A stretch of DNA of 64,000 nucleotides, taken from IMG/VR virus record IMGVR_UViG_3300025674_006584; one strand, written 5' to 3'. Position numbers and translations under genes: made by a program. Positions 1-64,000 of the stretch are shown here, in pieces (position 1 is the first letter of the stretch; each line of letters opens with the position of its first letter). The DNA comes from an uncultured virus (IMG/VR IMGVR_UViG_3300025674_006584). Taxonomy: Duplodnaviria > Heunggongvirae > Uroviricota > Caudoviricetes. Below the pieces are notes generated by a model, which was not told the DNA's origin, did no database searches, and saw only the letters and a program-made list of their open reading frames with translations.

Positions 1-11
1 GAAGTGGTGAC

Positions 12-1943
12 TTGAACTTAAATGCTGGAACTACAGGTACAATAACATTTAATAAGACTCAGTCATCACCAGAAATTATGGAAATATGGGTATACAGTCA
101 TCCGACTTATAACGGAACTGTATGGTCAGTTGTACCTAACTGTTTCCCTGTCCTAACACCAACACCAACTAACACACCAACTAACACACCAACTAATACA
201 CCAACATTAACATATACAAATACACCAACATTAACATATACACCAACAAATACACCAACAGCAGAAGAAACACCAACACCAACACCTACTAATACTAATA
301 CACCAACATTAACATATACAAATACACCAACATTAACATATACAAATACACCAACACCAACAAATACTCCAAGTAATACACCAACGAGAACTTTAACAAA
401 TACACCAACATTAACATATACAAATACACCAACATTAACATATACAAATACACCAACATTAACATATACAAATACACCAACATTAACATATACACAAACA
501 TTAACACCAACAGAAAGTCAAGAATGGACTTCGTATCTTGTTAGAGGATGTTGTGATGGTATTACTAGTTCTGTGTATCTTTCAGGAACTTATACAAATG
601 GACAGGCCGTAGTTATAGGTACAGATTGTTGGGCTATCATTGGAACTGGCGGTAATGGTGATTTAGGATATGAATCACAGGTTGTTGCTAACTGCGACAC
701 CGCACCATGTAAGGCTTGTCCCTCACCGACAGCTACATCTATACCGACATCTACACCAACATTAACACCAACATTAACACCTACACTGACATCAACACCT
801 ACACCAACACCTACACCAACGTCATTATATACTTTCTATACCGCACCTACAATATGTTGTAATTCAACAGATAGTGTTATAAATACACCTGTTGCTATCC
901 TCTCTTCTTATGGATATTCATCAGGGGCTATTGTTATACTTAATGGACATGCATATACATTGGGTAGTACGTATTCAACACCAACAGGTACTGAAAATTA
1001 TATTTCTAATGTTTCCGCAAGTAGTTATGGTAGTTGTGAATCTGCAGTCTCGGCAGCAGTTACAGCTAATGGAACAACAAGTGGTTGTAGGTACACATTA
1101 AGCGGATGTTGTGGAAGTTCGACATTAAATTATATTGCACCATTTAGTATACAAGGAGCGAATCCATCGAGTTACGCAGCTATTGATAGTTGGATTTTAA
1201 CTGAAGGTGATGCGATTTATACTAATGATGACCCTTCATTCTGTTCTGTAATTTATGAATATGATGGTACTTCATCATTTATTAATACTGAACTAAGCCA
1301 ATTCTCTGATTCCACTACTGACAATTGCGCAGAAGGTAGATGTCTAAGATGTAAAGTAATAGTTGAACCATGTACTGACCCTGGTACTTATTTAAATATG
1401 ATTTATACAACAGGTGATTTAGTCGGTCTTACTACAGGTACTGTACTTAGCGGTGTTACTAGTACAGGAGCATCCCTAAATGGATATAATACAGATTCTG
1501 GACCTGGAGGTTCTAATTATATAATGACTGGTAGTTGTATGACAGTTGTAGACCAATCTAATAGCGGTTCAACTATTGGTTCATTACCATTATACAGTGA
1601 TGGTGCTAGTCAGGGTGGAGTAACTGTAATTTCAGATTGTGAACCTAATACAACAACAGGAGACCAACCTGTTTCATCTGATTGTTGTGAATGTAGAAGT
1701 AATGTTGTTGTAAGAAATAGTTATGGTGATGCAAGTGCAATGGGAGGTGGTACTAGTATTACATTCTCTTGGTTAACTTGCGGTGGTCAATCCGATTCTT
1801 ACGTATTAGCGGCTGGTGTATTAGAACCAACAACCTACACAATAACTGATTGTATACAATATGAAACATTGAGTTGGGACCCTGACCCAGGTGGTGATGT
1901 AACTAATGCGGGTGATTGTTGTTATGAAGGGGCCGCACCATAA
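12..1943 (+). CDS. Pro/Thr-repeat, Cys-rich putative virion (tail/fibre-associated) protein, 5' partial
   Basis: Frame is open from the window edge; long [13 protein letters not shown] tracts followed by CC-containing modules; next to other virion-like genes. Confidence 0.6.
198..494 (+). repeat. 24-bp coding tandem repeat acaccaacattaacatatacaaat (TPTLTYTN)
   Basis: Exact copies at 198-221, 300-347 (x2) and 402-473 (x3), plus partial copies; no spacers. Confidence 0.9.
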
Positions 1944-1951
1944 AATAGGTT

Positions 1952-2281
1952 ATGATTTATTTTGATAAATCAAATATTCATGGTAGGGGTGTCTTTAGTA
2001 AAGTTGAAATATTAAAAGATACTTTAATAGAAAAAATACCATATCTTGAGGTAAAAAGAGAAAAAATTGTAGATGAAAATCTGAATAAATACACTTTTGG
2101 AATCTCTAAAGAAAGTGTGTGTATAATGTTTTCTTATAGTTCACTTATAAATCATTCTGACACACCTAATTGTGTGATAAGGAAGAATGAAGAAGTAAAA
2201 ATTTTAGAATTATATTCTTTAATAGATATTGACAAAAATGAAGAACTTACTATAAAATATGGTGAAGATGTTTCATTTTAA
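1952..2281 (+). CDS. SET-domain lysine methyltransferase
   Basis: HGRGVF, LINHSDTPN, EELTIKYG motifs. Confidence 0.85.
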   Translation: MIYFDKSNIHGRGVFSKVEILKDTLIEKIPYLEVKREKIVDENLNKYTFGISKESVCIMFSYSSLINHSDTPNCVIRKNEEVKILELYSLIDIDKNEELTIKYGEDVSF

Positions 2282-2627
2282 ATTATATGTAAAAAATTCT
2301 GAAGGTAAGGGTAACGGTGTGTTTACAAAAGAGTTTATACCTAAAGGAGAATGTATTGAAGTATCACCGTTTTTAGTAATAGACAAAAAAATCGTCTCAA
2401 ACGGTATAGGTACTAAAAATAATCTTAATCAACACTTATACAAACATAAAGAACACTACCATATAGTTTTAGGGTATGGTTCATTATATAACCATAATGA
2501 CGAACCAAATATAAATTTTATAATAGATATTGATAGAGGTATTTACGAGTATTACTCTATAAAGGATATAAATGAAGATGAAGAAATTTTTTTAAATTAT
2601 GGAATTAAAAAAAATGAATGGGTTTAA
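2259..2627 (+). CDS. SET-domain lysine methyltransferase (paralogue)
   Basis: KGNGVF, GSLYNHNDEPN, EEIFLNYG motifs. Confidence 0.85.
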   Translation: MVKMFHFKLYVKNSEGKGNGVFTKEFIPKGECIEVSPFLVIDKKIVSNGIGTKNNLNQHLYKHKEHYHIVLGYGSLYNHNDEPNINFIIDIDRGIYEYYSIKDINEDEEIFLNYGIKKNEWV

Positions 2628-2688
2628 TAAACATTTATTAAAAGGAATATCTTATTACATTATTTCTTAATTAAGATATTTATTTGTA

Positions 2689-5394
2689 ATGGCACAAATA
2701 TCAGGAAATACATGTAATATTATTACGATAGCACCTATGGAAGTTGAGTGTTATGTAACTAATGCCTCTAACGCAGATACACAGAATGGTTCAATACAAT
2801 TATATATTAATGGTGGTACTGCACCTTATACAGTAGTTTGGAACAATGGTACACAAGGAACCTATATAGGAGGACTATCACCGGGAAATTATACGGCAAC
2901 AGTGACCGACTATCAAGGGGACTACGTTATTAGTAAAACTTGTACCGTCCAATTACAAAGTACCGCGGATACAGGTAGGGATGACCCATATTTGAATAAG
3001 TTTTTTAAATGTGACGATTCTTATAATCCTGACATATATGTTTTTTATGATGGTGTTAGTCTAAATACTAATACATTATCATTAACATCTGAATCAATAC
3101 GTTCCTCATACCAAGGATTAGTTAATAATGGTTTTGGTGGTCAATTATATGAAGGAGTTATAGGTTCTAAAAATAATAATGGTGAAAACTGGTTATGGTG
3201 GGCGACATATCCTTATTTGGGGTCACTGACAGGTGGTACATTATCGGATAGTACAGTAGTAAGTTCATTTGGTATAAACGGAGAATCGGTAGACAACTCC
3301 GTTTATGATTCAAGATGGTGTCAATCAAATGATTCAGGAAAATGTGTACCTAATAATCCATCTTTTAATTTTAGTACTACAACACCTGAAGGACTCACAT
3401 CAGACATATACAAAAGGATAAATAATGGATATCAACTAACAGGTACTTATGGTATAAATGATAGTCGAACTAATGGTGTACCATTTACAGTTACATCATC
3501 TATGGATGGTAATAGTAGTACAGTATACGGTGATTTTATAGGAGGTCAAATAGAGTATAAGGTAATAATAATAACAAATAATGCAGATGATGAAGTCGGT
3601 ATGTATCACGGTAAAGTACCTGTTTATGATAACGTACCTTACAAAGATTTTTTAATTTTTAATCCTTTTGAATTATATGGAGATTATTGGAATGTACAAA
3701 CAGAAAAAGAATACACTAATAGGTTTGAATATGAATACGAATCTTTCTTAAAGGTATGGGAAGATATAAAAGACCAAAACGGGGAATTTGATGGATTAGT
3801 TTATCCAAATATCACTAATAGTGGTTCAAGTATACCATATTTACAACATTTAGTTGCATCAATAGAGGGGGACACTATAAGTAATACTGAATTTCAGACT
3901 AAATATGACAGTGATATACAAAGTGTTGGACCTTTAAATTTAAATTTAATTAATTTAGAAACACAAAACGTATATAAAGAATTAACAGGTACAACGACAT
4001 ATAGTAATTTAGCTTTAGAATATAAAAATGGTGCAGGACTTAAGAACTTTGGATGGCAAACAAACCCTACTATAGTATTTGATAATCAAACAAACATATC
4101 AAATAAATTTACTAAATACTTAAATAATGACGCATTAACAAGTACGGAATTATATACAAATACTCTGAATGGTATTATTGAAAATAAAGTATATAAACTT
4201 AGTGGAATAACGGGATGTTATTCATATGATAGTACCGTTCTTAATACAGGTCAAACATATCAGGTTACAGTTGTAGATAGCGTTTATAATGAATGTATAA
4301 ACTGCGACCCATCAACACCAAATCCCGTCATACAACCAAAATTATGTCTAACGTCTAATGATGTACAGTATACGTTTACACAGACAGGTGTTGATGTTAA
4401 TGGTAATTTTACATGGGAAAATTCAGGTAATTCTATAACTATACAATATAGTATATCTAATGACAGATGGGAAGTAACTCCATGGTCAAACATAGGTGAA
4501 GGACTAATGATACAAAACTCAAACAGTATTATACCTATAGGTACTTGGGTTAACATTGGTGTGTCGAGACCTGATAATTGGACTATAATAGAAGGTGAAT
4601 GTTTGGGACTACCTATAACTGTTAACGCAACAACATATAATGAAGTATGTGAGGGTGATAATAATGGTTCTGTAATTCTAGAGGCATCTGGAGGTCAACC
4701 TCCATACTCTTATAGAATACCTAATGTTGCACCATATCCCGCATATTCATCATCAGGATTATTTTTAAACTTAATACCTGATAGTTATGTTGGTGAAGTT
4801 TCAGGTACTTCGGGTAGTGCTACAGTCGCATTTACAATTAATGAAGGTAGTCCAGAAACAGAGTATATTATATCTACAACATATGAACAACAATCTTTAT
4901 TTGGAGGAGCACTTAGTTGGTCCTACGATGTTCAGGTAACACCTACTTTACCCACTAATATCACTTTAAATTTTGATATTGAATTAACACATCAAAGAAT
5001 AGAAAGAGATTCAGGTATCGCTAGCTTTAGTCAATCACACCAAATAGTTAAAAATGGTAATTTAAATTTATCGTATGATACAACTTCAGACATTGTTAAT
5101 ACAACTAATGTATGTAGTGACACTGTCGTGGAAACTAACACTACATTTAAACAAAACGCTAATTCAGTTAATATGTCAGGTGGTGACACTATTGTTGGTT
5201 CAGTAACACAATCTGTTATAATAGATGGTGGTGGTGCAGCTTGCAGTCCTGAAGATTGTCAGATGTTAGGTAAATATATTACATCTTTACAAATAAAGAA
5301 CATTTCAGTAGTAGGTGGTAGTAGTTGTGATAGTGCAATATATCCAACACCGTTATCTAATATCACAGTAAGTGAACAAGATTGTTCTTCTTAA
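2689..5394 (+). CDS. Large SprB-repeat-containing putative virion protein
   Basis: NGSIQLYINGGTAPYTVVWNNG...GLSPGNYTATVTD and a second NGSVILEASGGQPPYSY repeat; TATTTAT 5 nt upstream of the ATG. Confidence 0.6.
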   Translation: MAQISGNTCNIITIAPMEVECYVTNASNADTQNGSIQLYINGGTAPYTVVWNNGTQGTYIGGLSPGNYTATVTDYQGDYVISKTCTVQLQSTADTGRDDPYLNKFFKCDDSYNPDIYVFYDGVSLNTNTLSLTSESIRSSYQGLVNNGFGGQLYEGVIGSKNNNGENWLWWATYPYLGSLTGGTLSDSTVVSSFGINGESVDNSVYDSRWCQSNDSGKCVPNNPSFNFSTTTPEGLTSDIYKRINNGYQLTGTYGINDSRTNGVPFTVTSSMDGNSSTVYGDFIGGQIEYKVIIITNNADDEVGMYHGKVPVYDNVPYKDFLIFNPFELYGDYWNVQTEKEYTNRFEYEYESFLKVWEDIKDQNGEFDGLVYPNITNSGSSIPYLQHLVASIEGDTISNTEFQTKYDSDIQSVGPLNLNLINLETQNVYKELTGTTTYSNLALEYKNGAGLKNFGWQTNPTIVFDNQTNISNKFTKYLNNDALTSTELYTNTLNGIIENKVYKLSGITGCYSYDSTVLNTGQTYQVTVVDSVYNECINCDPSTPNPVIQPKLCLTSNDVQYTFTQTGVDVNGNFTWENSGNSITIQYSISNDRWEVTPWSNIGEGLMIQNSNSIIPIGTWVNIGVSRPDNWTIIEGECLGLPITVNATTYNEVCEGDNNGSVILEASGGQPPYSYRIPNVAPYPAYSSSGLFLNLIPDSYVGEVSGTSGSATVAFTINEGSPETEYIISTTYEQQSLFGGALSWSYDVQVTPTLPTNITLNFDIELTHQRIERDSGIASFSQSHQIVKNGNLNLSYDTTSDIVNTTNVCSDTVVETNTTFKQNANSVNMSGGDTIVGSVTQSVIIDGGGAACSPEDCQMLGKYITSLQIKNISVVGGSSCDSAIYPTPLSNITVSEQDCSS

Positions 5395-5428
5395 TATAAT
5401 AAAATAATAGATTGAATATTTATAAACA

Positions 5429-7660
5429 ATGGGATATATAATTAAAGACACCGCCGCGTTACTAACAACAAAGTTAACAGATGCTGCCCGAAGAAAAATG
5501 TCTGAAGGTACGTTTAATATATCTTATTTCCAAATAGGTGATAGTGAAGTTTGTTACGACTGTATTGATGGGGAGATATTGAGTAACGGTATGGTATTAG
5601 ATAGTGAATATAATGCAAAAAGTCTTTCACCTATTCCAGAAAAAAATCAAGCTAATATAAAGTATCCTATTTATACCGACTCAAACTCAACAAATACGTT
5701 TGGTATACCTGTTAAATCTTCATATATTGATAACATTTTTAATACTGCAGCACCTAGAGGATTTTTCGCCACTGGTAGTACGTCAGATTTTAATAGAGTG
5801 ATATATACCTCAGGGTATACAAAAAATCCAAATTGGGTCTCAGACATCTCAAATATTAATTCAGGTCAAACACTTACACTTACTTATAATGAATTAAGTG
5901 CTAGTGTAAACGGACAGGCTGAGGTCGGAGATTTTATAACGATTTATTATGAAAGTGTAGGTAGCTTAAGTGCAATAACTAATAACTATCCAATATTAAC
6001 ATACAAGGTTTTATCAGTTACAGGTGATACATCAGGTAGTACAGGTACTGTTTATTTACAATTAGATAGAGATTTACCAAGATATGGTACTGAAGGTTAT
6101 ACAGGTTTAACTAGAGCGATGATTTATCCCTCAGGAATGACTGAATTATATGATACATTTACTCCTGAATTTTATTGGAATCAAGACGCTATTGATTTTG
6201 AAAGTAATTGTGATGTATCAAATACGGATGTCAAAATATGGAATATGAATATCCCATGGACTGAGTCACCGGCAGGAGTATTCTCAACAACACATCAAGG
6301 GTTTACTAATTACGATTCTAAAAAATATGTAGGTACAAAAGAATATTTAGGTTATAATACTAATTCAGGTCAGACTGATAGTGGCGGTACATATTATTAT
6401 AATTCATTTTCAGAAAAAATAAATTTATCACCCTCTAATCAAAAATCAATTGCTATTGTTCATTACACTAATCAATCTATAGATAATTTGTATGGTGAAA
6501 AGTTTGCATTACAACCATATGATAGTTTATATCCTAACAACACAGGACAGGCTAGAAACTTTAAAATACACATTCCATGGTTAATGTGGCATAAATCAAA
6601 TAATAGTGAAATCGGTGAAACTTTCTACGTTGACCCACCTGGATTTGATTCACTAAATTTATTTACGGTACATTACTTGAAGTCAAATGTTAACAGTAAT
6701 ATGAATAATCCTGGTTTAAGATACTATCACTTGTGGGATACTAACACTAATAGTAATGGTTACCCTAATAGAGTAGGTAAGGTATGGCCTGATTTAAAAA
6801 TAATTACTTTTGATGATGATGAAATAATTGCGGCATTAAGTTATAAGTCAAATAGAAACTGGACTTTACCCGCACCTAAATTAGGTTTAATTGTTCCTAA
6901 TTCGTTTGATGGTAGTGTTAGTAGTGGTGAAGGAATATTAAGTGGTAGTTCACAATCTTTATGGGTAACTTATAGATTTAACAGTATATCAGATACAAAT
7001 AGTTTACATTGTAACTATTATACTTTAATTTCAGGTACTGACCCTGAGTGTCCACCTGATAGTGCTGACGTAACATTTAGGTTGGGTGACGAATTCCCGT
7101 TTATGATGGGAGATAATACAACACCATATGTTAGTGGATTTAACGCTAATGAAATAACAATATTAGTACAAAAAGTCGCAACAGGACAAAAACCATTACC
7201 TGATGGTTGGTATGAAATAGACGTCACCAATCAGATGAGTGCATATACAGAGAATAATTTTATTACTGTAGATGGATTAAAGAAAACTACATTCTTAATA
7301 ACAAAAACAGACTTTGATAATGCAGTGTCTTCAGGAAATAGTTATAGATTAAATAATTATATTGACATACCACAACAAGGAGATACAGGTGCAACATTAA
7401 ACTTTGGAGGAGAATACTTCTTCTACGGGACAGTCCAAACTGACATACAAGCCACAATATATGTTATGAACTACTTATGTAACTTAGGTAGTACACAATT
7501 TCTAAATTCAAGTAACCCTACTTGGAGTAATACAGATAGTATTTATGTATCTGAAATTGGACTTTACGATAATGAAAAAAATCTTATGATTATTACTAAA
7601 GTACAATCACCTGAAAAAAGATTAGGTGTACAACAGTACAGTATAAAGTTTGATTTTTAA
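5429..7660 (+). CDS. Putative virion baseplate/tail-collar-like structural protein
   Basis: N-terminal KLTDAARRKM..ISYFQIGDSE and C-terminal VSEIGLYDNEKNL, resembling tail-collar/fibre-attachment domains. Confidence 0.55.
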   Translation: MGYIIKDTAALLTTKLTDAARRKMSEGTFNISYFQIGDSEVCYDCIDGEILSNGMVLDSEYNAKSLSPIPEKNQANIKYPIYTDSNSTNTFGIPVKSSYIDNIFNTAAPRGFFATGSTSDFNRVIYTSGYTKNPNWVSDISNINSGQTLTLTYNELSASVNGQAEVGDFITIYYESVGSLSAITNNYPILTYKVLSVTGDTSGSTGTVYLQLDRDLPRYGTEGYTGLTRAMIYPSGMTELYDTFTPEFYWNQDAIDFESNCDVSNTDVKIWNMNIPWTESPAGVFSTTHQGFTNYDSKKYVGTKEYLGYNTNSGQTDSGGTYYYNSFSEKINLSPSNQKSIAIVHYTNQSIDNLYGEKFALQPYDSLYPNNTGQARNFKIHIPWLMWHKSNNSEIGETFYVDPPGFDSLNLFTVHYLKSNVNSNMNNPGLRYYHLWDTNTNSNGYPNRVGKVWPDLKIITFDDDEIIAALSYKSNRNWTLPAPKLGLIVPNSFDGSVSSGEGILSGSSQSLWVTYRFNSISDTNSLHCNYYTLISGTDPECPPDSADVTFRLGDEFPFMMGDNTTPYVSGFNANEITILVQKVATGQKPLPDGWYEIDVTNQMSAYTENNFITVDGLKKTTFLITKTDFDNAVSSGNSYRLNNYIDIPQQGDTGATLNFGGEYFFYGTVQTDIQATIYVMNYLCNLGSTQFLNSSNPTWSNTDSIYVSEIGLYDNEKNLMIITKVQSPEKRLGVQQYSIKFDF

Positions 7661-7665
7661 TTTAT

Positions 7666-8268
7666 ATGTCAAAAAATACACTCAAGAATTCCCCAAAAGT
7701 TTTGGGGTTAGATATCTCAACTAAAACTATAGGATGGGCATTATTTGATTTACATACACAAAACCTTTTAGAGTTAACACATGTATCACCGGTAATTAAA
7801 CCAAGGCCAGAGGATAAAGTAGAAGAGTTAATGTATAAAGTTGATGCTTTTGAAGAAAAACTAAAAAATTATAAAGATTTAGGAATTACTAAAGTTATTA
7901 TAGAAGAGCCACTACTTAATTCGAATAATGTATGGACTGTTGGAACATTACTAAGATATAATTCTATGATTTCTAGGTCTATTTATAGAGTATTAGGTAT
8001 AATACCAAAATATATCTCAACCTATAACTCAAGAAAATACGCTTGGCCTGAGTTAGTACAGGAAAACGATAAAGGTAAAAGAGTTTTATTCGGAGGGTTA
8101 CCAAAAGACATTGATAAAAAAGAAATTATTTGGAATAAAGTCTCAAATAAAGAACCACAGATAGTTTGGTTATATACTAGAAATAACACCTTAAAGAAGG
8201 AATGTTTTGACCAAGCAGACGCTTATACATGTGTATTAGGATATATGAAAAAAGAGAAAATTTGGTAA
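7666..8268 (+). CDS. RuvC-like Holliday junction resolvase
   Basis: VLGLDISTKTIGWA, VIIEEP, DQADA acidic motifs. Confidence 0.75.
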   Translation: MSKNTLKNSPKVLGLDISTKTIGWALFDLHTQNLLELTHVSPVIKPRPEDKVEELMYKVDAFEEKLKNYKDLGITKVIIEEPLLNSNNVWTVGTLLRYNSMISRSIYRVLGIIPKYISTYNSRKYAWPELVQENDKGKRVLFGGLPKDIDKKEIIWNKVSNKEPQIVWLYTRNNTLKKECFDQADAYTCVLGYMKKEKIW

Positions 8269-8316
8269 TTTACTTTTTAAAAAAAGTTTTGTACTTTTTT
8301 AAAAAAGTTAAATTAA

Positions 8317-8967
8317 ATGGCGAACGGTATCTACAAGGTCACTGAAGATTTTGAAAAAAAATTATCGGACTATACAGGGGCACCTTATGTGGTGACAGTT
8401 GATAATATGTCTAATGCTTTATTTTTAGCATTATATTATGAAAATTATGTTAAAAAATCAATTAAGGATAAAATAACTATTCCTTGTAGAACTTATCCAT
8501 CAGTACCTTGTGAGATAATACATGCTGGACTAAAAGTTGAATTCGAACCTGTCAAAGGTAAAACGATTAAAGGTATGTATCAACTAAAAGGTTCCAATGT
8601 ATGGGATTCAGCACTTACTTTTACTGCAGATATGTATAAAAATAATCAACATATCTGTGTTTCATTTACTGGACCATATAAACACTTTAAATTAAGTAAG
8701 GGAGGTGCAATATTAACGGATAATCATGATGCTTATCTGTGGTTCAAAAGAGCAAGATATAGTGGTAGAAGAGAATGCTCATATCATGATGATAATTTAG
8801 ATATGTTAGGTTGGAACTTTTATATGATGCCTGAGTTAGCGGCTAGAGGATGTCTACTTATGGGACAGTTCTATGATATTAATGGTAATAAAAAACATAA
8901 TGAAGATTTAGAGTTACCATACCCTGATTTAAGTAAATTTAAAATATATACTAAAACTGATAATTAA
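8317..8967 (+). CDS. Short DegT/DnrJ/EryC1/StrS-family PLP aminotransferase
   Basis: FEKKLSDYTG, DSA, SFTGPYKHF..GGAILT, GWNFYM; only 216 aa. Confidence 0.8.
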   Translation: MANGIYKVTEDFEKKLSDYTGAPYVVTVDNMSNALFLALYYENYVKKSIKDKITIPCRTYPSVPCEIIHAGLKVEFEPVKGKTIKGMYQLKGSNVWDSALTFTADMYKNNQHICVSFTGPYKHFKLSKGGAILTDNHDAYLWFKRARYSGRRECSYHDDNLDMLGWNFYMMPELAARGCLLMGQFYDINGNKKHNEDLELPYPDLSKFKIYTKTDN

Positions 8968-8968
8968 T

Positions 8969-9634
8969 ATGAAAAGGATTGTATTAATAGGGGGAGGGAA
9001 TCAAGCCCATTATACTGCGGATATTATTAATAAAGAAGGAAAATATAATATTGTAGGTATAATAGATTCTATACATGAAATAGGTAGTGATAGATTTGGT
9101 TATAAAGTTTTAGGTAGACAAGAAAATTTAGAAAAATTAATATATGAATATGATATTGAAGGAGGTGTAATATCGATAGGTGATAATTGGATTAGATACC
9201 ATGTTTATAATCAAATAAAAGAGTTAGTACCTAATTTTAATTTTGTTAATGCTATTCACCCTTCAGTTATTATTGGTGAAAATGTGAAGATAGGTAAAGG
9301 TGTCGTTATGATGGCTGGATGTATAATTAATCCTAAGTCAAAAATAGGTAACTTTACATTTTTTGCCACAGGGGCTCAAGTAGAACATGACTGTATTATT
9401 GGTGATTATGCTAGTATATCTGCCGGTTCTATAACCGGTGGTTATGTACAATTAAAAGATTTTTCAGCAATTACATTAGGGGTTACAATAATAGATAGAT
9501 TAGTTATAGGTGAGAATACAGTAGTAGGTTCAGGTAGTTTAGTAGTTAAAGACTTACCTGATAATGTTTTAGCTTACGGTAATCCTGCTAAGATAATAAG
9601 AAACAGAAAAAAAGGAGAAAAATTCTTAAAATGA
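8969..9634 (+). CDS. NeuD/PglD-family sugar acetyltransferase (hexapeptide repeat)
   Basis: IGGGNQA, SIGDN, IHPS, VEHDC, YGNPAK. Confidence 0.9.
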   Translation: MKRIVLIGGGNQAHYTADIINKEGKYNIVGIIDSIHEIGSDRFGYKVLGRQENLEKLIYEYDIEGGVISIGDNWIRYHVYNQIKELVPNFNFVNAIHPSVIIGENVKIGKGVVMMAGCIINPKSKIGNFTFFATGAQVEHDCIIGDYASISAGSITGGYVQLKDFSAITLGVTIIDRLVIGENTVVGSGSLVVKDLPDNVLAYGNPAKIIRNRKKGEKFLK

Positions 9635-10407
9635 TAGAAGAAGACATTTTTAATTTAAAAACTAAAGGATATGTCATACTAAGAGAGTGGGTATCCAAAG
9701 AACAGTTATCTAAAATAGATAGAGTATTACCAAAATTATTTGATGAACATAAAAAAATTAGAGAAAAAAATAATAATGGTATAACATCAGATGGAGTTGC
9801 AATGAATGTTTTAGCGAGTGATGATACATTTATTGATTTTGTACAAGAAATGATAGATAAAGGATTAATTAATTCTTTAGAGAAAAATTATTTTGGTGGT
9901 AAATGTATATTAAATTCTTTTAGTGCGTTAAGTAATATAAAATCAGAATCTGATTTATTTTATAAAAAAGTGCATAGAGATATCAGAGGATATTCAGGAA
10001 AGGTACCATTACTTTTAAATATTTTAGTTATGGTAGACGATTTTACGATTGAAAATGGTGGTACATTACTACTACCCTATTCTCACTTAATAGAGGAAGA
10101 ACCTAGTAAAGAATTTTGGGAAGAAAACTGTAAGTCTATGACTGGTAGTGCAGGAGATATTATAATATGGAACTCTAATATTTTTCATGCTTCAGGCATA
10201 AATAAAACGACACAAATTAGGAGAGGATTACCAATAACACTTTCGTTACCATATTATAAACAATTATTAGATTACCCAAGAGCTATAGGATATGAAAGGA
10301 AAGATGAATTCTCAGATAAAATGCAACAAATATTAGGATACCACAACAGAGTTCCGTCTTCACTAAATGAGTGGTATTCACCTGAGGAAAACAGATTATA
10401 TAAGTAA
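9631..10407 (+). CDS. PhyH-family 2OG-Fe(II) dioxygenase
   Basis: HRD, DDFTIENGGT..P.SH, AGD....S.IFHASG.N. Confidence 0.85.
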   Translation: MIEEDIFNLKTKGYVILREWVSKEQLSKIDRVLPKLFDEHKKIREKNNNGITSDGVAMNVLASDDTFIDFVQEMIDKGLINSLEKNYFGGKCILNSFSALSNIKSESDLFYKKVHRDIRGYSGKVPLLLNILVMVDDFTIENGGTLLLPYSHLIEEEPSKEFWEENCKSMTGSAGDIIIWNSNIFHASGINKTTQIRRGLPITLSLPYYKQLLDYPRAIGYERKDEFSDKMQQILGYHNRVPSSLNEWYSPEENRLYK

Positions 10408-10447
10408 TAAAAATTGATTAACAATTCTTTTTTGTCTACCTTTTAGT

Positions 10448-11377
10448 ATGGAACATACAGATGAAGGTTTAATTGTTGATATGTTGACAGGAATGTTTGG
10501 TGACGCTCATAATCACAATGAGTACCGTCACCAAATTTCTTTTGATTGTCCTGTGTGTTCATACGATATTAAAGGTTTGGATAAGGGAGACGGAAAAGGA
10601 AACCTTGAAGTCAACTACGGTGACCACGTATTCAAATGTTGGGCATGTGCCGAGACACACAACACAAAAGGTCATTTAGGTTGGCTTATAGAAAGATATG
10701 GGGGTAAAAAAGACAAACAATACTATGAACTTATCAGACCCGACGAGTTTATCAAAGAAGATAAACAATACAAAAAGTTAGTACTACCAAAAGAATACCA
10801 CAAGTTTGAGGATGTGAGTGATATATTTCCTGAGAAAAGAAGAGCCATGAACTATTTAAAGAGTCGTGGCATCACCCAAGAGATTATAGATAAGTACGAC
10901 ATAGGTTTTGCTTACGAAGGTGACTATGCGGGTCGTATAATTGTTCCTTCGTTTGATAATGAGGGTAAACTAAACTACTTTGTGAGTAGAAGTTGGAACC
11001 CTAATACAAGAATGAAATACAAAAACCCTGAAGCCGCTAAGGAGTTTCTTATCTTTAATGAGAGTAGAATAGATTGGAATGAAGATATATGGATAGTAGA
11101 AGGTGTATTTGACGGATTCTTTGTACCAAACTCAATACCACTACTTGGCAAGTTCATAAATGATAATTTATGGGAGGTTCTCTATGAAAGAGCCAAGAAA
11201 GATATTATAATTTGTCTTGATGATGACGCTTGGGAAGATGCAAAGAAACTTTACTATAAGTTGTCAGGTGGTAAATTATATGGTAGAGTAAAAATAGTTA
11301 AACTACCTGAGGGTAAAGACTTAGGAGATTTGAGAGGTGAGATACCTGAAGGTTCATATATAGAATTAGAGAAATAA
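10448..11377 (+). CDS. DNA primase (Zn finger + TOPRIM)
   Basis: CPVC...CWAC, YLKSRGI, KYKNP, IVEGVFD, LDDD. Confidence 0.9.
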   Translation: MEHTDEGLIVDMLTGMFGDAHNHNEYRHQISFDCPVCSYDIKGLDKGDGKGNLEVNYGDHVFKCWACAETHNTKGHLGWLIERYGGKKDKQYYELIRPDEFIKEDKQYKKLVLPKEYHKFEDVSDIFPEKRRAMNYLKSRGITQEIIDKYDIGFAYEGDYAGRIIVPSFDNEGKLNYFVSRSWNPNTRMKYKNPEAAKEFLIFNESRIDWNEDIWIVEGVFDGFFVPNSIPLLGKFINDNLWEVLYERAKKDIIICLDDDAWEDAKKLYYKLSGGKLYGRVKIVKLPEGKDLGDLRGEIPEGSYIELEK

Positions 11378-12138
11378 TGGAAACGATATTAGAATTAAGT
11401 AAGTTTAACCACGTAAAATATTATGATGGTCCACACAAATATTTTATTGGTGACCGTGAGCTTATGAGTGCAACCAAGTTCATTGGTAAGTTTAAACCTA
11501 AATTTGAGACACAAAAAATCGCTGAAGAATATGCGTCAAAAAGAGGACTAAAAGTAGAAGATGTAATATCTGATTGGGATTTAAAAAGGGACACCTCGAC
11601 AGTTAAAGGTTCAGCCGTTCATGATTATGCAGAAAACTGGTGGAATAATAAAGAATTTCCTTATGACCCGTCTGTCGCTATTAAAGAATTTGGTCATGAT
11701 ATTATAAAAGAGTCTTTTGATAAATGTCAGACCATATTCAAAAACTTCTATGAGGACTCAAGAATAAATTTGATTCCTGTTAAAATGGAATTGGTTGTTG
11801 GTGATGAGGATTACGGAATAGGTGGGATGGTTGACTGTTTGTTTTATAATAAAAAGTCAGGTATGTTAGAAGTTTGGGACTACAAAACCAACAAAGCAAT
11901 TAAAACAAAAAATGATTATGGACAAAGATTTGAAGAACCTATTTCACATTTAGATGTTTGTGAAATAAATACATATTCACTACAATTATCTTTGTATAAA
12001 CATATTATTGAGAAGAACACAAATCTAAAGATTGGTAATTGTTACCTAATTTGGATTAATGAAAAAAATAAAAACTACAAGGTATTCAAGTGTAAAGATT
12101 TGGATGCTGAGATTAAATTAATGTTAGAAGAATTATGA
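11377..12138 (+). CDS. PD-(D/E)XK (Cas4-like) exonuclease
   Basis: GSAVH, GMVDCL, VWDYKT, YSLQLSLY. Confidence 0.85.
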   Translation: METILELSKFNHVKYYDGPHKYFIGDRELMSATKFIGKFKPKFETQKIAEEYASKRGLKVEDVISDWDLKRDTSTVKGSAVHDYAENWWNNKEFPYDPSVAIKEFGHDIIKESFDKCQTIFKNFYEDSRINLIPVKMELVVGDEDYGIGGMVDCLFYNKKSGMLEVWDYKTNKAIKTKNDYGQRFEEPISHLDVCEINTYSLQLSLYKHIIEKNTNLKIGNCYLIWINEKNKNYKVFKCKDLDAEIKLMLEEL

Positions 12139-12842
12139 GTAATTTCGAAAATTTTGATTGGGGATATATTGAAGGAAACACAAAAAAACTTTTTGAAGAA
12201 GAGTTTAGTAATGGTAGTGTTTATGAAAAGTTTAATGAAGTTAAGGAGGGTGATATTGTTGTAGATGTTGGGTCATCTATAGGATTATTTGCAAAAACTA
12301 TATTACAAAAAAAACCAAAACATATTTTTTGTATTGAACCATCAAAAAATTTATTTCCGACTCTCGTAAAAAACACTATAGGTTACCCAGTCACTCAGGT
12401 TAATAAATTTGTTGCATATGACGATTTATATTCTAAACAAAATAATAATGTTTATTATAATGATGACAATTTTGTTGAAAATATTAAGTTTTCTACCTTT
12501 TTAAACTTATATGGTATAAATAAAATAAATTTTTTAAAATTAGATTGTGAAGGAGGTGAGTATGCAATTTTTAATGATGATAATATTGAATTTCTTATAA
12601 AAAACGTTGATTATATTGTTGGTGAGTGGCATTTCTATACAAAAGAGGAAAAAAATTTATTTAAAAATTTTAGAGATAAATACTTAATTAGATTTAAAAA
12701 TTATAAAGTTTATTCTCATGATATGGTGGACATAACATGGTCACTATTTTTTGATGAACCATATGATAGTATAAATCAAAAAGGATTACAACCATTTATT
12801 GAATATTATTATACTGTTATTATATACATTGATAATCGATGA
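12135..12842 (+). CDS. FkbM-family methyltransferase 1
   Basis: VVDVGSSIG, IEP, LKLDCEGGEY, GEWH. Confidence 0.85.
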   Translation: MSNFENFDWGYIEGNTKKLFEEEFSNGSVYEKFNEVKEGDIVVDVGSSIGLFAKTILQKKPKHIFCIEPSKNLFPTLVKNTIGYPVTQVNKFVAYDDLYSKQNNNVYYNDDNFVENIKFSTFLNLYGINKINFLKLDCEGGEYAIFNDDNIEFLIKNVDYIVGEWHFYTKEEKNLFKNFRDKYLIRFKNYKVYSHDMVDITWSLFFDEPYDSINQKGLQPFIEYYYTVIIYIDNR

Positions 12843-12916
12843 AAAATAAAAATTATAAGGTGTATAAGTGTAAAGATTTAGAAGCTGAAATAAAATTAAT
12901 GATAGAAGAATTATGA
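12839..12916 (+). CDS. 25-aa mini-ORF duplicating the exonuclease C-terminus (MKNKNYKVYKCKDLEAEIKLMIEEL)
   Basis: Read by hand; ATGA overlaps at both ends; homologous to 12064-12138. Confidence 0.55.
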   Translation: MKNKNYKVYKCKDLEAEIKLMIEEL

Positions 12917-13608
12917 GTAATTTCGAAAATTTTGATTGGGGTAATACTAGTGAATGGTATATTGATACTATAAAAAAAGAATTTTTAGGAGAAAAACATG
13001 TTTATTCTAAAGTATTTGATGTTGAAGAGGACGATGTAGTATTAGATTTAGGTGCGAGTGTAGGTCCTTTCGGATTCGTAAACAGAGATAAGAAAATAAA
13101 ACATCTTTACTGTTTTGAACCTAGCATAGAATTTATTTGTCCATTAGCTAAAAACACTGAAGGCATAAATAGAACTATTATTCCATATGGTATTGGAAAA
13201 GAGACTAAATTTATTCATGATAACCATAATATATATGAATTTGGAAAATCATTTAATTTTACACCAACAGTAAAATTCAGTGATTTTATTAAAAAATTTA
13301 AAATAGAAAAAATAGATTTTTTAAAAACAGATTGTGAAGGAGGAGAGTATGACGTATTCAATAATGATAATGTAGAATGGATTTTTAAAAATGTCAGAAA
13401 AATTACAGGTGAATGGCATCTTAATACGGTTGAAACTAAAGAAAAGTTTAGAACTTTTAGAGATTCTTATCTTAAAATGTTTACTAATTATAAAGTTTAT
13501 TCAGTAGATGGTGTTAATATTAAATGGGATTTGTGGAATGAACATTTCATAGAATATTATAATGAAGTAATAATACATATAGATAATAGAAAAAATGGAG
13601 ATAAATAA
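12913..13608 (+). CDS. FkbM-family methyltransferase 2
   Basis: VLDLGASVG, FEP, LKTDCEGGEY, GEWH; same N-terminus as paralogue 1. Confidence 0.85.
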   Translation: MSNFENFDWGNTSEWYIDTIKKEFLGEKHVYSKVFDVEEDDVVLDLGASVGPFGFVNRDKKIKHLYCFEPSIEFICPLAKNTEGINRTIIPYGIGKETKFIHDNHNIYEFGKSFNFTPTVKFSDFIKKFKIEKIDFLKTDCEGGEYDVFNNDNVEWIFKNVRKITGEWHLNTVETKEKFRTFRDSYLKMFTNYKVYSVDGVNIKWDLWNEHFIEYYNEVIIHIDNRKNGDK

Positions 13609-13819
13609 TTTAAATCAAGGAGGTCAACAGATAAAAGTTAATGTTGCGGACCAACCAAATGTCGAATGTGAAAATTGTAAAAATATTTTCTTCGATAAGG
13701 TGACAATTATAAAAAAAATTAGTAAATTGCTCGTTGGAACACCAGATGACCAACTTGTTCCGATGGAAACTTATAAGTGTGCCGAATGCGGACACATTAA
13801 TAAAGAATTCATTGTATAA
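13595..13819 (+). CDS. Small Zn-ribbon protein
   Basis: CENC...CAECGH. Confidence 0.65.
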   Translation: MEINNLNQGGQQIKVNVADQPNVECENCKNIFFDKVTIIKKISKLLVGTPDDQLVPMETYKCAECGHINKEFIV

Positions 13820-14052
13820 TGAAAAAAATTATTTATATATTTGCCCTATTAGTACCATATAAATTATTCTCTCAGAATGATATATTTAAATTCAATGATT
13901 GGGGAACACATCAAACAGAGCAAGTAAATAACTCTAAAGTTTGGAATAAAAACATCAATCAAAGTGAAAAAGGAATATTCTTCAAGAGAATAAAAAAGAG
14001 AAGAAAAAAAGCACAAAGAAGACTTAGATTTTTTAGAAGAAGTAATGTATAA
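13819..14052 (+). CDS. Small hypothetical protein with signal-peptide-like N-terminus and basic tail
   Basis: MKKIIYIFALL...LFSQ; coupled to neighbouring genes. Confidence 0.5.
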   Translation: MKKIIYIFALLVPYKLFSQNDIFKFNDWGTHQTEQVNNSKVWNKNINQSEKGIFFKRIKKRRKKAQRRLRFFRRSNV

Positions 14053-14977
14053 AATAAACTACCTTGATTTAAATAACACAAAAACCATGAAACTTTCTAA
14101 TAATATTGGTGATACACCTATGATAAAAATTAGCGATAAAATTTATGCTAAAGCTGAGATTTTTAATCCAACAGGTTCCATAAAAGATAGACCGGCAAGT
14201 TATATTATTAATGATGCCGAAGAAAGGGGTGTTTTAAAAAAAGGTGATACCATTATTGAGGCAACTTCAGGTAATATGGGAATTTCATTTGCTTGGTTAG
14301 CAGCGGAAAGAGGGTATAAGTGTAAAATTGTAATGCCATCAAATATGTCTGAGGAAAGAAAACAGATGTTGAGACTTTATGGTGCTGAACTTATTGAGGT
14401 AGGTGAAGGTGATTTTGACGGGGCGATTAAATTGAGAAATGAACTATCAGAAAAAAACGGATGGTTTAACTGTAATCAGTTTGATAATCCACTTAATATA
14501 AAATCACATATTGAAGGTACTGGTAAAGAAATTATAGAGTTTTGTGACCATATATCGACTAAAAGTAATCATGTTTTTATTGAGGCTTTAATTAGTGGTA
14601 CAGGTACCGGTGGTACTATTATGGGATGTAGAGAAACATTGGATAAAAGATATCCTTTATGTAAAATGATTGCGGTAGAACCTGAAGAGTCTCCTGTTAT
14701 GAGTGGTGGAGAACCGGGGTTACACGGGATTCAAGGGATAGGAGATGGTTCTAAATTTTTAGTTGACTTGAATAAAATAAAAGAAGTTGTTACTATTAGT
14801 ACTGAAGATGCTAAGGAACGTGCACGTAAATTGGCTCGTGAATTTGGAATCTTTGTTGGTATCTCTGCAGGTGCAAATGTTTTAGCTGCTGAAAGATGGG
14901 TTGAAAAAAATAACCCTAAAGGGATTGTTGTTACTTTCCTTTGTGATAGAGGTGAGCGTTATTTAAGTTGTATTTAA
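14045..14977 (+). CDS. cysK: Cysteine synthase (PLP, CysK/CysM family); start possibly 14087
   Basis: NPTGSIKDR, EATSGNMG, GTGTGGT, HGIQGIG, DRGERYLS. Confidence 0.9.
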   Translation: MYKINYLDLNNTKTMKLSNNIGDTPMIKISDKIYAKAEIFNPTGSIKDRPASYIINDAEERGVLKKGDTIIEATSGNMGISFAWLAAERGYKCKIVMPSNMSEERKQMLRLYGAELIEVGEGDFDGAIKLRNELSEKNGWFNCNQFDNPLNIKSHIEGTGKEIIEFCDHISTKSNHVFIEALISGTGTGGTIMGCRETLDKRYPLCKMIAVEPEESPVMSGGEPGLHGIQGIGDGSKFLVDLNKIKEVVTISTEDAKERARKLAREFGIFVGISAGANVLAAERWVEKNNPKGIVVTFLCDRGERYLSCI

Positions 14978-14978
14978 T

Positions 14979-15758
14979 ATGATTAACAAAATTATACATT
15001 TCTCTGATTTACATGTCAGATTATTTAAAGACCATGATTTATATCGTAGTATTTTAGAAGATGCTTTAGAACAATGGAAGGAACATAAACCTGATAGAAT
15101 TGTTTTTACTGGCGACTTAGTTCACTCTAAAAATCAGATGACACCTGAATTAATAAATTTTGTTGTTTGGATTCTAACTGAATGTTCTAAAATCTGTAAA
15201 ACAGTTCTTATTATTGGTAACCACGATTTTCTTGAAAGTAACCTAAGTAGGATTGATGCTCTATCACCTATCATAGACTCACTTAAAAACCCTGATATAA
15301 TCTATTATAAAGATAGTGGGGTATATGTAGATGAAAATATTGATTGGGTCGTTTACTCACTAGTTAATCATAACGTTAGACCTCAGATAGATAAATCAGA
15401 CAATCTTAAGATTGGATTGTTTCACGGACCTATCCAAGGGTTAACAACGGATATTGGTTATAAGTTTGAAGATGGATTTGACACTGACAGATTCAAAGGG
15501 TGTGACTTAGTTTTGTGTGGTGATATACACAAAAGACAAATCTTCGATATACCTGGTAAAAATAAGGCATACATGATTGGCTCTACGATACAACAAAACT
15601 TTGGTGAAAGTGTTAAGAGACATGGTTATGGAATATACCATGTAAGTGAAGATAAATATGAAACTATAGATTTGAATAATCCTAGACCGTTCTTGAATTT
15701 TAAAATAAAGTCTATAGAAGATTTAGAAAAAGGTAATGAACGACTCGTTAATGTATAA
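14979..15758 (+). CDS. Mre11/SbcD-like metallophosphoesterase (gp47-like)
   Basis: SDLH, TGD, GNHD, FHG, GDIH motifs; upstream of the Rad50-like gene. Confidence 0.85.
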   Translation: MINKIIHFSDLHVRLFKDHDLYRSILEDALEQWKEHKPDRIVFTGDLVHSKNQMTPELINFVVWILTECSKICKTVLIIGNHDFLESNLSRIDALSPIIDSLKNPDIIYYKDSGVYVDENIDWVVYSLVNHNVRPQIDKSDNLKIGLFHGPIQGLTTDIGYKFEDGFDTDRFKGCDLVLCGDIHKRQIFDIPGKNKAYMIGSTIQQNFGESVKRHGYGIYHVSEDKYETIDLNNPRPFLNFKIKSIEDLEKGNERLVNV

Positions 15759-16524
15759 TTTTTCATCTTCAGAAGAAAAAGAAATAAAAGAATTTTGCAA
15801 ACTTAATGAACTTGACTACGATAAGTTCATAAGGGACTGCTTTGATAAAGGTTACCGTATTGAAAAGTATGGACTACTGACTATCGATGGACAAACTGTA
15901 ATAGAAAAAGAAGTAATTAAAGAGGTTATAAAGGAAGTACCTGTAGAAAAAATAGTGGAAGTGCAGAAGGAGGTTATAAAGGAAATAGAGGTACCTATAG
16001 AAATAATTAAAGAGGTTATAAAAGAAGTACCTGTGGAAGTTATAAAGGAGGTGGATAAGATAATAGAAGTTGAAAAAGTAGTAGAAAAAGAAGTTATAAA
16101 AGAGGTTGAAAAACCCATTGAGGTTATTGTGGAGAAAGAAATTTATATTACAGATGATGAACAAGTTAATGAACTCTCAAAAAAGATGAGTCAGTTGGAA
16201 GAAGAAAAAAATGAACTATTGTTAAAAATACAACAACTGGAAAACACACCACCTGAGATAGTTGAGAAAGAAGTTATAATTGAAAAACCTGTAGAAGTAA
16301 TAAAGGAAGTCATCAAAGAAGTTGAGGTAATAAAAGAAACCGAAAATAAAGACAAACAAAAACTTTTACAGGACACAATACAGAAACTAAGAGAAGATAT
16401 TAGAAAAAAGGATGAGAACATTTTACAATTAGAGAAAAATATTGTAGAATTACAAGAAATAAAAGGACCGATTAAAGCACAATATATGAGGTCATCAAAC
16501 CTAAACGATAATTTATATAGATAA
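15736..16524 (+). CDS. EKEVIKEV(P)-repeat coiled-coil protein
   Basis: Many degenerate KEVIKEVPVE repeats. Confidence 0.7.
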   Translation: MNDSLMYNFSSSEEKEIKEFCKLNELDYDKFIRDCFDKGYRIEKYGLLTIDGQTVIEKEVIKEVIKEVPVEKIVEVQKEVIKEIEVPIEIIKEVIKEVPVEVIKEVDKIIEVEKVVEKEVIKEVEKPIEVIVEKEIYITDDEQVNELSKKMSQLEEEKNELLLKIQQLENTPPEIVEKEVIIEKPVEVIKEVIKEVEVIKETENKDKQKLLQDTIQKLREDIRKKDENILQLEKNIVELQEIKGPIKAQYMRSSNLNDNLYR

Positions 16525-16859
16525 TGGAAATAATTTTTTGGATAATAGCTGCTTATGGGATGACAAACATTTTAGTTTATGGTTCTATATTTGAGGGATT
16601 AAGAAACTCAATTCACATAACCGCAGAAACTAGCATACCAATAATATCAACAGTCTTTAGATTTATATCAGGACTAATAAGTTGTGTTATGTGTACATCA
16701 ACATGGGTTGGATTCTTTATGAGTCTATTCTTCTCACCGTTTACATTCTATTTTGGTTTACATCCTGCATTTGGTTTATTCTTTGACGGTATGTTAGCAT
16801 CAGGTGGTGTATGGGCAATTAACGCGATTGTAGAATGGTTTGAAGAAAATAGAGGATAA
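16524..16859 (+). CDS. Membrane protein, DUF1360-like
   Basis: Hydrophobic helices and LISCVMCTSTW. Confidence 0.6.
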   Translation: MEIIFWIIAAYGMTNILVYGSIFEGLRNSIHITAETSIPIISTVFRFISGLISCVMCTSTWVGFFMSLFFSPFTFYFGLHPAFGLFFDGMLASGGVWAINAIVEWFEENRG

Positions 16860-17086
16860 TGACAAACGAAGAAAAAAAAGAAATATATAGATTTCATCTA
16901 CTACCTACAGACTATAGATTAATATTTAGAGTAATCGCTATGTTTGTTAGTTGGTACTTTAATAAATCAATACTATGGGGGTTAGTTCACTTTTTTTTAG
17001 GTTGGATATATTTGGCATACGTTTTATTTATGGGAGGGTTTTCAGAAGGTAGGATGGGTAAAATGATAGAGTACTTTATTGGTTAA
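16859..17086 (+). CDS. Small membrane protein
   Basis: SW..NKSILWG..H..LGW.Y..Y hydrophobic pattern. Confidence 0.6.
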   Translation: MTNEEKKEIYRFHLLPTDYRLIFRVIAMFVSWYFNKSILWGLVHFFLGWIYLAYVLFMGGFSEGRMGKMIEYFIG

Positions 17087-17478
17087 AACCATTTATTTCT
17101 TTTAAAATAGACCCATAACCACCCAACAGTTACAAAACTAACAAATACGAAAATCCAAAAACCATAGTGACTTGTAAGAAAAGGTATATCATTAAAATTC
17201 ATACCAAACAATCCGGTAAAGAATGATAAGGGTAAGAATAGTGTTGACCATATAGTTAATATATTTAATCTCTTATTCATTTTATCGGTTTGTATTTTAT
17301 CGATAGTCGATTCTAAAAGTTCATAAAGTTCTAATAAATCTTTACAATATTCACGATTATCTATTAACTCTTTCTTCAGTAAAAAGAATTTTTTATGGTT
17401 AATATCCTCACCATTAAAAATAGAATCCTCAAAAGACTTTAGTTCTTTTCTGAGATTTTCCAAATGTCTAGTATCCAT
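17083..17478 (-). CDS. Miniature CorA-family Mg2+/divalent cation channel
   Basis: MNKRLNILTIWSTLFLPLSFFTGLFGMNF..IPFL (GMN motif), second TM, KRNKWF tail. Confidence 0.85.
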   Translation of the reverse strand: MDTRHLENLRKELKSFEDSIFNGEDINHKKFFLLKKELIDNREYCKDLLELYELLESTIDKIQTDKMNKRLNILTIWSTLFLPLSFFTGLFGMNFNDIPFLTSHYGFWIFVFVSFVTVGWLWVYFKRNKWF

Positions 17479-17657
17479 AGTAAACTTTCTAATAAATACA
17501 TTAAACCTACAATTAATAATCCATAATGTGTGTATCCATTATTGACAGGTTCCTGAAAATCTTGTATTATTGATGGTATAGACGCGACAATAATTGAGAT
17601 TGAAAACAATAACTTAACCCAAATATTGTCCATAAATTTTTTAAGAAACTTTTTCAT
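17439..17657 (-). CDS. Two-TM small protein overlapping the mini-CorA gene
   Basis: Two hydrophobic segments; TATTTAT upstream on the minus strand (17675-17681). Confidence 0.55.
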   Translation of the reverse strand: MKKFLKKFMDNIWVKLLFSISIIVASIPSIIQDFQEPVNNGYTHYGLLIVGLMYLLESLLWILDIWKISEKN

Positions 17658-17683
17658 AATAAACTAATTTAAATATAAATATC

Positions 17684-17890
17684 ATGCCAAAATCAAGATT
17701 AAGAGGTGGTAAAAAAGCTCATCGTAAAAGAGTAGAAAAAAGAAGTCAAAACATGAAAACCCAACAGAACAGAATTCAAAAACTGTGGGAAGAAGAGATG
17801 ATGAAGAGAATGGAAGAATTAAACGCTTCATCAGGACAAACAGAAAATGAAGAAATAACAACAGAACAACCTTTGGACATTAAACTTTAA
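17684..17890 (+). CDS. Small basic hypothetical protein
   Basis: MPKSRLRGGKKAHRKR; coupled to the Rad50-like gene. Confidence 0.65.
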   Translation: MPKSRLRGGKKAHRKRVEKRSQNMKTQQNRIQKLWEEEMMKRMEELNASSGQTENEEITTEQPLDIKL

Positions 17891-20265
17891 TGGACTTATT
17901 CAATCAACCAATTGAATTTAATTATGAATATATGAACCACGACCTAAAAGTAGAAACATTTGAAAATCCTTATATCCAAGTGGTATGGGAAGACACGCCC
18001 GATAATTTTACTCAAGAAAGAATAAAGAGAGTACGGGCATATTTTGAAAAAAAGTACGGGTCAAAAAATGTTAATGTAGTCACTAAGGTAAAATCTACTG
18101 AAGACGAAATTCAATCGGTCGATGTATCTATGAATATTTTGGATGAAAATTTTCAAAAAGATTTAATTACTAAGTACCTCAAAGTACATGAATTATCTGA
18201 TGACGAGAAAGATATTCTTGAGTTCAACGATATTGTTGAGAATAAAGTAAGTACTGAAAAATCAGATATCACACCATTTAAAAAGTGGTACATAAATAAG
18301 ATTGAGTTTTCTAACTTTTTGTCTTTTGGTGACAACCAAGTTTTAGATTTTAACAAAGTAAAAGGTATAACTGCGGTTGAGTCAAACCCACCTAACTTTG
18401 GTGGTAAGACAGTATTAACTGTTGACCTTTTACTTTTTTTATTCTTTAACACAACAACAAAAACAAATAAGGCTGAAGAGATATTCAATAGGTTCAGAGA
18501 TAAAAACAAAGTCAGTGTTAAAGGTGATATCACCATTGATGGTGAAAACTACATTATCGTTCGTGAGGTCATTAGAAAACCAAAACGAAGTGGTGAGGGG
18601 TTCACTGTAAGTACTAAGTTAGATTTCTTCAAAAAGTTGGCTGACGGTTCTTTGGTTAACTTTACTGGTGAACAAAGAAGAGAGACTGAAGAATTCATTA
18701 AGAGGTCAATAGGAGAGATGAACGACTTCCTTATGACCATTCTTACCACTGCAAGTAATTTAGAAGAACTAATAGATTCTAAACCAACCGCACGAGGTCA
18801 GGTACTATCAAGGTTCTTAGGGTTGGATAGTCTTAAACTAAAAGAAGAAGCAGCAAAAGAAATTGTTTCTAACTTCAGCAAAAGAATGACATCAAATCTT
18901 TACAACATTGAAGATTTGAAATCTGATATTGAAACTAATAAAGAAAAAATTTCTGATGAGGAGAATAACATCAAAACTTATAATGACCAAATCAAAGATG
19001 TTAATGACAGAATAGGAAAAGGTCAGAGATACCGTGATGAGTGGTTACAAAAAAAACACACAGGTATTGATAAAGACTTACTCAGAGTAAACCCAAACGA
19101 CTTAGATTTGGAAATTAAAAACTATGAATCAAAGATTGTTAATATTCAAAAGGATATTGATAACCTTAACATTGTTGAACCACCAAAGTTTTACGAAGAA
19201 GATAAACATGATGGTGTTAAAGAGTTATTGTCTGAATCTAAGGTTAATTTTGGTACTACAGAGTCAAAAATTAATGACATTGAAGAAGAGTTAAAGGAGT
19301 TTGAAGGAGGTATCAAATGTCAATACTGTGGTATAACACTTGCACAATCTGAATATTCTGAAAAGAAGAAAAAAGAATTAATAACGTTAAAAGAAAATCT
19401 TAAGACTTATACTAAAGAAGTTAAGAAATTCACCAAAGAAGAGGAAACGTTCGTTGACCTTAAAAACCAGTTTGATGAATATGAAAAAAACAAATTGGTG
19501 AAGGAAAAATATGAAATTCAGATAGAGTCTTTTGAATTAAAGAAGAAAGGAGTCGAAGAAACTTTAAAGAGATTTAAAGAACAGGAATTTAAAGTTAAAG
19601 AAAATAATAAGATTGATGAGGTGTTGTTAAAGGCGGATATGAGATTAGACGAACTAACTAATGAGAAAGAAAGTGTGAACTCAAAAATAACCACCTCAAA
19701 GAATAATATTGATAAGTACAAAGATAAAATTGAAGAACTTAATAACTTTATTGATAGAATTAAGGAAGAAGAAGAAAAACTTAGAATCTATAAGATATAC
19801 TTAGACTTATTCGGTAAGAAAGGTATTTCTAAAATGATTATGAGAAGCATGACGCCAGTTATTAACTCTGAGTTACAAAGACTTCTTATGGATTCTGCTG
19901 AGTTTAAATTAGAAGTTCGTATTTCTGAAAAAGATGAGGTAGAGTTTTGGATGATTGATAACAATACACAGATAGAAAAACTTATGAGTAGTGGTAGTGG
20001 ATATGAGAGAACTATCGCATCATTAGCACTCAGAGCGGTGTTATCCAAAGTATGTTCTTTACCTAAACCTAACGTTGTAGTTTTTGACGAGGTCTTTGGT
20101 AAAATATCCAACGATAACCTTGAAATGGTTTCTGAGTTTTTCCATAAGATTAAGTCATATTTTGAAAAGATATTTGTTATCACTCACAATCCTATGGTAA
20201 GTCAATGGTCAGATTCAATAGTTAAAATTCAAAAAAACAACAATGTTTCTAAAGTAATACAATAA
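17890..20265 (+). CDS. Rad50/SbcC-like recombination ATPase (gp46-like)
   Basis: FSNFLSFG, NFGGKT Walker A, CQYC hook, SGYE signature, VVFDE Walker B, ITH. Confidence 0.9.
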   Translation: MDLFNQPIEFNYEYMNHDLKVETFENPYIQVVWEDTPDNFTQERIKRVRAYFEKKYGSKNVNVVTKVKSTEDEIQSVDVSMNILDENFQKDLITKYLKVHELSDDEKDILEFNDIVENKVSTEKSDITPFKKWYINKIEFSNFLSFGDNQVLDFNKVKGITAVESNPPNFGGKTVLTVDLLLFLFFNTTTKTNKAEEIFNRFRDKNKVSVKGDITIDGENYIIVREVIRKPKRSGEGFTVSTKLDFFKKLADGSLVNFTGEQRRETEEFIKRSIGEMNDFLMTILTTASNLEELIDSKPTARGQVLSRFLGLDSLKLKEEAAKEIVSNFSKRMTSNLYNIEDLKSDIETNKEKISDEENNIKTYNDQIKDVNDRIGKGQRYRDEWLQKKHTGIDKDLLRVNPNDLDLEIKNYESKIVNIQKDIDNLNIVEPPKFYEEDKHDGVKELLSESKVNFGTTESKINDIEEELKEFEGGIKCQYCGITLAQSEYSEKKKKELITLKENLKTYTKEVKKFTKEEETFVDLKNQFDEYEKNKLVKEKYEIQIESFELKKKGVEETLKRFKEQEFKVKENNKIDEVLLKADMRLDELTNEKESVNSKITTSKNNIDKYKDKIEELNNFIDRIKEEEEKLRIYKIYLDLFGKKGISKMIMRSMTPVINSELQRLLMDSAEFKLEVRISEKDEVEFWMIDNNTQIEKLMSSGSGYERTIASLALRAVLSKVCSLPKPNVVVFDEVFGKISNDNLEMVSEFFHKIKSYFEKIFVITHNPMVSQWSDSIVKIQKNNNVSKVIQ

Positions 20266-20281
20266 TGTTATATTTATTGGT

Positions 20282-20731
20282 ATGAAATTATTTTCTACCT
20301 TAAAAGAAATATTATTAGAGTTTGTACATCCAGATGCGGATGTTATATACTCTACAACTATGAATGAAAAATCATTTATCTTTTACGATAATCCGCATTT
20401 ATATGAAAGAAGGGCTAAATATAATAGAGTTAGGTTAACAGATAAAGAACTTTTATTAGATATGATAAAATTATCAGTACCTAAATTATATCACAAATAT
20501 TATGATTCAGGTAAAAAATTTAGAGAAATAGAATCGGATGACCCAAGGAAATCAAGATTTGCGATTAGAAGAAAATTAGGAAAAAGAGAACCTGTTGCAA
20601 TTATACAGATAGATGAATATATAAAAGATAAAGGTTTCATTTTTGTTGTTATTACATTCTTTGATGAGACAGGGGAAAACTTAAATGATATGACTAATAA
20701 ATTAAGAACTAGATTTATTTTGGATATTTAA
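20282..20731 (+). CDS. Hypothetical protein with ILLE leader
   Basis: 149-aa ORF, MKLFSTLKEILLE; TATTTAT at 20271-20277. Confidence 0.6.
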   Translation: MKLFSTLKEILLEFVHPDADVIYSTTMNEKSFIFYDNPHLYERRAKYNRVRLTDKELLLDMIKLSVPKLYHKYYDSGKKFREIESDDPRKSRFAIRRKLGKREPVAIIQIDEYIKDKGFIFVVITFFDETGENLNDMTNKLRTRFILDI

Positions 20732-20750
20732 AAAGTTTGTACTATATTTG
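20719..20750 (+). promoter_or_regulatory. Bacteroidota-type promoter (TTTG-N20-TATATTTG)
   Basis: TTTG 20719-20722; TATATTTG 20743-20750. Confidence 0.7.
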
Positions 20751-20754
20751 TATT

Positions 20755-20858
20755 GTCAGTGTAGTCTGACTGGTCGCCAGGAGTTTAAATCGTTTGTACT
20801 GGGACGAGAATAAAGAAGACGATTAACCTAAAGAGACCTTTACGGGTCTCTTTTTTTT
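20755..20858 (+). ncRNA. Candidate small structured RNA or cis-regulatory leader (hairpin + H-type pseudoknot + terminator)
   Basis: GC-richer island between a promoter and a terminator; complementary segments visible. Confidence 0.5.
20830..20858 (+). terminator. Intrinsic terminator
   Basis: aaagagacc/ggtctcttt stem followed by T8. Confidence 0.85.
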
Positions 20859-20873
20859 ACTTATAATTTATAT

Positions 20874-21317
20874 ATGAATTGGACTGAATACTTTTTGAAT
20901 ATCGCGGAGACGGTAAAACTTAAATCTAAAGATAAACGTACACAGATAGGTGCCGTAATAGTTGGACAGGACAATGAGATTGTATCTACAGGGTACAACT
21001 CATTTCCTCGTGGTATTGACGATGAGGTGGATGAAAGACAAGTAAGACCTGAAAAGTATTATTGGATAGTCCATGCAGAAATGAATGCGATACTAAACGC
21101 GGCTCGTATTGGTGTGAGTACTAAGGACTGTACTATGTATCTAACATGTGGTGTTCCGTGTTCGGATTGTTGTAGGGGAATTATTAACGCGGGTATCAAA
21201 AAGATATATGTTAAAAAGGAAGACACCACTCGTAATCGCGAACATTGGGATGCCCATGCTGCTCGGTCACGAGTGATGTTTGAAGAAAGTGGTGTTGAAG
21301 TTATTTTTTATAAATAA
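20874..21317 (+). CDS. dCMP deaminase
   Basis: STGYN, HAEMNAI, PCSDC. Confidence 0.9.
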   Translation: MNWTEYFLNIAETVKLKSKDKRTQIGAVIVGQDNEIVSTGYNSFPRGIDDEVDERQVRPEKYYWIVHAEMNAILNAARIGVSTKDCTMYLTCGVPCSDCCRGIINAGIKKIYVKKEDTTRNREHWDAHAARSRVMFEESGVEVIFYK

Positions 21318-21816
21318 ACTCTAATTTACCTCGGTTTAGTAATTCATCACACATCTGATTAAGTCTTTCAATGTGTAATTCTTTTCTTGCTACGGTATGA
21401 CCATATTTACCATCAGAAATTTTAAAATAATTAGATTTTCTTTTTAAAACCGTCTTATTAAACTTACTAAGGTCATTTTCGATATAAGTATCTAAAATAT
21501 CTTTTAATACTCTATATGAAAAGTGAGAAAAATTATCACAAATAAATTGTCTGTATGAATCGGTCCATTGGTCATTAATGTAGCGCTTACCGTCATATAC
21601 AAATCCAACAACGTCTCTTACTGAATCTGCAGTAAATTTAGACTTATCAATCTTACTTTCTGTATTAAATTCATGTTTTATAAGATGAGTAAACATAGGT
21701 TTAATCTTTGATATAAAACTCATAACATCCTCTTTATTTTTAGGGTTTATCAATTTAGAATAGATGTATTCATCTTCTTTAAATTCTTTTTCATTTTCAT
21801 AAAATAGCGTCTCCAT
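21301..21816 (-). CDS. Hypothetical protein
   Basis: 171-aa ORF, no recognised motif. Confidence 0.55.
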   Translation of the reverse strand: METLFYENEKEFKEDEYIYSKLINPKNKEDVMSFISKIKPMFTHLIKHEFNTESKIDKSKFTADSVRDVVGFVYDGKRYINDQWTDSYRQFICDNFSHFSYRVLKDILDTYIENDLSKFNKTVLKRKSNYFKISDGKYGHTVARKELHIERLNQMCDELLNRGKLEFIYKK

Positions 21817-21938
21817 AGTTTAATATTTTTTAATTTAAGTTTATCTAAAATAAATTATATGAATTCAGAACTCGGATGTCAATAGAAGTCGAAGTCGGAA
21901 TTTATTTTTTTTAAAAAAATTTTTTATATATTTGTCAC

Positions 21939-22061
21939 ATGAACGAAGAAATGATTAAAATGTTGATTAAAATGTCAGACGCGGATGGTGTATACACGAT
22001 GATGCGAGACATGGGTGAAGATGACATGGCTGATTGGATTGAAGAAAATTATTTTGATTAA
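21939..22061 (+). CDS. 40-aa acidic hypothetical protein (not in ORF track)
   Basis: MNEEMIKMLIKMSDADGVYTMMRDMGEDDMADWIEENYFD; TATATTTG 4 nt upstream. Confidence 0.55.
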   Translation: MNEEMIKMLIKMSDADGVYTMMRDMGEDDMADWIEENYFD

Positions 22062-22083
22062 TAGAAATTTTACCTTATATTTG
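22053..22083 (+). promoter_or_regulatory. Bacteroidota-type promoter (TTTG-N19-TATATTTG)
   Basis: TTTG 22053-22056; TATATTTG 22076-22083; ATG at 22088. Confidence 0.7.
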
Positions 22084-22087
22084 TCTT

Positions 22088-22549
22088 ATGAAAACAGTTA
22101 TTTTTGATTTAGACGGAACTTTGGCTAACATCACCAAACGTAGAGAGATGTCTACCAAAGAGAATGGTAAGATTGATTGGGACATCTTTTTTGACCCCAA
22201 CAACGTTTGGTTTGACCTACCAAACGAACCGGTAATTACCATGGCTCAGATGTTGAGTCAGAAACATAGGATTGTTATTCTCTCAGGACGGTCAAAAGCA
22301 ACAAAGGATGAAACCAAACGGTGGCTCAAAAAATTTGATGTACCTTTTGATGTTATTAAAATGAGACCGACATCTAAAGATTGGATGTTTATGCCTGATG
22401 ACCAGCTAAAAAAACATTGGTTGGATTCACTTTTTCCTGGAGATAAAAAGGATAACATTCTTTGTGTGTTTGATGACCGACAGAAAGTCGTTGATATGTG
22501 GAGAGATAATGGACTTACGTGCTTTCAAGTAGACAAAGGTGACTTTTAA
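22088..22549 (+). CDS. HAD-family phosphatase, like the T4 PseT/PNK 3'-phosphatase domain
   Basis: FDLDGTL, LSGR, MRP, FDDRQKVVDMWR. Confidence 0.85.
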   Translation: MKTVIFDLDGTLANITKRREMSTKENGKIDWDIFFDPNNVWFDLPNEPVITMAQMLSQKHRIVILSGRSKATKDETKRWLKKFDVPFDVIKMRPTSKDWMFMPDDQLKKHWLDSLFPGDKKDNILCVFDDRQKVVDMWRDNGLTCFQVDKGDF

Positions 22550-22802
22550 TATGGATAAGTACGAGTTACATTTGAATGATAGGGTTCTTTATATGGAAGA
22601 AACTAAGAACAAAAAAAACCAATATGATTGGGTAATAAAAGATAACATTAGACCTAAAAATACTACGTTACCGTGTACTATACTTTTGGTATCAAACTAC
22701 AACGAATATCCAGATACAGGAAAGTCGTACTACCAAAGTTATAATCAAGGTTCTCAATGGTTGATAGAGGTAATTAAAAAATATGGTAAAAAAGTTTTGT
22801 AA
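22539..22802 (+). CDS. Hypothetical protein
   Basis: ORF within an operon. Confidence 0.45.
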   Translation: MTFNMDKYELHLNDRVLYMEETKNKKNQYDWVIKDNIRPKNTTLPCTILLVSNYNEYPDTGKSYYQSYNQGSQWLIEVIKKYGKKVL

Positions 22803-22807
22803 TTGTT

Positions 22808-23350
22808 ATGGATGTTATTGAAGAATTAACATATAAGAAGAGAGGTGAGGATATACATTATCCGCCACTTAGGTATTACACAATGGGTGATAAAACTCTC
22901 GTTGCTTTCTATCAGGGATTTAGAGGTGGGAACCCTGAATTAGATTTCATCGTCAAATATAAAGAGAAGGGAAAGCGTCTTCGGACGCCTTCCCATACCC
23001 ATTGGATTGTTGACCTTTTGGTTAAGAGTGAACGAAACAAAGAAATGGTTGGTAGATACATTGATGATATGATTGAGATGTATGAAAACGTGGAACCATT
23101 TAAAACACATAACGAAAGGGATAGTTATGAATTGGTGTTCTCACCGTTTGCGAATGAAAAATACAACGAACTAAACGGTTCAGGTTATTACAGTATGGAG
23201 ACATTAACCACATTTATTGAGTTGTTTAGTAAATGTGAAAAACAAACAAAAGGAGCGTTTATGTTTCGGAATCTTTTAGAACTTGTGAAAGAGTACACCG
23301 AGGGAAAAAAAGATTTTTATCAATTAGTTGGATATTCAAAAAGAGTTTAA
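22808..23350 (+). CDS. Hypothetical protein
   Basis: 180-aa ORF (RTPSHTHWIVDL). Confidence 0.6.
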   Translation: MDVIEELTYKKRGEDIHYPPLRYYTMGDKTLVAFYQGFRGGNPELDFIVKYKEKGKRLRTPSHTHWIVDLLVKSERNKEMVGRYIDDMIEMYENVEPFKTHNERDSYELVFSPFANEKYNELNGSGYYSMETLTTFIELFSKCEKQTKGAFMFRNLLELVKEYTEGKKDFYQLVGYSKRV

Positions 23351-23353
23351 AAA

Positions 23354-24286
23354 ATGTTGAAAATTATGGCAGGCTCGGCCTCAAAAGAGTACGCGAAAAA
23401 AGTTGCAGATTCATTTGGAACAAAATTGGTTCCTGTTAAGACTCACAGATTTAGTGATGGTGAATTCTCAGTTAGTATTGAAGAGACAATTAGAGGTGAT
23501 GAAGTTGCGATAGTACAATCTACCTTCCCACCGACAGATAACCTTATGGAATTGTTGTTATTGGTTGATGCCGCTAAAAGGGCAAGTGCAAAAAGAATCA
23601 TTGCAGTTATCCCATACTTTGGATATGCAAGACAAGATAGAAAGGATAAACCAAGGGTACCTATCGGAGCAAAACTTGTGGCAAACCTATTAACTGCTTC
23701 AGGTGTGGATAGAGTGGTAACTATGGACCTCCACGCAGACCAAATACAGGGTTTCTTTGAGGTACCGGTAGACCACCTTTATGCGAATACATTATTCGTA
23801 CCACACCTTCAAAATATGAAAACAGAAAATCTATGTATTGCAACACCTGACACGGGAGGCACTAAAAGAGCGAACTCATACTCAAAAATTTTGGGTGTTG
23901 ATATGGCAATCTGTTACAAACAACGTAAAGTTGCCAATCAAATTGACAGTATGACAGTAATAGGTGACGTTAGTGGTAAAGATGTTATTTTGGTTGATGA
24001 TATCTGTGACACTGCAGGTACATTAAGTAAGGCGGCATCATTAATGATTGAAAATGGTGCAAAATCTGTTAGGGCTTTGTGTACACATGCGGTTCTCAGT
24101 GGACCTGCGTATGAGAGAATTGAAGACAGTGAACTAACAGAACTTATCGTAACAGACACAATTCCTATTGATAAAACTAAGACAACTGGCAAAATAAAAG
24201 TTATACCAACAAACGAATTATTTGCAACAACACTACATTGTTTATTAGAAAATCGCTCAATTAGCGACACTTTTTTGGTGAGTTAA
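23354..24286 (+). CDS. prs: Ribose-phosphate pyrophosphokinase
   Basis: FSDGE, PYFGYARQDRK, DLHADQIQGFF, VDDICDTAGTL. Confidence 0.97.
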   Translation: MLKIMAGSASKEYAKKVADSFGTKLVPVKTHRFSDGEFSVSIEETIRGDEVAIVQSTFPPTDNLMELLLLVDAAKRASAKRIIAVIPYFGYARQDRKDKPRVPIGAKLVANLLTASGVDRVVTMDLHADQIQGFFEVPVDHLYANTLFVPHLQNMKTENLCIATPDTGGTKRANSYSKILGVDMAICYKQRKVANQIDSMTVIGDVSGKDVILVDDICDTAGTLSKAASLMIENGAKSVRALCTHAVLSGPAYERIEDSELTELIVTDTIPIDKTKTTGKIKVIPTNELFATTLHCLLENRSISDTFLVS

Positions 24287-24305
24287 AACTTTATACCTAT
24301 ATTTG
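24274..24305 (+). promoter_or_regulatory. Bacteroidota-type promoter (TTTG-N20-TATATTTG)
   Basis: TTTG 24274-24277; TATATTTG 24298-24305. Confidence 0.7.
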
Positions 24306-24324
24306 TAAAACAAACGAAATAAAA

Positions 24325-24624
24325 ATGTCAGAAAAAATCTTTCACCTTCACCTTCAAGACTCAATGCGTAACAAAAGGTCTTTGGTATGTTACTTGAAAA
24401 ACGGTTCCATCAGTTATTCTTTTTATACTGGTTGGACCAGCTCAGGTATTCCTTTGGCATTGAGTAACATGCAGATTGGTTATCGTTACGGTAATACACT
24501 TCCTGTAGAGAACCTTTCAGGTGAAACTAAGAAACAATTCACTAATCGTGTTATTAATATGATTAATAATGACAGTGTGGAGAGAGTGGTTAAAGAAGTT
24601 AATACTGAAGTAAAATTTGCATGA
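24325..24624 (+). CDS. Hypothetical (probably early) protein
   Basis: Follows a host-type promoter and A-rich leader. Confidence 0.6.
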   Translation: MSEKIFHLHLQDSMRNKRSLVCYLKNGSISYSFYTGWTSSGIPLALSNMQIGYRYGNTLPVENLSGETKKQFTNRVINMINNDSVERVVKEVNTEVKFA

Positions 24625-24732
24625 TGGATAATAAGTTATATGTAAGAATGAACTGTGATTGGAAAAGTCGCGAGGAGTATGAGAATAGAAAGAAACAAGA
24701 GAAAGTAAAAAAAACTTTTAACACCAATATAG

Positions 24733-25083
24733 ATGAAAGTAGTAGAAAGACACGGGTATAAATTATTGTTAGGTAACAATCCATCTGAGGTGTTTAAATT
24801 TTTTGGAGTAAATGAAATGCATGGACTATCTCTTGCCGACTCACAATCATACCCAACAACAAAAGATGATGCATATATTGCTGGTCTATGTAATTTCATC
24901 CCTAACACCGACGAACGTTTTGTGTATCTCAATACAAGTCGATGGTCTTACGGATTGGTATTCCACGAAATGATGCATCAATCTTTTTTTAGACATGATT
25001 ACGACATAAATCAAGAGGAAAGTATTATAACTTGGGCAGAGGTAGAGGCTAATGATATTTATGAAACCTATAAAATGAAATAA
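24733..25083 (+). CDS. Hypothetical protein with HExxH motif (possible zincin)
   Basis: VFHEMMH followed by EE. Confidence 0.5.
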   Translation: MKVVERHGYKLLLGNNPSEVFKFFGVNEMHGLSLADSQSYPTTKDDAYIAGLCNFIPNTDERFVYLNTSRWSYGLVFHEMMHQSFFRHDYDINQEESIITWAEVEANDIYETYKMK

Positions 25084-25085
25084 AA

Positions 25086-25475
25086 ATGAACAAAGAACTT
25101 TATATCCTTCGTGGACTCCCTGGTAGTGGTAAGTCTACTCTCGCAGAATCTCTCGGTGGATACCACCTCGAATCTGATATGTATTTCACTGGTGATGATG
25201 GTGAGTATAACTTTGACCCGATAAAACTTCCTGACGCACATAAGTGGTGTCAGAGTATGGTTGAGGAGTTGATGGGTGAAGGTGTGGAACGTATCGTGGT
25301 ATCTAATACATCTACACAAAAGTGGGAGATGGACCCTTACTTCGCTTTGGCTGAAGATAATGGTTATACAGTCTTTTCTTTAATTGTGGAGAATCGTCAC
25401 GGTGGTTACAATGTTCACGGTGTACCTTCAGAGTCTATTGAACGTATGAAGAACCGTTTTGAAGTTCAGTTGTAA
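25086..25475 (+). CDS. P-loop kinase (AAA_33 / PNK kinase-like)
   Basis: LRGLPGSGKST, VSNT, HGVP. Confidence 0.85.
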   Translation: MNKELYILRGLPGSGKSTLAESLGGYHLESDMYFTGDDGEYNFDPIKLPDAHKWCQSMVEELMGEGVERIVVSNTSTQKWEMDPYFALAEDNGYTVFSLIVENRHGGYNVHGVPSESIERMKNRFEVQL

Positions 25476-25478
25476 AAG

Positions 25479-25504
25479 AAACCCCCTCCGAAGAGGGGGT
25501 TTTT
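25479..25504. terminator. Intrinsic terminator between convergent genes
   Basis: aaaccccctc-cgaa-gagggggttt. Confidence 0.85.
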
Positions 25505-25507
25505 AAT

Positions 25508-26344
25508 TCATACTAATTCAGGTTCCATTTGTTCTTGTTGTAGTAGTTCGTATGCCCTTGCTAAACGAGTCATACCTATACCACCACCATATCTTGGGAA
25601 GAAGTCCATCCCTAAGAATTCTTCTAATTCTTTCTCCACTCTTTCTTTTCCAAATAGGTCAAATAACTTCTGACAATATCCACCATCTTCTATACTGTAG
25701 AACATATCTCTCATCTCTTCTACATTTGATGAACGTTCAGCAGAACCGATTGTCTCTTGACCGTATAGAATTACATCTACTTTATTGAATATACCTTCAC
25801 CTCTGTGTCTCATATTCCAGAAGGGGTTTGTTCTCCTTGGAAAATACTCTAATGATACTACTGAACCTTTCTCTTTCCACATTCTTGTCTCGTGTTCATC
25901 TTCTAATATTTCTACACCTCCATATTCTTCACATACCTCGTCGTATGTTTCATGTTTTGGGGTATCGAAACCTAAGTATTCAAGTAGTTGAGTCTCAAGT
26001 TTAATCATGTCTGCGATTGTACCTTTTGATTCAAACTCAAACATGGGGAAGATAAGTTCGTGACGACCGGGTATTGGGTCTTTCTCTTCTCTGTAAGAAG
26101 TGGAGACGCAGAACACACCTTCCCACTCAGGGTTTTTAAGTAGTTCATACTCCAACCACATCTGACCTGTTTGTGGTAATGGCCATGTCTCACCACAATA
26201 CTCAAATGTTTTTACTGAGTGTGGGTTTTCACATGCAGCTAAGATTGATAACCTTGATTGGGTTGGGACTTCCTTAAAGTTTTTACTTAAGAAAAATTCT
26301 CTCATCTTTTGGACGAGTTCATTGTAAACTGTTGTGTTTTTCAT
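25508..26344 (-). CDS. Class II aaRS (AsnRS/AspRS) catalytic-domain-only paralogue, possibly an asparagine synthetase
   Basis: LPQTGQMWLE, motif 2 SYREE..GRH..F..FEFE, ETIGSAER, motif 3 GGGIGMTRL; no anticodon-binding domain. Confidence 0.75.
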   Translation of the reverse strand: MKNTTVYNELVQKMREFFLSKNFKEVPTQSRLSILAACENPHSVKTFEYCGETWPLPQTGQMWLEYELLKNPEWEGVFCVSTSYREEKDPIPGRHELIFPMFEFESKGTIADMIKLETQLLEYLGFDTPKHETYDEVCEEYGGVEILEDEHETRMWKEKGSVVSLEYFPRRTNPFWNMRHRGEGIFNKVDVILYGQETIGSAERSSNVEEMRDMFYSIEDGGYCQKLFDLFGKERVEKELEEFLGMDFFPRYGGGIGMTRLARAYELLQQEQMEPELV

Positions 26345-26392
26345 TTTATATATTTTATTTGTTTATAATTTATTGAGCAAAAAAATTTAGAT

Positions 26393-26418
26393 AAAAAAAA
26401 TCCTCCAATAATGGAGGA
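26393..26418 (-). terminator. Intrinsic terminator in the leader of the AsnRS-like gene
   Basis: Minus strand tcctcca-ttat-tggagga followed by T8. Confidence 0.7.
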
Positions 26419-26513
26419 CTCTTTTTTATATATGTTTGGTTAAGCGGTTGTCTAGTAAATTCGGATTCATAACTTTTTAATTTTTCATAAATATATCTTA
26501 CAACTTAAAAAGT

Positions 26514-26783
26514 TCAAGACAATTTTGAAATAATTTTTTTAACCTCACTTGTTAATTTTTTTACGTGGTCATCTATATGGTCATCATATTCATCAGGAGT
26601 TACTTGACCATCATCATCTAAATCAAAATGTTTGTGTAGCTCATCCTTAGATATTATACCATTTTCATTCTCATCTGCACCCTCTTCAACTTCGATAGTA
26701 AATTTATCTTCATTAAGTTGTTTTTCTATAGATTTTTTTATTATCTTTGTGATATCAGATTCAGTTAAAATTAATTTTTTCAT
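26514..26783 (-). CDS. Double EF-hand protein with ILTE leader (start moved to 26783)
   Basis: DENENGIISKDE and DLDDDGQVTPDE 12-residue loops; TATTTAT upstream at 26799-26805 (minus). Confidence 0.7.
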   Translation of the reverse strand: MKKLILTESDITKIIKKSIEKQLNEDKFTIEVEEGADENENGIISKDELHKHFDLDDDGQVTPDEYDDHIDDHVKKLTSEVKKIISKLS

Positions 26784-26824
26784 ATTTCTACTTTTAGTAT
26801 AAATATAGTTATAAAACAAAATAC

Positions 26825-27415
26825 ATGAAGGAACATAATGAACCCTACCAATATCTTTTGTTTATCTTCGGGGACTTCAAAGGAAAAGATAAAATCATAG
26901 AATTAATTGCATTACAATTATCATCATTCACAGACAAAAACAGTTATGTAAAATATAATTATGGAGACTATGGAATTGTAATGAATTTTCAATCACAATA
27001 TAGTTTTTATAATCTTAGGGACCATGTTCATATAGTTTTGGAAAAGGTAGCACCACAGTACTTTCTTTTTGAAAGACCAAAACATATGTATGCCTATATG
27101 CCACCTGAACTTAAATTAAATCTTTTTGATTTAAATGAGGAAAATATAAATATTGAGCAAAAAGATGTTAATTTTAAGGATATGATGAATATTATGGACA
27201 ACTTTTTGATTAATCTTACGTCTACATTATCACCTGAGAATATGTTATCAGAAGATGATATGGAACGTATGTTTGAAAATATTATGAATGAGGTAGATAG
27301 AAAAGAAGAAGTAAGACCTACAATTGATGATATCCTTGATAAAATTAGAGAAAAAGGTATCGAATCACTAAGTAACTCAGAAAAACAAATATTAGATGAA
27401 TACTCAAAAACTTAA
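26825..27415 (+). CDS. Hypothetical protein
   Basis: C-terminal IDDILDKIREKGIESLS..EK..L motif. Confidence 0.6.
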   Translation: MKEHNEPYQYLLFIFGDFKGKDKIIELIALQLSSFTDKNSYVKYNYGDYGIVMNFQSQYSFYNLRDHVHIVLEKVAPQYFLFERPKHMYAYMPPELKLNLFDLNEENINIEQKDVNFKDMMNIMDNFLINLTSTLSPENMLSEDDMERMFENIMNEVDRKEEVRPTIDDILDKIREKGIESLSNSEKQILDEYSKT

Positions 27416-28211
27416 TTTAATGTCTAACAGTAACCCTATCAATCAAGATGAAATTCAGATGTATCTGAAAGACATCCGTAAAATCAAAGTTATGACTCCT
27501 GAACGTGAAAAGGAGTTAGCAATAATAATATCTTCAGAAGATTGTACAGAACAACAAAAAGAGGAAGTATACCAAGAACTTCTTGAAGGTAACCTACGTT
27601 TTGTAATTACAGTTGCAAAACAATATCAAAATCAAGGATTAGACCTTAGTGATTTGATTGCTGAAGGTAACTACGGTCTTATGAAGGCTATTAAGAATTT
27701 TGATTGGGGTCGGGACTTACGTTTTATTTCATATGCTGTTTGGTGGATTAAACAATCAATCCTTCAGTCATTGAATGAGAACTCTCGTACAATTAGACTT
27801 CCAGTAAACGTAGTTCAAGACCTTCATAAAGCTAAAAAGGAGGCTCAAAAAGGTAACGGTGAGATTGATAGTAAATTTGCTATGTTACCAAAAACTACAG
27901 GTTTAGATAATCACATTAACGATGAAGGAGATACTCTTATCGACTTGATTGAAAATGAAAACTCAGCCAGTCCTGACGCATCATTTAACGACGGTAGTGC
28001 CCTTAAAATGAAGTTACAATGTATTATGAATACACTTGACGAAAGAGAAAAAGTTATCATAACAGACTACTATGGTATGACTGACACACCAAAGACTTTG
28101 GAGGAAATTGGTAACGATTTTGGTCTAACTAAAGAACGTGTAAGACAAATTAAAGAAAAGGCTTTACGTAAACTACGCAACGAAAGTAGTACACTTTTTG
28201 ATTACTTATGA
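27396..28211 (+). CDS. Sigma-70 family (RpoD/SigA-like) RNA polymerase sigma factor; start possibly 27420
   Basis: NLRFVITVAKQYQNQG, DLIAEGN.GL, FISYAVWWIKQ, TLEEIG..FGLTKERVRQI. Confidence 0.95.
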   Translation: MNTQKLNLMSNSNPINQDEIQMYLKDIRKIKVMTPEREKELAIIISSEDCTEQQKEEVYQELLEGNLRFVITVAKQYQNQGLDLSDLIAEGNYGLMKAIKNFDWGRDLRFISYAVWWIKQSILQSLNENSRTIRLPVNVVQDLHKAKKEAQKGNGEIDSKFAMLPKTTGLDNHINDEGDTLIDLIENENSASPDASFNDGSALKMKLQCIMNTLDEREKVIITDYYGMTDTPKTLEEIGNDFGLTKERVRQIKEKALRKLRNESSTLFDYL

Positions 28212-28249
28212 TACTATTACCTATTTATATGTAGGTAAATAGTAAACAT

Positions 28250-29173
28250 ATGAAATTTTTAAAAGAGTTAAAAAAGTTCGTATTTCCAGTTATAGTAGCA
28301 CTATCCGCTTTGTCGGTTAGTGCTTCTGCTGCTTTCTATTCTGTTAGTGGTCTTAGTAAATTATTTGCGGGTGCTAGTTTAGAAGTCCTCATAATGGCGT
28401 CATCACTAGAAATATCTAAGTTAGTTATCGCATCTTTATTATATCAATATTGGGACAAACTTAATAAGTTATTAAGATTTTATCTAACAACAGCTGCATT
28501 AATATTGGTAGTAATAACATCTATGGGTATATATGGATTTTTGTCCGCGGCATATCAAGAGACCGCAACCAAGTCAGGTATGGTTGATAAGGAATTAGCG
28601 GTTATTGAAATGAAGAAAGAAAGATTTGTAGAAAATAGAGATTATTTATTAACTGAAAAAGAACAAATAGATATTAGTATAACTACACTAAGAAATGGAT
28701 TGTCTAACAATGTGATAGAGTATAAAGACCCTGAAACGGGAGAGATAATAAGAACAACATCTTCATCAACAAGAAAGGTATTACAATCTCAATTAGACGA
28801 AGCCATAGGAAGAAGAAATGAAATATCAAATAAAATAGAAGTTGTAACAGATTCTATAAGTAATTTAGATTTAAAAATATTAGACGTTGAAACTAATTCA
28901 GACTTAGCTGGTGAATTAGGACCATTAAAATATCTTAGCGAATTAACACAGAGACCTATGAATGAAATAATTAATTACTTACTATTGGTTATTATTTTTG
29001 TTTTTGACCCATTGGCAATTTCATTAGTAATAGCGGCTAACTTTCTATTTAAAAGATTAGAAAAAGAAGAAATAACTAATGATTTATCTGAGAATGATAG
29101 TAATATTATAATGGATAGTTCAGATGATACTAAAAAAAATAAAAGGTTAGTATATCAAAAAAGAAATGGTTAA
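28250..29173 (+). CDS. Multi-TM coiled-coil membrane protein
   Basis: Three N-terminal TMs, coiled coil, C-terminal IIFVFDPLA TM. Confidence 0.65.
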   Translation: MKFLKELKKFVFPVIVALSALSVSASAAFYSVSGLSKLFAGASLEVLIMASSLEISKLVIASLLYQYWDKLNKLLRFYLTTAALILVVITSMGIYGFLSAAYQETATKSGMVDKELAVIEMKKERFVENRDYLLTEKEQIDISITTLRNGLSNNVIEYKDPETGEIIRTTSSSTRKVLQSQLDEAIGRRNEISNKIEVVTDSISNLDLKILDVETNSDLAGELGPLKYLSELTQRPMNEIINYLLLVIIFVFDPLAISLVIAANFLFKRLEKEEITNDLSENDSNIIMDSSDDTKKNKRLVYQKRNG

Positions 29174-29759
29174 AATTAGTAAAATAGAGGGGATTGAACC
29201 AACAGGTAATTATAAAAGAAAAAAACAAATAATCTTAACACACACTGCAAGGAATTTAACTGATTATATATCATCGTTGAAATATAGATATAACGGAAAT
29301 AATAAAAAGTTACCACATTATATTATTAGTAGAGATGGTACGATATATAATATAATACCACCCGACACTTATAGTAATTACATGGATGTTAGGTCACATA
29401 ATAAAAACTCAGTTATAATTAGTTTAGAAAACTTAGGGTGGTTAAGAAAAAACCCATTAAACAGTTACTATGTTAATTGGATAGGAAACGAACATAAGGA
29501 TAGTATTTACGAAAGAAAGTGGAGAGGACATTATTTTTGGCAACCATACACTGAAGAACAGAATAAATCATTAATTGAATTAGTTGATTTTATTTGTAAC
29601 GAGTTCAACATCCCTAAAGAAATTATAGGACATAACGTTAAGGTAGACGGAATAGAGAAGTTCAACGGAATCGTCACTAAGAGCAACTATTACAGTGAAA
29701 GTACGGATTTAAATCCTGCTTTTAATTTTGATATATTTATAAATAAAGTAACACAATGA
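29166..29759 (+). CDS. N-acetylmuramoyl-L-alanine amidase (Amidase_2-like), possibly degenerate
   Basis: IILTHTA, HYIISRDG.I, ISLEN.G, YTEEQ..SL..L. Confidence 0.7.
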   Translation: MVKISKIEGIEPTGNYKRKKQIILTHTARNLTDYISSLKYRYNGNNKKLPHYIISRDGTIYNIIPPDTYSNYMDVRSHNKNSVIISLENLGWLRKNPLNSYYVNWIGNEHKDSIYERKWRGHYFWQPYTEEQNKSLIELVDFICNEFNIPKEIIGHNVKVDGIEKFNGIVTKSNYYSESTDLNPAFNFDIFINKVTQ

Positions 29760-30337
29760 GTAATCAATACGACGAAATTAAAAAACTACTTGAGAGTAGT
29801 AGAACAATGCTTCAGAAGGATAACCTTAATGAATCTAAAAAAACGCTTATTAATTTAGGACTTTTAAACGAGATGGATATTAAACCTGATAATTTAGCGG
29901 TTGATACTGAAGACGAAATTGAAGACCAAACAGAACCACAAGAAGATAAACAAAAGTCTTATAGAGTTTCAGGTGGTATAATAACTCTACATGGTAAAGA
30001 AAAACAAGATGTTGAATTAACAACAGATGATAAGATATCTTTTCAGGAAACTATGGATGATTTTGTTAATGACGTTTCGGACTTATCTGATTTCGGTACA
30101 TTAAATCTATATCCACAAAACGTTGATTGGTCAGGTAGAGTAATTGATTTTGATTTAGAATTTTACTTTAGTATTGGAGAAAATAATGGTGTTTATGTTA
30201 ATGGAGATATGATTAAGTTAGATGAAAATTTAGTTGAGTTAATAAATAAATTAACTTCATTCTATGATAAATTTAAATCAAAATGGGCGAAAGTATTATC
30301 ACAGAGGAAGAAAACACAACTAACCACAGAAGAATGA
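29756..30337 (+). CDS. Hypothetical protein (LLE/LNE leader)
   Basis: 193-aa ORF; TATTTAT at 29734-29740. Confidence 0.6.
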   Translation: MSNQYDEIKKLLESSRTMLQKDNLNESKKTLINLGLLNEMDIKPDNLAVDTEDEIEDQTEPQEDKQKSYRVSGGIITLHGKEKQDVELTTDDKISFQETMDDFVNDVSDLSDFGTLNLYPQNVDWSGRVIDFDLEFYFSIGENNGVYVNGDMIKLDENLVELINKLTSFYDKFKSKWAKVLSQRKKTQLTTEE

Positions 30338-30957
30338 AAAGATATGGTTGGGAAAGGTTTCAATCAATAACCATTGTAATACTGGTTATAATAATACTCC
30401 TTATGCGACAATGTAATGGTACAGGTATAACTTTATTTAACAGAAACAAAAAACCGATAGAACCAAAAGTAGTTACTGAAACAATAACGATATGGGACAC
30501 TTTAGAAATAGAAAGAGAAGTTTATGTCCCAAAATGGAAAACAAAAGTAGTTAAAGAATATGATACAGTAGAGGTGTTGGTACCACAAGATGTGGACACA
30601 TTAGCAATTCTTAAAGATTATTATACTGAGTATCAATATATAGACACTATTTTTGTTGATAGTCTCGGTTTTATAGTTCTAACTGATACTATTACACAAA
30701 ATAGTATATTAAACAGAGACCCTGATTTTAATATACAGATACCGACTAAAATAGTTAATAATAATATATACATAAATGAAAGAGAATTTTATGCGGGTCT
30801 TGGGGCTAGAACTAACGGAAGTAATATAAGTTGGATGGGATTGGAAGGTGTTTATAGAACAAGACAAGGTAATACATTTATTATTGGGGTTGGTACAGAT
30901 AATGAAAATAAATTCTCAGCAGGTGCGGGTGTGCATTGGAGAATAGGAGGTAACTAA
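30334..30957 (+). CDS. Membrane-anchored protein with C-terminal beta strands, possible spanin-like lysis protein (start moved to 30334)
   Basis: N-terminal TM, DT-rich stalk, FSAGAGVHWRI; near the amidase. Confidence 0.45.
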   Translation: MKRYGWERFQSITIVILVIIILLMRQCNGTGITLFNRNKKPIEPKVVTETITIWDTLEIEREVYVPKWKTKVVKEYDTVEVLVPQDVDTLAILKDYYTEYQYIDTIFVDSLGFIVLTDTITQNSILNRDPDFNIQIPTKIVNNNIYINEREFYAGLGARTNGSNISWMGLEGVYRTRQGNTFIIGVGTDNENKFSAGAGVHWRIGGN

Positions 30958-30975
30958 TATTTATAATAAAAAGAC

Positions 30976-31224
30976 ATGGCTTTAAGTAATTCAGATAAAA
31001 GAGAAATTGAGGTTTTAGTTAGAAAAGAAATAAAAGATTTTCTAAATGCTAATACTATTAAACAGTTTGAAAATAAAATCATTGATACTATAAGAGATGA
31101 GGTTAGAAGGGGTAGAATTCAAGGAGATATTAACGAGTTAGTCACTAAAGTCATGAAAGAATTTTATAAAATTATGTGGACTAGAAGAAGTTTCTGGGAA
31201 CCATCACTAAGAAATGTTAAATAA
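30976..31224 (+). CDS. Hypothetical protein
   Basis: 82-aa ORF; TATTTAT at 30958-30964. Confidence 0.6.
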   Translation: MALSNSDKREIEVLVRKEIKDFLNANTIKQFENKIIDTIRDEVRRGRIQGDINELVTKVMKEFYKIMWTRRSFWEPSLRNVK

Positions 31225-33149
31225 TGAACAATAAGGTAGGTAAAGAATTTAAAACTGCGATAGAAAAAGGTTACCAAAAAAGCGCAGTTGATTTGATGTC
31301 AAAATATGGTAATGGTGATGATTTTAGTGCTATGAAATTTAGTGCTAATAAAGACATAAAGAGTGTCGTCAACGAGCTTTCAGAGGAAGATTATGATGAA
31401 TTCTTTGAAGAAATAAGTAAAGAGGAGACTAAAGAAGCTACAGGTGCAGGTTCTGCAGGAGGATTTGAAGGACCATTATTTAGGGAACCTGTAAAAAATA
31501 CGTTATTCCAACCAGATACTGAAGCCGAATTAACTACAAAACCTGAAGGTGGACCTGTAAATGAGGATAAAATATCTGGTGGTTTAGCTGATGACATGAG
31601 TATTGAAGATTTAGCGAACCATCAAAACACAGATATAGAAACATTAATACAACAAATGGAAAAAGGTGTTTCTATTGAAATGGAGCATACAACTGATTTA
31701 TCTTTGGCTACGGAGATTGCAATGGACCATATATATGAAGACCTATATTATTATGACAAGTTAGAAAAAATGGAGTCAAAAAAAGAAGAAGCAACTGAAG
31801 CGACTACGTCATCTTCTGTTGGTGCATATGACGCTCCTTTTGGAGGACCAAAAAAAGACCCATTAAAATTATCTAACCCCGATACCGTTTATAAAGAACT
31901 AAGGTCAGTCAAAGATAAAAACTTCCCAAAGTACGGAGGACCAGGTGGTAAGTATGTTAAGATAAAAGATAAATGTAAAACATTCCCATATTGTAATCAG
32001 GGAGATATAAAAGCATTAGAGTTTTTTGAAAACAATTTAGTTAAAGAAGCGATTGAAAATATATCAAATAGATTTAATCTTAATAAGGATTACATAAAAG
32101 GTGTTATTTTAGAAAACACTAATATTTATTATAAAAATACCGATATGAACAAAGATATTGAAAATATGATTGACGGTATAGTAGAAAAAGTACTATCTGA
32201 AGAAATCAACAAAAAGGCTAAACAAATAACTGAGTCTGTCACTGAAGAAATTGATGAGATGGAAGAATTTTATGAGATAGCTAAACAGAGAAAAGAAGAG
32301 AGAATGGAAGCTAAAAAAGCGAAACCAGACTTTTTAGACTTAGATAGTGATGGTGATACAGAAGAGTCAATGAAGAAAGCGGCGGGAGAAACTGATAAGG
32401 AAGTTGAAGAAGGTAATGAATTTTCAGGTGCAAGACAAGACGCTATAGATGCAGGTGAAGATGAGTTTGAAGTTGATGGTAAAACATATCCAGTAAAAGA
32501 ATCTTTAAGTTTGACAGAAGAGGAAATGATTGATTTAATTGAGAAGATTATTCAAGAAGAAAAGATTGAAGGAATAAAGTCTCAGGATTCTGCAATGAAA
32601 CAGTCAAAGAAGGATACCGACAGTTACATGAAAGATTTAATGAATAAATTTAAAGACTATCTTAAAGACGGTTCTGAAGGTAAATTTGAGATGGAACCTA
32701 AACATTTTCCAAAGGGTAACGGTGAATTAAAGAAAATGGAAAAAATGGCATATACACCATCACCAGGTGTTGAAGAGTATATTGACCAAATAGCACGTTC
32801 AGGAGGAATGGAAAATTTAGACTATGACCAAATTAAACCAAATGAAGAATGGTTGGATAATAATATTTTAGGTTCTTCAGAAACTGGAAATAGTGATGAG
32901 TATGCAAATGCTGTACCTACCGATGTTAATAAGGGTGTTAAGAAGAGAAAAGATGATAATATATTAGCAGCACTCAAAAAACAATCATATAATAAGGCAC
33001 CACAACCAGTCACTGATTTCGCAGGTCATCACACAAATGATGAAAAGTTTGCTGGAATACAAGTAGCTGAAGATAAAAAACAAGTTAAAATTAACGAGGA
33101 CCTTGAAAGGATAAAAAAATTATTCTCTCACAAATATAAAACTCAGTAA
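31224..33149 (+). CDS. Acidic multidomain protein (DUF5661-like EMEH..IAMDH module, DLDSDGD loop); probably a head/scaffold-type protein with an internal start at 32145
   Basis: GVSIEMEHTTD..A.EIAMDH..ED..YYDKL; many (I/L/V)-x-E sites. Confidence 0.6.
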   Translation: MNNKVGKEFKTAIEKGYQKSAVDLMSKYGNGDDFSAMKFSANKDIKSVVNELSEEDYDEFFEEISKEETKEATGAGSAGGFEGPLFREPVKNTLFQPDTEAELTTKPEGGPVNEDKISGGLADDMSIEDLANHQNTDIETLIQQMEKGVSIEMEHTTDLSLATEIAMDHIYEDLYYYDKLEKMESKKEEATEATTSSSVGAYDAPFGGPKKDPLKLSNPDTVYKELRSVKDKNFPKYGGPGGKYVKIKDKCKTFPYCNQGDIKALEFFENNLVKEAIENISNRFNLNKDYIKGVILENTNIYYKNTDMNKDIENMIDGIVEKVLSEEINKKAKQITESVTEEIDEMEEFYEIAKQRKEERMEAKKAKPDFLDLDSDGDTEESMKKAAGETDKEVEEGNEFSGARQDAIDAGEDEFEVDGKTYPVKESLSLTEEEMIDLIEKIIQEEKIEGIKSQDSAMKQSKKDTDSYMKDLMNKFKDYLKDGSEGKFEMEPKHFPKGNGELKKMEKMAYTPSPGVEEYIDQIARSGGMENLDYDQIKPNEEWLDNNILGSSETGNSDEYANAVPTDVNKGVKKRKDDNILAALKKQSYNKAPQPVTDFAGHHTNDEKFAGIQVAEDKKQVKINEDLERIKKLFSHKYKTQ

Positions 33150-33194
33150 TTAAATTAATATTCACCTTTTTTTGGTCCGTGTTATACTTCTATT

Positions 33195-33680
33195 ATGAAT
33201 AGATATAACCCGGACCAATTTTTTAGGTGGTTATCAGAACCAATGAAACCTGACGATATATATACATGGAATATGGCTAATAACATAATTCCGGAATTAA
33301 CAGAATTATTTAAAGATTTTTGTTTTTCATTTTATTATTTAGTTAGAAGTACCTACTTAGGTGATAATTATAAGAATTTAAATGAGACCAGAATAGGTAT
33401 GACAATAGATGATAAAGTAAAACATTATACTTGGTGCTGGAATAAAACGATAGAAAACTTCAAAAAAGAAAACATAACATTTGAATTTTCAGATGAAGAT
33501 TTTATCTATTTTAAAGAGTTTTTTTTCGAGGTATTTTATAACCAAGAAGATAATATGATGAGAGACGCGTTAGAAGACTTTTTAAAACAATTGTTTAACA
33601 GAAAAAGACCAACTAGTAAATCTGATTTAGAAATGTTTACTGATGTATATAAAACATTAGAAAGGTCTTTACAAATATAA
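33195..33680 (+). CDS. Hypothetical protein
   Basis: 161-aa ORF. Confidence 0.6.
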   Translation: MNRYNPDQFFRWLSEPMKPDDIYTWNMANNIIPELTELFKDFCFSFYYLVRSTYLGDNYKNLNETRIGMTIDDKVKHYTWCWNKTIENFKKENITFEFSDEDFIYFKEFFFEVFYNQEDNMMRDALEDFLKQLFNRKRPTSKSDLEMFTDVYKTLERSLQI

Positions 33681-33758
33681 AAAAAGCCTTATTTATATAC
33701 TAATAACGTAAAAAAAATACTTTTTACCTAATAATAAAATAATTTAAAAAAATTAAAA

Positions 33759-33929
33759 ATGGAAACTTTAGAGCAAATTAAAACACTCGTCGAAACCTTG
33801 TCAGTTGACACTACAAAATTTTACGGAGGTAATAAGTCTGCAGGTACAAGAGCGAGAAAGCAGGCACAAGAGTTAAAGGCATTGTTACAAGATTTAAGAA
33901 AAGAAATTTTAGAGGAAAGAAACAAATGA
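33759..33929 (+). CDS. Histone H1-like (Hc1-family) small nucleoid protein (not in ORF track)
   Basis: 56 aa containing GNKSAGTRARK, the signature of the Hc1 N-terminal domain; A-rich leader. Confidence 0.8.
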   Translation: METLEQIKTLVETLSVDTTKFYGGNKSAGTRARKQAQELKALLQDLRKEILEERNK

Positions 33930-34126
33930 TTTTTGACTTACTAAAATATCTTATTATTTTTCTGTCAGTGTTTGCAACACTTTCTATAATACAACTTTTA
34001 GTTAACTTTATTAAAGCACTCCTTTCAAACCCACCAAAACAATTAACACTTGAAAGGGGTGCTCTAATATACTACGGAATTTGTGTATCATTTTTAATGA
34101 CAATATTAATTAATAATTTAACATGA
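33926..34126 (+). CDS. Small membrane protein
   Basis: Two hydrophobic helices; ATGA coupling. Confidence 0.55.
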   Translation: MIFDLLKYLIIFLSVFATLSIIQLLVNFIKALLSNPPKQLTLERGALIYYGICVSFLMTILINNLT

Positions 34127-34596
34127 CTTATTACAATTTTATAAAAAGTACTAACAAATATCTAAAGTCTGTAAGAGTCATAAAAGACTATATTAGTTTT
34201 GATATGGCCTTTCCTAATACTTGGTCTATACTAAAAGAGCATAGTAAGGATATTGAGATAATTAAAAATAATACACAAGAAAGTGATAAAGTAGTAGTTT
34301 CTTTTGTTACGCCTTATGTTGAAGAAAGTATTAATAAGATTGAAGAATCAATCAAATCAATAATAAAGTACAACATAGAAAAGGAAGAAAAAGAAAAACT
34401 TTTTAAGAGTAAAGTACAAGAGTTAAGAAGTATTTTTGAAAACAAAAAATTAGATAGTTTGAAAAGCCTTAAATTTGACATAAATGAATTTAGTTTATTA
34501 TCCGTAGACAATAATGATGACACCGGAAATACAGAAGGAAATGGAGAAGATGAGGTTAGAGAAAGAGAGAAATCAGAAGAACCTCAACAATCATAA
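34123..34596 (+). CDS. Hypothetical protein
   Basis: 157-aa ORF. Confidence 0.6.
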   Translation: MTYYNFIKSTNKYLKSVRVIKDYISFDMAFPNTWSILKEHSKDIEIIKNNTQESDKVVVSFVTPYVEESINKIEESIKSIIKYNIEKEEKEKLFKSKVQELRSIFENKKLDSLKSLKFDINEFSLLSVDNNDDTGNTEGNGEDEVREREKSEEPQQS

Positions 34597-34714
34597 GAAA
34601 AATCTAATAATGGAATTAACTAGTTTTGATAAAAATGAAATTGTTAATACTATTTACGAAGAAAAAAAATACTCGTTGTGGGAAAGAATAATGAAGACTT
34701 TAGGAATAAATTAA
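34514..34714 (+). CDS. Hypothetical protein
   Basis: 66-aa ORF within an operon. Confidence 0.5.
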   Translation: MMTPEIQKEMEKMRLEKERNQKNLNNHKKNLIMELTSFDKNEIVNTIYEEKKYSLWERIMKTLGIN

Positions 34715-34908
34715 AAATACTTGCTCAGATATCTGACCTAATAGAAAACGAAGACTATTTCAACGGAGGTGAAACAGAAGTTAACTTTATATTAGAAAAA
34801 GAAAAATATGATATAATATTAAGAAATTTTAGAGAGATTGACTGGAATAATAAAAGTTTTTTAATAAAAATAGGGGATGTTAATTTTAGGTTCGTTTTGA
34901 AAAAGTAG
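34678..34908 (+). CDS. Hypothetical protein
   Basis: 76-aa ORF within an operon. Confidence 0.45.
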   Translation: MGKNNEDFRNKLKILAQISDLIENEDYFNGGETEVNFILEKEKYDIILRNFREIDWNNKSFLIKIGDVNFRFVLKK

Positions 34909-35530
34909 TCTTTTGACGATATAATTTTTTTCTATCAAAACCATTTTTTTCTAAAACATTGTACATCCATTTCCGATTAATGGTACTTTCATCCCTAACA
35001 AATATAGAATCACTTCTGTTTAGATTATAAAAATAAGACTCTAGTGTTTGTAAAAAACGCTCAGAGTCTTCTTCGTTTTTAAGACTAAACAAATTAAAAA
35101 CCTCATCATTTTGAACAACTATTTTATTGTGTAGTTTAGATATTACCTTAATGTCTTTCTCAGGGCAATATGACGACACAAATTCATTAAACGTAATCCT
35201 ATGATTTAATTGCCAATCAAATATTAATTCTTCAATTTTATAGTTATCTATTATTTTTATAGTGTAATCACTATTTCCTTCAATAAACACGTTATTATTT
35301 CTACCGACTTCATCAGTCTTAAATAGAGGAATTTGATAATCATCTACTTTAGTTAGTAAAGCGATTTCATACTTGCAGAGCTCGGAATTTTCAAAAATAA
35401 CTTCAAAAGGTATATTATTACTTTTAATTAATTCATTATATTTTGATAATGCGTTTTTCTCAGTTGCATAACCTTTGATAATTTTTTTCTTTTGCTTATT
35501 CTTAAATAAAACTATTATATAATTTTCCAT
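34886..35530 (-). CDS. Hypothetical protein
   Basis: 214-aa ORF. Confidence 0.65.
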
Positions 35531-35533
35531 TAC

Positions 35534-36511
35534 ATGAAGGACTACTATAAAATATTAGGGGTAGATAAAAAATCAACTAAAGATGAAATAAAGAAATCTT
35601 ATAGGAGTCTATCTAAGAAATATCACCCAGATGTAAATCCTGAAGGTGGTGAAAGATTTAAAGAAATTGCAGAAGCGTATGAAGTATTAAGTGACGATAA
35701 TAAAAGAAAAGAATATGATAATCCTAATCCGTTTAAAAATATGAGAGGAGGATTCAACCCATTCGGGGACATGTTTAACGGGTTTCAGAACAGGAACAAT
35801 ACACATAGAACAAATCCAAACGCAGACACAATATTAAATTTAAATATTACACCTGTAGAGTCCTATTTAGGTTCTAAGAAAGAAGTAACATATCAAACTA
35901 AACATTCATGTAACTCATGCGCGGGTAGTGGTGGTAAAAGTAATCTATGTAATCAGTGTGGAGGACATGGAAAAATAAAAATAAAAACAGGTACAGGTTT
36001 CTTTACACACATAGTAGAAACTAATTGTAATGAATGTAACGGTAGTGGAAGAATAATTATTGACGCTTGTTTTGATTGTGGAGGTAGTGGTAATAAAACA
36101 GTATTTGAAAAAATAAATGTTAATATACCTAAAGGTAGTGATAACGGTGATTTTTTAAGAGTTAAAGGTAAAGGTAATTTCTCATCTAAATATGGGTACA
36201 GTGACCTTGTTTTACAAATTCAGATGACAAAAAGTAATGACGGTTTTGAAAAAATTGGAAATGACTTAGTATATAATTTAAGAATCGACTTATATGATTT
36301 CATCATAAATGATAGTGTGACCGTTCCTCACCCTGATAATCAATTGAATATTAAAATACCTAAAGGTATTGAAACCGATAAACCGCTAAGACTAAAAGGT
36401 AAGGGTTATAGTAGAGGTAATTTAATTGGTGATTACTATATTAAATTAAACGTAGTAAATAATGTATTTACGGAAGAAATGAAAAATAATATTATAAACT
36501 TTTTAAAATAA
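35534..36511 (+). CDS. dnaJ: DnaJ chaperone (J domain, Zn finger, C-terminal domain)
   Basis: [12 protein letters not shown], four CxxCxGxG repeats, LRLKGKG. Confidence 0.92.
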
Positions 36512-36649
36512 GTTTATAATAGATTTGACAATTAATACTGTACCGTAAATACTCGTAAATAACATGTAAAACGAAATTCCGATTAACCACCATTGTGATT
36601 TACTTAAATTTTTATTACATTTTTTACACTCTTTTTTTTCTTCTTCCAT
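36503..36649 (-). CDS. 48-aa CxxC + single-TM protein (not in ORF track)
   Basis: [11 protein letters not shown]...[22 protein letters not shown]. Confidence 0.45.
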
Positions 36650-36663
36650 AATATTTATCTTTG

Positions 36664-36834
36664 ATGAATAGTTTAATTAGACGTGTTATTAAATCCTACT
36701 TAGAGGAGAAAGAACAGAGTAATGATAAGGGGAAACGTAAGATGAGTAAATCTTATTGTGAAAAAACCCCATGTAAAGACATGGGGTTCTCTCAGAAAGC
36801 GTCATGTAGACCTTATAAAAATTGTTATAAATAA
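36664..36834 (+). CDS. 56-aa Cys-containing protein with YLEE leader (not in ORF track)
   Basis: MNSLIRRVIKSYLEE...YCEKTPCKDMGFSQKASCRPYKNCYK; TATTTAT 5 nt upstream. Confidence 0.6.
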   Translation: MNSLIRRVIKSYLEEKEQSNDKGKRKMSKSYCEKTPCKDMGFSQKASCRPYKNCYK

Positions 36835-36981
36835 TCAGAATCCATCGTTAACATAAACGATACCATCTGAGGTAAAAACAGTAATTTGTTTAGAGTTACT
36901 ACTAAGATTTTTAGAGGACTCCAAACTAGAACAACCAGTCAACAATAACGCAATCCCAAACACTGTAAAAATGTACTTCAT
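36835..36981 (-). CDS. 48-aa lipoprotein (not in ORF track)
   Basis: MKYIFTVFGIALLLTG-C lipobox; TATTTAT upstream on the minus strand. Confidence 0.6.
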   Translation of the reverse strand: MKYIFTVFGIALLLTGCSSLESSKNLSSNSKQITVFTSDGIVYVNDGF

Positions 36982-37123
36982 AATGGTTGTTTTTATGGGT
37001 TTATTATATTATAAATATAACATTTTTTTAACATAAGTAAATTTGTGCTACCTATATGTTAATTATAGGGGTTTTATAGGAATTTAATTTTTGTAAAACT
37101 ATATATGGTTAAATTTATTAATC

Positions 37124-38293
37124 ATGAGAAAAAACAACATTTTATCTTTAGTCACTTTAGGGTTAGTTATGGTGGCTATGAGCTGTTCTTCATGTAAGGA
37201 GGACCCGATTGAACCAAACACTCAAACTTACACAATTACTGATGTAGAAATTGGTGGTGAAAGTTATAAAAAACTTGAAGGTATTATTAACGATGACCTT
37301 TTATTGGACATGTCAGAAAATTGGTTATTATCTGGAGGAGTATTCGTTGATGAGAGTGCAAAATTAAGTATTTATCAGGGAGGTACTATTTATGCAGACA
37401 CCGAAGTAACAACCTTTTTATCTATAAAACAAGGAGGTGAGATATTCATACAAGGTGAGAGCACAAACCCAATAGTATTCACACCTTTAACAGACAACCC
37501 TACCTATGGTGATTGGGGTGGTATTATTATTAATGGATATGCAACTATCAACACAGGTCTTACCGCTGAAGGTGAGGGTGGTACAGGTATCTATGGTGGT
37601 GATGACGACCATGATAACTCAGGAATATTAAGATATGTTAGAGTAGAATATGCAGGTAAAGTATTAGGTACTGACAATGAATTAAACGGTTTTTCGTTTA
37701 ATGGTGTTGGTGATGAAACTATAGTAGAATATATACAAGCTTATAAAGGTTCTGACGATGGTATAGAATTCTTTGGTGGTACTGTAAATTTAAGATATGC
37801 AGTCTCAACACATAACCAAGACGATTCTTTTGACTGGACTCACGGTTGGAGAGGTAAGGGACAATACTGGTTAGTACAACAAGGACCTGATGGTGGTGAT
37901 AGAGGTATTGAAGCGGATAACAACGGCGACGACAATCTATTGGAACCATATTCAAATCCAACACTAGCTAATTTAACTTTGATTGGTGTTAATGATGGAG
38001 ACAGTCTTAACACTGGAATGAGATTAAGAGAAGGTACTAAAGGACAAATATTTAATGTTTATGTAACAGGTTTCCCAAAGTATGGTATAAGAGTGTCTGA
38101 TGAGGTTACATTACAGAATGTAGAAAATGGTGAATTGTTTGTGGCTAATTCATTGGTAGAAAATAACGGTACAGATTTTAAAGACTGTGATAGTTTTATT
38201 GGGTTAACACAGGTACTAACAGATGACTGGTTCTATACCGATGAGACAATAGGTTCAGGTGAATTTTGGACTGAAGGTTGGACTAGACAATGA
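37124..38293 (+). CDS. Surface lipoprotein with beta-helix (DDGIEFFGG family), partner of the TonB-dependent receptor
   Basis: Signal peptide + SSC-KED; GDWGGIII.G, DNSG.LRYVRVEYAG, DDGIEFFGG, DDSFDW. Confidence 0.75.
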   Translation: MRKNNILSLVTLGLVMVAMSCSSCKEDPIEPNTQTYTITDVEIGGESYKKLEGIINDDLLLDMSENWLLSGGVFVDESAKLSIYQGGTIYADTEVTTFLSIKQGGEIFIQGESTNPIVFTPLTDNPTYGDWGGIIINGYATINTGLTAEGEGGTGIYGGDDDHDNSGILRYVRVEYAGKVLGTDNELNGFSFNGVGDETIVEYIQAYKGSDDGIEFFGGTVNLRYAVSTHNQDDSFDWTHGWRGKGQYWLVQQGPDGGDRGIEADNNGDDNLLEPYSNPTLANLTLIGVNDGDSLNTGMRLREGTKGQIFNVYVTGFPKYGIRVSDEVTLQNVENGELFVANSLVENNGTDFKDCDSFIGLTQVLTDDWFYTDETIGSGEFWTEGWTRQ

Positions 38294-40734
38294 AGCAAGT
38301 AGTATTTCTTTTGTTCCTTTTAATTAGTGGTAGTTTAAAGGGACAGACAGTATTTGGAAAGGTAACGGACGAAACAAATAGTCCGTTACCTTTTGTTACT
38401 GTAACATTAAAAGGTGAGAATGTAGGTACAACAACAAATCTTGATGGAGAATACACAATAGATTTGATACACGAAGTAGATACATTAATGTTTTCTTTTA
38501 TTGGTTACGACAATGTAAAAAAAGTAAGTAATGGTGGTGAGCTTAACATCATTATGGGTATGAAGACAGAGGTAATCGATGTCGCTGAGGTGGTAACCAG
38601 AGTTAATAGGAACAATGAGACAATATTACTATTAGATAAAAAACAAGAAATGGATGTGGAGTCCTCAGTAGGTTCTGCAGAATTAAGTAAGAAAGGAATA
38701 TCGAATGCACAAGACGGACTAAAGAAAGTCGGTGGGGTTACCTTTGATAGTGACAGGATAAACGTAAGAGGACTTGACGATAGATACAATCAGGTAACAC
38801 TTAACGGTTCACCATTACCATCAAACAATGCGGACAGAAAGAACATAGACCTTTCATTATTACCTACAGTTTTGTTAGATAATATAAAAGTTAAGAAGAC
38901 ATATTCAACGGACCAATGGAGTAACTTAGGAGGTGCGCAGATTAATATAGGTAGTTCAGACATAAGAGACATTAGTAGAGTATCATTCGGATATACCTTT
39001 AACTCTCAAACCAATAGACCGATAAGTAGTCTTTCTTTTAGTTTAGGCCGGATAAAAGATAAAATAGGTTATTTAGTTTCAGTAAGTAGTGGTATCAATA
39101 ATCAATATACCTATGGTAATATCAGTTTGGTTAACAAACAAGGTAATTACATATTAGACTACAACTTTAACGATGACCAAACAACTATAACTAAAACCGG
39201 TGTTGGTGTAATATCATATGAAGATAAGAATTATAGATTAAGAAATACCACATTTTTAATCTCACAAAATAACCTATCTGATAGAACCACAATTGGTAAT
39301 CACTTTGATTATGAAACTGAATTATACACCACAAGAAGAACTCCTACATTACATAACTTATTTGTGGACCAAATACAGTTTAACTATTATGGTGATAAAT
39401 ATAACTTTGAAACTGTAGGTGGAGCATCATTGGTTAGAAGCGGAGAAAATCAAAGAGAACAGTTTGTATATCTATACGATGGTAACTACACAATTAATAA
39501 CATTGATAGATTAGACAACCATATATTCTCGAATACTAATCAGGAAAATAGATATAATCTAACAACATCAGTAAACAGAGAATTTGAAAACTATAAATTA
39601 TTTGGAGGTTATTCATTTATGTTAATGGATAATACCTTTGATTATGAACAGGAGTATTTTGATTTATCACAGGTTAATGAACAATATGATAACATAGACC
39701 CAAACAACCCATACAACTATATAAACGATGACAATGTAATATGTTATTTTGTTAACAATCCTTCTTCATATGTGAGAGGTCAGACAATAATTAATGGTGG
39801 GTTTTTTAAGGGTGAATATTATGGTGATGTATTAGATATCGCTGGAGGTCTAAGAGTTGAGGATGTATACCAAAGCGTTAAATACCAAGACCAGTTAATA
39901 CCATCTATGACCAGACATCATATAATAAACAATACTGAATTACTTCCATATTTAAGTTTAAAATATAAGTTGAGTGATACTAAACAAATAAGATTTAATA
40001 ACTCTATAACAACAGTAAGACCTAGGTTCAGAGAACTCACACCATTTATATATACAGAAGTATTCGCGGGTAGTAAGATACAGGGTAACCCTGAACTAAT
40101 AAACACTAAGATTTATAATACTGACCTATCTTACGAGATTTATCCAAATGTGGGAGAAGTGTTATCGTTTAATGTATATAATAAAATAATACAAAACCCT
40201 ATAGAAAGAGTTAATGTTGCAACTGCTAGTGGTAGATTAGAGACTTATCAGAATAGTGAATCATCCACAGTATTTGGTGGAGAGATAGATTTTAGAAAAA
40301 AAATAAATAAGGTTAAGTTTGATTATAATCTTTCTTTACTATGGTCCAACATCACCATATCAGATGATGGACAGTCCTCAGTTGTTGTGACAAATATCAA
40401 CAGACCATTGCAGGGTTCTTCACCTGTATTATCTAACTTTGATATTTTCTACGACTTAAAGGAAAACCATAATTTAGGTTTAACGTATAACTTTGTGGGT
40501 AGAAAGTTAAACTCAGTAGGTGTATTTGGACTCGGAGACATATACCAAAGACCACAAAACTTTTTAAATCTTATATACAACTATAAGAATGGAAATGTGG
40601 TTGCGTCAGTTAGATTAAATAACATCTTAAACACTGAGTACGTTTTAGAGCAAGATTCTGATATAGGAAAAGTTGTAACAAATAATTTTAGGACTGGTGT
40701 CGGATTATCTTTTAACCTAAAATATTCATTTTAA
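38290..40734 (+). CDS. TonB-dependent outer-membrane receptor 1
   Basis: Signal peptide, CarboxypepD_reg-like domain, plug VRGL.DRYN...LNG, RPRFREL, GNPEL, C-terminal KYSF. Confidence 0.9.
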   Translation: MKQVVFLLFLLISGSLKGQTVFGKVTDETNSPLPFVTVTLKGENVGTTTNLDGEYTIDLIHEVDTLMFSFIGYDNVKKVSNGGELNIIMGMKTEVIDVAEVVTRVNRNNETILLLDKKQEMDVESSVGSAELSKKGISNAQDGLKKVGGVTFDSDRINVRGLDDRYNQVTLNGSPLPSNNADRKNIDLSLLPTVLLDNIKVKKTYSTDQWSNLGGAQINIGSSDIRDISRVSFGYTFNSQTNRPISSLSFSLGRIKDKIGYLVSVSSGINNQYTYGNISLVNKQGNYILDYNFNDDQTTITKTGVGVISYEDKNYRLRNTTFLISQNNLSDRTTIGNHFDYETELYTTRRTPTLHNLFVDQIQFNYYGDKYNFETVGGASLVRSGENQREQFVYLYDGNYTINNIDRLDNHIFSNTNQENRYNLTTSVNREFENYKLFGGYSFMLMDNTFDYEQEYFDLSQVNEQYDNIDPNNPYNYINDDNVICYFVNNPSSYVRGQTIINGGFFKGEYYGDVLDIAGGLRVEDVYQSVKYQDQLIPSMTRHHIINNTELLPYLSLKYKLSDTKQIRFNNSITTVRPRFRELTPFIYTEVFAGSKIQGNPELINTKIYNTDLSYEIYPNVGEVLSFNVYNKIIQNPIERVNVATASGRLETYQNSESSTVFGGEIDFRKKINKVKFDYNLSLLWSNITISDDGQSSVVVTNINRPLQGSSPVLSNFDIFYDLKENHNLGLTYNFVGRKLNSVGVFGLGDIYQRPQNFLNLIYNYKNGNVVASVRLNNILNTEYVLEQDSDIGKVVTNNFRTGVGLSFNLKYSF

Positions 40735-40765
40735 TTTGCTTTTTGAATTTTATTTACTATATTTG
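40735..40765 (+). promoter_or_regulatory. Bacteroidota-type promoter (TTTG-N19-TATATTTG)
   Basis: TTTG 40735-40738; TATATTTG 40758-40765. Confidence 0.7.
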
Positions 40766-40782
40766 TAGTAAAATCAAGAAGC

Positions 40783-41628
40783 ATGCTTAGTTACATAGGA
40801 GGAAAGAGTAAGATAGGTAAATGGATTGTTCCGTATTACCCTAAAGACATTGAGACATATGTAGAACCATTCGGGGGAATGTTTTGGTGTTACTACAATA
40901 TGAATTTGGATGAGTACCCAAATCTTAAGAATATTGTATATAACGACTTCAACCCACTAAACTATAATTTGTTTCAGTGTGTTCAAAACCCTGATGTATT
41001 ATTGATGGCGATTGAAAGTATACCCTGCCAACAGAAAGGGGTGGACAACACACCTGAAGAATATAAAGAACTATTTAAAAATTTTCAGAATGAAATATTC
41101 GCAGATGATTTTGTGATTAACTATCCAGATTACGAAGTTGCTGCTAAGTACGCTTACATTTTAACACAGGTTTTTAGTGGTAGTAAACCTGAGTCTTCGA
41201 ACTACATTGACCTTAAGGGTAAGTATAAATCTAAGTACCTTACCTTTAGAGATAAACTGAAGAATGAAAAGTGGTTGGACAAATTCTCAAAGATTAATTT
41301 TGTTGAGAATATGGACTTTGAAGAACTCATTAATAAGTATGACGGACCAAACACATATTTCTACTTAGACCCACCGTATTGGAAAACGGAAAACTATTAT
41401 TCAAATCACGATTTTGATAGGAATGACCACGAAAGATTGGCTAAGGTTCTGAACAATATTAAAGGAAAGTTTTCGTTATCATATTATGATTTTGAACTTT
41501 TAAGTGAATGGTTTCCAAAAAAGGATTATCTTTGGGAACAGAAAGACTTCGTAAAGGCAGCCGCAGCTAAAAAAGGAAAAACACAAAACAAAGGCACTGA
41601 ACTATTAATTTTAAACTATAATTTGTAA
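40783..41628 (+). CDS. Dam-like (D12 class) DNA adenine methyltransferase
   Basis: YIGGKS, VEPFGG, YND, YLDPPY. Confidence 0.9.
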   Translation: MLSYIGGKSKIGKWIVPYYPKDIETYVEPFGGMFWCYYNMNLDEYPNLKNIVYNDFNPLNYNLFQCVQNPDVLLMAIESIPCQQKGVDNTPEEYKELFKNFQNEIFADDFVINYPDYEVAAKYAYILTQVFSGSKPESSNYIDLKGKYKSKYLTFRDKLKNEKWLDKFSKINFVENMDFEELINKYDGPNTYFYLDPPYWKTENYYSNHDFDRNDHERLAKVLNNIKGKFSLSYYDFELLSEWFPKKDYLWEQKDFVKAAAAKKGKTQNKGTELLILNYNL

Positions 41629-41653
41629 TCTTTTAACCTAACCATATATTTAT

Positions 41654-42997
41654 ATGAAAAAGAAAGAAATGAAATTTGGTAGTATTGTAAGAAGTATTAT
41701 CCTTGAACAAGGTAGATATGAAATCCTTAAAAAGACTTATACCCAACCTAAGAAAAAAGGTGATAAAGTTAAACCTGCTAGATTATCTGTTGAAGACTTA
41801 GATAAAATCGTCTTAGCTGACCCTACAACACGTAGAGATGGAGATACGATTAAAAAGGCAGGTACTTACTCACAATGGTTACTAAAACAATTTTTATCTT
41901 TAGAACCTGAAGCTGAGTATGGTACACCACAGTTCAAGTCTCAGATGTCAGAACTTAAAAGGAGATTCTTCGAAGATTTGTATAGAACCACAGAGGCATT
42001 ACAAAAGTTCGACAGATTCAAAGGACAATTAGAACAAGAAGATAGAGATATCAACAAACATAATATTGATAGTCTAACAGATATTACTGTTGATTTTAGC
42101 TTAGAAAAAACTAAAGCGTCTAAAGAAGAAAGACAAGAAGCGTCTAAGACATATGAACATCCAGGAGGTGAGGTTATTCACAGAGGGGCTAAATGGACGG
42201 TCGTTAAAATCGAGGACCAAGGTGAATTAGGTAAAGACGCCGCTTGTTTTTATGGTGGATATGGTTTGAACACGGGCAAGGGTGAAAGTAGTTGGTGTAC
42301 TTCAGCACCTGGTGGTAGTATGTTTAATCATTATATTAAGTCGGGACCTTTGTATGTTATTTTACCTAATGAAGCTAAATCTTTCAGGTCGGATGATGTA
42401 AAAACAGGAGAAAAATCAGGACTACCTGCTTTAAGATATCAGTTCCATTTTCCATCCAATCAATTTATGGACCCACAAGATAGACAAATTGATTTGATAA
42501 ACTTCTTAAATGAAAACACTGAATTAAAAGAGGTATTTAAACCTGAGTTTATGAAAGGTTTAACAGGTTCTGAAGGTACTTCAGTTTCTGTGGAGTACCC
42601 AAATGACTCGGCATCTAAATTCATAGCATTGTATGGATTCGATGAATTCTTTGAAACATTACCTGATAATTTGGAGAGACTTGATTTTGTTAAGGGTAGT
42701 AGAGGATATGGAAGAGAAGAAGAAAAACCATTCTCAGTTAAATTACCGTCTACCATTGGTAGATTTAAAAAACTAAACGCACTTCACTTAGAAGGTATTG
42801 TAGACAACTTACCAAAAGAGTTAGGAGACTTAAAAGATTTGGTGTTCCTATCATTACCAAACAATCCTAATCTGAATAATTTACCGAGTGAAATCGCAAA
42901 GTTAGATAACCTACAGGTTATTAACTTGAAAAATACACCAAACGTAAAAATCCCTGATGAAATTGAAATGAAGAAGGGATTACACATATTTAGATAA
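41654..42997 (+). CDS. WCT-motif domain protein with C-terminal leucine-rich repeats; likely start 41669
   Basis: AACFYG...WCTSAPG..F..Y...GPLYV; LPSTIGRFKKL, LPKELGDLKDL, LPSEIAKLDNL. Confidence 0.7.
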   Translation: MKKKEMKFGSIVRSIILEQGRYEILKKTYTQPKKKGDKVKPARLSVEDLDKIVLADPTTRRDGDTIKKAGTYSQWLLKQFLSLEPEAEYGTPQFKSQMSELKRRFFEDLYRTTEALQKFDRFKGQLEQEDRDINKHNIDSLTDITVDFSLEKTKASKEERQEASKTYEHPGGEVIHRGAKWTVVKIEDQGELGKDAACFYGGYGLNTGKGESSWCTSAPGGSMFNHYIKSGPLYVILPNEAKSFRSDDVKTGEKSGLPALRYQFHFPSNQFMDPQDRQIDLINFLNENTELKEVFKPEFMKGLTGSEGTSVSVEYPNDSASKFIALYGFDEFFETLPDNLERLDFVKGSRGYGREEEKPFSVKLPSTIGRFKKLNALHLEGIVDNLPKELGDLKDLVFLSLPNNPNLNNLPSEIAKLDNLQVINLKNTPNVKIPDEIEMKKGLHIFR

Positions 42998-43043
42998 AGC
43001 TTGAAAATAACCACGAAAGTGGTTATTTTTGTTTTAAATAATA

Positions 43044-43337
43044 ATGATTATGGATAGTGTTGATATAGAAATTTACCTATCTCAGGTAAAAACGTTTTTT
43101 AATCAAAACCCCGAACAGTTATTAAAGTTGTTGGGACAAGCATCTGCTGAAGATTTTTTTAAAGGGGTCAAAAAAATTGCAATGCAAAACATGGAAAACG
43201 GAGAAGATATCCAACTTACTAATAATCAGATGATACAGTTGGTCGTAGACCTGAACAAACCGAAGCAAAAAATTCAAACTACCGAAGTTTTAGTTCCGTT
43301 TATAAAACATAGGTTTGGTAATATATATTTGAATTGA
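43044..43337 (+). CDS. Hypothetical protein
   Basis: 97-aa ORF. Confidence 0.55.
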   Translation: MIMDSVDIEIYLSQVKTFFNQNPEQLLKLLGQASAEDFFKGVKKIAMQNMENGEDIQLTNNQMIQLVVDLNKPKQKIQTTEVLVPFIKHRFGNIYLN

Positions 43338-43379
43338 CAGTTCTTTTTTTATATCTTATTTTATTAAAAACTATTTTTT

Positions 43380-45089
43380 ATGGGTAAGGTTGTGTTATAC
43401 GAAAAAAAGAGTTCATTAAATATATTGGAACACTTTTATACGTACAATAAAATAGATACGATTGATGGTAAATTGAATAAAAGTAAATACGGATATTTTA
43501 AATTTAAAAGTCAAGACAACATAAGTGATAAAGAAGTACGAAGATATTACGCTGATAAGACAAAGACTTTAACCATACTTCATTCTATTGTGCAAGTAAT
43601 CCAAGATGGTAATAAGATTAGTATTAGGTATAAGTACTTTACTAGGTGTAGACAAAAAGGGGGACAATACTTTAAAGTAAGAAGAACAAATAGTTTTGTA
43701 ACTTATAACACAAAAACAAAGAATTTTTATTTCGGTAGAATAGAAAATAAGAATAAAAAATTAGTATCCAAGAAAGTCAGATGTAACCAGTTTAAAACAC
43801 CATTTTTAACTGAACTTAAACTTTCTATTAGAAGGACTTTCAACCACTTTATGACTAAGACTGGTGATTGGAAAGATATGATTTCATCTAAAACTGAGTA
43901 CGGTAGTTATGGAGATGAAATTGCATTTAAAGCACTTGAACAATTCGCGTACGCTATATTCAATAAGAATTTAATTTTATTTGATTACAAATCAAATCAT
44001 CTAGAAAGTCAATTATATAAACTATATCTTAAAGATAATGGTATATCTTTTCCTGATACAGTGGTTCAGTATTCAGTAATACAGATACCTAAAGTTAAAA
44101 TGTTAAAGGAAGGTAATATAGTCAACTGTTTTATGAACTCAAATAATATTAAAGGCAGACACGCAAGAACAATATTAAATCAAAATAGAGATATAGACTT
44201 TCATACTTTAAATGAAGTTTATCATAACTTTGGTATCGATTACTTCAATATGATTAGAAAAACATTTTTTAGTAGAAGTACTGATGGTATGTACAATGCG
44301 TGGTTTAATATGATAGATGTTAAAGTAAATTGTAGAATTTATGAGTTAAGTAAGAATGATAAAAAACGTATTGTAAAATTAATTAATGATAGTTCTGATA
44401 TTGATTGGGGTTTGATTAAAAATCACTTATATATGATATCAGAGTTGAGTAAATTCGGTGAAAGTTTTAAAATTAACTTTACTAATAGACACGACTTCAA
44501 TCATGAACACTACCAACTAACAGAATTACTTGAGAAGTATAAAGAAGGTAAAGTTACTAGAATCTATAATAATGAATTCATAAAAGAAATCGAAGAACCA
44601 ATTTACGGATTTAATGTAGATTATTATCCTATACTACTAATGAGTTCTACACAATACAATGATGAATCACGTATACAATCTAATTGCGTAAGGACATACA
44701 TAGAAATTCCAAACTGTTTTATCGTTTCACTAAGGGAGGGGTCATTGTATGGTGATGTAAGAGCCACAATAGAGTATAAAATATCTAAGAACAAAATTAA
44801 TAGAGTCCAAACCAGAGGTAGATTTAACTCTAACCTAAGTGAAATATGGGACGTTCCTTTAGAGATACTTGACAATAGAGTTAATATGTTGTTTAAAAGA
44901 GGTAAATTCGATTTACCAAAACTTACTAAAGAATTCAGTAATGGTAAAATCATAGAAAGAAGAGCAATATTCCCCGAAGATGACCTAAAACACATTTATC
45001 CTATATGGGACGAAAAGATTCCAAATGGAAATACTTCTTTCATTGATTATGATTATTTAGTTGATGAAAATGTTGAGTTACCATTTTGA
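43380..45089 (+). CDS. PcfJ-like domain protein
   Basis: C-terminal ES..QSNCVRTY....IVSLR....ATIEY.....VQTRGRFN. Confidence 0.65.
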   Translation: MGKVVLYEKKSSLNILEHFYTYNKIDTIDGKLNKSKYGYFKFKSQDNISDKEVRRYYADKTKTLTILHSIVQVIQDGNKISIRYKYFTRCRQKGGQYFKVRRTNSFVTYNTKTKNFYFGRIENKNKKLVSKKVRCNQFKTPFLTELKLSIRRTFNHFMTKTGDWKDMISSKTEYGSYGDEIAFKALEQFAYAIFNKNLILFDYKSNHLESQLYKLYLKDNGISFPDTVVQYSVIQIPKVKMLKEGNIVNCFMNSNNIKGRHARTILNQNRDIDFHTLNEVYHNFGIDYFNMIRKTFFSRSTDGMYNAWFNMIDVKVNCRIYELSKNDKKRIVKLINDSSDIDWGLIKNHLYMISELSKFGESFKINFTNRHDFNHEHYQLTELLEKYKEGKVTRIYNNEFIKEIEEPIYGFNVDYYPILLMSSTQYNDESRIQSNCVRTYIEIPNCFIVSLREGSLYGDVRATIEYKISKNKINRVQTRGRFNSNLSEIWDVPLEILDNRVNMLFKRGKFDLPKLTKEFSNGKIIERRAIFPEDDLKHIYPIWDEKIPNGNTSFIDYDYLVDENVELPF

Positions 45090-45116
45090 TTTTTAAAAAA
45101 ATGTTTTATATATTTG
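45085..45116 (+). promoter_or_regulatory. Bacteroidota-type promoter (TTTG-N20-TATATTTG)
   Basis: TTTG 45085-45088; TATATTTG 45109-45116. Confidence 0.7.
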
Positions 45117-45149
45117 TGTTGTAAAACTTTTTAAAACAAAAAAACAAAA

Positions 45150-45287
45150 ATGGCAAAAGCTAAAAATCTCAGCACACGGGTTGTAAAACCAAAGAAAAAC
45201 AACAAAGGTGTCCACGCGACGACTAAAACGTCCAAAAACAAAAATTCAAAAAACTATAAGAAATCATATCGTGGACAAGGTCGTTAA
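45150..45287 (+). CDS. 45-aa Lys-rich protein ending YRGQGR (not in ORF track)
   Basis: Own promoter and A-rich leader; no acidic residues. Confidence 0.65.
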   Translation: MAKAKNLSTRVVKPKKNNKGVHATTKTSKNKNSKNYKKSYRGQGR

Positions 45288-45356
45288 TATTTTTTAACGA
45301 CAAGTCTTTCCTTATGGTTTAATTAATCTATTTTTATCAAGTTTAATTTTAAGACA

Positions 45357-45953
45357 ATGGCAAATCATGTAAGTAATAACATTCGTGTTATTGGAAATGA
45401 AAAAGTACAAGAGCGTATGAATGAGTATATTAAAGCTCTTGAAGAGTTAGATTACTCAGATACGGGTGGGTTCGCAAAAACGTTTTACAATTCACCAGAA
45501 CTCGGTGAAGGTGGTGGAACAATGAATTCATGGGCAGGAGAAAACATCGGAGCAAAGTGGGCATACTTTGAACATACCATAGATGATAACGAAATTAAAG
45601 TAACATCCGCATGGCATCCAGTTAAAGAATTCACAATGCACCTTTACAACCTACTCGTAGAGTTGGACCCCGAAGTTGCAGTGGAGAACAGATACGAAGA
45701 TGAAACCTATGACCCTGTTGGTGGTATCTTGGTATATAAAAATCATATCTTTATGGATGAGGATAATGACTTTGAGTGGCCGGATGAGGATGAGATGGAA
45801 AATGAAGATGAATATGAAGACGCTATGATGAATCTATATGACGAAGTTGGTCAAACACAAGATGGTATTATAGAAGTAGGTTATATTCATATTAATAACG
45901 GTGACGGAGACCCCTTCGTATTTACGGAGACGGAAAGTCAAACCACCGAATAA
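45357..45953 (+). CDS. YubB/DUF1281-like ferredoxin-fold protein
   Basis: MANHVSN, ENIGAKW, TSAWHP. Confidence 0.5.
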   Translation: MANHVSNNIRVIGNEKVQERMNEYIKALEELDYSDTGGFAKTFYNSPELGEGGGTMNSWAGENIGAKWAYFEHTIDDNEIKVTSAWHPVKEFTMHLYNLLVELDPEVAVENRYEDETYDPVGGILVYKNHIFMDEDNDFEWPDEDEMENEDEYEDAMMNLYDEVGQTQDGIIEVGYIHINNGDGDPFVFTETESQTTE

Positions 45954-45965
45954 AAAAGAATACTG

Positions 45966-45994
45966 AACTACCCTCAAAGTGGGGGTAGTTTTTT
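45966..45994 (+). terminator. Intrinsic terminator
   Basis: aactaccc.../...gggtagtt followed by a T-run. Confidence 0.75.
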
Positions 45995-46032
45995 ATTATA
46001 TAAACAACAAATAAACCTTAAAAAAAAAACAA

Positions 46033-48786
46033 ATGAAATTTATCAATCGATTGTTTATGTTAACCGTGATGACACTATCAAGCTTGGGTGTCTTTGCACA
46101 AATCACTGGTAAAGTTGTTGACTCTAAGACAGGTAATGAGCTCATTGGGGCTAATGTCTATCTTGAGGGTAATACAAGGGGAACTTCAACTAATGTATCA
46201 GGTGAGTTTAGTTTAGATACTGAACCATCAGGTAACTTAGTTGTGAGTTTTATCGGGTATGAAACTTTGACTTTACCAGCTAAAACTGATATGGGAACCA
46301 TATCTCTTGTGACTACTGCGTTAGGATTGGACGAAGCGTCCGTTATTGTTAACGTTGTTGATTTCGCACAAGTAAGAGAAACTCCTGTAGCAGTATCAAC
46401 TATTGGACCTTCAGAGATTGCTTTGAAAGTAGGTAACCAAGAATTTCCAGAAATTATGAATAGAACACCTGGTGTCTATGCTACAAAACAAGGGGGTGGT
46501 TACGGTGACTCTCGTATCTCTTTGAGAGGTTTTGACCAAAGGAACACATCTTTCTTGATTAACGGACAACCTGTTAATGATATGGAGAACGGATGGGTAT
46601 ATTGGTCCAACTGGCAAGGTCTAACTGACGTGGCTTCAGGTATTCAAATCCAAAGAGGTTTGGGTGCGTCACGTCTCGCAGTTCCATCTGTTGGTGGTAC
46701 TGTATCTATTTCTACTAAAGCTGCTGACAAAGAGCAAGGTGGTTCTGTTGCTGAAACTATTGGTAACGATGGATTCACTAAAACATCTGTAACTTACAAC
46801 ACAGGTAAAAACGAGAATGGATGGGCTTCATCTTTCTTATTGAGTAAGTGGGCAGGTGATGGGTACGTCTACGGAACTCAGGGTGAGGGATGGACATACT
46901 TCGGGGCTATTGGATATGAACCAGAAGGTTCTGACCATTCTCTTAACTTAGCTTTATTGGGTGCGGGTCAATGGCACCACCAAAGAGATGCATGGGTGTC
47001 TATTCGTGACTACGAAAACTTTGGTGAAGAAGGTATTGACAGAAGATGGAATACCGACGCAGGTTTCTTGGAAGGTGAAGAGTTTTCTATGAGAAGAAAC
47101 TTCTACAACAAACCACTTGCAACTTTTAACTGGGATTGGGAAATCAATGATAACTTGAAACTCAACACATCTATCTATGGTTCAGCAGGACGTGGTGGAG
47201 GAACAGGTCCTCGTGGTCAATACTTCCGTAATGGTGAAATCAATAACCACCCATATAATGCGGACTTAACACAACACTATTTAGAAGATAGTTTGGGTAC
47301 TCGTGATGAGGATGGATTTATTGACTTTGACGCAGTAGTTGCCGCGAATATCGCAACAACTAACGGTTATGGTACAACTGACTCATTAACTTCAAGTCCT
47401 TTTTACGGATTGTTGATTGGTTCTAATGGGTATAATGGTGAAGATGTAAACAGAGCTGTTGAAGTTCGTAGAGCATCTATGAATTCACACGACTGGGTTG
47501 GTGCGATTTCTAACTTAGAATACAATAAAGACAAGTGGACTGCGTCTATTGGTTTAGACCTTCGTAACTACAAAGGTTACCACTACAGAGCGTTGAATAA
47601 CTTGATGGGTCTTGATGGATACTACTCTACAGGAGATAAGAATAGTCAGGGTCTAATCATTACAGAAGGTTCAACAATTGAAGCTAACCCATTCAGTAAC
47701 ACTGGTTTGAATGGTCCAAAACTTGACTATTACAATGTAGGTCTTGTTAAGTGGGCAGGTTTGAATGGATTACTTGAATACAATGACGGTGACCAATTAA
47801 CTGCAGTTGTTCAAGCTGGAGTGTCAAATCAAGCATACCAAAGAATTGATTACTTTGACCAACCAAATAATGTTGTTTCTGAAGTTGCAACACTACCAGG
47901 TGGTTATGTTAAGGGTGGTGTAAACTACAACATTAATGAAAAGTCAAATGTATTCTTTAATACAGGTATGATTTCAAGACAACCTAACTTTGATGCGGTA
48001 TTCCCTAACTTTGCTAACATCGTTAACGAAGACCTTGAGAACGAACAGATTTCTTCTCTTGAATTGGGTTACGGTTTCTTGGGTGACGACCTTACTTTGA
48101 ATGTAAATGCTTACAACACAAATTGGGGTAACAGATTTATCTCAAGAAGTGTAGATGTTGCAATAAACGACTCAACAATGGTTGAAGGTAACGCACAATT
48201 TAGTGGTATCGATGTGGTTCACAAAGGTATCGAACTTGAAGCCACTTACAGACCAACCTCAAACTTAAAAGTTACAGGTATGGCTTCTTTAGGTGATTGG
48301 AGATACACTAAGAACTTTGAAGCTGAAATCTTTGATGATAACAATAACTTGTTGGGTAACGCGACTCTTTATACTGAAGGTGCTAAAGTCGGTGACGCAG
48401 CACAACTTACAGGTAACTTAGGTGTTGATTACCGTATTACAAAAGGTTTGAACGTTGATTTAGGTTATAGATATGTTGACGGATTGTATGCGGACTACTC
48501 TATCAATAGTTCGGCATTCTTGTCAGAAGATAACTTGGGAGCATTACAATTACCATCTTACAGTTTGGTCGATTTAGGTATCACCTCAAGATTCGGATTG
48601 TTAGGTAACAATGCAACTTTCAGACTTAACGTAAACAACTTGTTTGATACAGTATATATTGCTGAGTCTAATACAAATATCCATGCAGATGATAACTCTA
48701 CAACATGGAATGGTATTGATAATAGAAACTCAGTATGGTTCGGATTTGGTAGAACTTGGAACGCTTCTTTGAAGTACACTTTCTAA
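46033..48786 (+). CDS. TonB-dependent outer-membrane receptor 2 (Flavobacteria type)
   Basis: Signal peptide VFA-Q, GKVVD, TPGVYATKQGGGYGDSRISLRGF, C-terminal GFGRTWNASLKYTF. Confidence 0.93.
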   Translation: MKFINRLFMLTVMTLSSLGVFAQITGKVVDSKTGNELIGANVYLEGNTRGTSTNVSGEFSLDTEPSGNLVVSFIGYETLTLPAKTDMGTISLVTTALGLDEASVIVNVVDFAQVRETPVAVSTIGPSEIALKVGNQEFPEIMNRTPGVYATKQGGGYGDSRISLRGFDQRNTSFLINGQPVNDMENGWVYWSNWQGLTDVASGIQIQRGLGASRLAVPSVGGTVSISTKAADKEQGGSVAETIGNDGFTKTSVTYNTGKNENGWASSFLLSKWAGDGYVYGTQGEGWTYFGAIGYEPEGSDHSLNLALLGAGQWHHQRDAWVSIRDYENFGEEGIDRRWNTDAGFLEGEEFSMRRNFYNKPLATFNWDWEINDNLKLNTSIYGSAGRGGGTGPRGQYFRNGEINNHPYNADLTQHYLEDSLGTRDEDGFIDFDAVVAANIATTNGYGTTDSLTSSPFYGLLIGSNGYNGEDVNRAVEVRRASMNSHDWVGAISNLEYNKDKWTASIGLDLRNYKGYHYRALNNLMGLDGYYSTGDKNSQGLIITEGSTIEANPFSNTGLNGPKLDYYNVGLVKWAGLNGLLEYNDGDQLTAVVQAGVSNQAYQRIDYFDQPNNVVSEVATLPGGYVKGGVNYNINEKSNVFFNTGMISRQPNFDAVFPNFANIVNEDLENEQISSLELGYGFLGDDLTLNVNAYNTNWGNRFISRSVDVAINDSTMVEGNAQFSGIDVVHKGIELEATYRPTSNLKVTGMASLGDWRYTKNFEAEIFDDNNNLLGNATLYTEGAKVGDAAQLTGNLGVDYRITKGLNVDLGYRYVDGLYADYSINSSAFLSEDNLGALQLPSYSLVDLGITSRFGLLGNNATFRLNVNNLFDTVYIAESNTNIHADDNSTTWNGIDNRNSVWFGFGRTWNASLKYTF

Positions 48787-48810
48787 TCAAATAGAAAAAA
48801 AATAATAGTG

Positions 48811-48842
48811 AAAAGGGGTTCATTTTTTGAGTCCCTTTTTTT
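48811..48842 (+). terminator. Intrinsic terminator after TonB receptor 2
   Basis: aaaaggggttca/tgagtccctttt followed by a T-run. Confidence 0.7.
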
Positions 48843-48861
48843 ATATTTTAAAAAAAACAAC

Positions 48862-49941
48862 ATGAAAATTAAATTAGAGTACATTTGGTTAGATGGTTAC
48901 ACTCCTGAACCTAATCTTAGGAGTAAAGTTAAAGTTATAGATGCACCTACACATGAAGTTAATGGTAAGAAAGTTCATGGTGTTGGTATAACAGACTGTC
49001 CTGAGTGGTCTTTTGACGGCTCATCAACAAAACAAGCTGAAGGTAGTTACTCAGACTGTGTCCTCAAACCTGTTAACCTATACCCAAACCCTTTAAACAA
49101 AGGTATGTTGGATAGTTATTTGGTTTTGTGTGAGGTTATGAATCCTGATGGTACACCACACGAAAGTAATACTAGAAGTTTAATTGGTTTTGAAAATGAA
49201 GATGTATGGTTTGGATTCGAACAAGAATATACACTTATGAAAGATGGTAAACCAGTAGGTTTCCCTAAGGACGGATTTCCTGAACCACAAGGTAAGTACT
49301 ACTGTGGTGTAGGTAAATCACAAGTTAATGGTAGAAGTTTTGTTGACGCTCATTTAGAGAACTGTATTATGGCTGGATTAGATGTTACAGGAACTAACGC
49401 TGAAGTTATGTTAGGTCAATGGGAGTATCAGGTATTCAGTAAAGGTAAAGTAAAGGCGGGAGACGACCTGTGGATTTCAAGGTACCTCTTACAACAAATG
49501 TCAGAAGAATATGGTTATAATATTGAATTTCACCCTAAACCTGTAATAGGTGATTGGAATGGCTCAGGGCTCCATTGTAACTTCTCAAACGGAAGGATGA
49601 GAGAAGACGGAGATAAGAAGTACTACGAGAATATATTTGAATCATTTAAACAAAGACACGTAGAACATATAAGAAACTACGGCTCAAGTAATGAAATGAG
49701 ATTAACAGGGTTACACGAAACACAAAATATTAATAAGTTTAGTTGGGGTATATCAGATAGAGGGGCTTCAATAAGAGTTCCGTTAACCACAAGTGAAACT
49801 TGGAAAGGTTATTTAGAAGACAGAAGACCTGCATCAAATGCTGACCCATACAAAATAACAAAGGTTATATGTGATGGTTTAGACTTTGCGGCTAACATTG
49901 TAGAAAAGTTAGAAATAGAAGGTGATTTTGTGATAGTATGA
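48862..49941 (+). CDS. glnII: Glutamine synthetase type II (start moved to 48862)
   Basis: LEYIWLDG, WSFDGSST, FGFEQEY, NAEVMLGQWEYQ, DWNGSG.H.NFS, DRGASIR, EDRRPASNADPY. Confidence 0.93.
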   Translation: MKIKLEYIWLDGYTPEPNLRSKVKVIDAPTHEVNGKKVHGVGITDCPEWSFDGSSTKQAEGSYSDCVLKPVNLYPNPLNKGMLDSYLVLCEVMNPDGTPHESNTRSLIGFENEDVWFGFEQEYTLMKDGKPVGFPKDGFPEPQGKYYCGVGKSQVNGRSFVDAHLENCIMAGLDVTGTNAEVMLGQWEYQVFSKGKVKAGDDLWISRYLLQQMSEEYGYNIEFHPKPVIGDWNGSGLHCNFSNGRMREDGDKKYYENIFESFKQRHVEHIRNYGSSNEMRLTGLHETQNINKFSWGISDRGASIRVPLTTSETWKGYLEDRRPASNADPYKITKVICDGLDFAANIVEKLEIEGDFVIV

Positions 49942-50291
49942 CAGAAGAAAATAAAAATAAAAAAACCGAGATTATACCTGAAGATATTATAGATATGTCT
50001 AAAGATATTCTCGGTTTTTATCCATCTATAATTGAGACGGACTATTATACTGTAGATGCTTTGAGAGGGGTATTATCAAAAAACAAAATAATATGGTCAA
50101 ATAAACATTTTGACGGAAATACAACTATTTATCATAACGGATTAATAGAATTTAAAAATAATATTTTATTCTATTTTAATAGAAGAGAAAACGAAAACTT
50201 ATATAAATTTTACTGTCTGTCAAAAGAAGATTCTACAGACAGTATTATATTTTATTTAAATCAACTTAAAAAATTTAAAACAATATCATGA
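49938..50291 (+). CDS. Hypothetical protein
   Basis: 117-aa ORF within an operon. Confidence 0.55.
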   Translation: MTEENKNKKTEIIPEDIIDMSKDILGFYPSIIETDYYTVDALRGVLSKNKIIWSNKHFDGNTTIYHNGLIEFKNNILFYFNRRENENLYKFYCLSKEDSTDSIIFYLNQLKKFKTIS

Positions 50292-50605
50292 AATTAACGT
50301 CAGAAGAATTACAATCAAAAATAGACTCAGGAGAAAAATTTATCGTAGATTTATACGCCGATTGGTGCGGACCATGCAGAATGATGGGACCTATTATCGA
50401 TAAAGTATCTAATCAATTAAAAGAAGAAGGTCATGAAGTGAGTGTCTATAAATTTAATATAGAAGAAGATAGAGATATGGCCGTAAAATTAGGTGTAAGG
50501 TCTATACCTGCAATAAAAGGTTTTAATGGAGGTGAAAATGTAGTTAACAAAGTTGGTGTAATAAGTGAAACACAATTAATGGATATGGTAAAAGAAGTAT
50601 TATAA
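50288..50605 (+). CDS. trxA: Thioredoxin
   Basis: YADWCGPC, VRSIP. Confidence 0.9.
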   Translation: MKLTSEELQSKIDSGEKFIVDLYADWCGPCRMMGPIIDKVSNQLKEEGHEVSVYKFNIEEDRDMAVKLGVRSIPAIKGFNGGENVVNKVGVISETQLMDMVKEVL

Positions 50606-50889
50606 TGAAGGCAGTTATTATATATACAATGGACGGATGTTCTCATTGTATAAACATGAAAGAACAGTTAAAAGAAAATAATATTGATTTTCTTGAGAGA
50701 AATATTGATAAACATAAGAATGAGTATGAGTCATTTGTTAAGGCGACCAAAAACGATTACTTACCCGCATTTACACTTTTAGAAATAGATGATGATAATA
50801 ATGTTAATAATATCGTTTTAATGGCGCCAGACAGAGACTACAAAGACATTAACGAAGCGATTGATAAAGTAAAAAACTATCTTTTATAA
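50605..50889 (+). CDS. Glutaredoxin-like protein
   Basis: IYTMDGCSHC. Confidence 0.8.
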   Translation: MKAVIIYTMDGCSHCINMKEQLKENNIDFLERNIDKHKNEYESFVKATKNDYLPAFTLLEIDDDNNVNNIVLMAPDRDYKDINEAIDKVKNYLL

Positions 50890-51723
50890 TAGAAAAATTT
50901 CTTTAACTTTATCTCTCACTTCCCAACATTTCTTTTCATTAGTAAGGTCACACTCGAAATTATAATCATGTAATTTCAAGTGTGATTTTATGTTTTTAGG
51001 GTCGAAGTCAAACAAATCTAAAATCAAAGAATATAACCAATCAACTTTATTAGTTATTAAAGTATTACTACTAACTCTAAAATCGATATTCTCCCAATTA
51101 ATATCATTAAATTCTTCACCATTATAATGAAAAAATAAAGTTAAATCTTTACACAAAAGCCTTTCAAAAACATTGTAAGAGATATAATTTAAAAATATTT
51201 CATAGAGTTTTTCACCATTTAAATTTTTTCCAAAAAAATCATCAGACACGAATATATTATTATCCTTACAAATATATTTATCATACTTAGTTAGGTCTAT
51301 TGTTTTTGAAATTTCATCAAATAATTTTGAGTTATTATATTTTACTATTTTTATTTGGTCGTCAGTTTTAATAAAACCCTGTAGTGATTGGTCTGTATAA
51401 TTACAGACAGATAAATCATTTATATCATAATGATTGTGTAACATAATTGGTAATAAGTTCATAATACTACCATATTCTATTAAGTCGATAACATTAAAAT
51501 TTTTATCTAAATTAAGATTGTTTATTGAATATTCTCTGAATAGATTAGAATAATTTATAGGAGACGACACTGATGTTTTACCTTTTATAATCAAAAATTG
51601 ATTTAAATTTACGACATTTATTTTTGTTTTATGATTATCGTCTATAGAGTTAAATTTCTCTATAATTAAATTAGCAAAAACATTACATAAGTTTTTACCG
51701 TAATAAGGGGTTATAATATCCAT
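50884..51723 (-). CDS. Hypothetical protein, possibly a degenerate MetK (SAM synthetase)-like fold
   Basis: Weak resemblance of the N-terminus (LCNVFANLII...IIKGKT) to the MetK N-domain; no catalytic motifs. Confidence 0.35.
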   Translation of the reverse strand: MDIITPYYGKNLCNVFANLIIEKFNSIDDNHKTKINVVNLNQFLIIKGKTSVSSPINYSNLFREYSINNLNLDKNFNVIDLIEYGSIMNLLPIMLHNHYDINDLSVCNYTDQSLQGFIKTDDQIKIVKYNNSKLFDEISKTIDLTKYDKYICKDNNIFVSDDFFGKNLNGEKLYEIFLNYISYNVFERLLCKDLTLFFHYNGEEFNDINWENIDFRVSSNTLITNKVDWLYSLILDLFDFDPKNIKSHLKLHDYNFECDLTNEKKCWEVRDKVKEIFLL

Positions 51724-51772
51724 ATAAACTGTTTTTATAAAATATACAATTAAAAAAATATAGTATAAATAG

Positions 51773-51798
51773 AAAAAGGAGTCATTTGACTCCTTTTT
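51773..51798. terminator. Bidirectional intrinsic terminator
   Basis: aaaaaggagtc-attt-gactccttttt perfect inverted repeat. Confidence 0.85.
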
Positions 51799-51818
51799 AA
51801 AAACTCAGTAACAACAAA

Positions 51819-51944
51819 TTATTTTTTATTATAATACTTCTCGACCTGTTTCTGTAGTGCTTCATTAACCTGTTGAGTGGTTGTTTGTTGTTGAGTCTTT
51901 TCGGCTTGTTGTTGCTGTGCCTTTTTTTTACATCCGCATCCCAT
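51819..51944 (-). CDS. 41-aa MGCGC-start Gln-rich protein (not in ORF track)
   Basis: MGCGCKKKAQQQQAEKTQQQ...; TATTTAT upstream (51979-51985, minus) and terminator downstream. Confidence 0.6.
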   Translation of the reverse strand: MGCGCKKKAQQQQAEKTQQQTTTQQVNEALQKQVEKYYNKK

Positions 51945-52022
51945 GATAGTAATTTTTAAGAAGTTTATTTGTTTATTAATAAATAGTCCTTATTAGTATA
52001 TTTATTATAAAAGTATTACATA

Positions 52023-53663
52023 ATGAATCTTAGTCAAGTTTTATTGGAGGGTAGAAAAGAAGATTTTTTATCTAAGTATAGAGGAAAATTTACACCTGAG
52101 AATATTAAAAAAATATTCCTAATGTCTAGAGAATTATCCTCTAACCAAAAATTTTTAAACTTTTTAGGAAAAGTAGTTAGAGATAGTAATATTGATGAGG
52201 ATTTATTAAAAACTAAAATTGCGATTGAGAAATTTATTAAGTATCAAAAAAACTTAGAAGAAAAAGATATTAATCAGTACGATAGTTTAAAAGATATTGA
52301 AGATGCGATTGCTAAACATGAAAATCGAGTAATAAGGGATGTTAAAGAAGTCGAAGGTGCTGATATTGTATATGAAGACGATAGATTTACAGTAGTGACA
52401 CCAAAGACACACGAGGCTAGTTGTTATTATGGTTCAGGTTCTAAATGGTGTACCGCGGCTAAGAGTAGTGACCAACACTTTATGTCGTATAACAGAGATG
52501 GTAAGTTGTTCTATTTCTTGGATAAAAAAGCGTCTACTAATGATAGATTTTATAAAGTTGCCTTGTTACAAAAATATGATGGTAGACAACAATACTACGA
52601 TGCACCGGATAAATCATTTAATACGGGATGGATATTAGGAACTCCTGAGTTTGAAAAAATTAATAGAGTAATTCAAAATTACATGGAGTCAAATTATGCT
52701 GAGGATATCGAATTATTTAAGGATAAGGCAAGGGCTGAACAGGAGATGAGACGTAGAGCTCAAAGAGATAATAGAATTAGACAAGAAAGAATATTACGTC
52801 AAATGGATGACCTAAGGGAACGAGACTCTTGGAATAGAGACAATGATTTAGATGACTTAGGTAGAAAGGCTAATGCGATATATGAGGGATTAGTCGACGA
52901 GTGGGGTGTTGATATTGGTGAAGATGAAAGTATCTATAACTTAGTTCCTGATACTGATGGTTTTTACCCTGGTGAAATAATGTCATTTAAGTGGTTAGGT
53001 CAAGATGAGAATGAAAGTACATACATAGTAGGTGAGTGGGATGATGTTTATGAGTTGGCTAAATCTAGATTAGAAGAATTGGTTGACGATATGGGATTAT
53101 TTGAAGCATTTAATGATGACTTCCTTATGGCTCATTTAGATGTGGAAGAAGTGGTTAATTGGTTTAGAGATTACTTTGATGAGTATGTTAGAGATGAATG
53201 GGAAGAGTTGTTCGAGAGCGACGACTTACCACTAAGTAAAGAACAACAAAGTCGTTTAGAGAAGTTAGAACAAGAAATTGAGGAATTATATAGGAGAACA
53301 AGAGACACGGATTCATTAAAATACGGTAGTGATGAAAGAGGTGAAGTTTATGATAGGATAGAAGAGTTAGAGGAGGAGAGGGACGAAATACAAGAAAACC
53401 CTGAAGGCGAACCTACTGAGGAAATGTTTGAGGAAAGAATATCAGATTACTTGTATGATGTTAGACAAAACCCTAGACAATATTTACAAGATTATGGTTT
53501 TGCTGAAAATACTGAAAGATTAGAACATTTTATTGACAAAAACGCGGTAATTGAAGATGCTGTTGATATGGATGGTGTTGGACATAATATATCACATTAT
53601 GATGGTGCAACATTTGAGACAAGAATTGAAGGTGTAGACTATTACGCTTTCCGTATTGATTAA
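52023..53663 (+). CDS. WCT-motif domain protein with acidic C-terminal region
   Basis: KDINQY, ASCYYGSGSKWCTAA..F..Y...GKLFY; VLLE leader. Confidence 0.65.
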   Translation: MNLSQVLLEGRKEDFLSKYRGKFTPENIKKIFLMSRELSSNQKFLNFLGKVVRDSNIDEDLLKTKIAIEKFIKYQKNLEEKDINQYDSLKDIEDAIAKHENRVIRDVKEVEGADIVYEDDRFTVVTPKTHEASCYYGSGSKWCTAAKSSDQHFMSYNRDGKLFYFLDKKASTNDRFYKVALLQKYDGRQQYYDAPDKSFNTGWILGTPEFEKINRVIQNYMESNYAEDIELFKDKARAEQEMRRRAQRDNRIRQERILRQMDDLRERDSWNRDNDLDDLGRKANAIYEGLVDEWGVDIGEDESIYNLVPDTDGFYPGEIMSFKWLGQDENESTYIVGEWDDVYELAKSRLEELVDDMGLFEAFNDDFLMAHLDVEEVVNWFRDYFDEYVRDEWEELFESDDLPLSKEQQSRLEKLEQEIEELYRRTRDTDSLKYGSDERGEVYDRIEELEEERDEIQENPEGEPTEEMFEERISDYLYDVRQNPRQYLQDYGFAENTERLEHFIDKNAVIEDAVDMDGVGHNISHYDGATFETRIEGVDYYAFRID

Positions 53664-53702
53664 TAAAATCTTTTTTTTATTCTTAGGGTAGAATAAAAAG
53701 TT

Positions 53703-54422
53703 ATGAGATTACCCTTAGATTGGATTTTACAGGAACCTATTGATATGGAACATAAGGAGTATGTTCTGTTAGATTATATATCAAAAATTGATAAAGAACT
53801 AGAGGAGTTCAAGTTGTACCCAACATTCCAAGAGCTTTCATTACACTTAGCTAATTTGAGGTCAATAAGTGAAAAATTAAAAAGAATAGAATTAAAAAAA
53901 GAACCTGAAGAAGTTGATGATGAAATATTATTAAATAATATAAGTCATGTAAATTTAACGGGATTCACTAATGATGACTTAAAAGAAATAGTAAAAATAT
54001 CTAAAGACGCGAGTGGTAGACTAAAGGACTTCTTTTTAATAGCTAAATCTATATGGTCAATAGTTTTTGATAGTGTTTTAATTATACAGAAAAATAAACA
54101 CTTTAAAATAACTGAAAAAAATCACAAAGAAGGGTATTTGTATTTTGAATACAGTAATGAGAAGTATTTTTATAGATATAATATTAATAAAATTGACCCT
54201 AAGTTTGATGAACAAAAATGTACATTTGTACTTTTAAGTAAAGGTGATAAAATTGATATTGAATCTAAATTAGAAAACAGTGTAGTTTTTGTTGCTAATT
54301 TTGATGACGAGTTCCCATTAGAGGGGTGTTTACTTTCCATTATAAAAAGGAAAGTTATTAATTACATTGCTCAAACTATTAAACTTGAAGAGTTAAAAGA
54401 GAGTAATGAAAAAGAAAAGTAG
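53703..54422 (+). CDS. Hypothetical protein (Bacteroidota-like)
   Basis: DWI...ID.EHKEYVLL.Y motif. Confidence 0.6.
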   Translation: MRLPLDWILQEPIDMEHKEYVLLDYISKIDKELEEFKLYPTFQELSLHLANLRSISEKLKRIELKKEPEEVDDEILLNNISHVNLTGFTNDDLKEIVKISKDASGRLKDFFLIAKSIWSIVFDSVLIIQKNKHFKITEKNHKEGYLYFEYSNEKYFYRYNINKIDPKFDEQKCTFVLLSKGDKIDIESKLENSVVFVANFDDEFPLEGCLLSIIKRKVINYIAQTIKLEELKESNEKEK

Positions 54423-54819
54423 ATATCCTGACCATATAGTTTGGGATGAAGAAACTGAGACATTTAACGCTTACTTACTACCTTATGGTTCTAATGTATC
54501 CGCACCTGTAATAAAAATAGATAATGTGGACGGTTTTAAGAATAAAGGTGTAAGTAAAATAGAAAAAATATTTAACTCTGAACTTGAAGAATTAATTCAA
54601 AAGTATTATAATTTGGTAGATGAGGTAGAATTAAATAATCTCATCTATAATTCAAAATATTCATTTGAACCAATAATTGGTGAAATTTACCATCTATATG
54701 AAAACAAAAACAATGAAAAATTTCTATCATTGATAGGACCAAATGAATGGAATGAAAAACACATAATATCAGTTAGATTAAATTCAGATTACAAATGGGT
54801 TTCCATAAAAGATTTATAA
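54406..54819 (+). CDS. DUF2452-family protein
   Basis: LPYGSNVSAPVI, FEPIIGEIYHLY, LSLIGPNEW. Confidence 0.75.
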   Translation: MKKKSRYPDHIVWDEETETFNAYLLPYGSNVSAPVIKIDNVDGFKNKGVSKIEKIFNSELEELIQKYYNLVDEVELNNLIYNSKYSFEPIIGEIYHLYENKNNEKFLSLIGPNEWNEKHIISVRLNSDYKWVSIKDL

Positions 54820-54972
54820 CTAAAGACACTATAATGTTAACGGATGAAAGTAATATTAATGTACTTTTTAGTTCTGATGCGTTAATTTTTGGTGACGATT
54901 GGTCGAGTGAATTTTATGACCTCTTTAAAGAAGGTTATGAATATAATGAAATAATAAAAAAACTTAATTAAA

Positions 54973-55194
54973 ATGAAGACTATAAAAAAAGGCGAAACAA
55001 TTAAAAGAGTTACAGATTCTGACGCTATCTTTTTCACTAAAAATGGATGGGAATACTGTTCAAAAACTGAGTGGAAAAAAGATAGAAAAATTAAATCCAA
55101 TGTAACTCAAGAAGAAGTCTCAGATAATATCTCAGATAAAAAGAAAAGAAAAATTAGAAAGGAAAATAAAAGAAAAAAATATCAAATTAACTAA
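54973..55194 (+). CDS. Small basic hypothetical protein
   Basis: GWEYCSKTEWK; coupled to the next gene. Confidence 0.55.
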   Translation: MKTIKKGETIKRVTDSDAIFFTKNGWEYCSKTEWKKDRKIKSNVTQEEVSDNISDKKKRKIRKENKRKKYQIN

Positions 55195-55649
55195 TGAAAA
55201 AATTTATTTTAATGTTATTGACTGCAATCAGCGTAACCGCGTTTGGTCAATACACACCACAAGAAGGGACATTTTCTAAAACCTATACCCAATTAAGAAT
55301 ATGGGAAAGACCTGATAGTACTTGGGTATACTCTGATGGTACATTTGTGGATTGGACATTTATATTTAATGTTGAATTCTTTGCCTTTCCAGGTGGTTCT
55401 AGTATGTTCGGTACTATTATGGAGAACTCAGAAGGTGAACCTAAATTTTTCTGTAACTATTTAGGTGACCTTTATGAAAGTAAAGACGAATACGGTGAAT
55501 ATGGTTCGTACAAGGTGGACATTTTAAATAAAGATGATGAAACAGGTACGTGGAAATATTGGGATTCTGGTGAACTAAGATATTACGGACCTTGGACGTA
55601 TCTTTTTACGGGTGATAAAACTTATTTTAGTTATTTTAATGAAAAATGA
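55194..55649 (+). CDS. Secreted hypothetical protein
   Basis: Signal peptide ...TAFG-Q. Confidence 0.6.
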   Translation: MKKFILMLLTAISVTAFGQYTPQEGTFSKTYTQLRIWERPDSTWVYSDGTFVDWTFIFNVEFFAFPGGSSMFGTIMENSEGEPKFFCNYLGDLYESKDEYGEYGSYKVDILNKDDETGTWKYWDSGELRYYGPWTYLFTGDKTYFSYFNEK

Positions 55650-56061
55650 TATGAATTATAAACTTAAAACCCTCTTTGTTTTATTTTTCGTAAGTTTTAT
55701 TTCATTCGCTCAGGGAGAAAGTCCTTATGAAATACATTTAGGATTGGGAAGACACCAAAAAAATATTGATGAATACGGTAATCCATTACCCTACGGTAAA
55801 GAAATTGATAAGGATATTTTATATATAGATAAAAAAGAATTAGACTATATATTAAACCGTTCAACATACGGTAACGGTGTTCTAAATGGTTCTTTTAATG
55901 TTAATGGTGTTATAAGATGGAATGGTGAGTTAGTTAACACAACATGGACTCTAATGAGTAATAACTATCATATAATGATTCAGAGTCTTGATGACTTTGA
56001 AAGATATTATTATAATATACCTGTTAGTGAATTAAAAGATAAAGTAAAAAGAAAATATTAA
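55612..56061 (+). CDS. Secreted hypothetical protein (true start probably ~55650)
   Basis: MNYKLKTLFVLFFVSFISFA-Q signal peptide. Confidence 0.55.
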   Translation: MIKLILVILMKNDMNYKLKTLFVLFFVSFISFAQGESPYEIHLGLGRHQKNIDEYGNPLPYGKEIDKDILYIDKKELDYILNRSTYGNGVLNGSFNVNGVIRWNGELVNTTWTLMSNNYHIMIQSLDDFERYYYNIPVSELKDKVKRKY

Positions 56062-56348
56062 TGAAAGAACAGGTTAACCATCCAGACCATTATGGTGGAG
56101 AAGATAATGTATATGAAGTTGTTAAAGTAGCCGAGGCTTGGGGAATAGACCGAGACGCATACCTATTCAATGTTCTAAAATACATTGGTCGTAGTGGAAA
56201 AAAAGATGATAATCCACCTTTACAAGACCTTAAAAAAGCGTTATGGTACTTAAACAGAAGAATAGAAACAATAGAAAATGAAAACAAATCAGATATATAC
56301 AGGAGACTCTACCAAGAAAATGGCGGAGATGGAGGAGGGAACGATTGA
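56061..56348 (+). CDS. DUF3310 (SaV-like) protein
   Basis: VNHPDHY, NVLKYIGR.GKK, DLKKALWYL. Confidence 0.85.
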   Translation: MKEQVNHPDHYGGEDNVYEVVKVAEAWGIDRDAYLFNVLKYIGRSGKKDDNPPLQDLKKALWYLNRRIETIENENKSDIYRRLYQENGGDGGGND

Positions 56349-57198
56349 TTTAATTGTTACTTCACCACCTTACGGAGTTGGAATTGATTATGATAGTTGG
56401 GATGACGATAAATACTTTGAAGAATACAAGTTATTTGCGAAAGATTGGTTGACACAGGCTTACAGAGTATTGAAAGATGATGGTAGAATCGCCATAAATA
56501 TACCATATGAAATAAATAGACAGGATAAAGGAGGTAGGATTTATTTCTCTGCTGAGATGTGGATGATTATGAAGGAAATTGGGTTTGGTTTCTTTGGTAT
56601 TGTTGATTTAGAAGAAAGTTCACCACACAGGAGTAAGACCACCGCTTGGGGTAGTTGGATGAGCCCATCATCACCATACATTTATAATCCAAAAGAATGT
56701 GTGATTTTAGCATATAAAAATTTACACAAGAAACAGGTAAAGGGTACACCACAATGGAAGGGTGAATACCAAATGGTCGAAGATAAAAAGAATGGAGGAG
56801 AGAGACGTAAGTTAGTTTATGAAGAAAAAGACAAAAAAGATTTTATGTCTTTGGTTTTTGGACAATGGAATTATTTTGCAGATACTCGGCAAATGACTAA
56901 AGCCACATTCTCTTTAGATATTCCATATCGAGCAATTAAGATTTTATCATACAAAGAAGATGTTGTATTAGACCCATTTAATGGTTCAGGTACTAGTTGT
57001 TTAGCTGCTGAAATGTTAGGTAGAAAGTGGATTGGTATTGATATATCTGAGAACTACTGTGAAGTTGCAAGACAAAGAATTAAAGACTATCAGTTGGAGC
57101 AACAACAACTTAAAATTAATATAGAAGAAACCACCGACGAACCTATAAAAAATATTTTTGGTACTACTACAAAAATTAAAGGTGGTATCGGAGCATAA
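56278..57198 (+). CDS. Beta-class N4-cytosine/N6-adenine DNA methyltransferase
   Basis: IVTSPPY ... VLDPFNGSGTS. Confidence 0.9.
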   Translation: MKTNQIYTGDSTKKMAEMEEGTIDLIVTSPPYGVGIDYDSWDDDKYFEEYKLFAKDWLTQAYRVLKDDGRIAINIPYEINRQDKGGRIYFSAEMWMIMKEIGFGFFGIVDLEESSPHRSKTTAWGSWMSPSSPYIYNPKECVILAYKNLHKKQVKGTPQWKGEYQMVEDKKNGGERRKLVYEEKDKKDFMSLVFGQWNYFADTRQMTKATFSLDIPYRAIKILSYKEDVVLDPFNGSGTSCLAAEMLGRKWIGIDISENYCEVARQRIKDYQLEQQQLKINIEETTDEPIKNIFGTTTKIKGGIGA

Positions 57199-57216
57199 AC
57201 AATTTAATAAAAAACT

Positions 57217-58692
57217 ATGGTTTACTACGAAACTACGGAGCAATTAATGAACCTTGCGAAGGAGGAAGGAACTAAAACTACCAAAGACGGTTTATTACAT
57301 TTTAACACTGGTAAGTTTACTGGTCGTTCACCTAAAGATAGATATTTTGCAAATGGTGAATATGTACATAATAATATAGACTTTAAAAGAGCTATAAACC
57401 AAAAACTAAGTAGAGAAGAATACATTTCTTTAAAAGAAGAGATGAAAGAATACTTAGAAGAAAACGAAACACTTAGGAGTAGAAGAGTTGCGGGGTACTC
57501 GTATGAACACATGGCGACTTTTAGTATTACTTCAACAGAACCATGGGGTATCATATTCTTTAACAATATGTTGATTGACCCAACTAGTTTTGTCACTACG
57601 TATTCAAGGTCGTTCACAGAATGGGAAGTCTTACACGCTCCAAATTTCGTAAGTAAAAATAGACCTAAAGGGGTTAAAAATGAAAACTTTGTTATTATAG
57701 ATTTTGATGATAGAAAAATATTAATAGCGGGAACAAGTTATACTGGTGAAATAAAGAAAAGTGTATTTACAGTTTTAAATACTCTTTTGATTGATAGAGG
57801 TGTGTTACCTATGCATTGTTCCGCAAACTCAAATACTAAAGAAGGTACGGGTGTTAATTTGTTTTTTGGTCTATCAGGTACAGGAAAGACGACATTGTCT
57901 TCAGACCCTTTAAAATACTTCATAGGGGATGATGAACACGGATGGGACGGAAATAAGATATTTAACTTTGAAGGGGGATGTTATGCAAAGTTAATTAACT
58001 TAGAAGAGGAAAATGAGCCAATTATATGGGACGCGATACATAGTAAATTTACAAGACAAAACACATCTTTACTTGAAAATATTATTGTTGATGAGGATGG
58101 AAATCCTGACTTTACTGATAGTACGATAACTGAAAATATTAGAGCTTCTTATCCCTTAGACCAAATAAGTAGAAATTCTAAAGTAACTATGACAGGAAGA
58201 GGTAATGGAGTTAAAAATATATTCTTTTTATCATTTGACGCTTTTGGAGTATTACCTCCCATTTCTTTATTGGATACAGAACAGGCGATTAAATACTTTG
58301 AGTTAGGTTATACATCAAAAGTGGCAGGAACAGAAGTAGGTATTGATGAACCAACGACCACATTCTCACCATGTTTTGGTGACCCATTCCTACCAAGAAA
58401 AATTTCTGACTACACAAACCTATTCAGAGAAAAACTTATAGAATTTTCAGATGTTAAAGTTTGGTTGGTAAATACAGGATTTGATAAACATTATAATAGG
58501 TTTTCGTTGTCACAAACTCGCAGTATTATTAATGGAGTAATTGATGGTGACTACGATGAGACCTTTATTGAATATAACGATTTACAGATACCAAAAAGAA
58601 TTGGTGAGTACAATATGGAAGAGGTTTTTGAAAAACCTGATGAAATAAGACAAGGTAAATTCTTTACCATGATAAAAAACTCCTTACAATGA
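57217..58692 (+). CDS. pckA: Phosphoenolpyruvate carboxykinase (ATP)
   Basis: TGRSPKDR, YTGEIKK, MHCSAN, GLSGTGKTTLS, IGDDEHGW, NFEGGCYAK. Confidence 0.95.
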   Translation: MVYYETTEQLMNLAKEEGTKTTKDGLLHFNTGKFTGRSPKDRYFANGEYVHNNIDFKRAINQKLSREEYISLKEEMKEYLEENETLRSRRVAGYSYEHMATFSITSTEPWGIIFFNNMLIDPTSFVTTYSRSFTEWEVLHAPNFVSKNRPKGVKNENFVIIDFDDRKILIAGTSYTGEIKKSVFTVLNTLLIDRGVLPMHCSANSNTKEGTGVNLFFGLSGTGKTTLSSDPLKYFIGDDEHGWDGNKIFNFEGGCYAKLINLEEENEPIIWDAIHSKFTRQNTSLLENIIVDEDGNPDFTDSTITENIRASYPLDQISRNSKVTMTGRGNGVKNIFFLSFDAFGVLPPISLLDTEQAIKYFELGYTSKVAGTEVGIDEPTTTFSPCFGDPFLPRKISDYTNLFREKLIEFSDVKVWLVNTGFDKHYNRFSLSQTRSIINGVIDGDYDETFIEYNDLQIPKRIGEYNMEEVFEKPDEIRQGKFFTMIKNSLQ

Positions 58693-58702
58693 GGGGTTTT
58701 TT
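58674..58702 (+). terminator. Intrinsic terminator overlapping the pckA end
   Basis: aaaaaactcctt/gaggggtttttt. Confidence 0.65.
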
Positions 58703-58800
58703 GTTTAATATAATACAAAAAAAAATACACAAAACACATTGACTAATAAAATTATTTATCGTATACTCATGAAACAATAAAAAAATAAAACAAACAAAAA

Positions 58801-59847
58801 ATGAAAAAAGTATTAATGGTATTGGGATTGGCCTTAACATCCCTAATTGGTTTTTCTCAGTCCACTGTTGTGGATGTAATCGTTGGTAGTGAAGACCATA
58901 CATTATTAGAAGCCGCTGTTATTGAGGCAGGGCTAGTTGAAGCGTTAAGTGATACCACAGGTACATTTACAGTATTTGCACCTACCGATGATGCAATTAC
59001 AAACTTGGTTTATGAATTAGGTATTACACCCGAAGAGTTATTGGCACTTGAAGGGTTGGGTGATATCTTATTGTACCATGTTGTTAACGCAATTGCATTG
59101 AGTGGTGATTTAATGGATGGTGATACCTTTGAAACACTCTTGGGTGAGGATATTACTATCGCACTTACTGATAGTACTGTTATGGTTAATAACGCAATGG
59201 TTACTGTTGCTGACATTACAACAGATAATGGTGTTGTTCACGTTATCGACGCGGTACTTCTTCCACCTACCGAACCTGTAGTAACGGCAGTATGGGATTG
59301 GATTGAATCAAGTGATGTCCATAACTACCTCGAAGCTGCAGTTATCGCAGGAGGTCTACAAGAGACTTTAGAGGGTGAAGGTACCTTTACAGTATTTGCA
59401 CCAACTGACGATGCGTTTGTTGATTTGGCAACCACGTTGGGTGTTGAAGTTACTGACCTTTTGGCTCTTCCTAACTTGACTGACATTCTTTTGTATCACG
59501 TCTTGGGTACTACTGTTATGAGTACCGACTTGTATGACGGTTTGGAAGCAACCACAGTAGGTGGTGGTACCTTGACTATCGGTGTTGGTGAAACAGTGAC
59601 TGTAAACGAAACTGCAACTGTTGTGTTGGTTGATTTGGAAGCACAAAACGGTGTTGTTCACGTTATCGACGAGGTACTATTGGATAACACCCCTAATAGT
59701 GTCGGTGAGATTCAACCAACAGATGTTAACTATGATGGGTTCTACTACAACATCATGGGTCAAAGGTTCGATAGTATATTGGACATTCCATTCGGTAGTG
59801 TATACATCTACAATGGTAAGAAGTATATTAGGACTGAAGATAGATAA
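58801..59847 (+). CDS. Secreted two-fasciclin (FAS1) domain protein
   Basis: Signal peptide; two FTVFAPTDDA...ILLYHV...NGVVHVID repeats. Confidence 0.92.
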   Translation: MKKVLMVLGLALTSLIGFSQSTVVDVIVGSEDHTLLEAAVIEAGLVEALSDTTGTFTVFAPTDDAITNLVYELGITPEELLALEGLGDILLYHVVNAIALSGDLMDGDTFETLLGEDITIALTDSTVMVNNAMVTVADITTDNGVVHVIDAVLLPPTEPVVTAVWDWIESSDVHNYLEAAVIAGGLQETLEGEGTFTVFAPTDDAFVDLATTLGVEVTDLLALPNLTDILLYHVLGTTVMSTDLYDGLEATTVGGGTLTIGVGETVTVNETATVVLVDLEAQNGVVHVIDEVLLDNTPNSVGEIQPTDVNYDGFYYNIMGQRFDSILDIPFGSVYIYNGKKYIRTEDR

Positions 59848-59865
59848 TATATTTTCACAGTATTT

Positions 59866-59896
59866 AAAAAACCTCACTTATCTGTGAGGTTTTTTT
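59866..59896 (+). terminator. Intrinsic terminator
   Basis: aaaaaacctcac-ttatct-gtgaggtttttt. Confidence 0.85.
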
Positions 59897-59930
59897 GTTT
59901 ATAAGGTATTTATATTAAAAGTATATTAAC

Positions 59931-60248
59931 ATGAGACAATTTAGAATAGATGACTCAGAGAGAAATAGAATTTTAAATCTCCACGAGAATGCAACTAAAA
60001 AACAATACCTAAGTGAACAAGGTGGTAAATGTTTACCTATAAATCAAGTTATTGGTATTGAAAATTTCGTTAAAGGTAATTTTGATTCACTTACAAATAT
60101 TATGGGACAAAAGATTAGTGAGGTTTGTGAAAGTAATTCATTTGGTGATATCGCAGAATACACATTCACTATGGAAAGTAACCCTAACTTAACAGTGGCA
60201 AGTTTTAAAATTGATGGAGACTTAACACCAAAAGAATCAGGAGCATGA
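59931..60248 (+). CDS. Hypothetical protein with ERNRILNLHE/YLSE leader
   Basis: TATTTAT at 59907-59913. Confidence 0.6.
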   Translation: MRQFRIDDSERNRILNLHENATKKQYLSEQGGKCLPINQVIGIENFVKGNFDSLTNIMGQKISEVCESNSFGDIAEYTFTMESNPNLTVASFKIDGDLTPKESGA

Positions 60249-61729
60249 AAACAATACTAAAAGAAACGGGATTAAGAAATATCAAGGCGCTTGCAGATAG
60301 ATACAATAAAGCTAAGATATATTTCCACCAAGATTTAGATGGTGTAACTACTGCATTGGCAATGAAAAACTATTTGGAAAATAACGGAATAGAAGTTGTT
60401 GATGCAGAGATAATTCAATATGGTGACAAAGAGTTTGCCGTTAAAAAGTTAGATGCTCAAGGAGATACAATGCCAGTTTTGGTTGATTTCGCTCACGGTA
60501 AACCCATGTTTGTTGTTCATACTGACCACCACGATAGTCAAACTGGTGTGGAAGGAGACACATCTACATCATTCAGACCATCACGTTCAAACGTTGCAAC
60601 ACTCTCTCAGATAATGTCACCTACAGATATATTTCCATCTGAAGATATTACATTAATTTCTACAGTTGACTCAGCTGATTTTGCGAGGTTTGGATTAAAA
60701 CCTGAAGATATTATGAATTTTGTTTTTAAATTACAAAAAGATAAGAATTTACAACAAAACAAAATGGCATTAGGATTAGCCACTAACAAACTATTGTTAG
60801 CTTTTAAAAATAAACCTGGTTTCTTAGAAGAGTTGGTAATGACATCAGAACCATCTTTAATGAATATATTTCAAAACATTAATAGAATTGCTAAAAGAGA
60901 AAATTTAGCCTTCCAAGACAGACTTGAAAAAGGTTTAGAATTAAATAAATGGGGTAAACCAAATAGAAAGCCTTATGCATCACCTGAAGAAATGTCTGCA
61001 AATCAAAAAGATTATGTAGAGAAACAAGCGGAAAGTGATAAAGTATATGTTGATGACGGTATTATAGTACAGTATGGAGGTGGTTCTATGTTTAAACCTG
61101 GTTCATATGACAGGTACACCCCATTTAAGAATAACCCTGATGCTGATTTCTTAGTTATTGCATGGCCTATGGGTTTAGTACAGGCAAGTTGTAACCCATT
61201 TAAAAGTGAAAGAGAATTGAAGGGTGTAAACTTAGGTGAGATAGCACAGGAAGTTTTAAGTAAATGGGAAGGACAGCTAAAAGATAAGATTATACCATTA
61301 TCAACAATAAAATGGATTTCTGAATCAGGTAAATCTTTCGACGAAGAGTCAGTAGGATTTACCAATGCAGATTTAGAAGCATTTTATGGGGACAAAGTAC
61401 GTTCGATGGAAGGTGGTGAACAATATATGGATAAGTTAAAAGATATAATGAATAAACCTAATAATGAACTTACTGAAAATGAATGGGGAATATTGGATAA
61501 GTTAGGTGTCCCTGCTTGGGAAATGATTCAGGCTAATTCAGGAGGACATAAATGTATTACAAATATTTCGGCACTTAATTATTTTGGTAGAAGTAAAAGA
61601 CCACCACTACCTGATATTAAAAGAGGTAAGAAAGAAGGTGATTCACCATATGTGAAGTTTACCAAAATGATACAAAAAAGATTTGTTGAATTATTAAAAC
61701 AAAAAATACAAGAAAGTAAATCAAATTAA
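60245..61729 (+). CDS. DHH-family phosphoesterase-like protein
   Basis: FHQDLDGV, LVDF, HTDHH, C-terminal GGH. Confidence 0.7.
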   Translation: MKTILKETGLRNIKALADRYNKAKIYFHQDLDGVTTALAMKNYLENNGIEVVDAEIIQYGDKEFAVKKLDAQGDTMPVLVDFAHGKPMFVVHTDHHDSQTGVEGDTSTSFRPSRSNVATLSQIMSPTDIFPSEDITLISTVDSADFARFGLKPEDIMNFVFKLQKDKNLQQNKMALGLATNKLLLAFKNKPGFLEELVMTSEPSLMNIFQNINRIAKRENLAFQDRLEKGLELNKWGKPNRKPYASPEEMSANQKDYVEKQAESDKVYVDDGIIVQYGGGSMFKPGSYDRYTPFKNNPDADFLVIAWPMGLVQASCNPFKSERELKGVNLGEIAQEVLSKWEGQLKDKIIPLSTIKWISESGKSFDEESVGFTNADLEAFYGDKVRSMEGGEQYMDKLKDIMNKPNNELTENEWGILDKLGVPAWEMIQANSGGHKCITNISALNYFGRSKRPPLPDIKRGKKEGDSPYVKFTKMIQKRFVELLKQKIQESKSN

Positions 61730-62077
61730 AGAAAAGGAGACAGTGTCTCCTTTTTTAATACCTAATTTTTTACAAGTACCACCAGCAACTTCTAAAACCT
61801 CACTACCAAAACCCTTATAAGAAACACAATTATATTTTTGATTACATGGAGGACAATCATGATGAATCTCATTTATAGTACCTTTATTAATTATTATTAT
61901 GTCCAATGGTATAATACAGTTATACATCCAAAAACTTTGTTCAGTGGATTCTGGCATAATAAAAAACATACCATTAAAATTTTCATCGAATCTTTTTTTC
62001 ATCATACCTTCAGATATTGAAGTGGGTGATGCACAAAGTTTGACTTTAAATATATTATTGTCTATTATTATTTTCAT
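61721..62077 (-). CDS. DUF192-family protein (start moved to 62077)
   Basis: GMFF, SFWM.N..IPLDII.I, VLEVAGG...LGIKKGD. Confidence 0.85.
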   Translation of the reverse strand: MKIIIDNNIFKVKLCASPTSISEGMMKKRFDENFNGMFFIMPESTEQSFWMYNCIIPLDIIIINKGTINEIHHDCPPCNQKYNCVSYKGFGSEVLEVAGGTCKKLGIKKGDTVSFSLI

Positions 62078-62103
62078 ATTTATAAATATATTGAAACAGT
62101 AAT

Positions 62104-62511
62104 ATGAAAAAATATGCAGGTATAATTGTAAGATGTAACAATAAAGTTTTGTTATGTAAAAGAAATAATGAAGGCACACTACCTGGTTTTTGGTCTTGCC
62201 CTGGTGGTAAAATGGAAGATGGTGAGACATCTAAAGAAGCCGCTATAAGAGAATTTATGGAAGAAACAGACTTACCAATCTACGGTAAAATCGATTTTGC
62301 TGCTGCGATAAAAAGATACACTAGAGATGGACAGACAGTTAAAGGTTTAATGTATTGTTATTTACTGGATGTTGAAGAAGAAGTATATCCTGATTTGGAT
62401 AATGCTATAGATGGTGATGAACACATAGAATGTGGGTACTATGATAAAGACAACTTACCTACACCGATGACTAAACAATTTAATAAACTATTAAATATAA
62501 TATTAAAATGA
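62104..62511 (+). CDS. NUDIX hydrolase
   Basis: PGGKMEDGETSKEAAIREFMEET Nudix box. Confidence 0.9.
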   Translation: MKKYAGIIVRCNNKVLLCKRNNEGTLPGFWSCPGGKMEDGETSKEAAIREFMEETDLPIYGKIDFAAAIKRYTRDGQTVKGLMYCYLLDVEEEVYPDLDNAIDGDEHIECGYYDKDNLPTPMTKQFNKLLNIILK

Positions 62512-62726
62512 AAAACAAATTATTCGACGCTTTAGAGAAAAAATATGAAGCAATCAAAAGTGAATGTGAAGCAACATTAGAGGTGTATTTTAATAATCCT
62601 ATGGGTATTGGAGAACATCCAGGAATTATTGAAGAAATGGATAAATTATTTGAGAGATACGCAACCGCTGAAGGTAATTTAGAGGTCTTGAGAAAGAATT
62701 TTTCCGAATACGATACAGAAGAATAA
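62508..62726 (+). CDS. Conserved small phage protein
   Basis: YFNNPMGIGEHP motif. Confidence 0.6.
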   Translation: MKNKLFDALEKKYEAIKSECEATLEVYFNNPMGIGEHPGIIEEMDKLFERYATAEGNLEVLRKNFSEYDTEE

Positions 62727-62765
62727 AAAAGTTTTGTTTTTAGTTGAATAATTAAAACTTTTTTG

Positions 62766-62868
62766 TATATTTGTAAAACTTTTGACAGATAAGGGTATAT
62801 TTATATACTACAATCAGAAAAAAAGTTTAAAAAAAATTTGACAGATTGAAAAATATGTTTTAAATTTG
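62766..62868 (+). promoter_or_regulatory. Stacked promoters upstream of the large ncRNA
   Basis: TATATTTG 62766-62773; TATTTAT 62798-62804; TTTG(ACA) 62837-62843 with TAAATTTG 62861-62868 (20-nt spacer). Confidence 0.7.
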
Positions 62869-62872
62869 TCAA

Positions 62873-63715
62873 ACGTTCTTTGAAAATATTAATGACGAAC
62901 CTTCACTGAAAGAGTTTCCTAAAAAGATTAACCCCCTTTTTTCATTCAAAAACAGTGAACAAGTAGTTATCGGTGGTTTAGCATCGTTAGATAACCCTGG
63001 CAACAGGACTAAAGGGACAGAATGGGATTTAGCAATCCTTGGAAGTTCGCAGTCGTATGGCTGACAACTAAACAAAGTATCTACGACCCGTACCTCAAGG
63101 GCAACTGCTGAGGGGTTAGGGTTCATCTGAATGAGTGGACATTCGGGTGTGAGATGGAGACATCAACAGGAGAAGATACAGGTGACGGTTCGACACTCAC
63201 TGCTATGGGTTGTAGAGCTGGGTACCAGTCTGAGGGGTTACCTCAGGGACGAGTGGAAACTCGGAACCTACCGTAGTCCTGACTGACCGTTAACTTGCAG
63301 GTTAACAGAGAGGTGTGAAGCATTCTGTACTCCAAAGGTATGGACCTTCTCCCGAAGCACATCTTTCATAAATCCACATTTGCTAATTTTAATCTAAATT
63401 AAAACAAGCGAAAGTCTTCGGGCGTTGATGACGAAAGGTGTCTAACACTTCGGACCTTAGTCAACGAAGTCATCCCTTGAACCGCAAGTTCTCGGATGTC
63501 GATAATGAAACAACTCGTGGGTTGGCCGACCCTTAGTGAGACCGCAAGTCTTGAGAGATTGAAGTAGTTGTCGAGTAGTTATCAACGATACGAGTGGTAG
63601 CCGTTAGTTACCGACACTGACTCGATACTCCTGTCAATGGAGTGGATACGTGGGGAATTATCTAACTATAATCCCACAAAAGACGAGTTGTCAAACGTGT
63701 AATCTCAGCGTCCTT
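62873..63715 (+). ncRNA. Large structured non-coding RNA, GOLLD-like
   Basis: ~840 nt without a credible ORF, GC-richer than its flanks, many hairpins, long-range pairings, AT-rich central linker; the 3' motif series matches my recollection of GOLLD (not searched). Confidence 0.75.
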
Positions 63716-63748
63716 AACCCCCATATATATAAAATATATATCTTCCTT

Positions 63749-63778
63749 AACCTCAGCTGTAGTGGCTGAGGTTTTTTT
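63749..63778 (+). terminator. Intrinsic terminator of the ncRNA
   Basis: aacctcagct-gtagt-ggctgaggtt followed by a T-run. Confidence 0.85.
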
Positions 63779-63800
63779 CTTTTATAGATATTTATAACTA

Positions 63801-64000
63801 ATGAAAGACCTAATTAGAAAAATACTAAGAGAAGAATACTCAGGTACTATTGATTATTCATATGATGATATGAGCAAGGCATTTAAGGATGTATTCTCAG
63901 ATTATAAAAGAGATGAGACAGCCAAATATCTTGAAGGTATAGTAGGTATACATACTATAGGTGAACGTATGGGTAAAAAACACATTGATTGGTCAATAAT
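63801..64000 (+). CDS. Hypothetical protein, 3' partial, with ILREE leader
   Basis: MKDLIRKILREEY...; open to the window end; TATTTAT at 63789-63795. Confidence 0.65.
   Translation, partial: MKDLIRKILREEYSGTIDYSYDDMSKAFKDVFSDYKRDETAKYLEGIVGIHTIGERMGKKHIDWSI

Follow-up and report, generated by a model that had tools for sequence, protein, structure and literature searches.

The window analysed here, the whole 64,000-nt stretch of DNA from an uncultured virus of the Caudoviricetes (IMGVR_UViG_3300025674_006584), has a GC content of 31.7%, and its genes, which include a SbcC/Rad50-like gene and a phage sigma factor gene (27396-28211), lie mostly on one strand. Contigs of related viruses reach up to 270-330 kb, and we infer that the window is part of a jumbo phage with a Bacteroidota host. 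Promoters of the form TTTG...TAnnTTTG occur seven times in the window against 3.5 expected, a number reached in 6 of 100 shuffles. The locus of interest begins with ORF149 (20282..20731; + strand, as are all features below unless stated otherwise), an accessory gene of no known family, and ends with the gene for a single-domain phage dCMP deaminase of 147 aa (20874..21317; PF00383, E 1.8e-24; phrog_174, E 3.4e-45). Between them lies what is very probably a stand-alone gene for a structured RNA of about 100 nt, running from 20755 to about 20858.

The RNA is preceded by a promoter of the Bacteroidetes sigma-A type. Its -33 box, TTTG (20719..20722), is embedded in the last codons of ORF149 and is paired with a -7 box in 13 of the 30 copies of the RNA that we collected. 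The -7 box itself, TATATTTG (20743..20750), conforms to TAnnTTTG and is exact, in the same register, in 18 of the 30. Among the 12 copies without the exact box, four lie downstream of a second module, B (described below), seven have a variant box and one is the copy at locus L230. Since the -7 element spans -12 to -5 according to PMC9723704, from which its consensus was also taken, the predicted +1 is G20755, the first base of the RNA's 5' hairpin. An earlier, sequence-only reading of this DNA had proposed that the RNA has its own promoter, and the fixed register of this box in those copies supports that.

The predicted transcript starts with P1, a 5' hairpin of 5 bp with a variable loop (20755..20770; 20755-20759/20766-20770), which is 99% paired among the copies and shows two-sided changes at three of its five pairs. 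It is followed by an H-type pseudoknot. Stem 1, P2, has 7 bp (20773..20805; 20773-20780/20799-20805) with G20776 bulged, and is 100% paired, with two-sided changes at two of seven pairs. P2 encloses the conserved loop L1 (20781-20787), the 5' strand of P3 and L2 (20796-20798). Stem 2, P3, has 8 bp including one G-U pair (20788..20824; 20788-20795/20817-20824), and the A-rich L3 (20806-20816) begins with an invariant GAG. An intrinsic terminator hairpin with a U-tract (20830..20858; pairing probability 1.00 in the full transcript) ends 15 nt ahead of the deaminase ATG at 20874. The positions first given for P1, P2, the loop 20788-20793 with its partner 20819-20824, the terminator and an alternative hairpin all match the sequence. 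The complementarity of that loop to the tail is present as described, but the helix it belongs to is P3, with 8 rather than 6 bp.

Taken singly, the sequence is no more stable than expected by chance (z = -1.51 for 111 nt, -0.37 for 76 nt); P2 was absent from the minimum free energy structure of both folds, and support for the structure comes from homologues instead. We found 30 copies, 19 of them distinct, in 23 sources, several of which are near-duplicates (L250 repeats L003), and the copies make up about five sequence classes. A pattern scan of metagenomes returned 40 stretches, of which 18 were positive (56-95 bits) with a scoring model built from seven copies and 22 were dropped as chance. 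An exact-pattern scan of 185,579 genomes gave ten matches, none positive with the model, and blastn against annotated phages found no homologue, only matches of promoter or terminator length. Diverged members can be missed because all the scans were exact-pattern scans. Looser searches returned at least 118 stretches in viral contigs, almost all chance or coding; L123, L147 and L161, similar by eye, were rejected by the model. The last relaxed pattern gave six stretches, four of them already known and two rejected.

Across 21 distinct rows, 99.6% of the 252 cells of P1 and P2 were paired, and 5 of their 12 pairs showed two-sided changes. None of 500 shuffles scored as high and slid controls stayed at or below 44%; the shuffle counts are not probabilities, because the alignment was fitted to P1 and P2 and the sequences are related. 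P3 shows two-sided changes at five of eight pairs; its pairing in fixed columns is 78.6%, because about one third of the 21 rows, belonging to two classes, pair in a shifted register. Scored sequence by sequence, a helix of 7-12 bp forms in 18 of 18 loop/tail types. Cognate loop-tail duplexes average -8.4 kcal/mol, whereas the mean of 202 non-cognate pairs is -4.0 kcal/mol. Of the 18 loop types, 15 beat tail shuffles at p ≤ 0.05 and three do not; for 5 of the 18, some non-cognate tail pairs better than the cognate one. With only about five sequence classes, drawn from a single phage clade, few independent events underlie the covariation. The pairing first proposed from one sequence is nevertheless conserved in relatives, with two-sided changes in all three helices.

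The bases at the junctions are kept: UGG between P1 and P2, RAGY at the start of L1, GUA in L2 (GUU once) and GAG after P2. The bulged base of P2 may be G, A or C. The alignment thus portrays stems that appear to vary freely around conserved junction bases. The alternative hairpin, CTGG/CCAG at 20770-20780, which had been described as competing with P2, can form in 30 of 30 copies, but it shows no compensatory change, being kept only via wobbles against the invariant CTGG; it may be a folding intermediate. A conserved peptide was also considered and rejected. There is no ATG in any of the six frames over 20736-20873, and the P2 loop, 14-17 nt long, varies by single bases. The region thus encodes no conserved peptide, in line with its first description as an RNA.

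The sequence-only reading had left two options, a free-standing small RNA or a riboswitch-like leader of the deaminase gene. A leader would fit the terminator so close to the ATG, the alternative hairpin available to every copy and the position of the deaminase: of the 23 sources, 18 have it within two genes of the RNA, 5 of them directly downstream and 13 with one gene in between, and it was not seen in the remaining 5. However, the gene next to the RNA is not conserved among these sources: it may be the deaminase, a 39-aa ORF, a T5orf172 nuclease gene or another RNA unit, or there may be none. The terminator forms with a probability of at least 0.95 in 22 of 22 units, 22-215 nt past the module and with several stem sequences; it is separate from the pseudoknot and never overlaps it, and no antiterminator or expression platform was found in these units, in each case by nested folding only. 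Moreover, the terminator is usually followed by a new box, either TAnnTTTG or, 5-6 nt ahead of the ATG, TAnnnT. The TAnnnT box of the window (20862..20867), 6 nt before the deaminase ATG and with like boxes before the next start codon in eight other loci, is probably the deaminase gene's own promoter, and a message starting from it would be leaderless or nearly so. A full TAnnTTTG precedes the next start codon in L222, L238 and L243. The boxes at L222 1539, L238 1808, L243 ~1616 and L224 207 end 3-5 nt before likely start codons, which suggests that this phage group may use leaderless messages.

Deaminase loci viewed from the other side give the same picture. Among 80 viral loci with a related deaminase, the RNA is directly upstream in none and one gene away, within 3 kb, in four; the other 76 have no module of this kind within 3 kb. 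The closest relatives, L001 and L002, whose deaminases are 97% and 96% identical, are without the RNA, and since the Rad50 stop there overlaps the deaminase start, ORF149 and the RNA are an insertion relative to them. The 270-kb, 88%-complete record behind L001 contains neither the RNA of the window (best E 0.2) nor module B. Riboswitches lie consistently 5' of functionally related genes, an association that we did not find, and at L230 no co-directional gene follows the RNA. Based on these comparisons, the RNA does not appear to be a dCMP deaminase leader, and we regard a riboswitch or attenuator at this site as highly improbable. Elsewhere in the window, an acidic 40-aa ORF (21939-22061) has a homologue, 51-53% identical, that sits between the RNA and the deaminase in a second group of relatives.

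The neighbourhood also recalls AvcI, a non-coding RNA whose gene immediately precedes that of a deoxycytidylate deaminase, an arrangement shared by the window and four more of the 23 sources. AvcI binds and inhibits its deaminase, as PMC10511110 describes, and by analogy the present RNA could inhibit either the phage's own dCMP deaminase or a host defence enzyme, AvcD. In two different neighbourhoods, the RNA and the deaminase do lie no more than two genes apart. Yet in the same paper AvcI has ~280 nt and AvcD ~60 kDa, with no predicted terminator separating the two, whereas here a 100-nt RNA, with a strong terminator, precedes a 147-aa enzyme. Nor is linkage to a deaminase obligate, as the 97%-identical enzyme on the record free of both modules illustrates. 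We therefore consider an AvcI-like inhibitor very unlikely.

Comparison of the loci indicates that the window RNA is the minimal, one-module form (module A) of a modular family. Module B, absent from the window, is ~97 nt long and combines the small pseudoknot B1, a hairpin and another pseudoknot, B2, whose loop itself holds a hairpin. Loop and tail of B1 form 5-6 bp in each of nine types, and their changes match; in B2 the pairing covers 5-6 bp in four of the five types captured by script, the fifth being a mis-captured tail, and the B2 variants of L215 and L238 were read by eye only. The modules occur as A (the window, L243), A-B (L003, L004, L005, L222, L232, L233, L241, L249), A-B2 (L006, L216), A-B1-C2 (the second unit in L003, L214, L221, L233, L241 and L250; also L231 and L230), B-A (L211, L217, L224), B-B-A (L215) and A-B-B (L238). 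Some genomes carry two separately terminated units. A search with a module-B pattern returned 15 stretches, namely four known contigs and 11 chance matches. The loci lie among DNA methylase and T5orf172 genes and have accessory status.

One copy of the RNA is solitary. The L230 RNA matches the second L003 unit in 119 of 121 bases, but its surroundings (45% GC, neighbours resembling YagK/YfjJ and GNAT proteins, no ORF149 or ORF172) are not phage-like, and L230 is presumably bacterial mobile DNA. Exchange of the RNA between phages and bacterial mobile DNA would predict such a near-identical copy. At L230 752-777, this copy has an extended P1 hairpin, and its promoter box is of a variant form. 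The range of the family is so far narrow, covering one phage clade and this one other contig. With its fixed-register promoter box, constitutive terminator, varying neighbours, shuffled modules and one solitary copy, the RNA accords well with the first of the two original options, a stand-alone small RNA.

No family could be assigned to the RNA at the outset, and Rfam 15 likewise gives no match for it. In the window, the only RNA recognized was GOLLD; local matches of the present RNA to Rfam models (13.5-27 bits) were all far below the cut-offs, and the homologue loci L082-L084 gave nothing at E ≤ 1. STAXI, wcaG, SAM-II/V, ykkC-III, ribozymes and MCS4 all stayed below the gathering threshold; the MCS4 match (E 3.4) is carried mainly by the promoter, the terminator and the variable P1. 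The RNA has what we take to be a resemblance to glmS, HDV-like, pistol and hairpin ribozymes and to SAM-II/V and guanidine-III RNAs, likenesses that found no backing in Rfam. The nearest orphan motifs in kind are STAXI (RF01728), a pseudoknot found as two or three repeats near genes for DNA handling and antirestriction on mobile DNA, and wcaG (RF01761), whose RNAs occur in phages; neither has a known function according to PMC2864571. Unlike these, the present family has no covariance-model match, a different host group, shuffled modules of unlike kinds and a terminator for each unit. We found no description of the motif in the literature, and it may sit among the ~10,000 viral candidates of Fremin et al. 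2023 (PMC10690425), a source that gave no match in the part covered.

The anatomy of the RNA bears on two further readings. Conserved junction bases around variable stems, as seen here, are typical of ligand pockets in H-type riboswitches, and the modules could be small-molecule aptamers, either working as a free RNA sponge for a metabolite or signal or surviving as relics of riboswitch aptamers that were once captured. The module B 5' hairpin of L215 (869-929 and 973-1016), with its loop and linker, also resembles the 5' half of the fluoride riboswitch model (RF01734). The L215 scores, however, are 15 bits (E 0.07-0.11) and 13.2 bits against a gathering cut-off of 34, the 3' conserved segment is missing and the L004 form of B gives no match. 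Moreover, unlike in the riboswitch, in 9 of 9 types the partner of the B loop is a 3' segment close by, and B is not a leader. The likeness is possibly that of a distant relative, or chance. Module A has no riboswitch-model match at E ≤ 10 and no expression platform was found, and we hold the aptamer explanation to be unlikely. In the second reading, one of the modules, A or B, would be a self-cleaving ribozyme not yet described, or a processing element that cuts the array. Many invariant unpaired bases, a compact pseudoknot and the existence of tandem arrays would suit it; no ribozyme family in Rfam matches, though, and it is hard to see what a module standing alone between its own promoter and its own terminator would process, making this quite unlikely.

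The gene upstream of the RNA deserves closer attention. ORF149 or a second protein, ORF172, stands directly before the RNA in 17 of the 20 sources with a visible upstream gene. ORF149 has no Pfam, PHROG or PADLOC match and ORF172 is likewise without a family. The AF2 model of ORF149 (pLDDT 78) weakly resembles the RelE/BECR-type RNase fold: VIA aligned it to HigB1 with Z 4.5 (rmsd 3.9, 83 aligned), among many RelE-like rows, and the ORF172 model reached Z 4.6 (rmsd 5.7, 83 aligned). The matches of both include RelE, HigB, BrnT and CdiA-CT RNases, all below the tool's trust level of Z 8. The fold search also gave a Foldseek match to HigBA2 (E 0.01) and PBECR2/3 rows in the Atlas at 0.81, which serve as a lead only. 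Within its family, ORF149 keeps His39, Arg44 and Arg90 (P0029 numbering).

On these models, the RNA could be the antitoxin of ORF149 or ORF172 as predicted RelE/BECR-like RNases, in a toxin-RNA pair of reversed order in which the early RNA would restrain a phage nuclease. Besides the upstream linkage, the fold likenesses and the retained residues, this reading is helped by L001 and L002, where ORF149 and the RNA are missing together from the deaminase site, and by the two ORF172 loci found in the viral collection, both of which are RNA loci (patterns from ORF149's own sequence found no loci). Against it, the RNA occurs without either protein upstream in 3 of 20 sources (L217, L222, L230), and the ORF149-family genes of L280-L282 have no module A nearby or on their contigs, which are 19-49% complete. 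Nearly the same RNA lies behind ORF149 in L005 and behind ORF172 in L004, two proteins that align only at the N terminus (37% probability). The coupling of the proteins with the RNA thus appears loose and, with fold matches under the trust level, we regard the antitoxin explanation as doubtful, although it is the leading alternative to our own.

Several observations concern ORF149 and the wider window. In L280-L282, the ORF149-family gene (2501-2962) directly follows the terminator of a long non-coding stretch that by eye resembles the 3' end of GOLLD, and two hairpins and a terminator lie past the next gene (~3290-3370). A similar basic-hydrophobic N-terminal stretch, with Glu at about residue 9-13, is encoded at 20282-20731, L215 323-841, 26514-26783 (- strand) and 63801. 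It recalls phage capsid-targeting leaders, and if it is one, ORF149 and ORF172 would be virion-delivered RNase-like proteins. The GOLLD RNA of the window (63308-63711, 301 bits; also in G001 and G002) is flanked by a promoter-like box ending at 62868 and a terminator-like hairpin near 63750-63780, and the ~440 nt of GC-richer non-coding sequence ahead of it is probably its 5' half. A TATTTAT motif lies at most 23 nt upstream of 15 of the 106 ORFs of the window (before 2689, 5429, 20282, 26783 (- strand), 29756, 30976, 52023, 59931, 63801 and others); it precedes ORF149 and, in L217, the B-A RNA, and is possibly a late promoter for the phage sigma factor encoded in the window.

Type III antitoxins had been named as a possible model for the RNA, and the comparison is instructive. 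ToxI, CptI, TenpI and the phage pseudo-ToxI are likewise built of H-type pseudoknots, with a promoter ahead of them and a Rho-independent terminator behind, according to PMC3475682, PMC5086642, PMC12283969, PMC13682666 and PMC3401426. Among them TenpI, whose repeats are non-identical, resembles module A in its conserved stem 1, covarying stem 2 and A-rich stretch. Module A thus has, as predicted from covariation, the type III trait of an H-type pseudoknot with single-stranded A-rich tails. Type III antitoxins, however, form arrays of ~2-5 repeats of 31-62 nt (repeat length from PMC3401426), whereas the window has a single unit, and in its relatives B units of 95-97 nt stand in tandem or A occurs as two separate units. 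The units are longer and of unlike kinds, no Rfam antitoxin matches them and no ToxN, CptN or TenpN gene follows the terminator. Since there is neither a repeat array of known size nor a toxin past the terminator, the RNA does not belong to type III.

Our best explanation, which we put forward tentatively and by analogy, is that the RNA is a trans-acting protein decoy working like a mimic of a type III antitoxin. It would probably be made early in infection, because its promoter is of the host type, and its transcription would end at the constitutive terminator. The transcript would fold into the 5' hairpin and the H-type pseudoknot, and the folded modules would act in trans and stoichiometrically as shape decoys that block a protein. 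The most likely target would be a host anti-phage RNA-binding or RNase effector, much as pseudo-ToxI blocks ToxN. We favour this decoy for four reasons: the host-type promoter, which would give early expression; the free stems and fixed junctions, which would imply recognition of shape rather than antisense pairing; the doubling and mixing of modules, which would fit a titrating inhibitor better than a switch; and the location among methylase and nuclease genes, which would fit counter-defence. There is a precedent for expansion in phage PhiTE, which expanded pseudo-ToxI repeats and once captured the host toxI, as reported in PMC3475682. Against the decoy stand the modules of 70-97 nt, which exceed known type III repeats, and the upstream linkage of ORF149 and ORF172, which favours the antitoxin explanation. 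The exact-pattern scan of 185,579 genomes found no host system with a matching antitoxin. In three RNA runs (X1-X3, contigs only) nothing covered 20731-20817, a gap that in contigs proves nothing; run X1 held two 151-base pieces of ORF149.

In summary, the anatomy of the RNA, the covariation of its helices, its independence from the downstream gene and the shuffling of its modules are observations, and by all comparative indications an uncatalogued modular family of phage non-coding RNAs is real; its function we infer. At the least, the locus adds two new RNA motifs, A and B. RNA-based counter-defence in phages is known from few cases, such as pseudo-ToxI, and these short RNAs of 70-100 nt are directly testable. 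Identifying a protein that they bind would bring to light either an unknown RNA-controlled system of Bacteroidota or a novel toxin-RNA pair. More speculatively, these jumbo phages may keep a mix-and-match toolkit of pseudoknots, each module inhibiting a different host immune effector or an RNase of the phage's own, although the odds are against this broader proposal. If it is true, the swapping and doubling of modules would retune counter-defence, as an all-RNA equivalent of anti-defence gene islands, and would point to undescribed RNA-controlled defence systems in Bacteroidota and to modules traded with bacterial mobile DNA.

Follow-up and report, generated by a model that had tools for sequence, protein, structure and literature searches.

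A predicted full-length GOLLD RNA gene in an uncultured phage of a lineage with genomes near 300 kb

Results

The locus and its phage

We analyzed a stretch of 64,000 nucleotides from an uncultured virus assigned to the Caudoviricetes (IMG/VR IMGVR_UViG_3300025674_006584), hereafter the window, which holds phage replication and nucleotide-metabolism genes as judged by PHROGs matches. A 270-kb IMG/VR contig is collinear with the window (the primases are 89% identical and a 917-aa protein 76%), and the distances to the element described here, a GOLLD RNA gene, agree between the two. IMG/VR contigs carrying relatives of the element reach 297 kb, and a related contig of that size is rated 99% complete. 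These comparisons show the window phage to be one of a lineage whose genomes measure about 300 kb. A first-pass annotation of the window, made without database searches, had spoken of a jumbo phage, and this label is supported indirectly, through the 270-kb collinear contig and the 297-kb relative. No close cultured phage was found by tblastn with three window proteins. The best identities in these searches were at most 29% for the window primase and about 38% for the sigma factor, and the tRNA-ligase-like protein reached 47-56% identity with Prochlorococcus myophages and with uncultured phage records of 484-735 kb. Comparison of 62700-63800 with 50,697 phage records by blastn in distant mode gave no match.

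The host is probably an aquatic member of the Bacteroidota, judging from the promoter type only. The first-pass annotation had also placed the phage with Bacteroidota and the promoter type fits this assignment. A 16-mer scan of bacterial and archaeal genomes yielded no homologue among the 120 matches listed, where about 280 chance matches are expected by our own arithmetic. As positive control, the scan matched 89 of 97 viral loci.

Two protein-coding frames precede the element on the same strand (Table 1). Of the 74 related loci with 700 nt or more of upstream DNA, 56 have a NUDIX homologue upstream in the same orientation. The 72-aa ORF is present at 36 of 97 loci. A neighbouring or embedded tRNA is frequent in GOLLD, though not obligatory. 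None is present in the 64-kb window, linker included, as had been noticed at first sight, and none was found within 1-1.2 kb at any of 97 related loci or at any of the 26 loci of the window subtype, as opposed to 24 of 91 other GOLLD-motif loci that do have one. Three large relatives carry tRNA clusters at a distance of 36-47 kb from GOLLD.

Extent of the gene, promoter and terminator

The element occupies the widest gap between ORFs in a crude gene map of the window (62727-63800, 1074 nt) and its GC content of 0.448 (62873-63711) exceeds that of the flanks (0.286) and of the whole window (0.317), in keeping with its earlier description as the largest non-coding stretch and as GC-richer than its surroundings. 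Short ORFs of 85 aa on the minus strand and 51 aa on the plus strand occur within it. On the plus strand, the complete gene extends from about 62873 to 63711 and measures about 839 nt. No ORF is conserved among the relatives, the longest in each varying between 26 and 122 aa.

Promoters and a terminator had been proposed as boundaries, and we recovered promoter-like sites at 62782-62809 and 62838-62866 as well as a terminator-like hairpin followed by a T run. The motif TAnnTTTG is present in all 37 distinct upstream stretches of relatives, and the complete arrangement TTTG-N18-22-TAnnTTTG in 32 of the 37. In Flavobacterium the -7 box is positioned at -12 to -5 (PMC9723704), which would place the transcription start near 62873. 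Sequence similar to the more distal promoter-like stretch was detected in the four closest relatives. At the other end, relatives retain the terminator stem (helix 32), in which three pairs show changes on both sides. A single RNA of about 840-900 nt would be transcribed from this predicted Bacteroidota-type sigma-A promoter.

Table 1. Features of the predicted GOLLD locus, in window coordinates
Feature	Position	Strand	Remarks
NUDIX hydrolase gene	62104-62511	+	PHROGs match; upstream of GOLLD
72-aa ORF	62508-62726	+	phrog_1811; upstream of GOLLD
Upstream promoter-like stretch	62766-62809	+	TATATTTG 62766-62773; TTGACA-N16-TATACT 62782-62809
Putative promoter	62837-62868	+	TTTG 62837-62840 in TTGACA (62838-62843), 20-nt spacer, -7 box TAAATTTG 62861-62868
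Predicted 5' end and conserved single-stranded tail	62873-62891	+	GUUCUUUGAAA 62875-62885; in most of 47 relatives
Folded 5' leader	62892-62970	+	Closing helix around hairpins and C-rich motif AACCCCC
GOLLD 5' domain	62971-63307	+	Opening hairpin 62971-62986; GNRA hairpin 62996-63007, loop GCAA 63000-63003
GOLLD 3' domain	63308-63711	+	RF02032 match; helices 17-31 covary
L14-type loop	63330-63338	+	CUCCAAAGG; conserved adenosines 63334-63336
AT-rich unpaired linker (J13/15, published numbering)	63367-63420	+	Ends in AAGCGAAAG, near-conserved GC
Long-range helix	63423-63587	+	CGUUGAUGAC 63423-63432 with GUUAUCAACG 63578-63587; Rfam bracketed helix
L20 loop CGCAA	63483-63487	+	CGCAA 41, GGCAA 5, UGCAA 1 of 47
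L21a loop UGGCCG	63523-63528	+	Self-complementary centre GGCC 63524-63527
L21b loop CGCAA	63543-63547	+	CGCAA in 47/47
3' tail and intrinsic terminator	63712-63780	+	Hairpin 63749-63773, T run after

Assignment to the GOLLD family

GOLLD RNAs are among the largest non-coding RNAs of bacteria and phages and form cages made of RNA only. The Rfam GOLLD model RF02032 matched the 3' half of the element with 301 bits against a cut-off of 150 (E 3.7e-85), the alignment spanned model positions 1-416 of 416 without truncation, and no other Rfam family exceeded its own cut-off anywhere in the 64-kb window. Nothing in the window reached gathering score for ROOL, OLE, RNase P, tmRNA or group I and II introns, and a relaxed scan of 62700-63850 gave none of them at E ≤1 either. 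A PsrR1 match over the terminator in the relaxed scan was sub-threshold (23.7 bits versus 42, E 0.078) and was set aside as a chance match.

On this sequence evidence we regard membership of the predicted RNA in the GOLLD family as virtually certain, and the best explanation overall, itself very probable, is that 62873-63711 (+) constitutes a complete GOLLD RNA gene. GOLLD is a known RNA family and the locus is a further member of it, not a new kind of RNA. The first-pass annotation had suggested GOLLD or a relative and had proposed an Rfam scan as a check. The full-length RF02032 match bears the suggestion out, with none of ROOL, OLE, RNase P and introns matched, and the series GAGTAG, GAGTGGT, GATACT, AGTGGATA, GTAATCTCAG, cited at the time in favour of GOLLD, aligns to conserved positions of the GOLLD model. 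The proposed length of about 840 nt, the two-domain layout and the phage setting all agree with our analysis. In the literature searched, GOLLD RNA was unconnected with any Bacteroid- term, and co-mentions of GOLLD and "jumbo" were incidental, judging by titles.

Relatives and covariation

A 16-nt motif of the element (63181-63196, in the 5' domain) was found at 90 IMG/VR loci, of which 85 are homologues of the whole element. The other five (L043, L044, L056, L080 and L084) are chance matches. L080 is the 275-kb contig G003, which was excluded from all statements on relatives. Three of the seven loci of the first 17-mer scan were chance matches as well. The subtype, represented by 85 IMG/VR loci and by sequencing runs of 15 studies, is widespread in aquatic samples. 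The 47 distinct full-length IMG/VR relatives measure 886-919 nt and are 68-84% identical to the window. The 16-nt motif is identical in all 47 sequences, an invariance that is partly circular because the sequences were gathered with it.

At the 196 consensus pairs, 99.2% of cells are paired, as compared with 90.5% in shuffles and 35-42% with slid partners. Pairs changed on both sides number 84, versus 57.5 in shuffles, and none of 500 shuffles reached any of five covariation measures. The first-pass annotation had named covariation among phage homologues as a further check, and the pairing is indeed kept by compensatory changes in the 47 relatives. When folded as a single sequence, the plus strand gave -249 kcal/mol with a z-score of -2.38, as against a z-score of -0.94 for the minus strand.

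Most of the hairpins that had been read from the window by eye hold. Compensatory changes in the 47 relatives were found for cctg-gcaa-cagg, gttaac..gttaac, gaac-cgcaa-gttc and agac-cgcaa-gtct, and the stem of cagtc-gtat-ggctg is kept, albeit in the shorter form CAG/CTG (helix 6). Two hairpins are not family-wide: cgagt-ggaa-actcg lies in a variable insertion missing from most relatives, and ctgagg..cctcag can form in the window, but the family instead pairs GGGGU with an AGUCC further on (helix 14, in which two pairs show changes on both sides). The two long-range helices proposed at the same time exist as string complements without covariation support. In caggacta/tagtcctg, 84.8% of cells pair, not a single pair is changed on both sides and two positions are unpaired in 16 and 19 of the 47 sequences, while gggcgttga/tcagcgtcc shows one double-change cell. 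Shuffles reached the values observed for these two pairings in 360-500 of 500 trials, and both pairings overlap covarying helices (3, 14, 31, and 20).

The 5' half and the leader of about 100 nt are shown by this comparison to be conserved, their predicted pairing being maintained by compensatory changes. Helices 2-16 are 94.7-100% paired, and in each of them one or more pairs have changed on both sides. The leader is closed by a helix between AUGAC (62892-62896) and GUUAU (62966-62970), and single-sequence folds of distinct leaders have a counterpart of this helix, built from unrelated sequences, in 33 of 33 cases. Among 91 loci of other GOLLD subtypes, 33 were matched by a model of the first module of the 5' domain (62971-63063). 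These matches are all in the same orientation as the 3' motif, which they precede by 730-770 nt, and the Rfam GOLLD 3' domain was found downstream, with 231-330 bits, in all 20 module-bearing loci tested. It is in this first module only that the 5' domain is recognizably like other subtypes.

In the 3' domain, helices 17-31 are 96-100% paired. The Rfam long-range helix (helix 20) consists of nine pairs, is 100% paired with three pairs changed on both sides, and encloses the hairpins of L20, L21a and L21b. The AT-rich linker that had been noticed at 63367-63407 belongs to a linker that the Rfam alignment leaves unpaired. This linker is variable in length, and in six relatives it contains an additional hairpin.

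Contact loops

The closest structural reference is env-38, a GOLLD RNA of 833 nt from a marine metagenome that was solved by cryo-EM as a 14-mer with D7 symmetry (Kretsch et al. 2025, PMC12286853; PDB 9MEE, as given in PMC12990946). There, A447 and A448 form intermolecular bridge B6 (PMC12286853, Supplementary Table 2), L20 kisses J13/15 of the adjacent chain (bridge B7), L21a kisses its own copy across the half-shells (bridge B8) and L21b is a symmetric kissing loop, B9 (PMC12286853). The L14-type loop of the window, which we equated by eye with the A447/A448 loop, has AAA in 47 of 47 relatives, and the GNRA loop is equally constant (47/47). For L21a, the centre reads GGCC in 41, GGCU in one, AGCU in one, CGCA in two and AGCA in two of the 47 sequences, so that a GC core is kept in all of them and a self-complementary tetranucleotide in 43. 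Because the contact loops are nearly invariant, almost no covariation can come from them, and the variation that speaks for symmetric kissing is confined to the single GGCU and the single AGCU variant of L21a.

RNA-library contigs

Four metatranscriptome studies supplied contigs over 62901-63722, and one RNA-library contig of 811 nt spans both domains and the linker. Such contigs are no proof of transcription or of the strand and ends of a transcript, and strand, level and timing are not readable from them. The flanks (61500-62843 and 63768-64000) are almost without cover in four RNA runs. This is no evidence for a discrete transcript, since the runs were found with the element itself, the contigs include relatives with divergent flanks and no DNA run was compared. 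Three runs have contigs ending at 63708-63709, in one case with adapter-like letters after the end, and in the fourth run the end is at 63722. At best this hints weakly at a 3' end ahead of the terminator. GOLLD expression reportedly rises during phage lysis (PMC12286853).

Discussion

A proposed RNA cage and alternative readings

By analogy with the solved structures, the window RNA is likely to form a homo-oligomeric cage; this is expected because the loops that join the solved GOLLD cage are conserved here. The 5' domain would fold as a cap and the 3' domain, separately, as a ring. Copies would then bind each other via the GNRA loop, the L14 adenosines and the GC-centred L20, L21a and L21b, and this binding would close a hollow cage around the AT-rich linker, as in env-38. 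During lytic growth a macromolecule may be held or sequestered in it. This is our guess, preferred over tRNA storage, which is disfavoured by the lack of a tRNA in or beside the window subtype.

The assignment of a specific 14-mer by the same analogy is tentative, with the chances standing a little below even. GOLLD oligomers comprise 10, 12 or 14 copies, and the stoichiometry of those solved depends on the helices present (PMC12990946). The window subtype has a folded leader of about 100 nt that is missing from the env-38 construct, and its 5' domain resembles other subtypes in the first module only. An RNA that belongs to GOLLD and yet stays monomeric, forms an open or other oligomer such as a 10- or 12-mer, or depends on protein is unlikely, albeit the most serious of the alternatives, and the extra leader and distinct 5' domain might then have another role. 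Against it speak the presence and conservation of the GC-centred loops of P21a and P21b, of L20, of the L14 adenosines and of the GNRA loop, and also the length of about 839 nt and the linker position, both of which resemble env-38.

Much less probable, to the point of being hard to sustain, is a role of the stretch as long structured 5' leader, or as cis-regulatory RNA, for the gene that follows at 63801. That ORF has the same orientation and its ATG comes only about 20 nt after the T run, but a conserved intrinsic terminator lies in between, GOLLD is a known stand-alone RNA family (PMC12286853), and the 66-aa fragment of the downstream ORF found no match in related loci by tblastn (E 1e-5). 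Another large RNA class (ROOL, OLE, RNase P, tmRNA or a group I or II intron) or a small-protein gene, which size, GC-richness and the 85-aa and 51-aa ORFs could suggest, has a negligible chance, as nothing else in Rfam matched at E ≤1 apart from the sub-threshold PsrR1 on the terminator, the ORFs are not conserved and substitutions track base pairing.

Returning to the GOLLD gene proper, our data document a coherent aquatic subtype with full-length boundaries, a conserved promoter and terminator, and a covariation-supported 5' domain and leader. Compared with typical GOLLD loci, the tRNA is absent, a NUDIX gene is usually upstream and the folded 5' leader is additional. The locus could be the type example of a separate, tRNA-uncoupled GOLLD lineage in jumbo phages of about 300 kb with aquatic hosts of Bacteroidota type, distinguished by the usual upstream NUDIX gene, the extra folded leader and wide presence in aquatic RNA libraries. 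We consider this extended reading improbable at present. If it were true and the RNA formed cages, tRNA storage would be excluded as the job of this lineage and a different cargo, or a role linked to RNA 5'-end metabolism, would come into play; comparison with tRNA-linked subtypes could then narrow down the purpose of GOLLD cages.

Comparison with known systems

The window RNA and env-38 match the same Rfam 3' model, are of nearly equal length and share an unpaired linker slightly past the start of the 3' region, the P21a and P21b hairpins, a GNRA loop near the 5' end, L14 adenosines and CGCAA-type loops. By eye, they also open in the same order of a hairpin, an A-rich stretch, a GNRA hairpin and AAAG-G. 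Beyond this opening module, the 5' domains show no obvious likeness in sequence (again by eye), the extra folded leader of about 100 nt is found in the window RNA alone, and L21a is CGCAA in env-38 and UGGCCG in the window. In addition, env-38 sits downstream of tRNA-Met (PMC12286853), whereas the window gene has no tRNA in 64 kb.

The Streptococcus agalactiae GOLLD, a 12-mer of 700 nt (PDB 9L0R), belongs to the same family and likewise has cap-forming 5' and ring-forming 3' domains in a cage; as described in PMC12990946, it is without P9, P11a-c and P21b. The window RNA is about 140 nt longer and has a P21b-type hairpin, and the presumed host phylum is different. ROOL and OLE resemble the window RNA as large ornate RNAs, and ROOL shares with GOLLD the RNA-only cage and the association with phages (PMC12286853). 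Both differ in that sequence and fold are unrelated, and neither was matched in Rfam at E ≤1.

GOLLD RNAs of Mycobacterium and Mycolicibacterium are said to have been placed in tRNA arrays by Morgado et al. in 2020. They belong to the family and have a mobile-element or phage-linked setting, but differ from the window gene by their location within tRNA arrays, one of them having a tRNA-Phe inside J13/15 (PMC12990946). The contrast between the window subtype and such tRNA-embedded GOLLDs provides a useful constraint on hypotheses like tRNA storage.

A GOLLD RNA gene in the largest intergenic gap

When the whole window was searched with Rfam 15, GOLLD (RF02032), a family of giant phage-borne non-coding RNAs, was the sole family above its gathering score. 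The match reached 301 bits (cut-off 150, E 3.7e-85) and was not truncated, spanning model positions 1-416 of 416, and the motif series listed in the first-pass annotation aligned with conserved positions of the model. The element had been proposed to be GOLLD or a relative; it is correctly identified as a member of this known family, which the standard Rfam model detects with a twofold margin. A relaxed scan of 62700-63850 with E values up to 1 gave nothing further apart from PsrR1 over the terminator, which at 23.7 bits against 42 was sub-threshold and was read as a chance hit.

The described layout was borne out as well. A crude gene map placed the element in the largest gap between ORFs (1074 nt), and its G+C content was 0.448 over 62873-63711 higher than the 0.317 of the window and the 0.286 of the flanks. 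The element is preceded by two promoter-like sites, and a terminator-like hairpin of 11 pairs is followed by a T run. ARAGORN found no tRNA and no tmRNA in the entire 64 kb; the first-pass annotation had seen no tRNA in the linker or next to it. No conserved ORF was present among the relatives, the longest per relative being 26-122 aa.

Features of the GOLLD locus and of other genes in the window
Feature	Position	Strand	Remarks
278-aa protein	25508-26344	-	phrog_29758, E 1.7e-97
Sigma-70-family factor	27396-28211	+	phrog_351, E 2e-54
NUDIX hydrolase gene and 72-aa ORF (phrog_1811)	62104-62726	+	same strand as GOLLD, just upstream; related loci L008-L097
Gap between ORFs	62727-63800		
Promoter-like sites	62782-62809; 62838-62866		
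Promoter	62837-62868	+	TTTG, 20-nt spacer, then TAAATTTG; immediately 5' of element
Leader closing helix	62892-62896 / 62966-62970	+	AUGAC / GUUAU; single-sequence fold
First module	62971-63063		
16-mer of 5' half	63181-63196		
Rfam GOLLD match	63308-63711	+	
Long-range helix, 3' half	63423-63432 / 63578-63587		CGUUGAUGAC / GUUAUCAACG
Tail, Rfam match to terminator	63712-63748		CUUCCUUAACC directly before terminator stem
Terminator-like hairpin	63749-63773		

PMC9723704 describes TAnnTTTG as the flavobacterial sigma-A -7 box. Since this box occupies positions -12 to -5, transcription would start near 62873, so that the gene would measure about 839 nt when counted up to where the Rfam match ends and about 908 nt when counted up to the terminator T run. 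TAnnTTTG was present in all 37 distinct upstream stretches of relatives and TTTG-N18-22-TAnnTTTG in 32, with a spacer of 20 nt in 30 of these; 31 of the 37 also fitted TTGAC[AG]-N16-18-TAnnT. A leader of about 100 nt separates the putative start from the first shared module. All 33 distinct leaders formed a closing helix, made up of unrelated sequences, in single-sequence folds, which do not amount to formal covariation. In the tail, the first part is variable and the relatives retain the stretch before the terminator stem; RNA-library contigs mostly end upstream of that stretch.

Covariation among 47 relatives

Searching IMG/VR for a 17-mer of the 3' end gave seven loci, four of them on contigs where GOLLD scored about 300 bits, and alignment of these four contigs with the window revealed a common unit of promoter region, 5' half, linker, 3' half and terminator. 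The 16-mer of the 5' half was present in 90 IMG/VR contigs, 85 of which carried whole-element homologues; the other five were chance matches, including locus L080 on the 275-kb contig G003, which was excluded. The 72 full-length copies yielded 47 distinct sequences of 886-919 nt, with 68-84% identity to the window and a mean of 78% to one another. Because the set was collected using a 5'-domain motif, the invariance of the 16-mer is partly circular.

The RNAalifold consensus for the 47 sequences contained 196 predicted pairs, of which 84 had changed on both sides; the corresponding number was 57.5 for shuffles and 12-19 after sliding the partners by 1-3 columns. Standard pairing was found in 99.2% of cells (shuffles 90.5%, slid 35-42%) and the covariation score was 0.327 (shuffles 0.155). 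None of 500 shuffles attained the observed value on any of five measures. In the 5' half, 15 helices (consensus helices 2-16) were 94.7-100% paired with at least one double-changed pair in each, and the 3' half recovered the Rfam helices, including a long-range one. The plus-strand fold was better than shuffles (z -2.38, 0/20 as good); the minus-strand fold was no better (z -0.94, 3/20 as good).

The individual hairpins named in the first-pass annotation fared unevenly. Four of seven, namely the GCAA hairpin, gttaac..gttaac and both CGCAA hairpins, are retained via compensatory changes. For cagtc..ggctg a shorter CAG/CTG stem is retained but the full stem is not, cgagt-ggaa-actcg sits within an insertion absent from most relatives, and for ctgagg..cctcag the family supports a competing alternative pairing. 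Neither suggested long-range complement was supported: caggacta/tagtcctg had no double changes, with 16 and 19 of the 47 sequences unpaired at two positions, and gggcgttga/tcagcgtcc had one double-change cell. Of 500 shuffle trials, 360-500 matched their observed values, and each of the two complements overlaps covarying helices.

A family-wide module at the start of the 5' domain

The remainder of the element was studied separately because the Rfam model is limited to the conserved 3' domain. Three 3' motifs combined in one degenerate pattern matched at least 117 IMG/VR loci; among the matches listed, 26 belonged to the window's subtype and 91 to others. Sequence profiles of the 5' half gave no strong match in the 91 other-subtype loci listed and weak matches in only four. 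With a covariance model built on the first module (94 positions, 17 pairs), 33 of these 91 were matched (E ≤0.01, 24-38.8 bits), in each case on the 3'-motif strand at a distance of 730-770 nt upstream of that motif, the corresponding distance in the window being 671 nt, and the Rfam GOLLD 3' domain was found at 231-330 bits in 20 of 20 tested loci with a first-module match among those listed. These matches and the GOLLD 3' domains downstream of them indicate that the 5' domain opens with a family-wide module. By eye, the solved 833-nt GOLLD RNA env-38, as given in Supplementary Table 4 of PMC12286853, has the same opening order as the window RNA: hairpin, A-rich stretch, GNRA hairpin and AAAG-G.

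Occurrence, phage and genomic context

The element or a near-identical sequence was present in 20 of the 24 sequencing runs listed, from 15 studies, six runs being metatranscriptomes; all were freshwater, estuarine, marine or aquaculture samples. The window RNA is a new GOLLD member belonging to a coherent aquatic subtype. Four RNA runs, each from a different study, yielded contigs that cover 62901-63722, and one of these contigs, 811 nt long (62913-63722), bridges both domains and the linker. Such contigs, which by themselves prove neither transcription, strand nor ends, would fit a single abundant RNA.

The window and the 270-kb phage contig G001 (rated 88% complete) are collinear, with GOLLD at matching distances, a primase 89% identical and a 917-aa protein 76% identical, and G002 (297 kb, 99% complete) is related at 67-69%; a jumbo phage, as the first-pass annotation proposed, can thus be soundly inferred, with a genome of about 300 kb. 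Further contigs with this GOLLD subtype measure 199, 169, 119 and 113 kb. PHROGs in the window comprise primase, exonuclease, SbcCD, dCMP deaminase, polynucleotide kinase, PRPP synthetase, a sigma factor, methyltransferases and a NUDIX hydrolase; none of the genes in the 64 kb was recognised as structural. The sigma-70-family factor is the phage's own gene, with best phage-collection matches about 34-38% identical. The 278-aa protein, in a window without a tRNA gene, shares 47-56% identity with the 'tRNA ligase' of Prochlorococcus myophages P-SSM2, P-SSM5 and P-SSM7 and, in the same range, with uncultured phage records of 484-735 kb.

TAnnTTTG occurs 132 times in the window (99 expected; 0/100 shuffles reach 132), and in non-coding DNA 21 times on the gene strand as opposed to twice on the other, six non-coding sites being preceded by TTTG 23-24 nt upstream. 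This pattern points to transcription of the Bacteroidota type and in that respect supports the putative Bacteroidota host proposed earlier. Six intergenic plus-strand sites in which about 19-20 nt separate TTTG from a downstream TAnnTTTG (20743, 22076, 24298, 40758, 45109 and 62861) follow the Bacteroidota sigma-A pattern and could provide a promoter map of the phage.

No tRNA was found within 1-1.2 kb of GOLLD in 97 related loci. Among the matches listed, a tRNA stood this close to GOLLD in 0/26 loci of the window's subtype versus 24/91 others. In the large phage contigs G001, G004 and G005, 36-47 kb separate the tRNA clusters from GOLLD; in G002 the distance is 252 kb (linear record). Of the 74 related loci whose flank was long enough, 56 carry a same-strand NUDIX gene 295-554 nt upstream of the RNA. 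The tRNA absence, the distance of the tRNA clusters and the NUDIX neighbour are differences of context from other GOLLDs, not of kind. Among listed loci of other subtypes, tRNAs flank GOLLD in 7 of 20 checked; in L267, L270 and L231 a tmRNA gene adjoins it on the opposite strand.

Comparison with the GOLLD cages

According to PMC12286853, env-38 forms a closed 14-mer with 5' domains as caps, 3' domains as rings and the linker disordered within the cage. Its intermolecular bridges include B1, an A-minor contact of a GNRA loop; B6, first 3' hairpin-loop adenosines docked in P21; B7, a kiss between L20 and J13/15; and B8 and B9, in which L21a and L21b, respectively, form symmetric GC kisses. The review PMC12990946 describes Streptococcus agalactiae GOLLD as a 12-mer without P21b and several 5' helices, its 3' domain by itself forming mostly 10-mers.

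Six relatives (L079, L063, L057, L050, L032, L069) have an extra short hairpin with a CCC/GGG-type stem (alignment A2, columns 562-580) in the otherwise unpaired AT-rich linker, the segment that in env-38 lies inside the cage.

The window RNA has equivalents of all the env-38 contact elements named above, conserved across the 47 sequences. The GNRA loop, the AAA of the L14-type loop and the CGCAA of L21b are found in 47/47, and L20 reads CGCAA in 41, GGCAA in five and UGCAA in one. L21a has a GC core in 47/47 and a self-complementary centre in 43 (GGCC 41, GGCU 1, AGCU 1), a series that a symmetric intermolecular kiss would allow and that rests on two sequences. Copies of the window RNA would join via the GNRA, L14-type, L20, L21a and L21b elements as in env-38. 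Because these equivalents are present and conserved, the RNA probably forms a homo-oligomeric cage, with the env-38 type as the likeliest form. The extra leader could alter its geometry, and we give slightly less than even chances to a cage of 14 copies.
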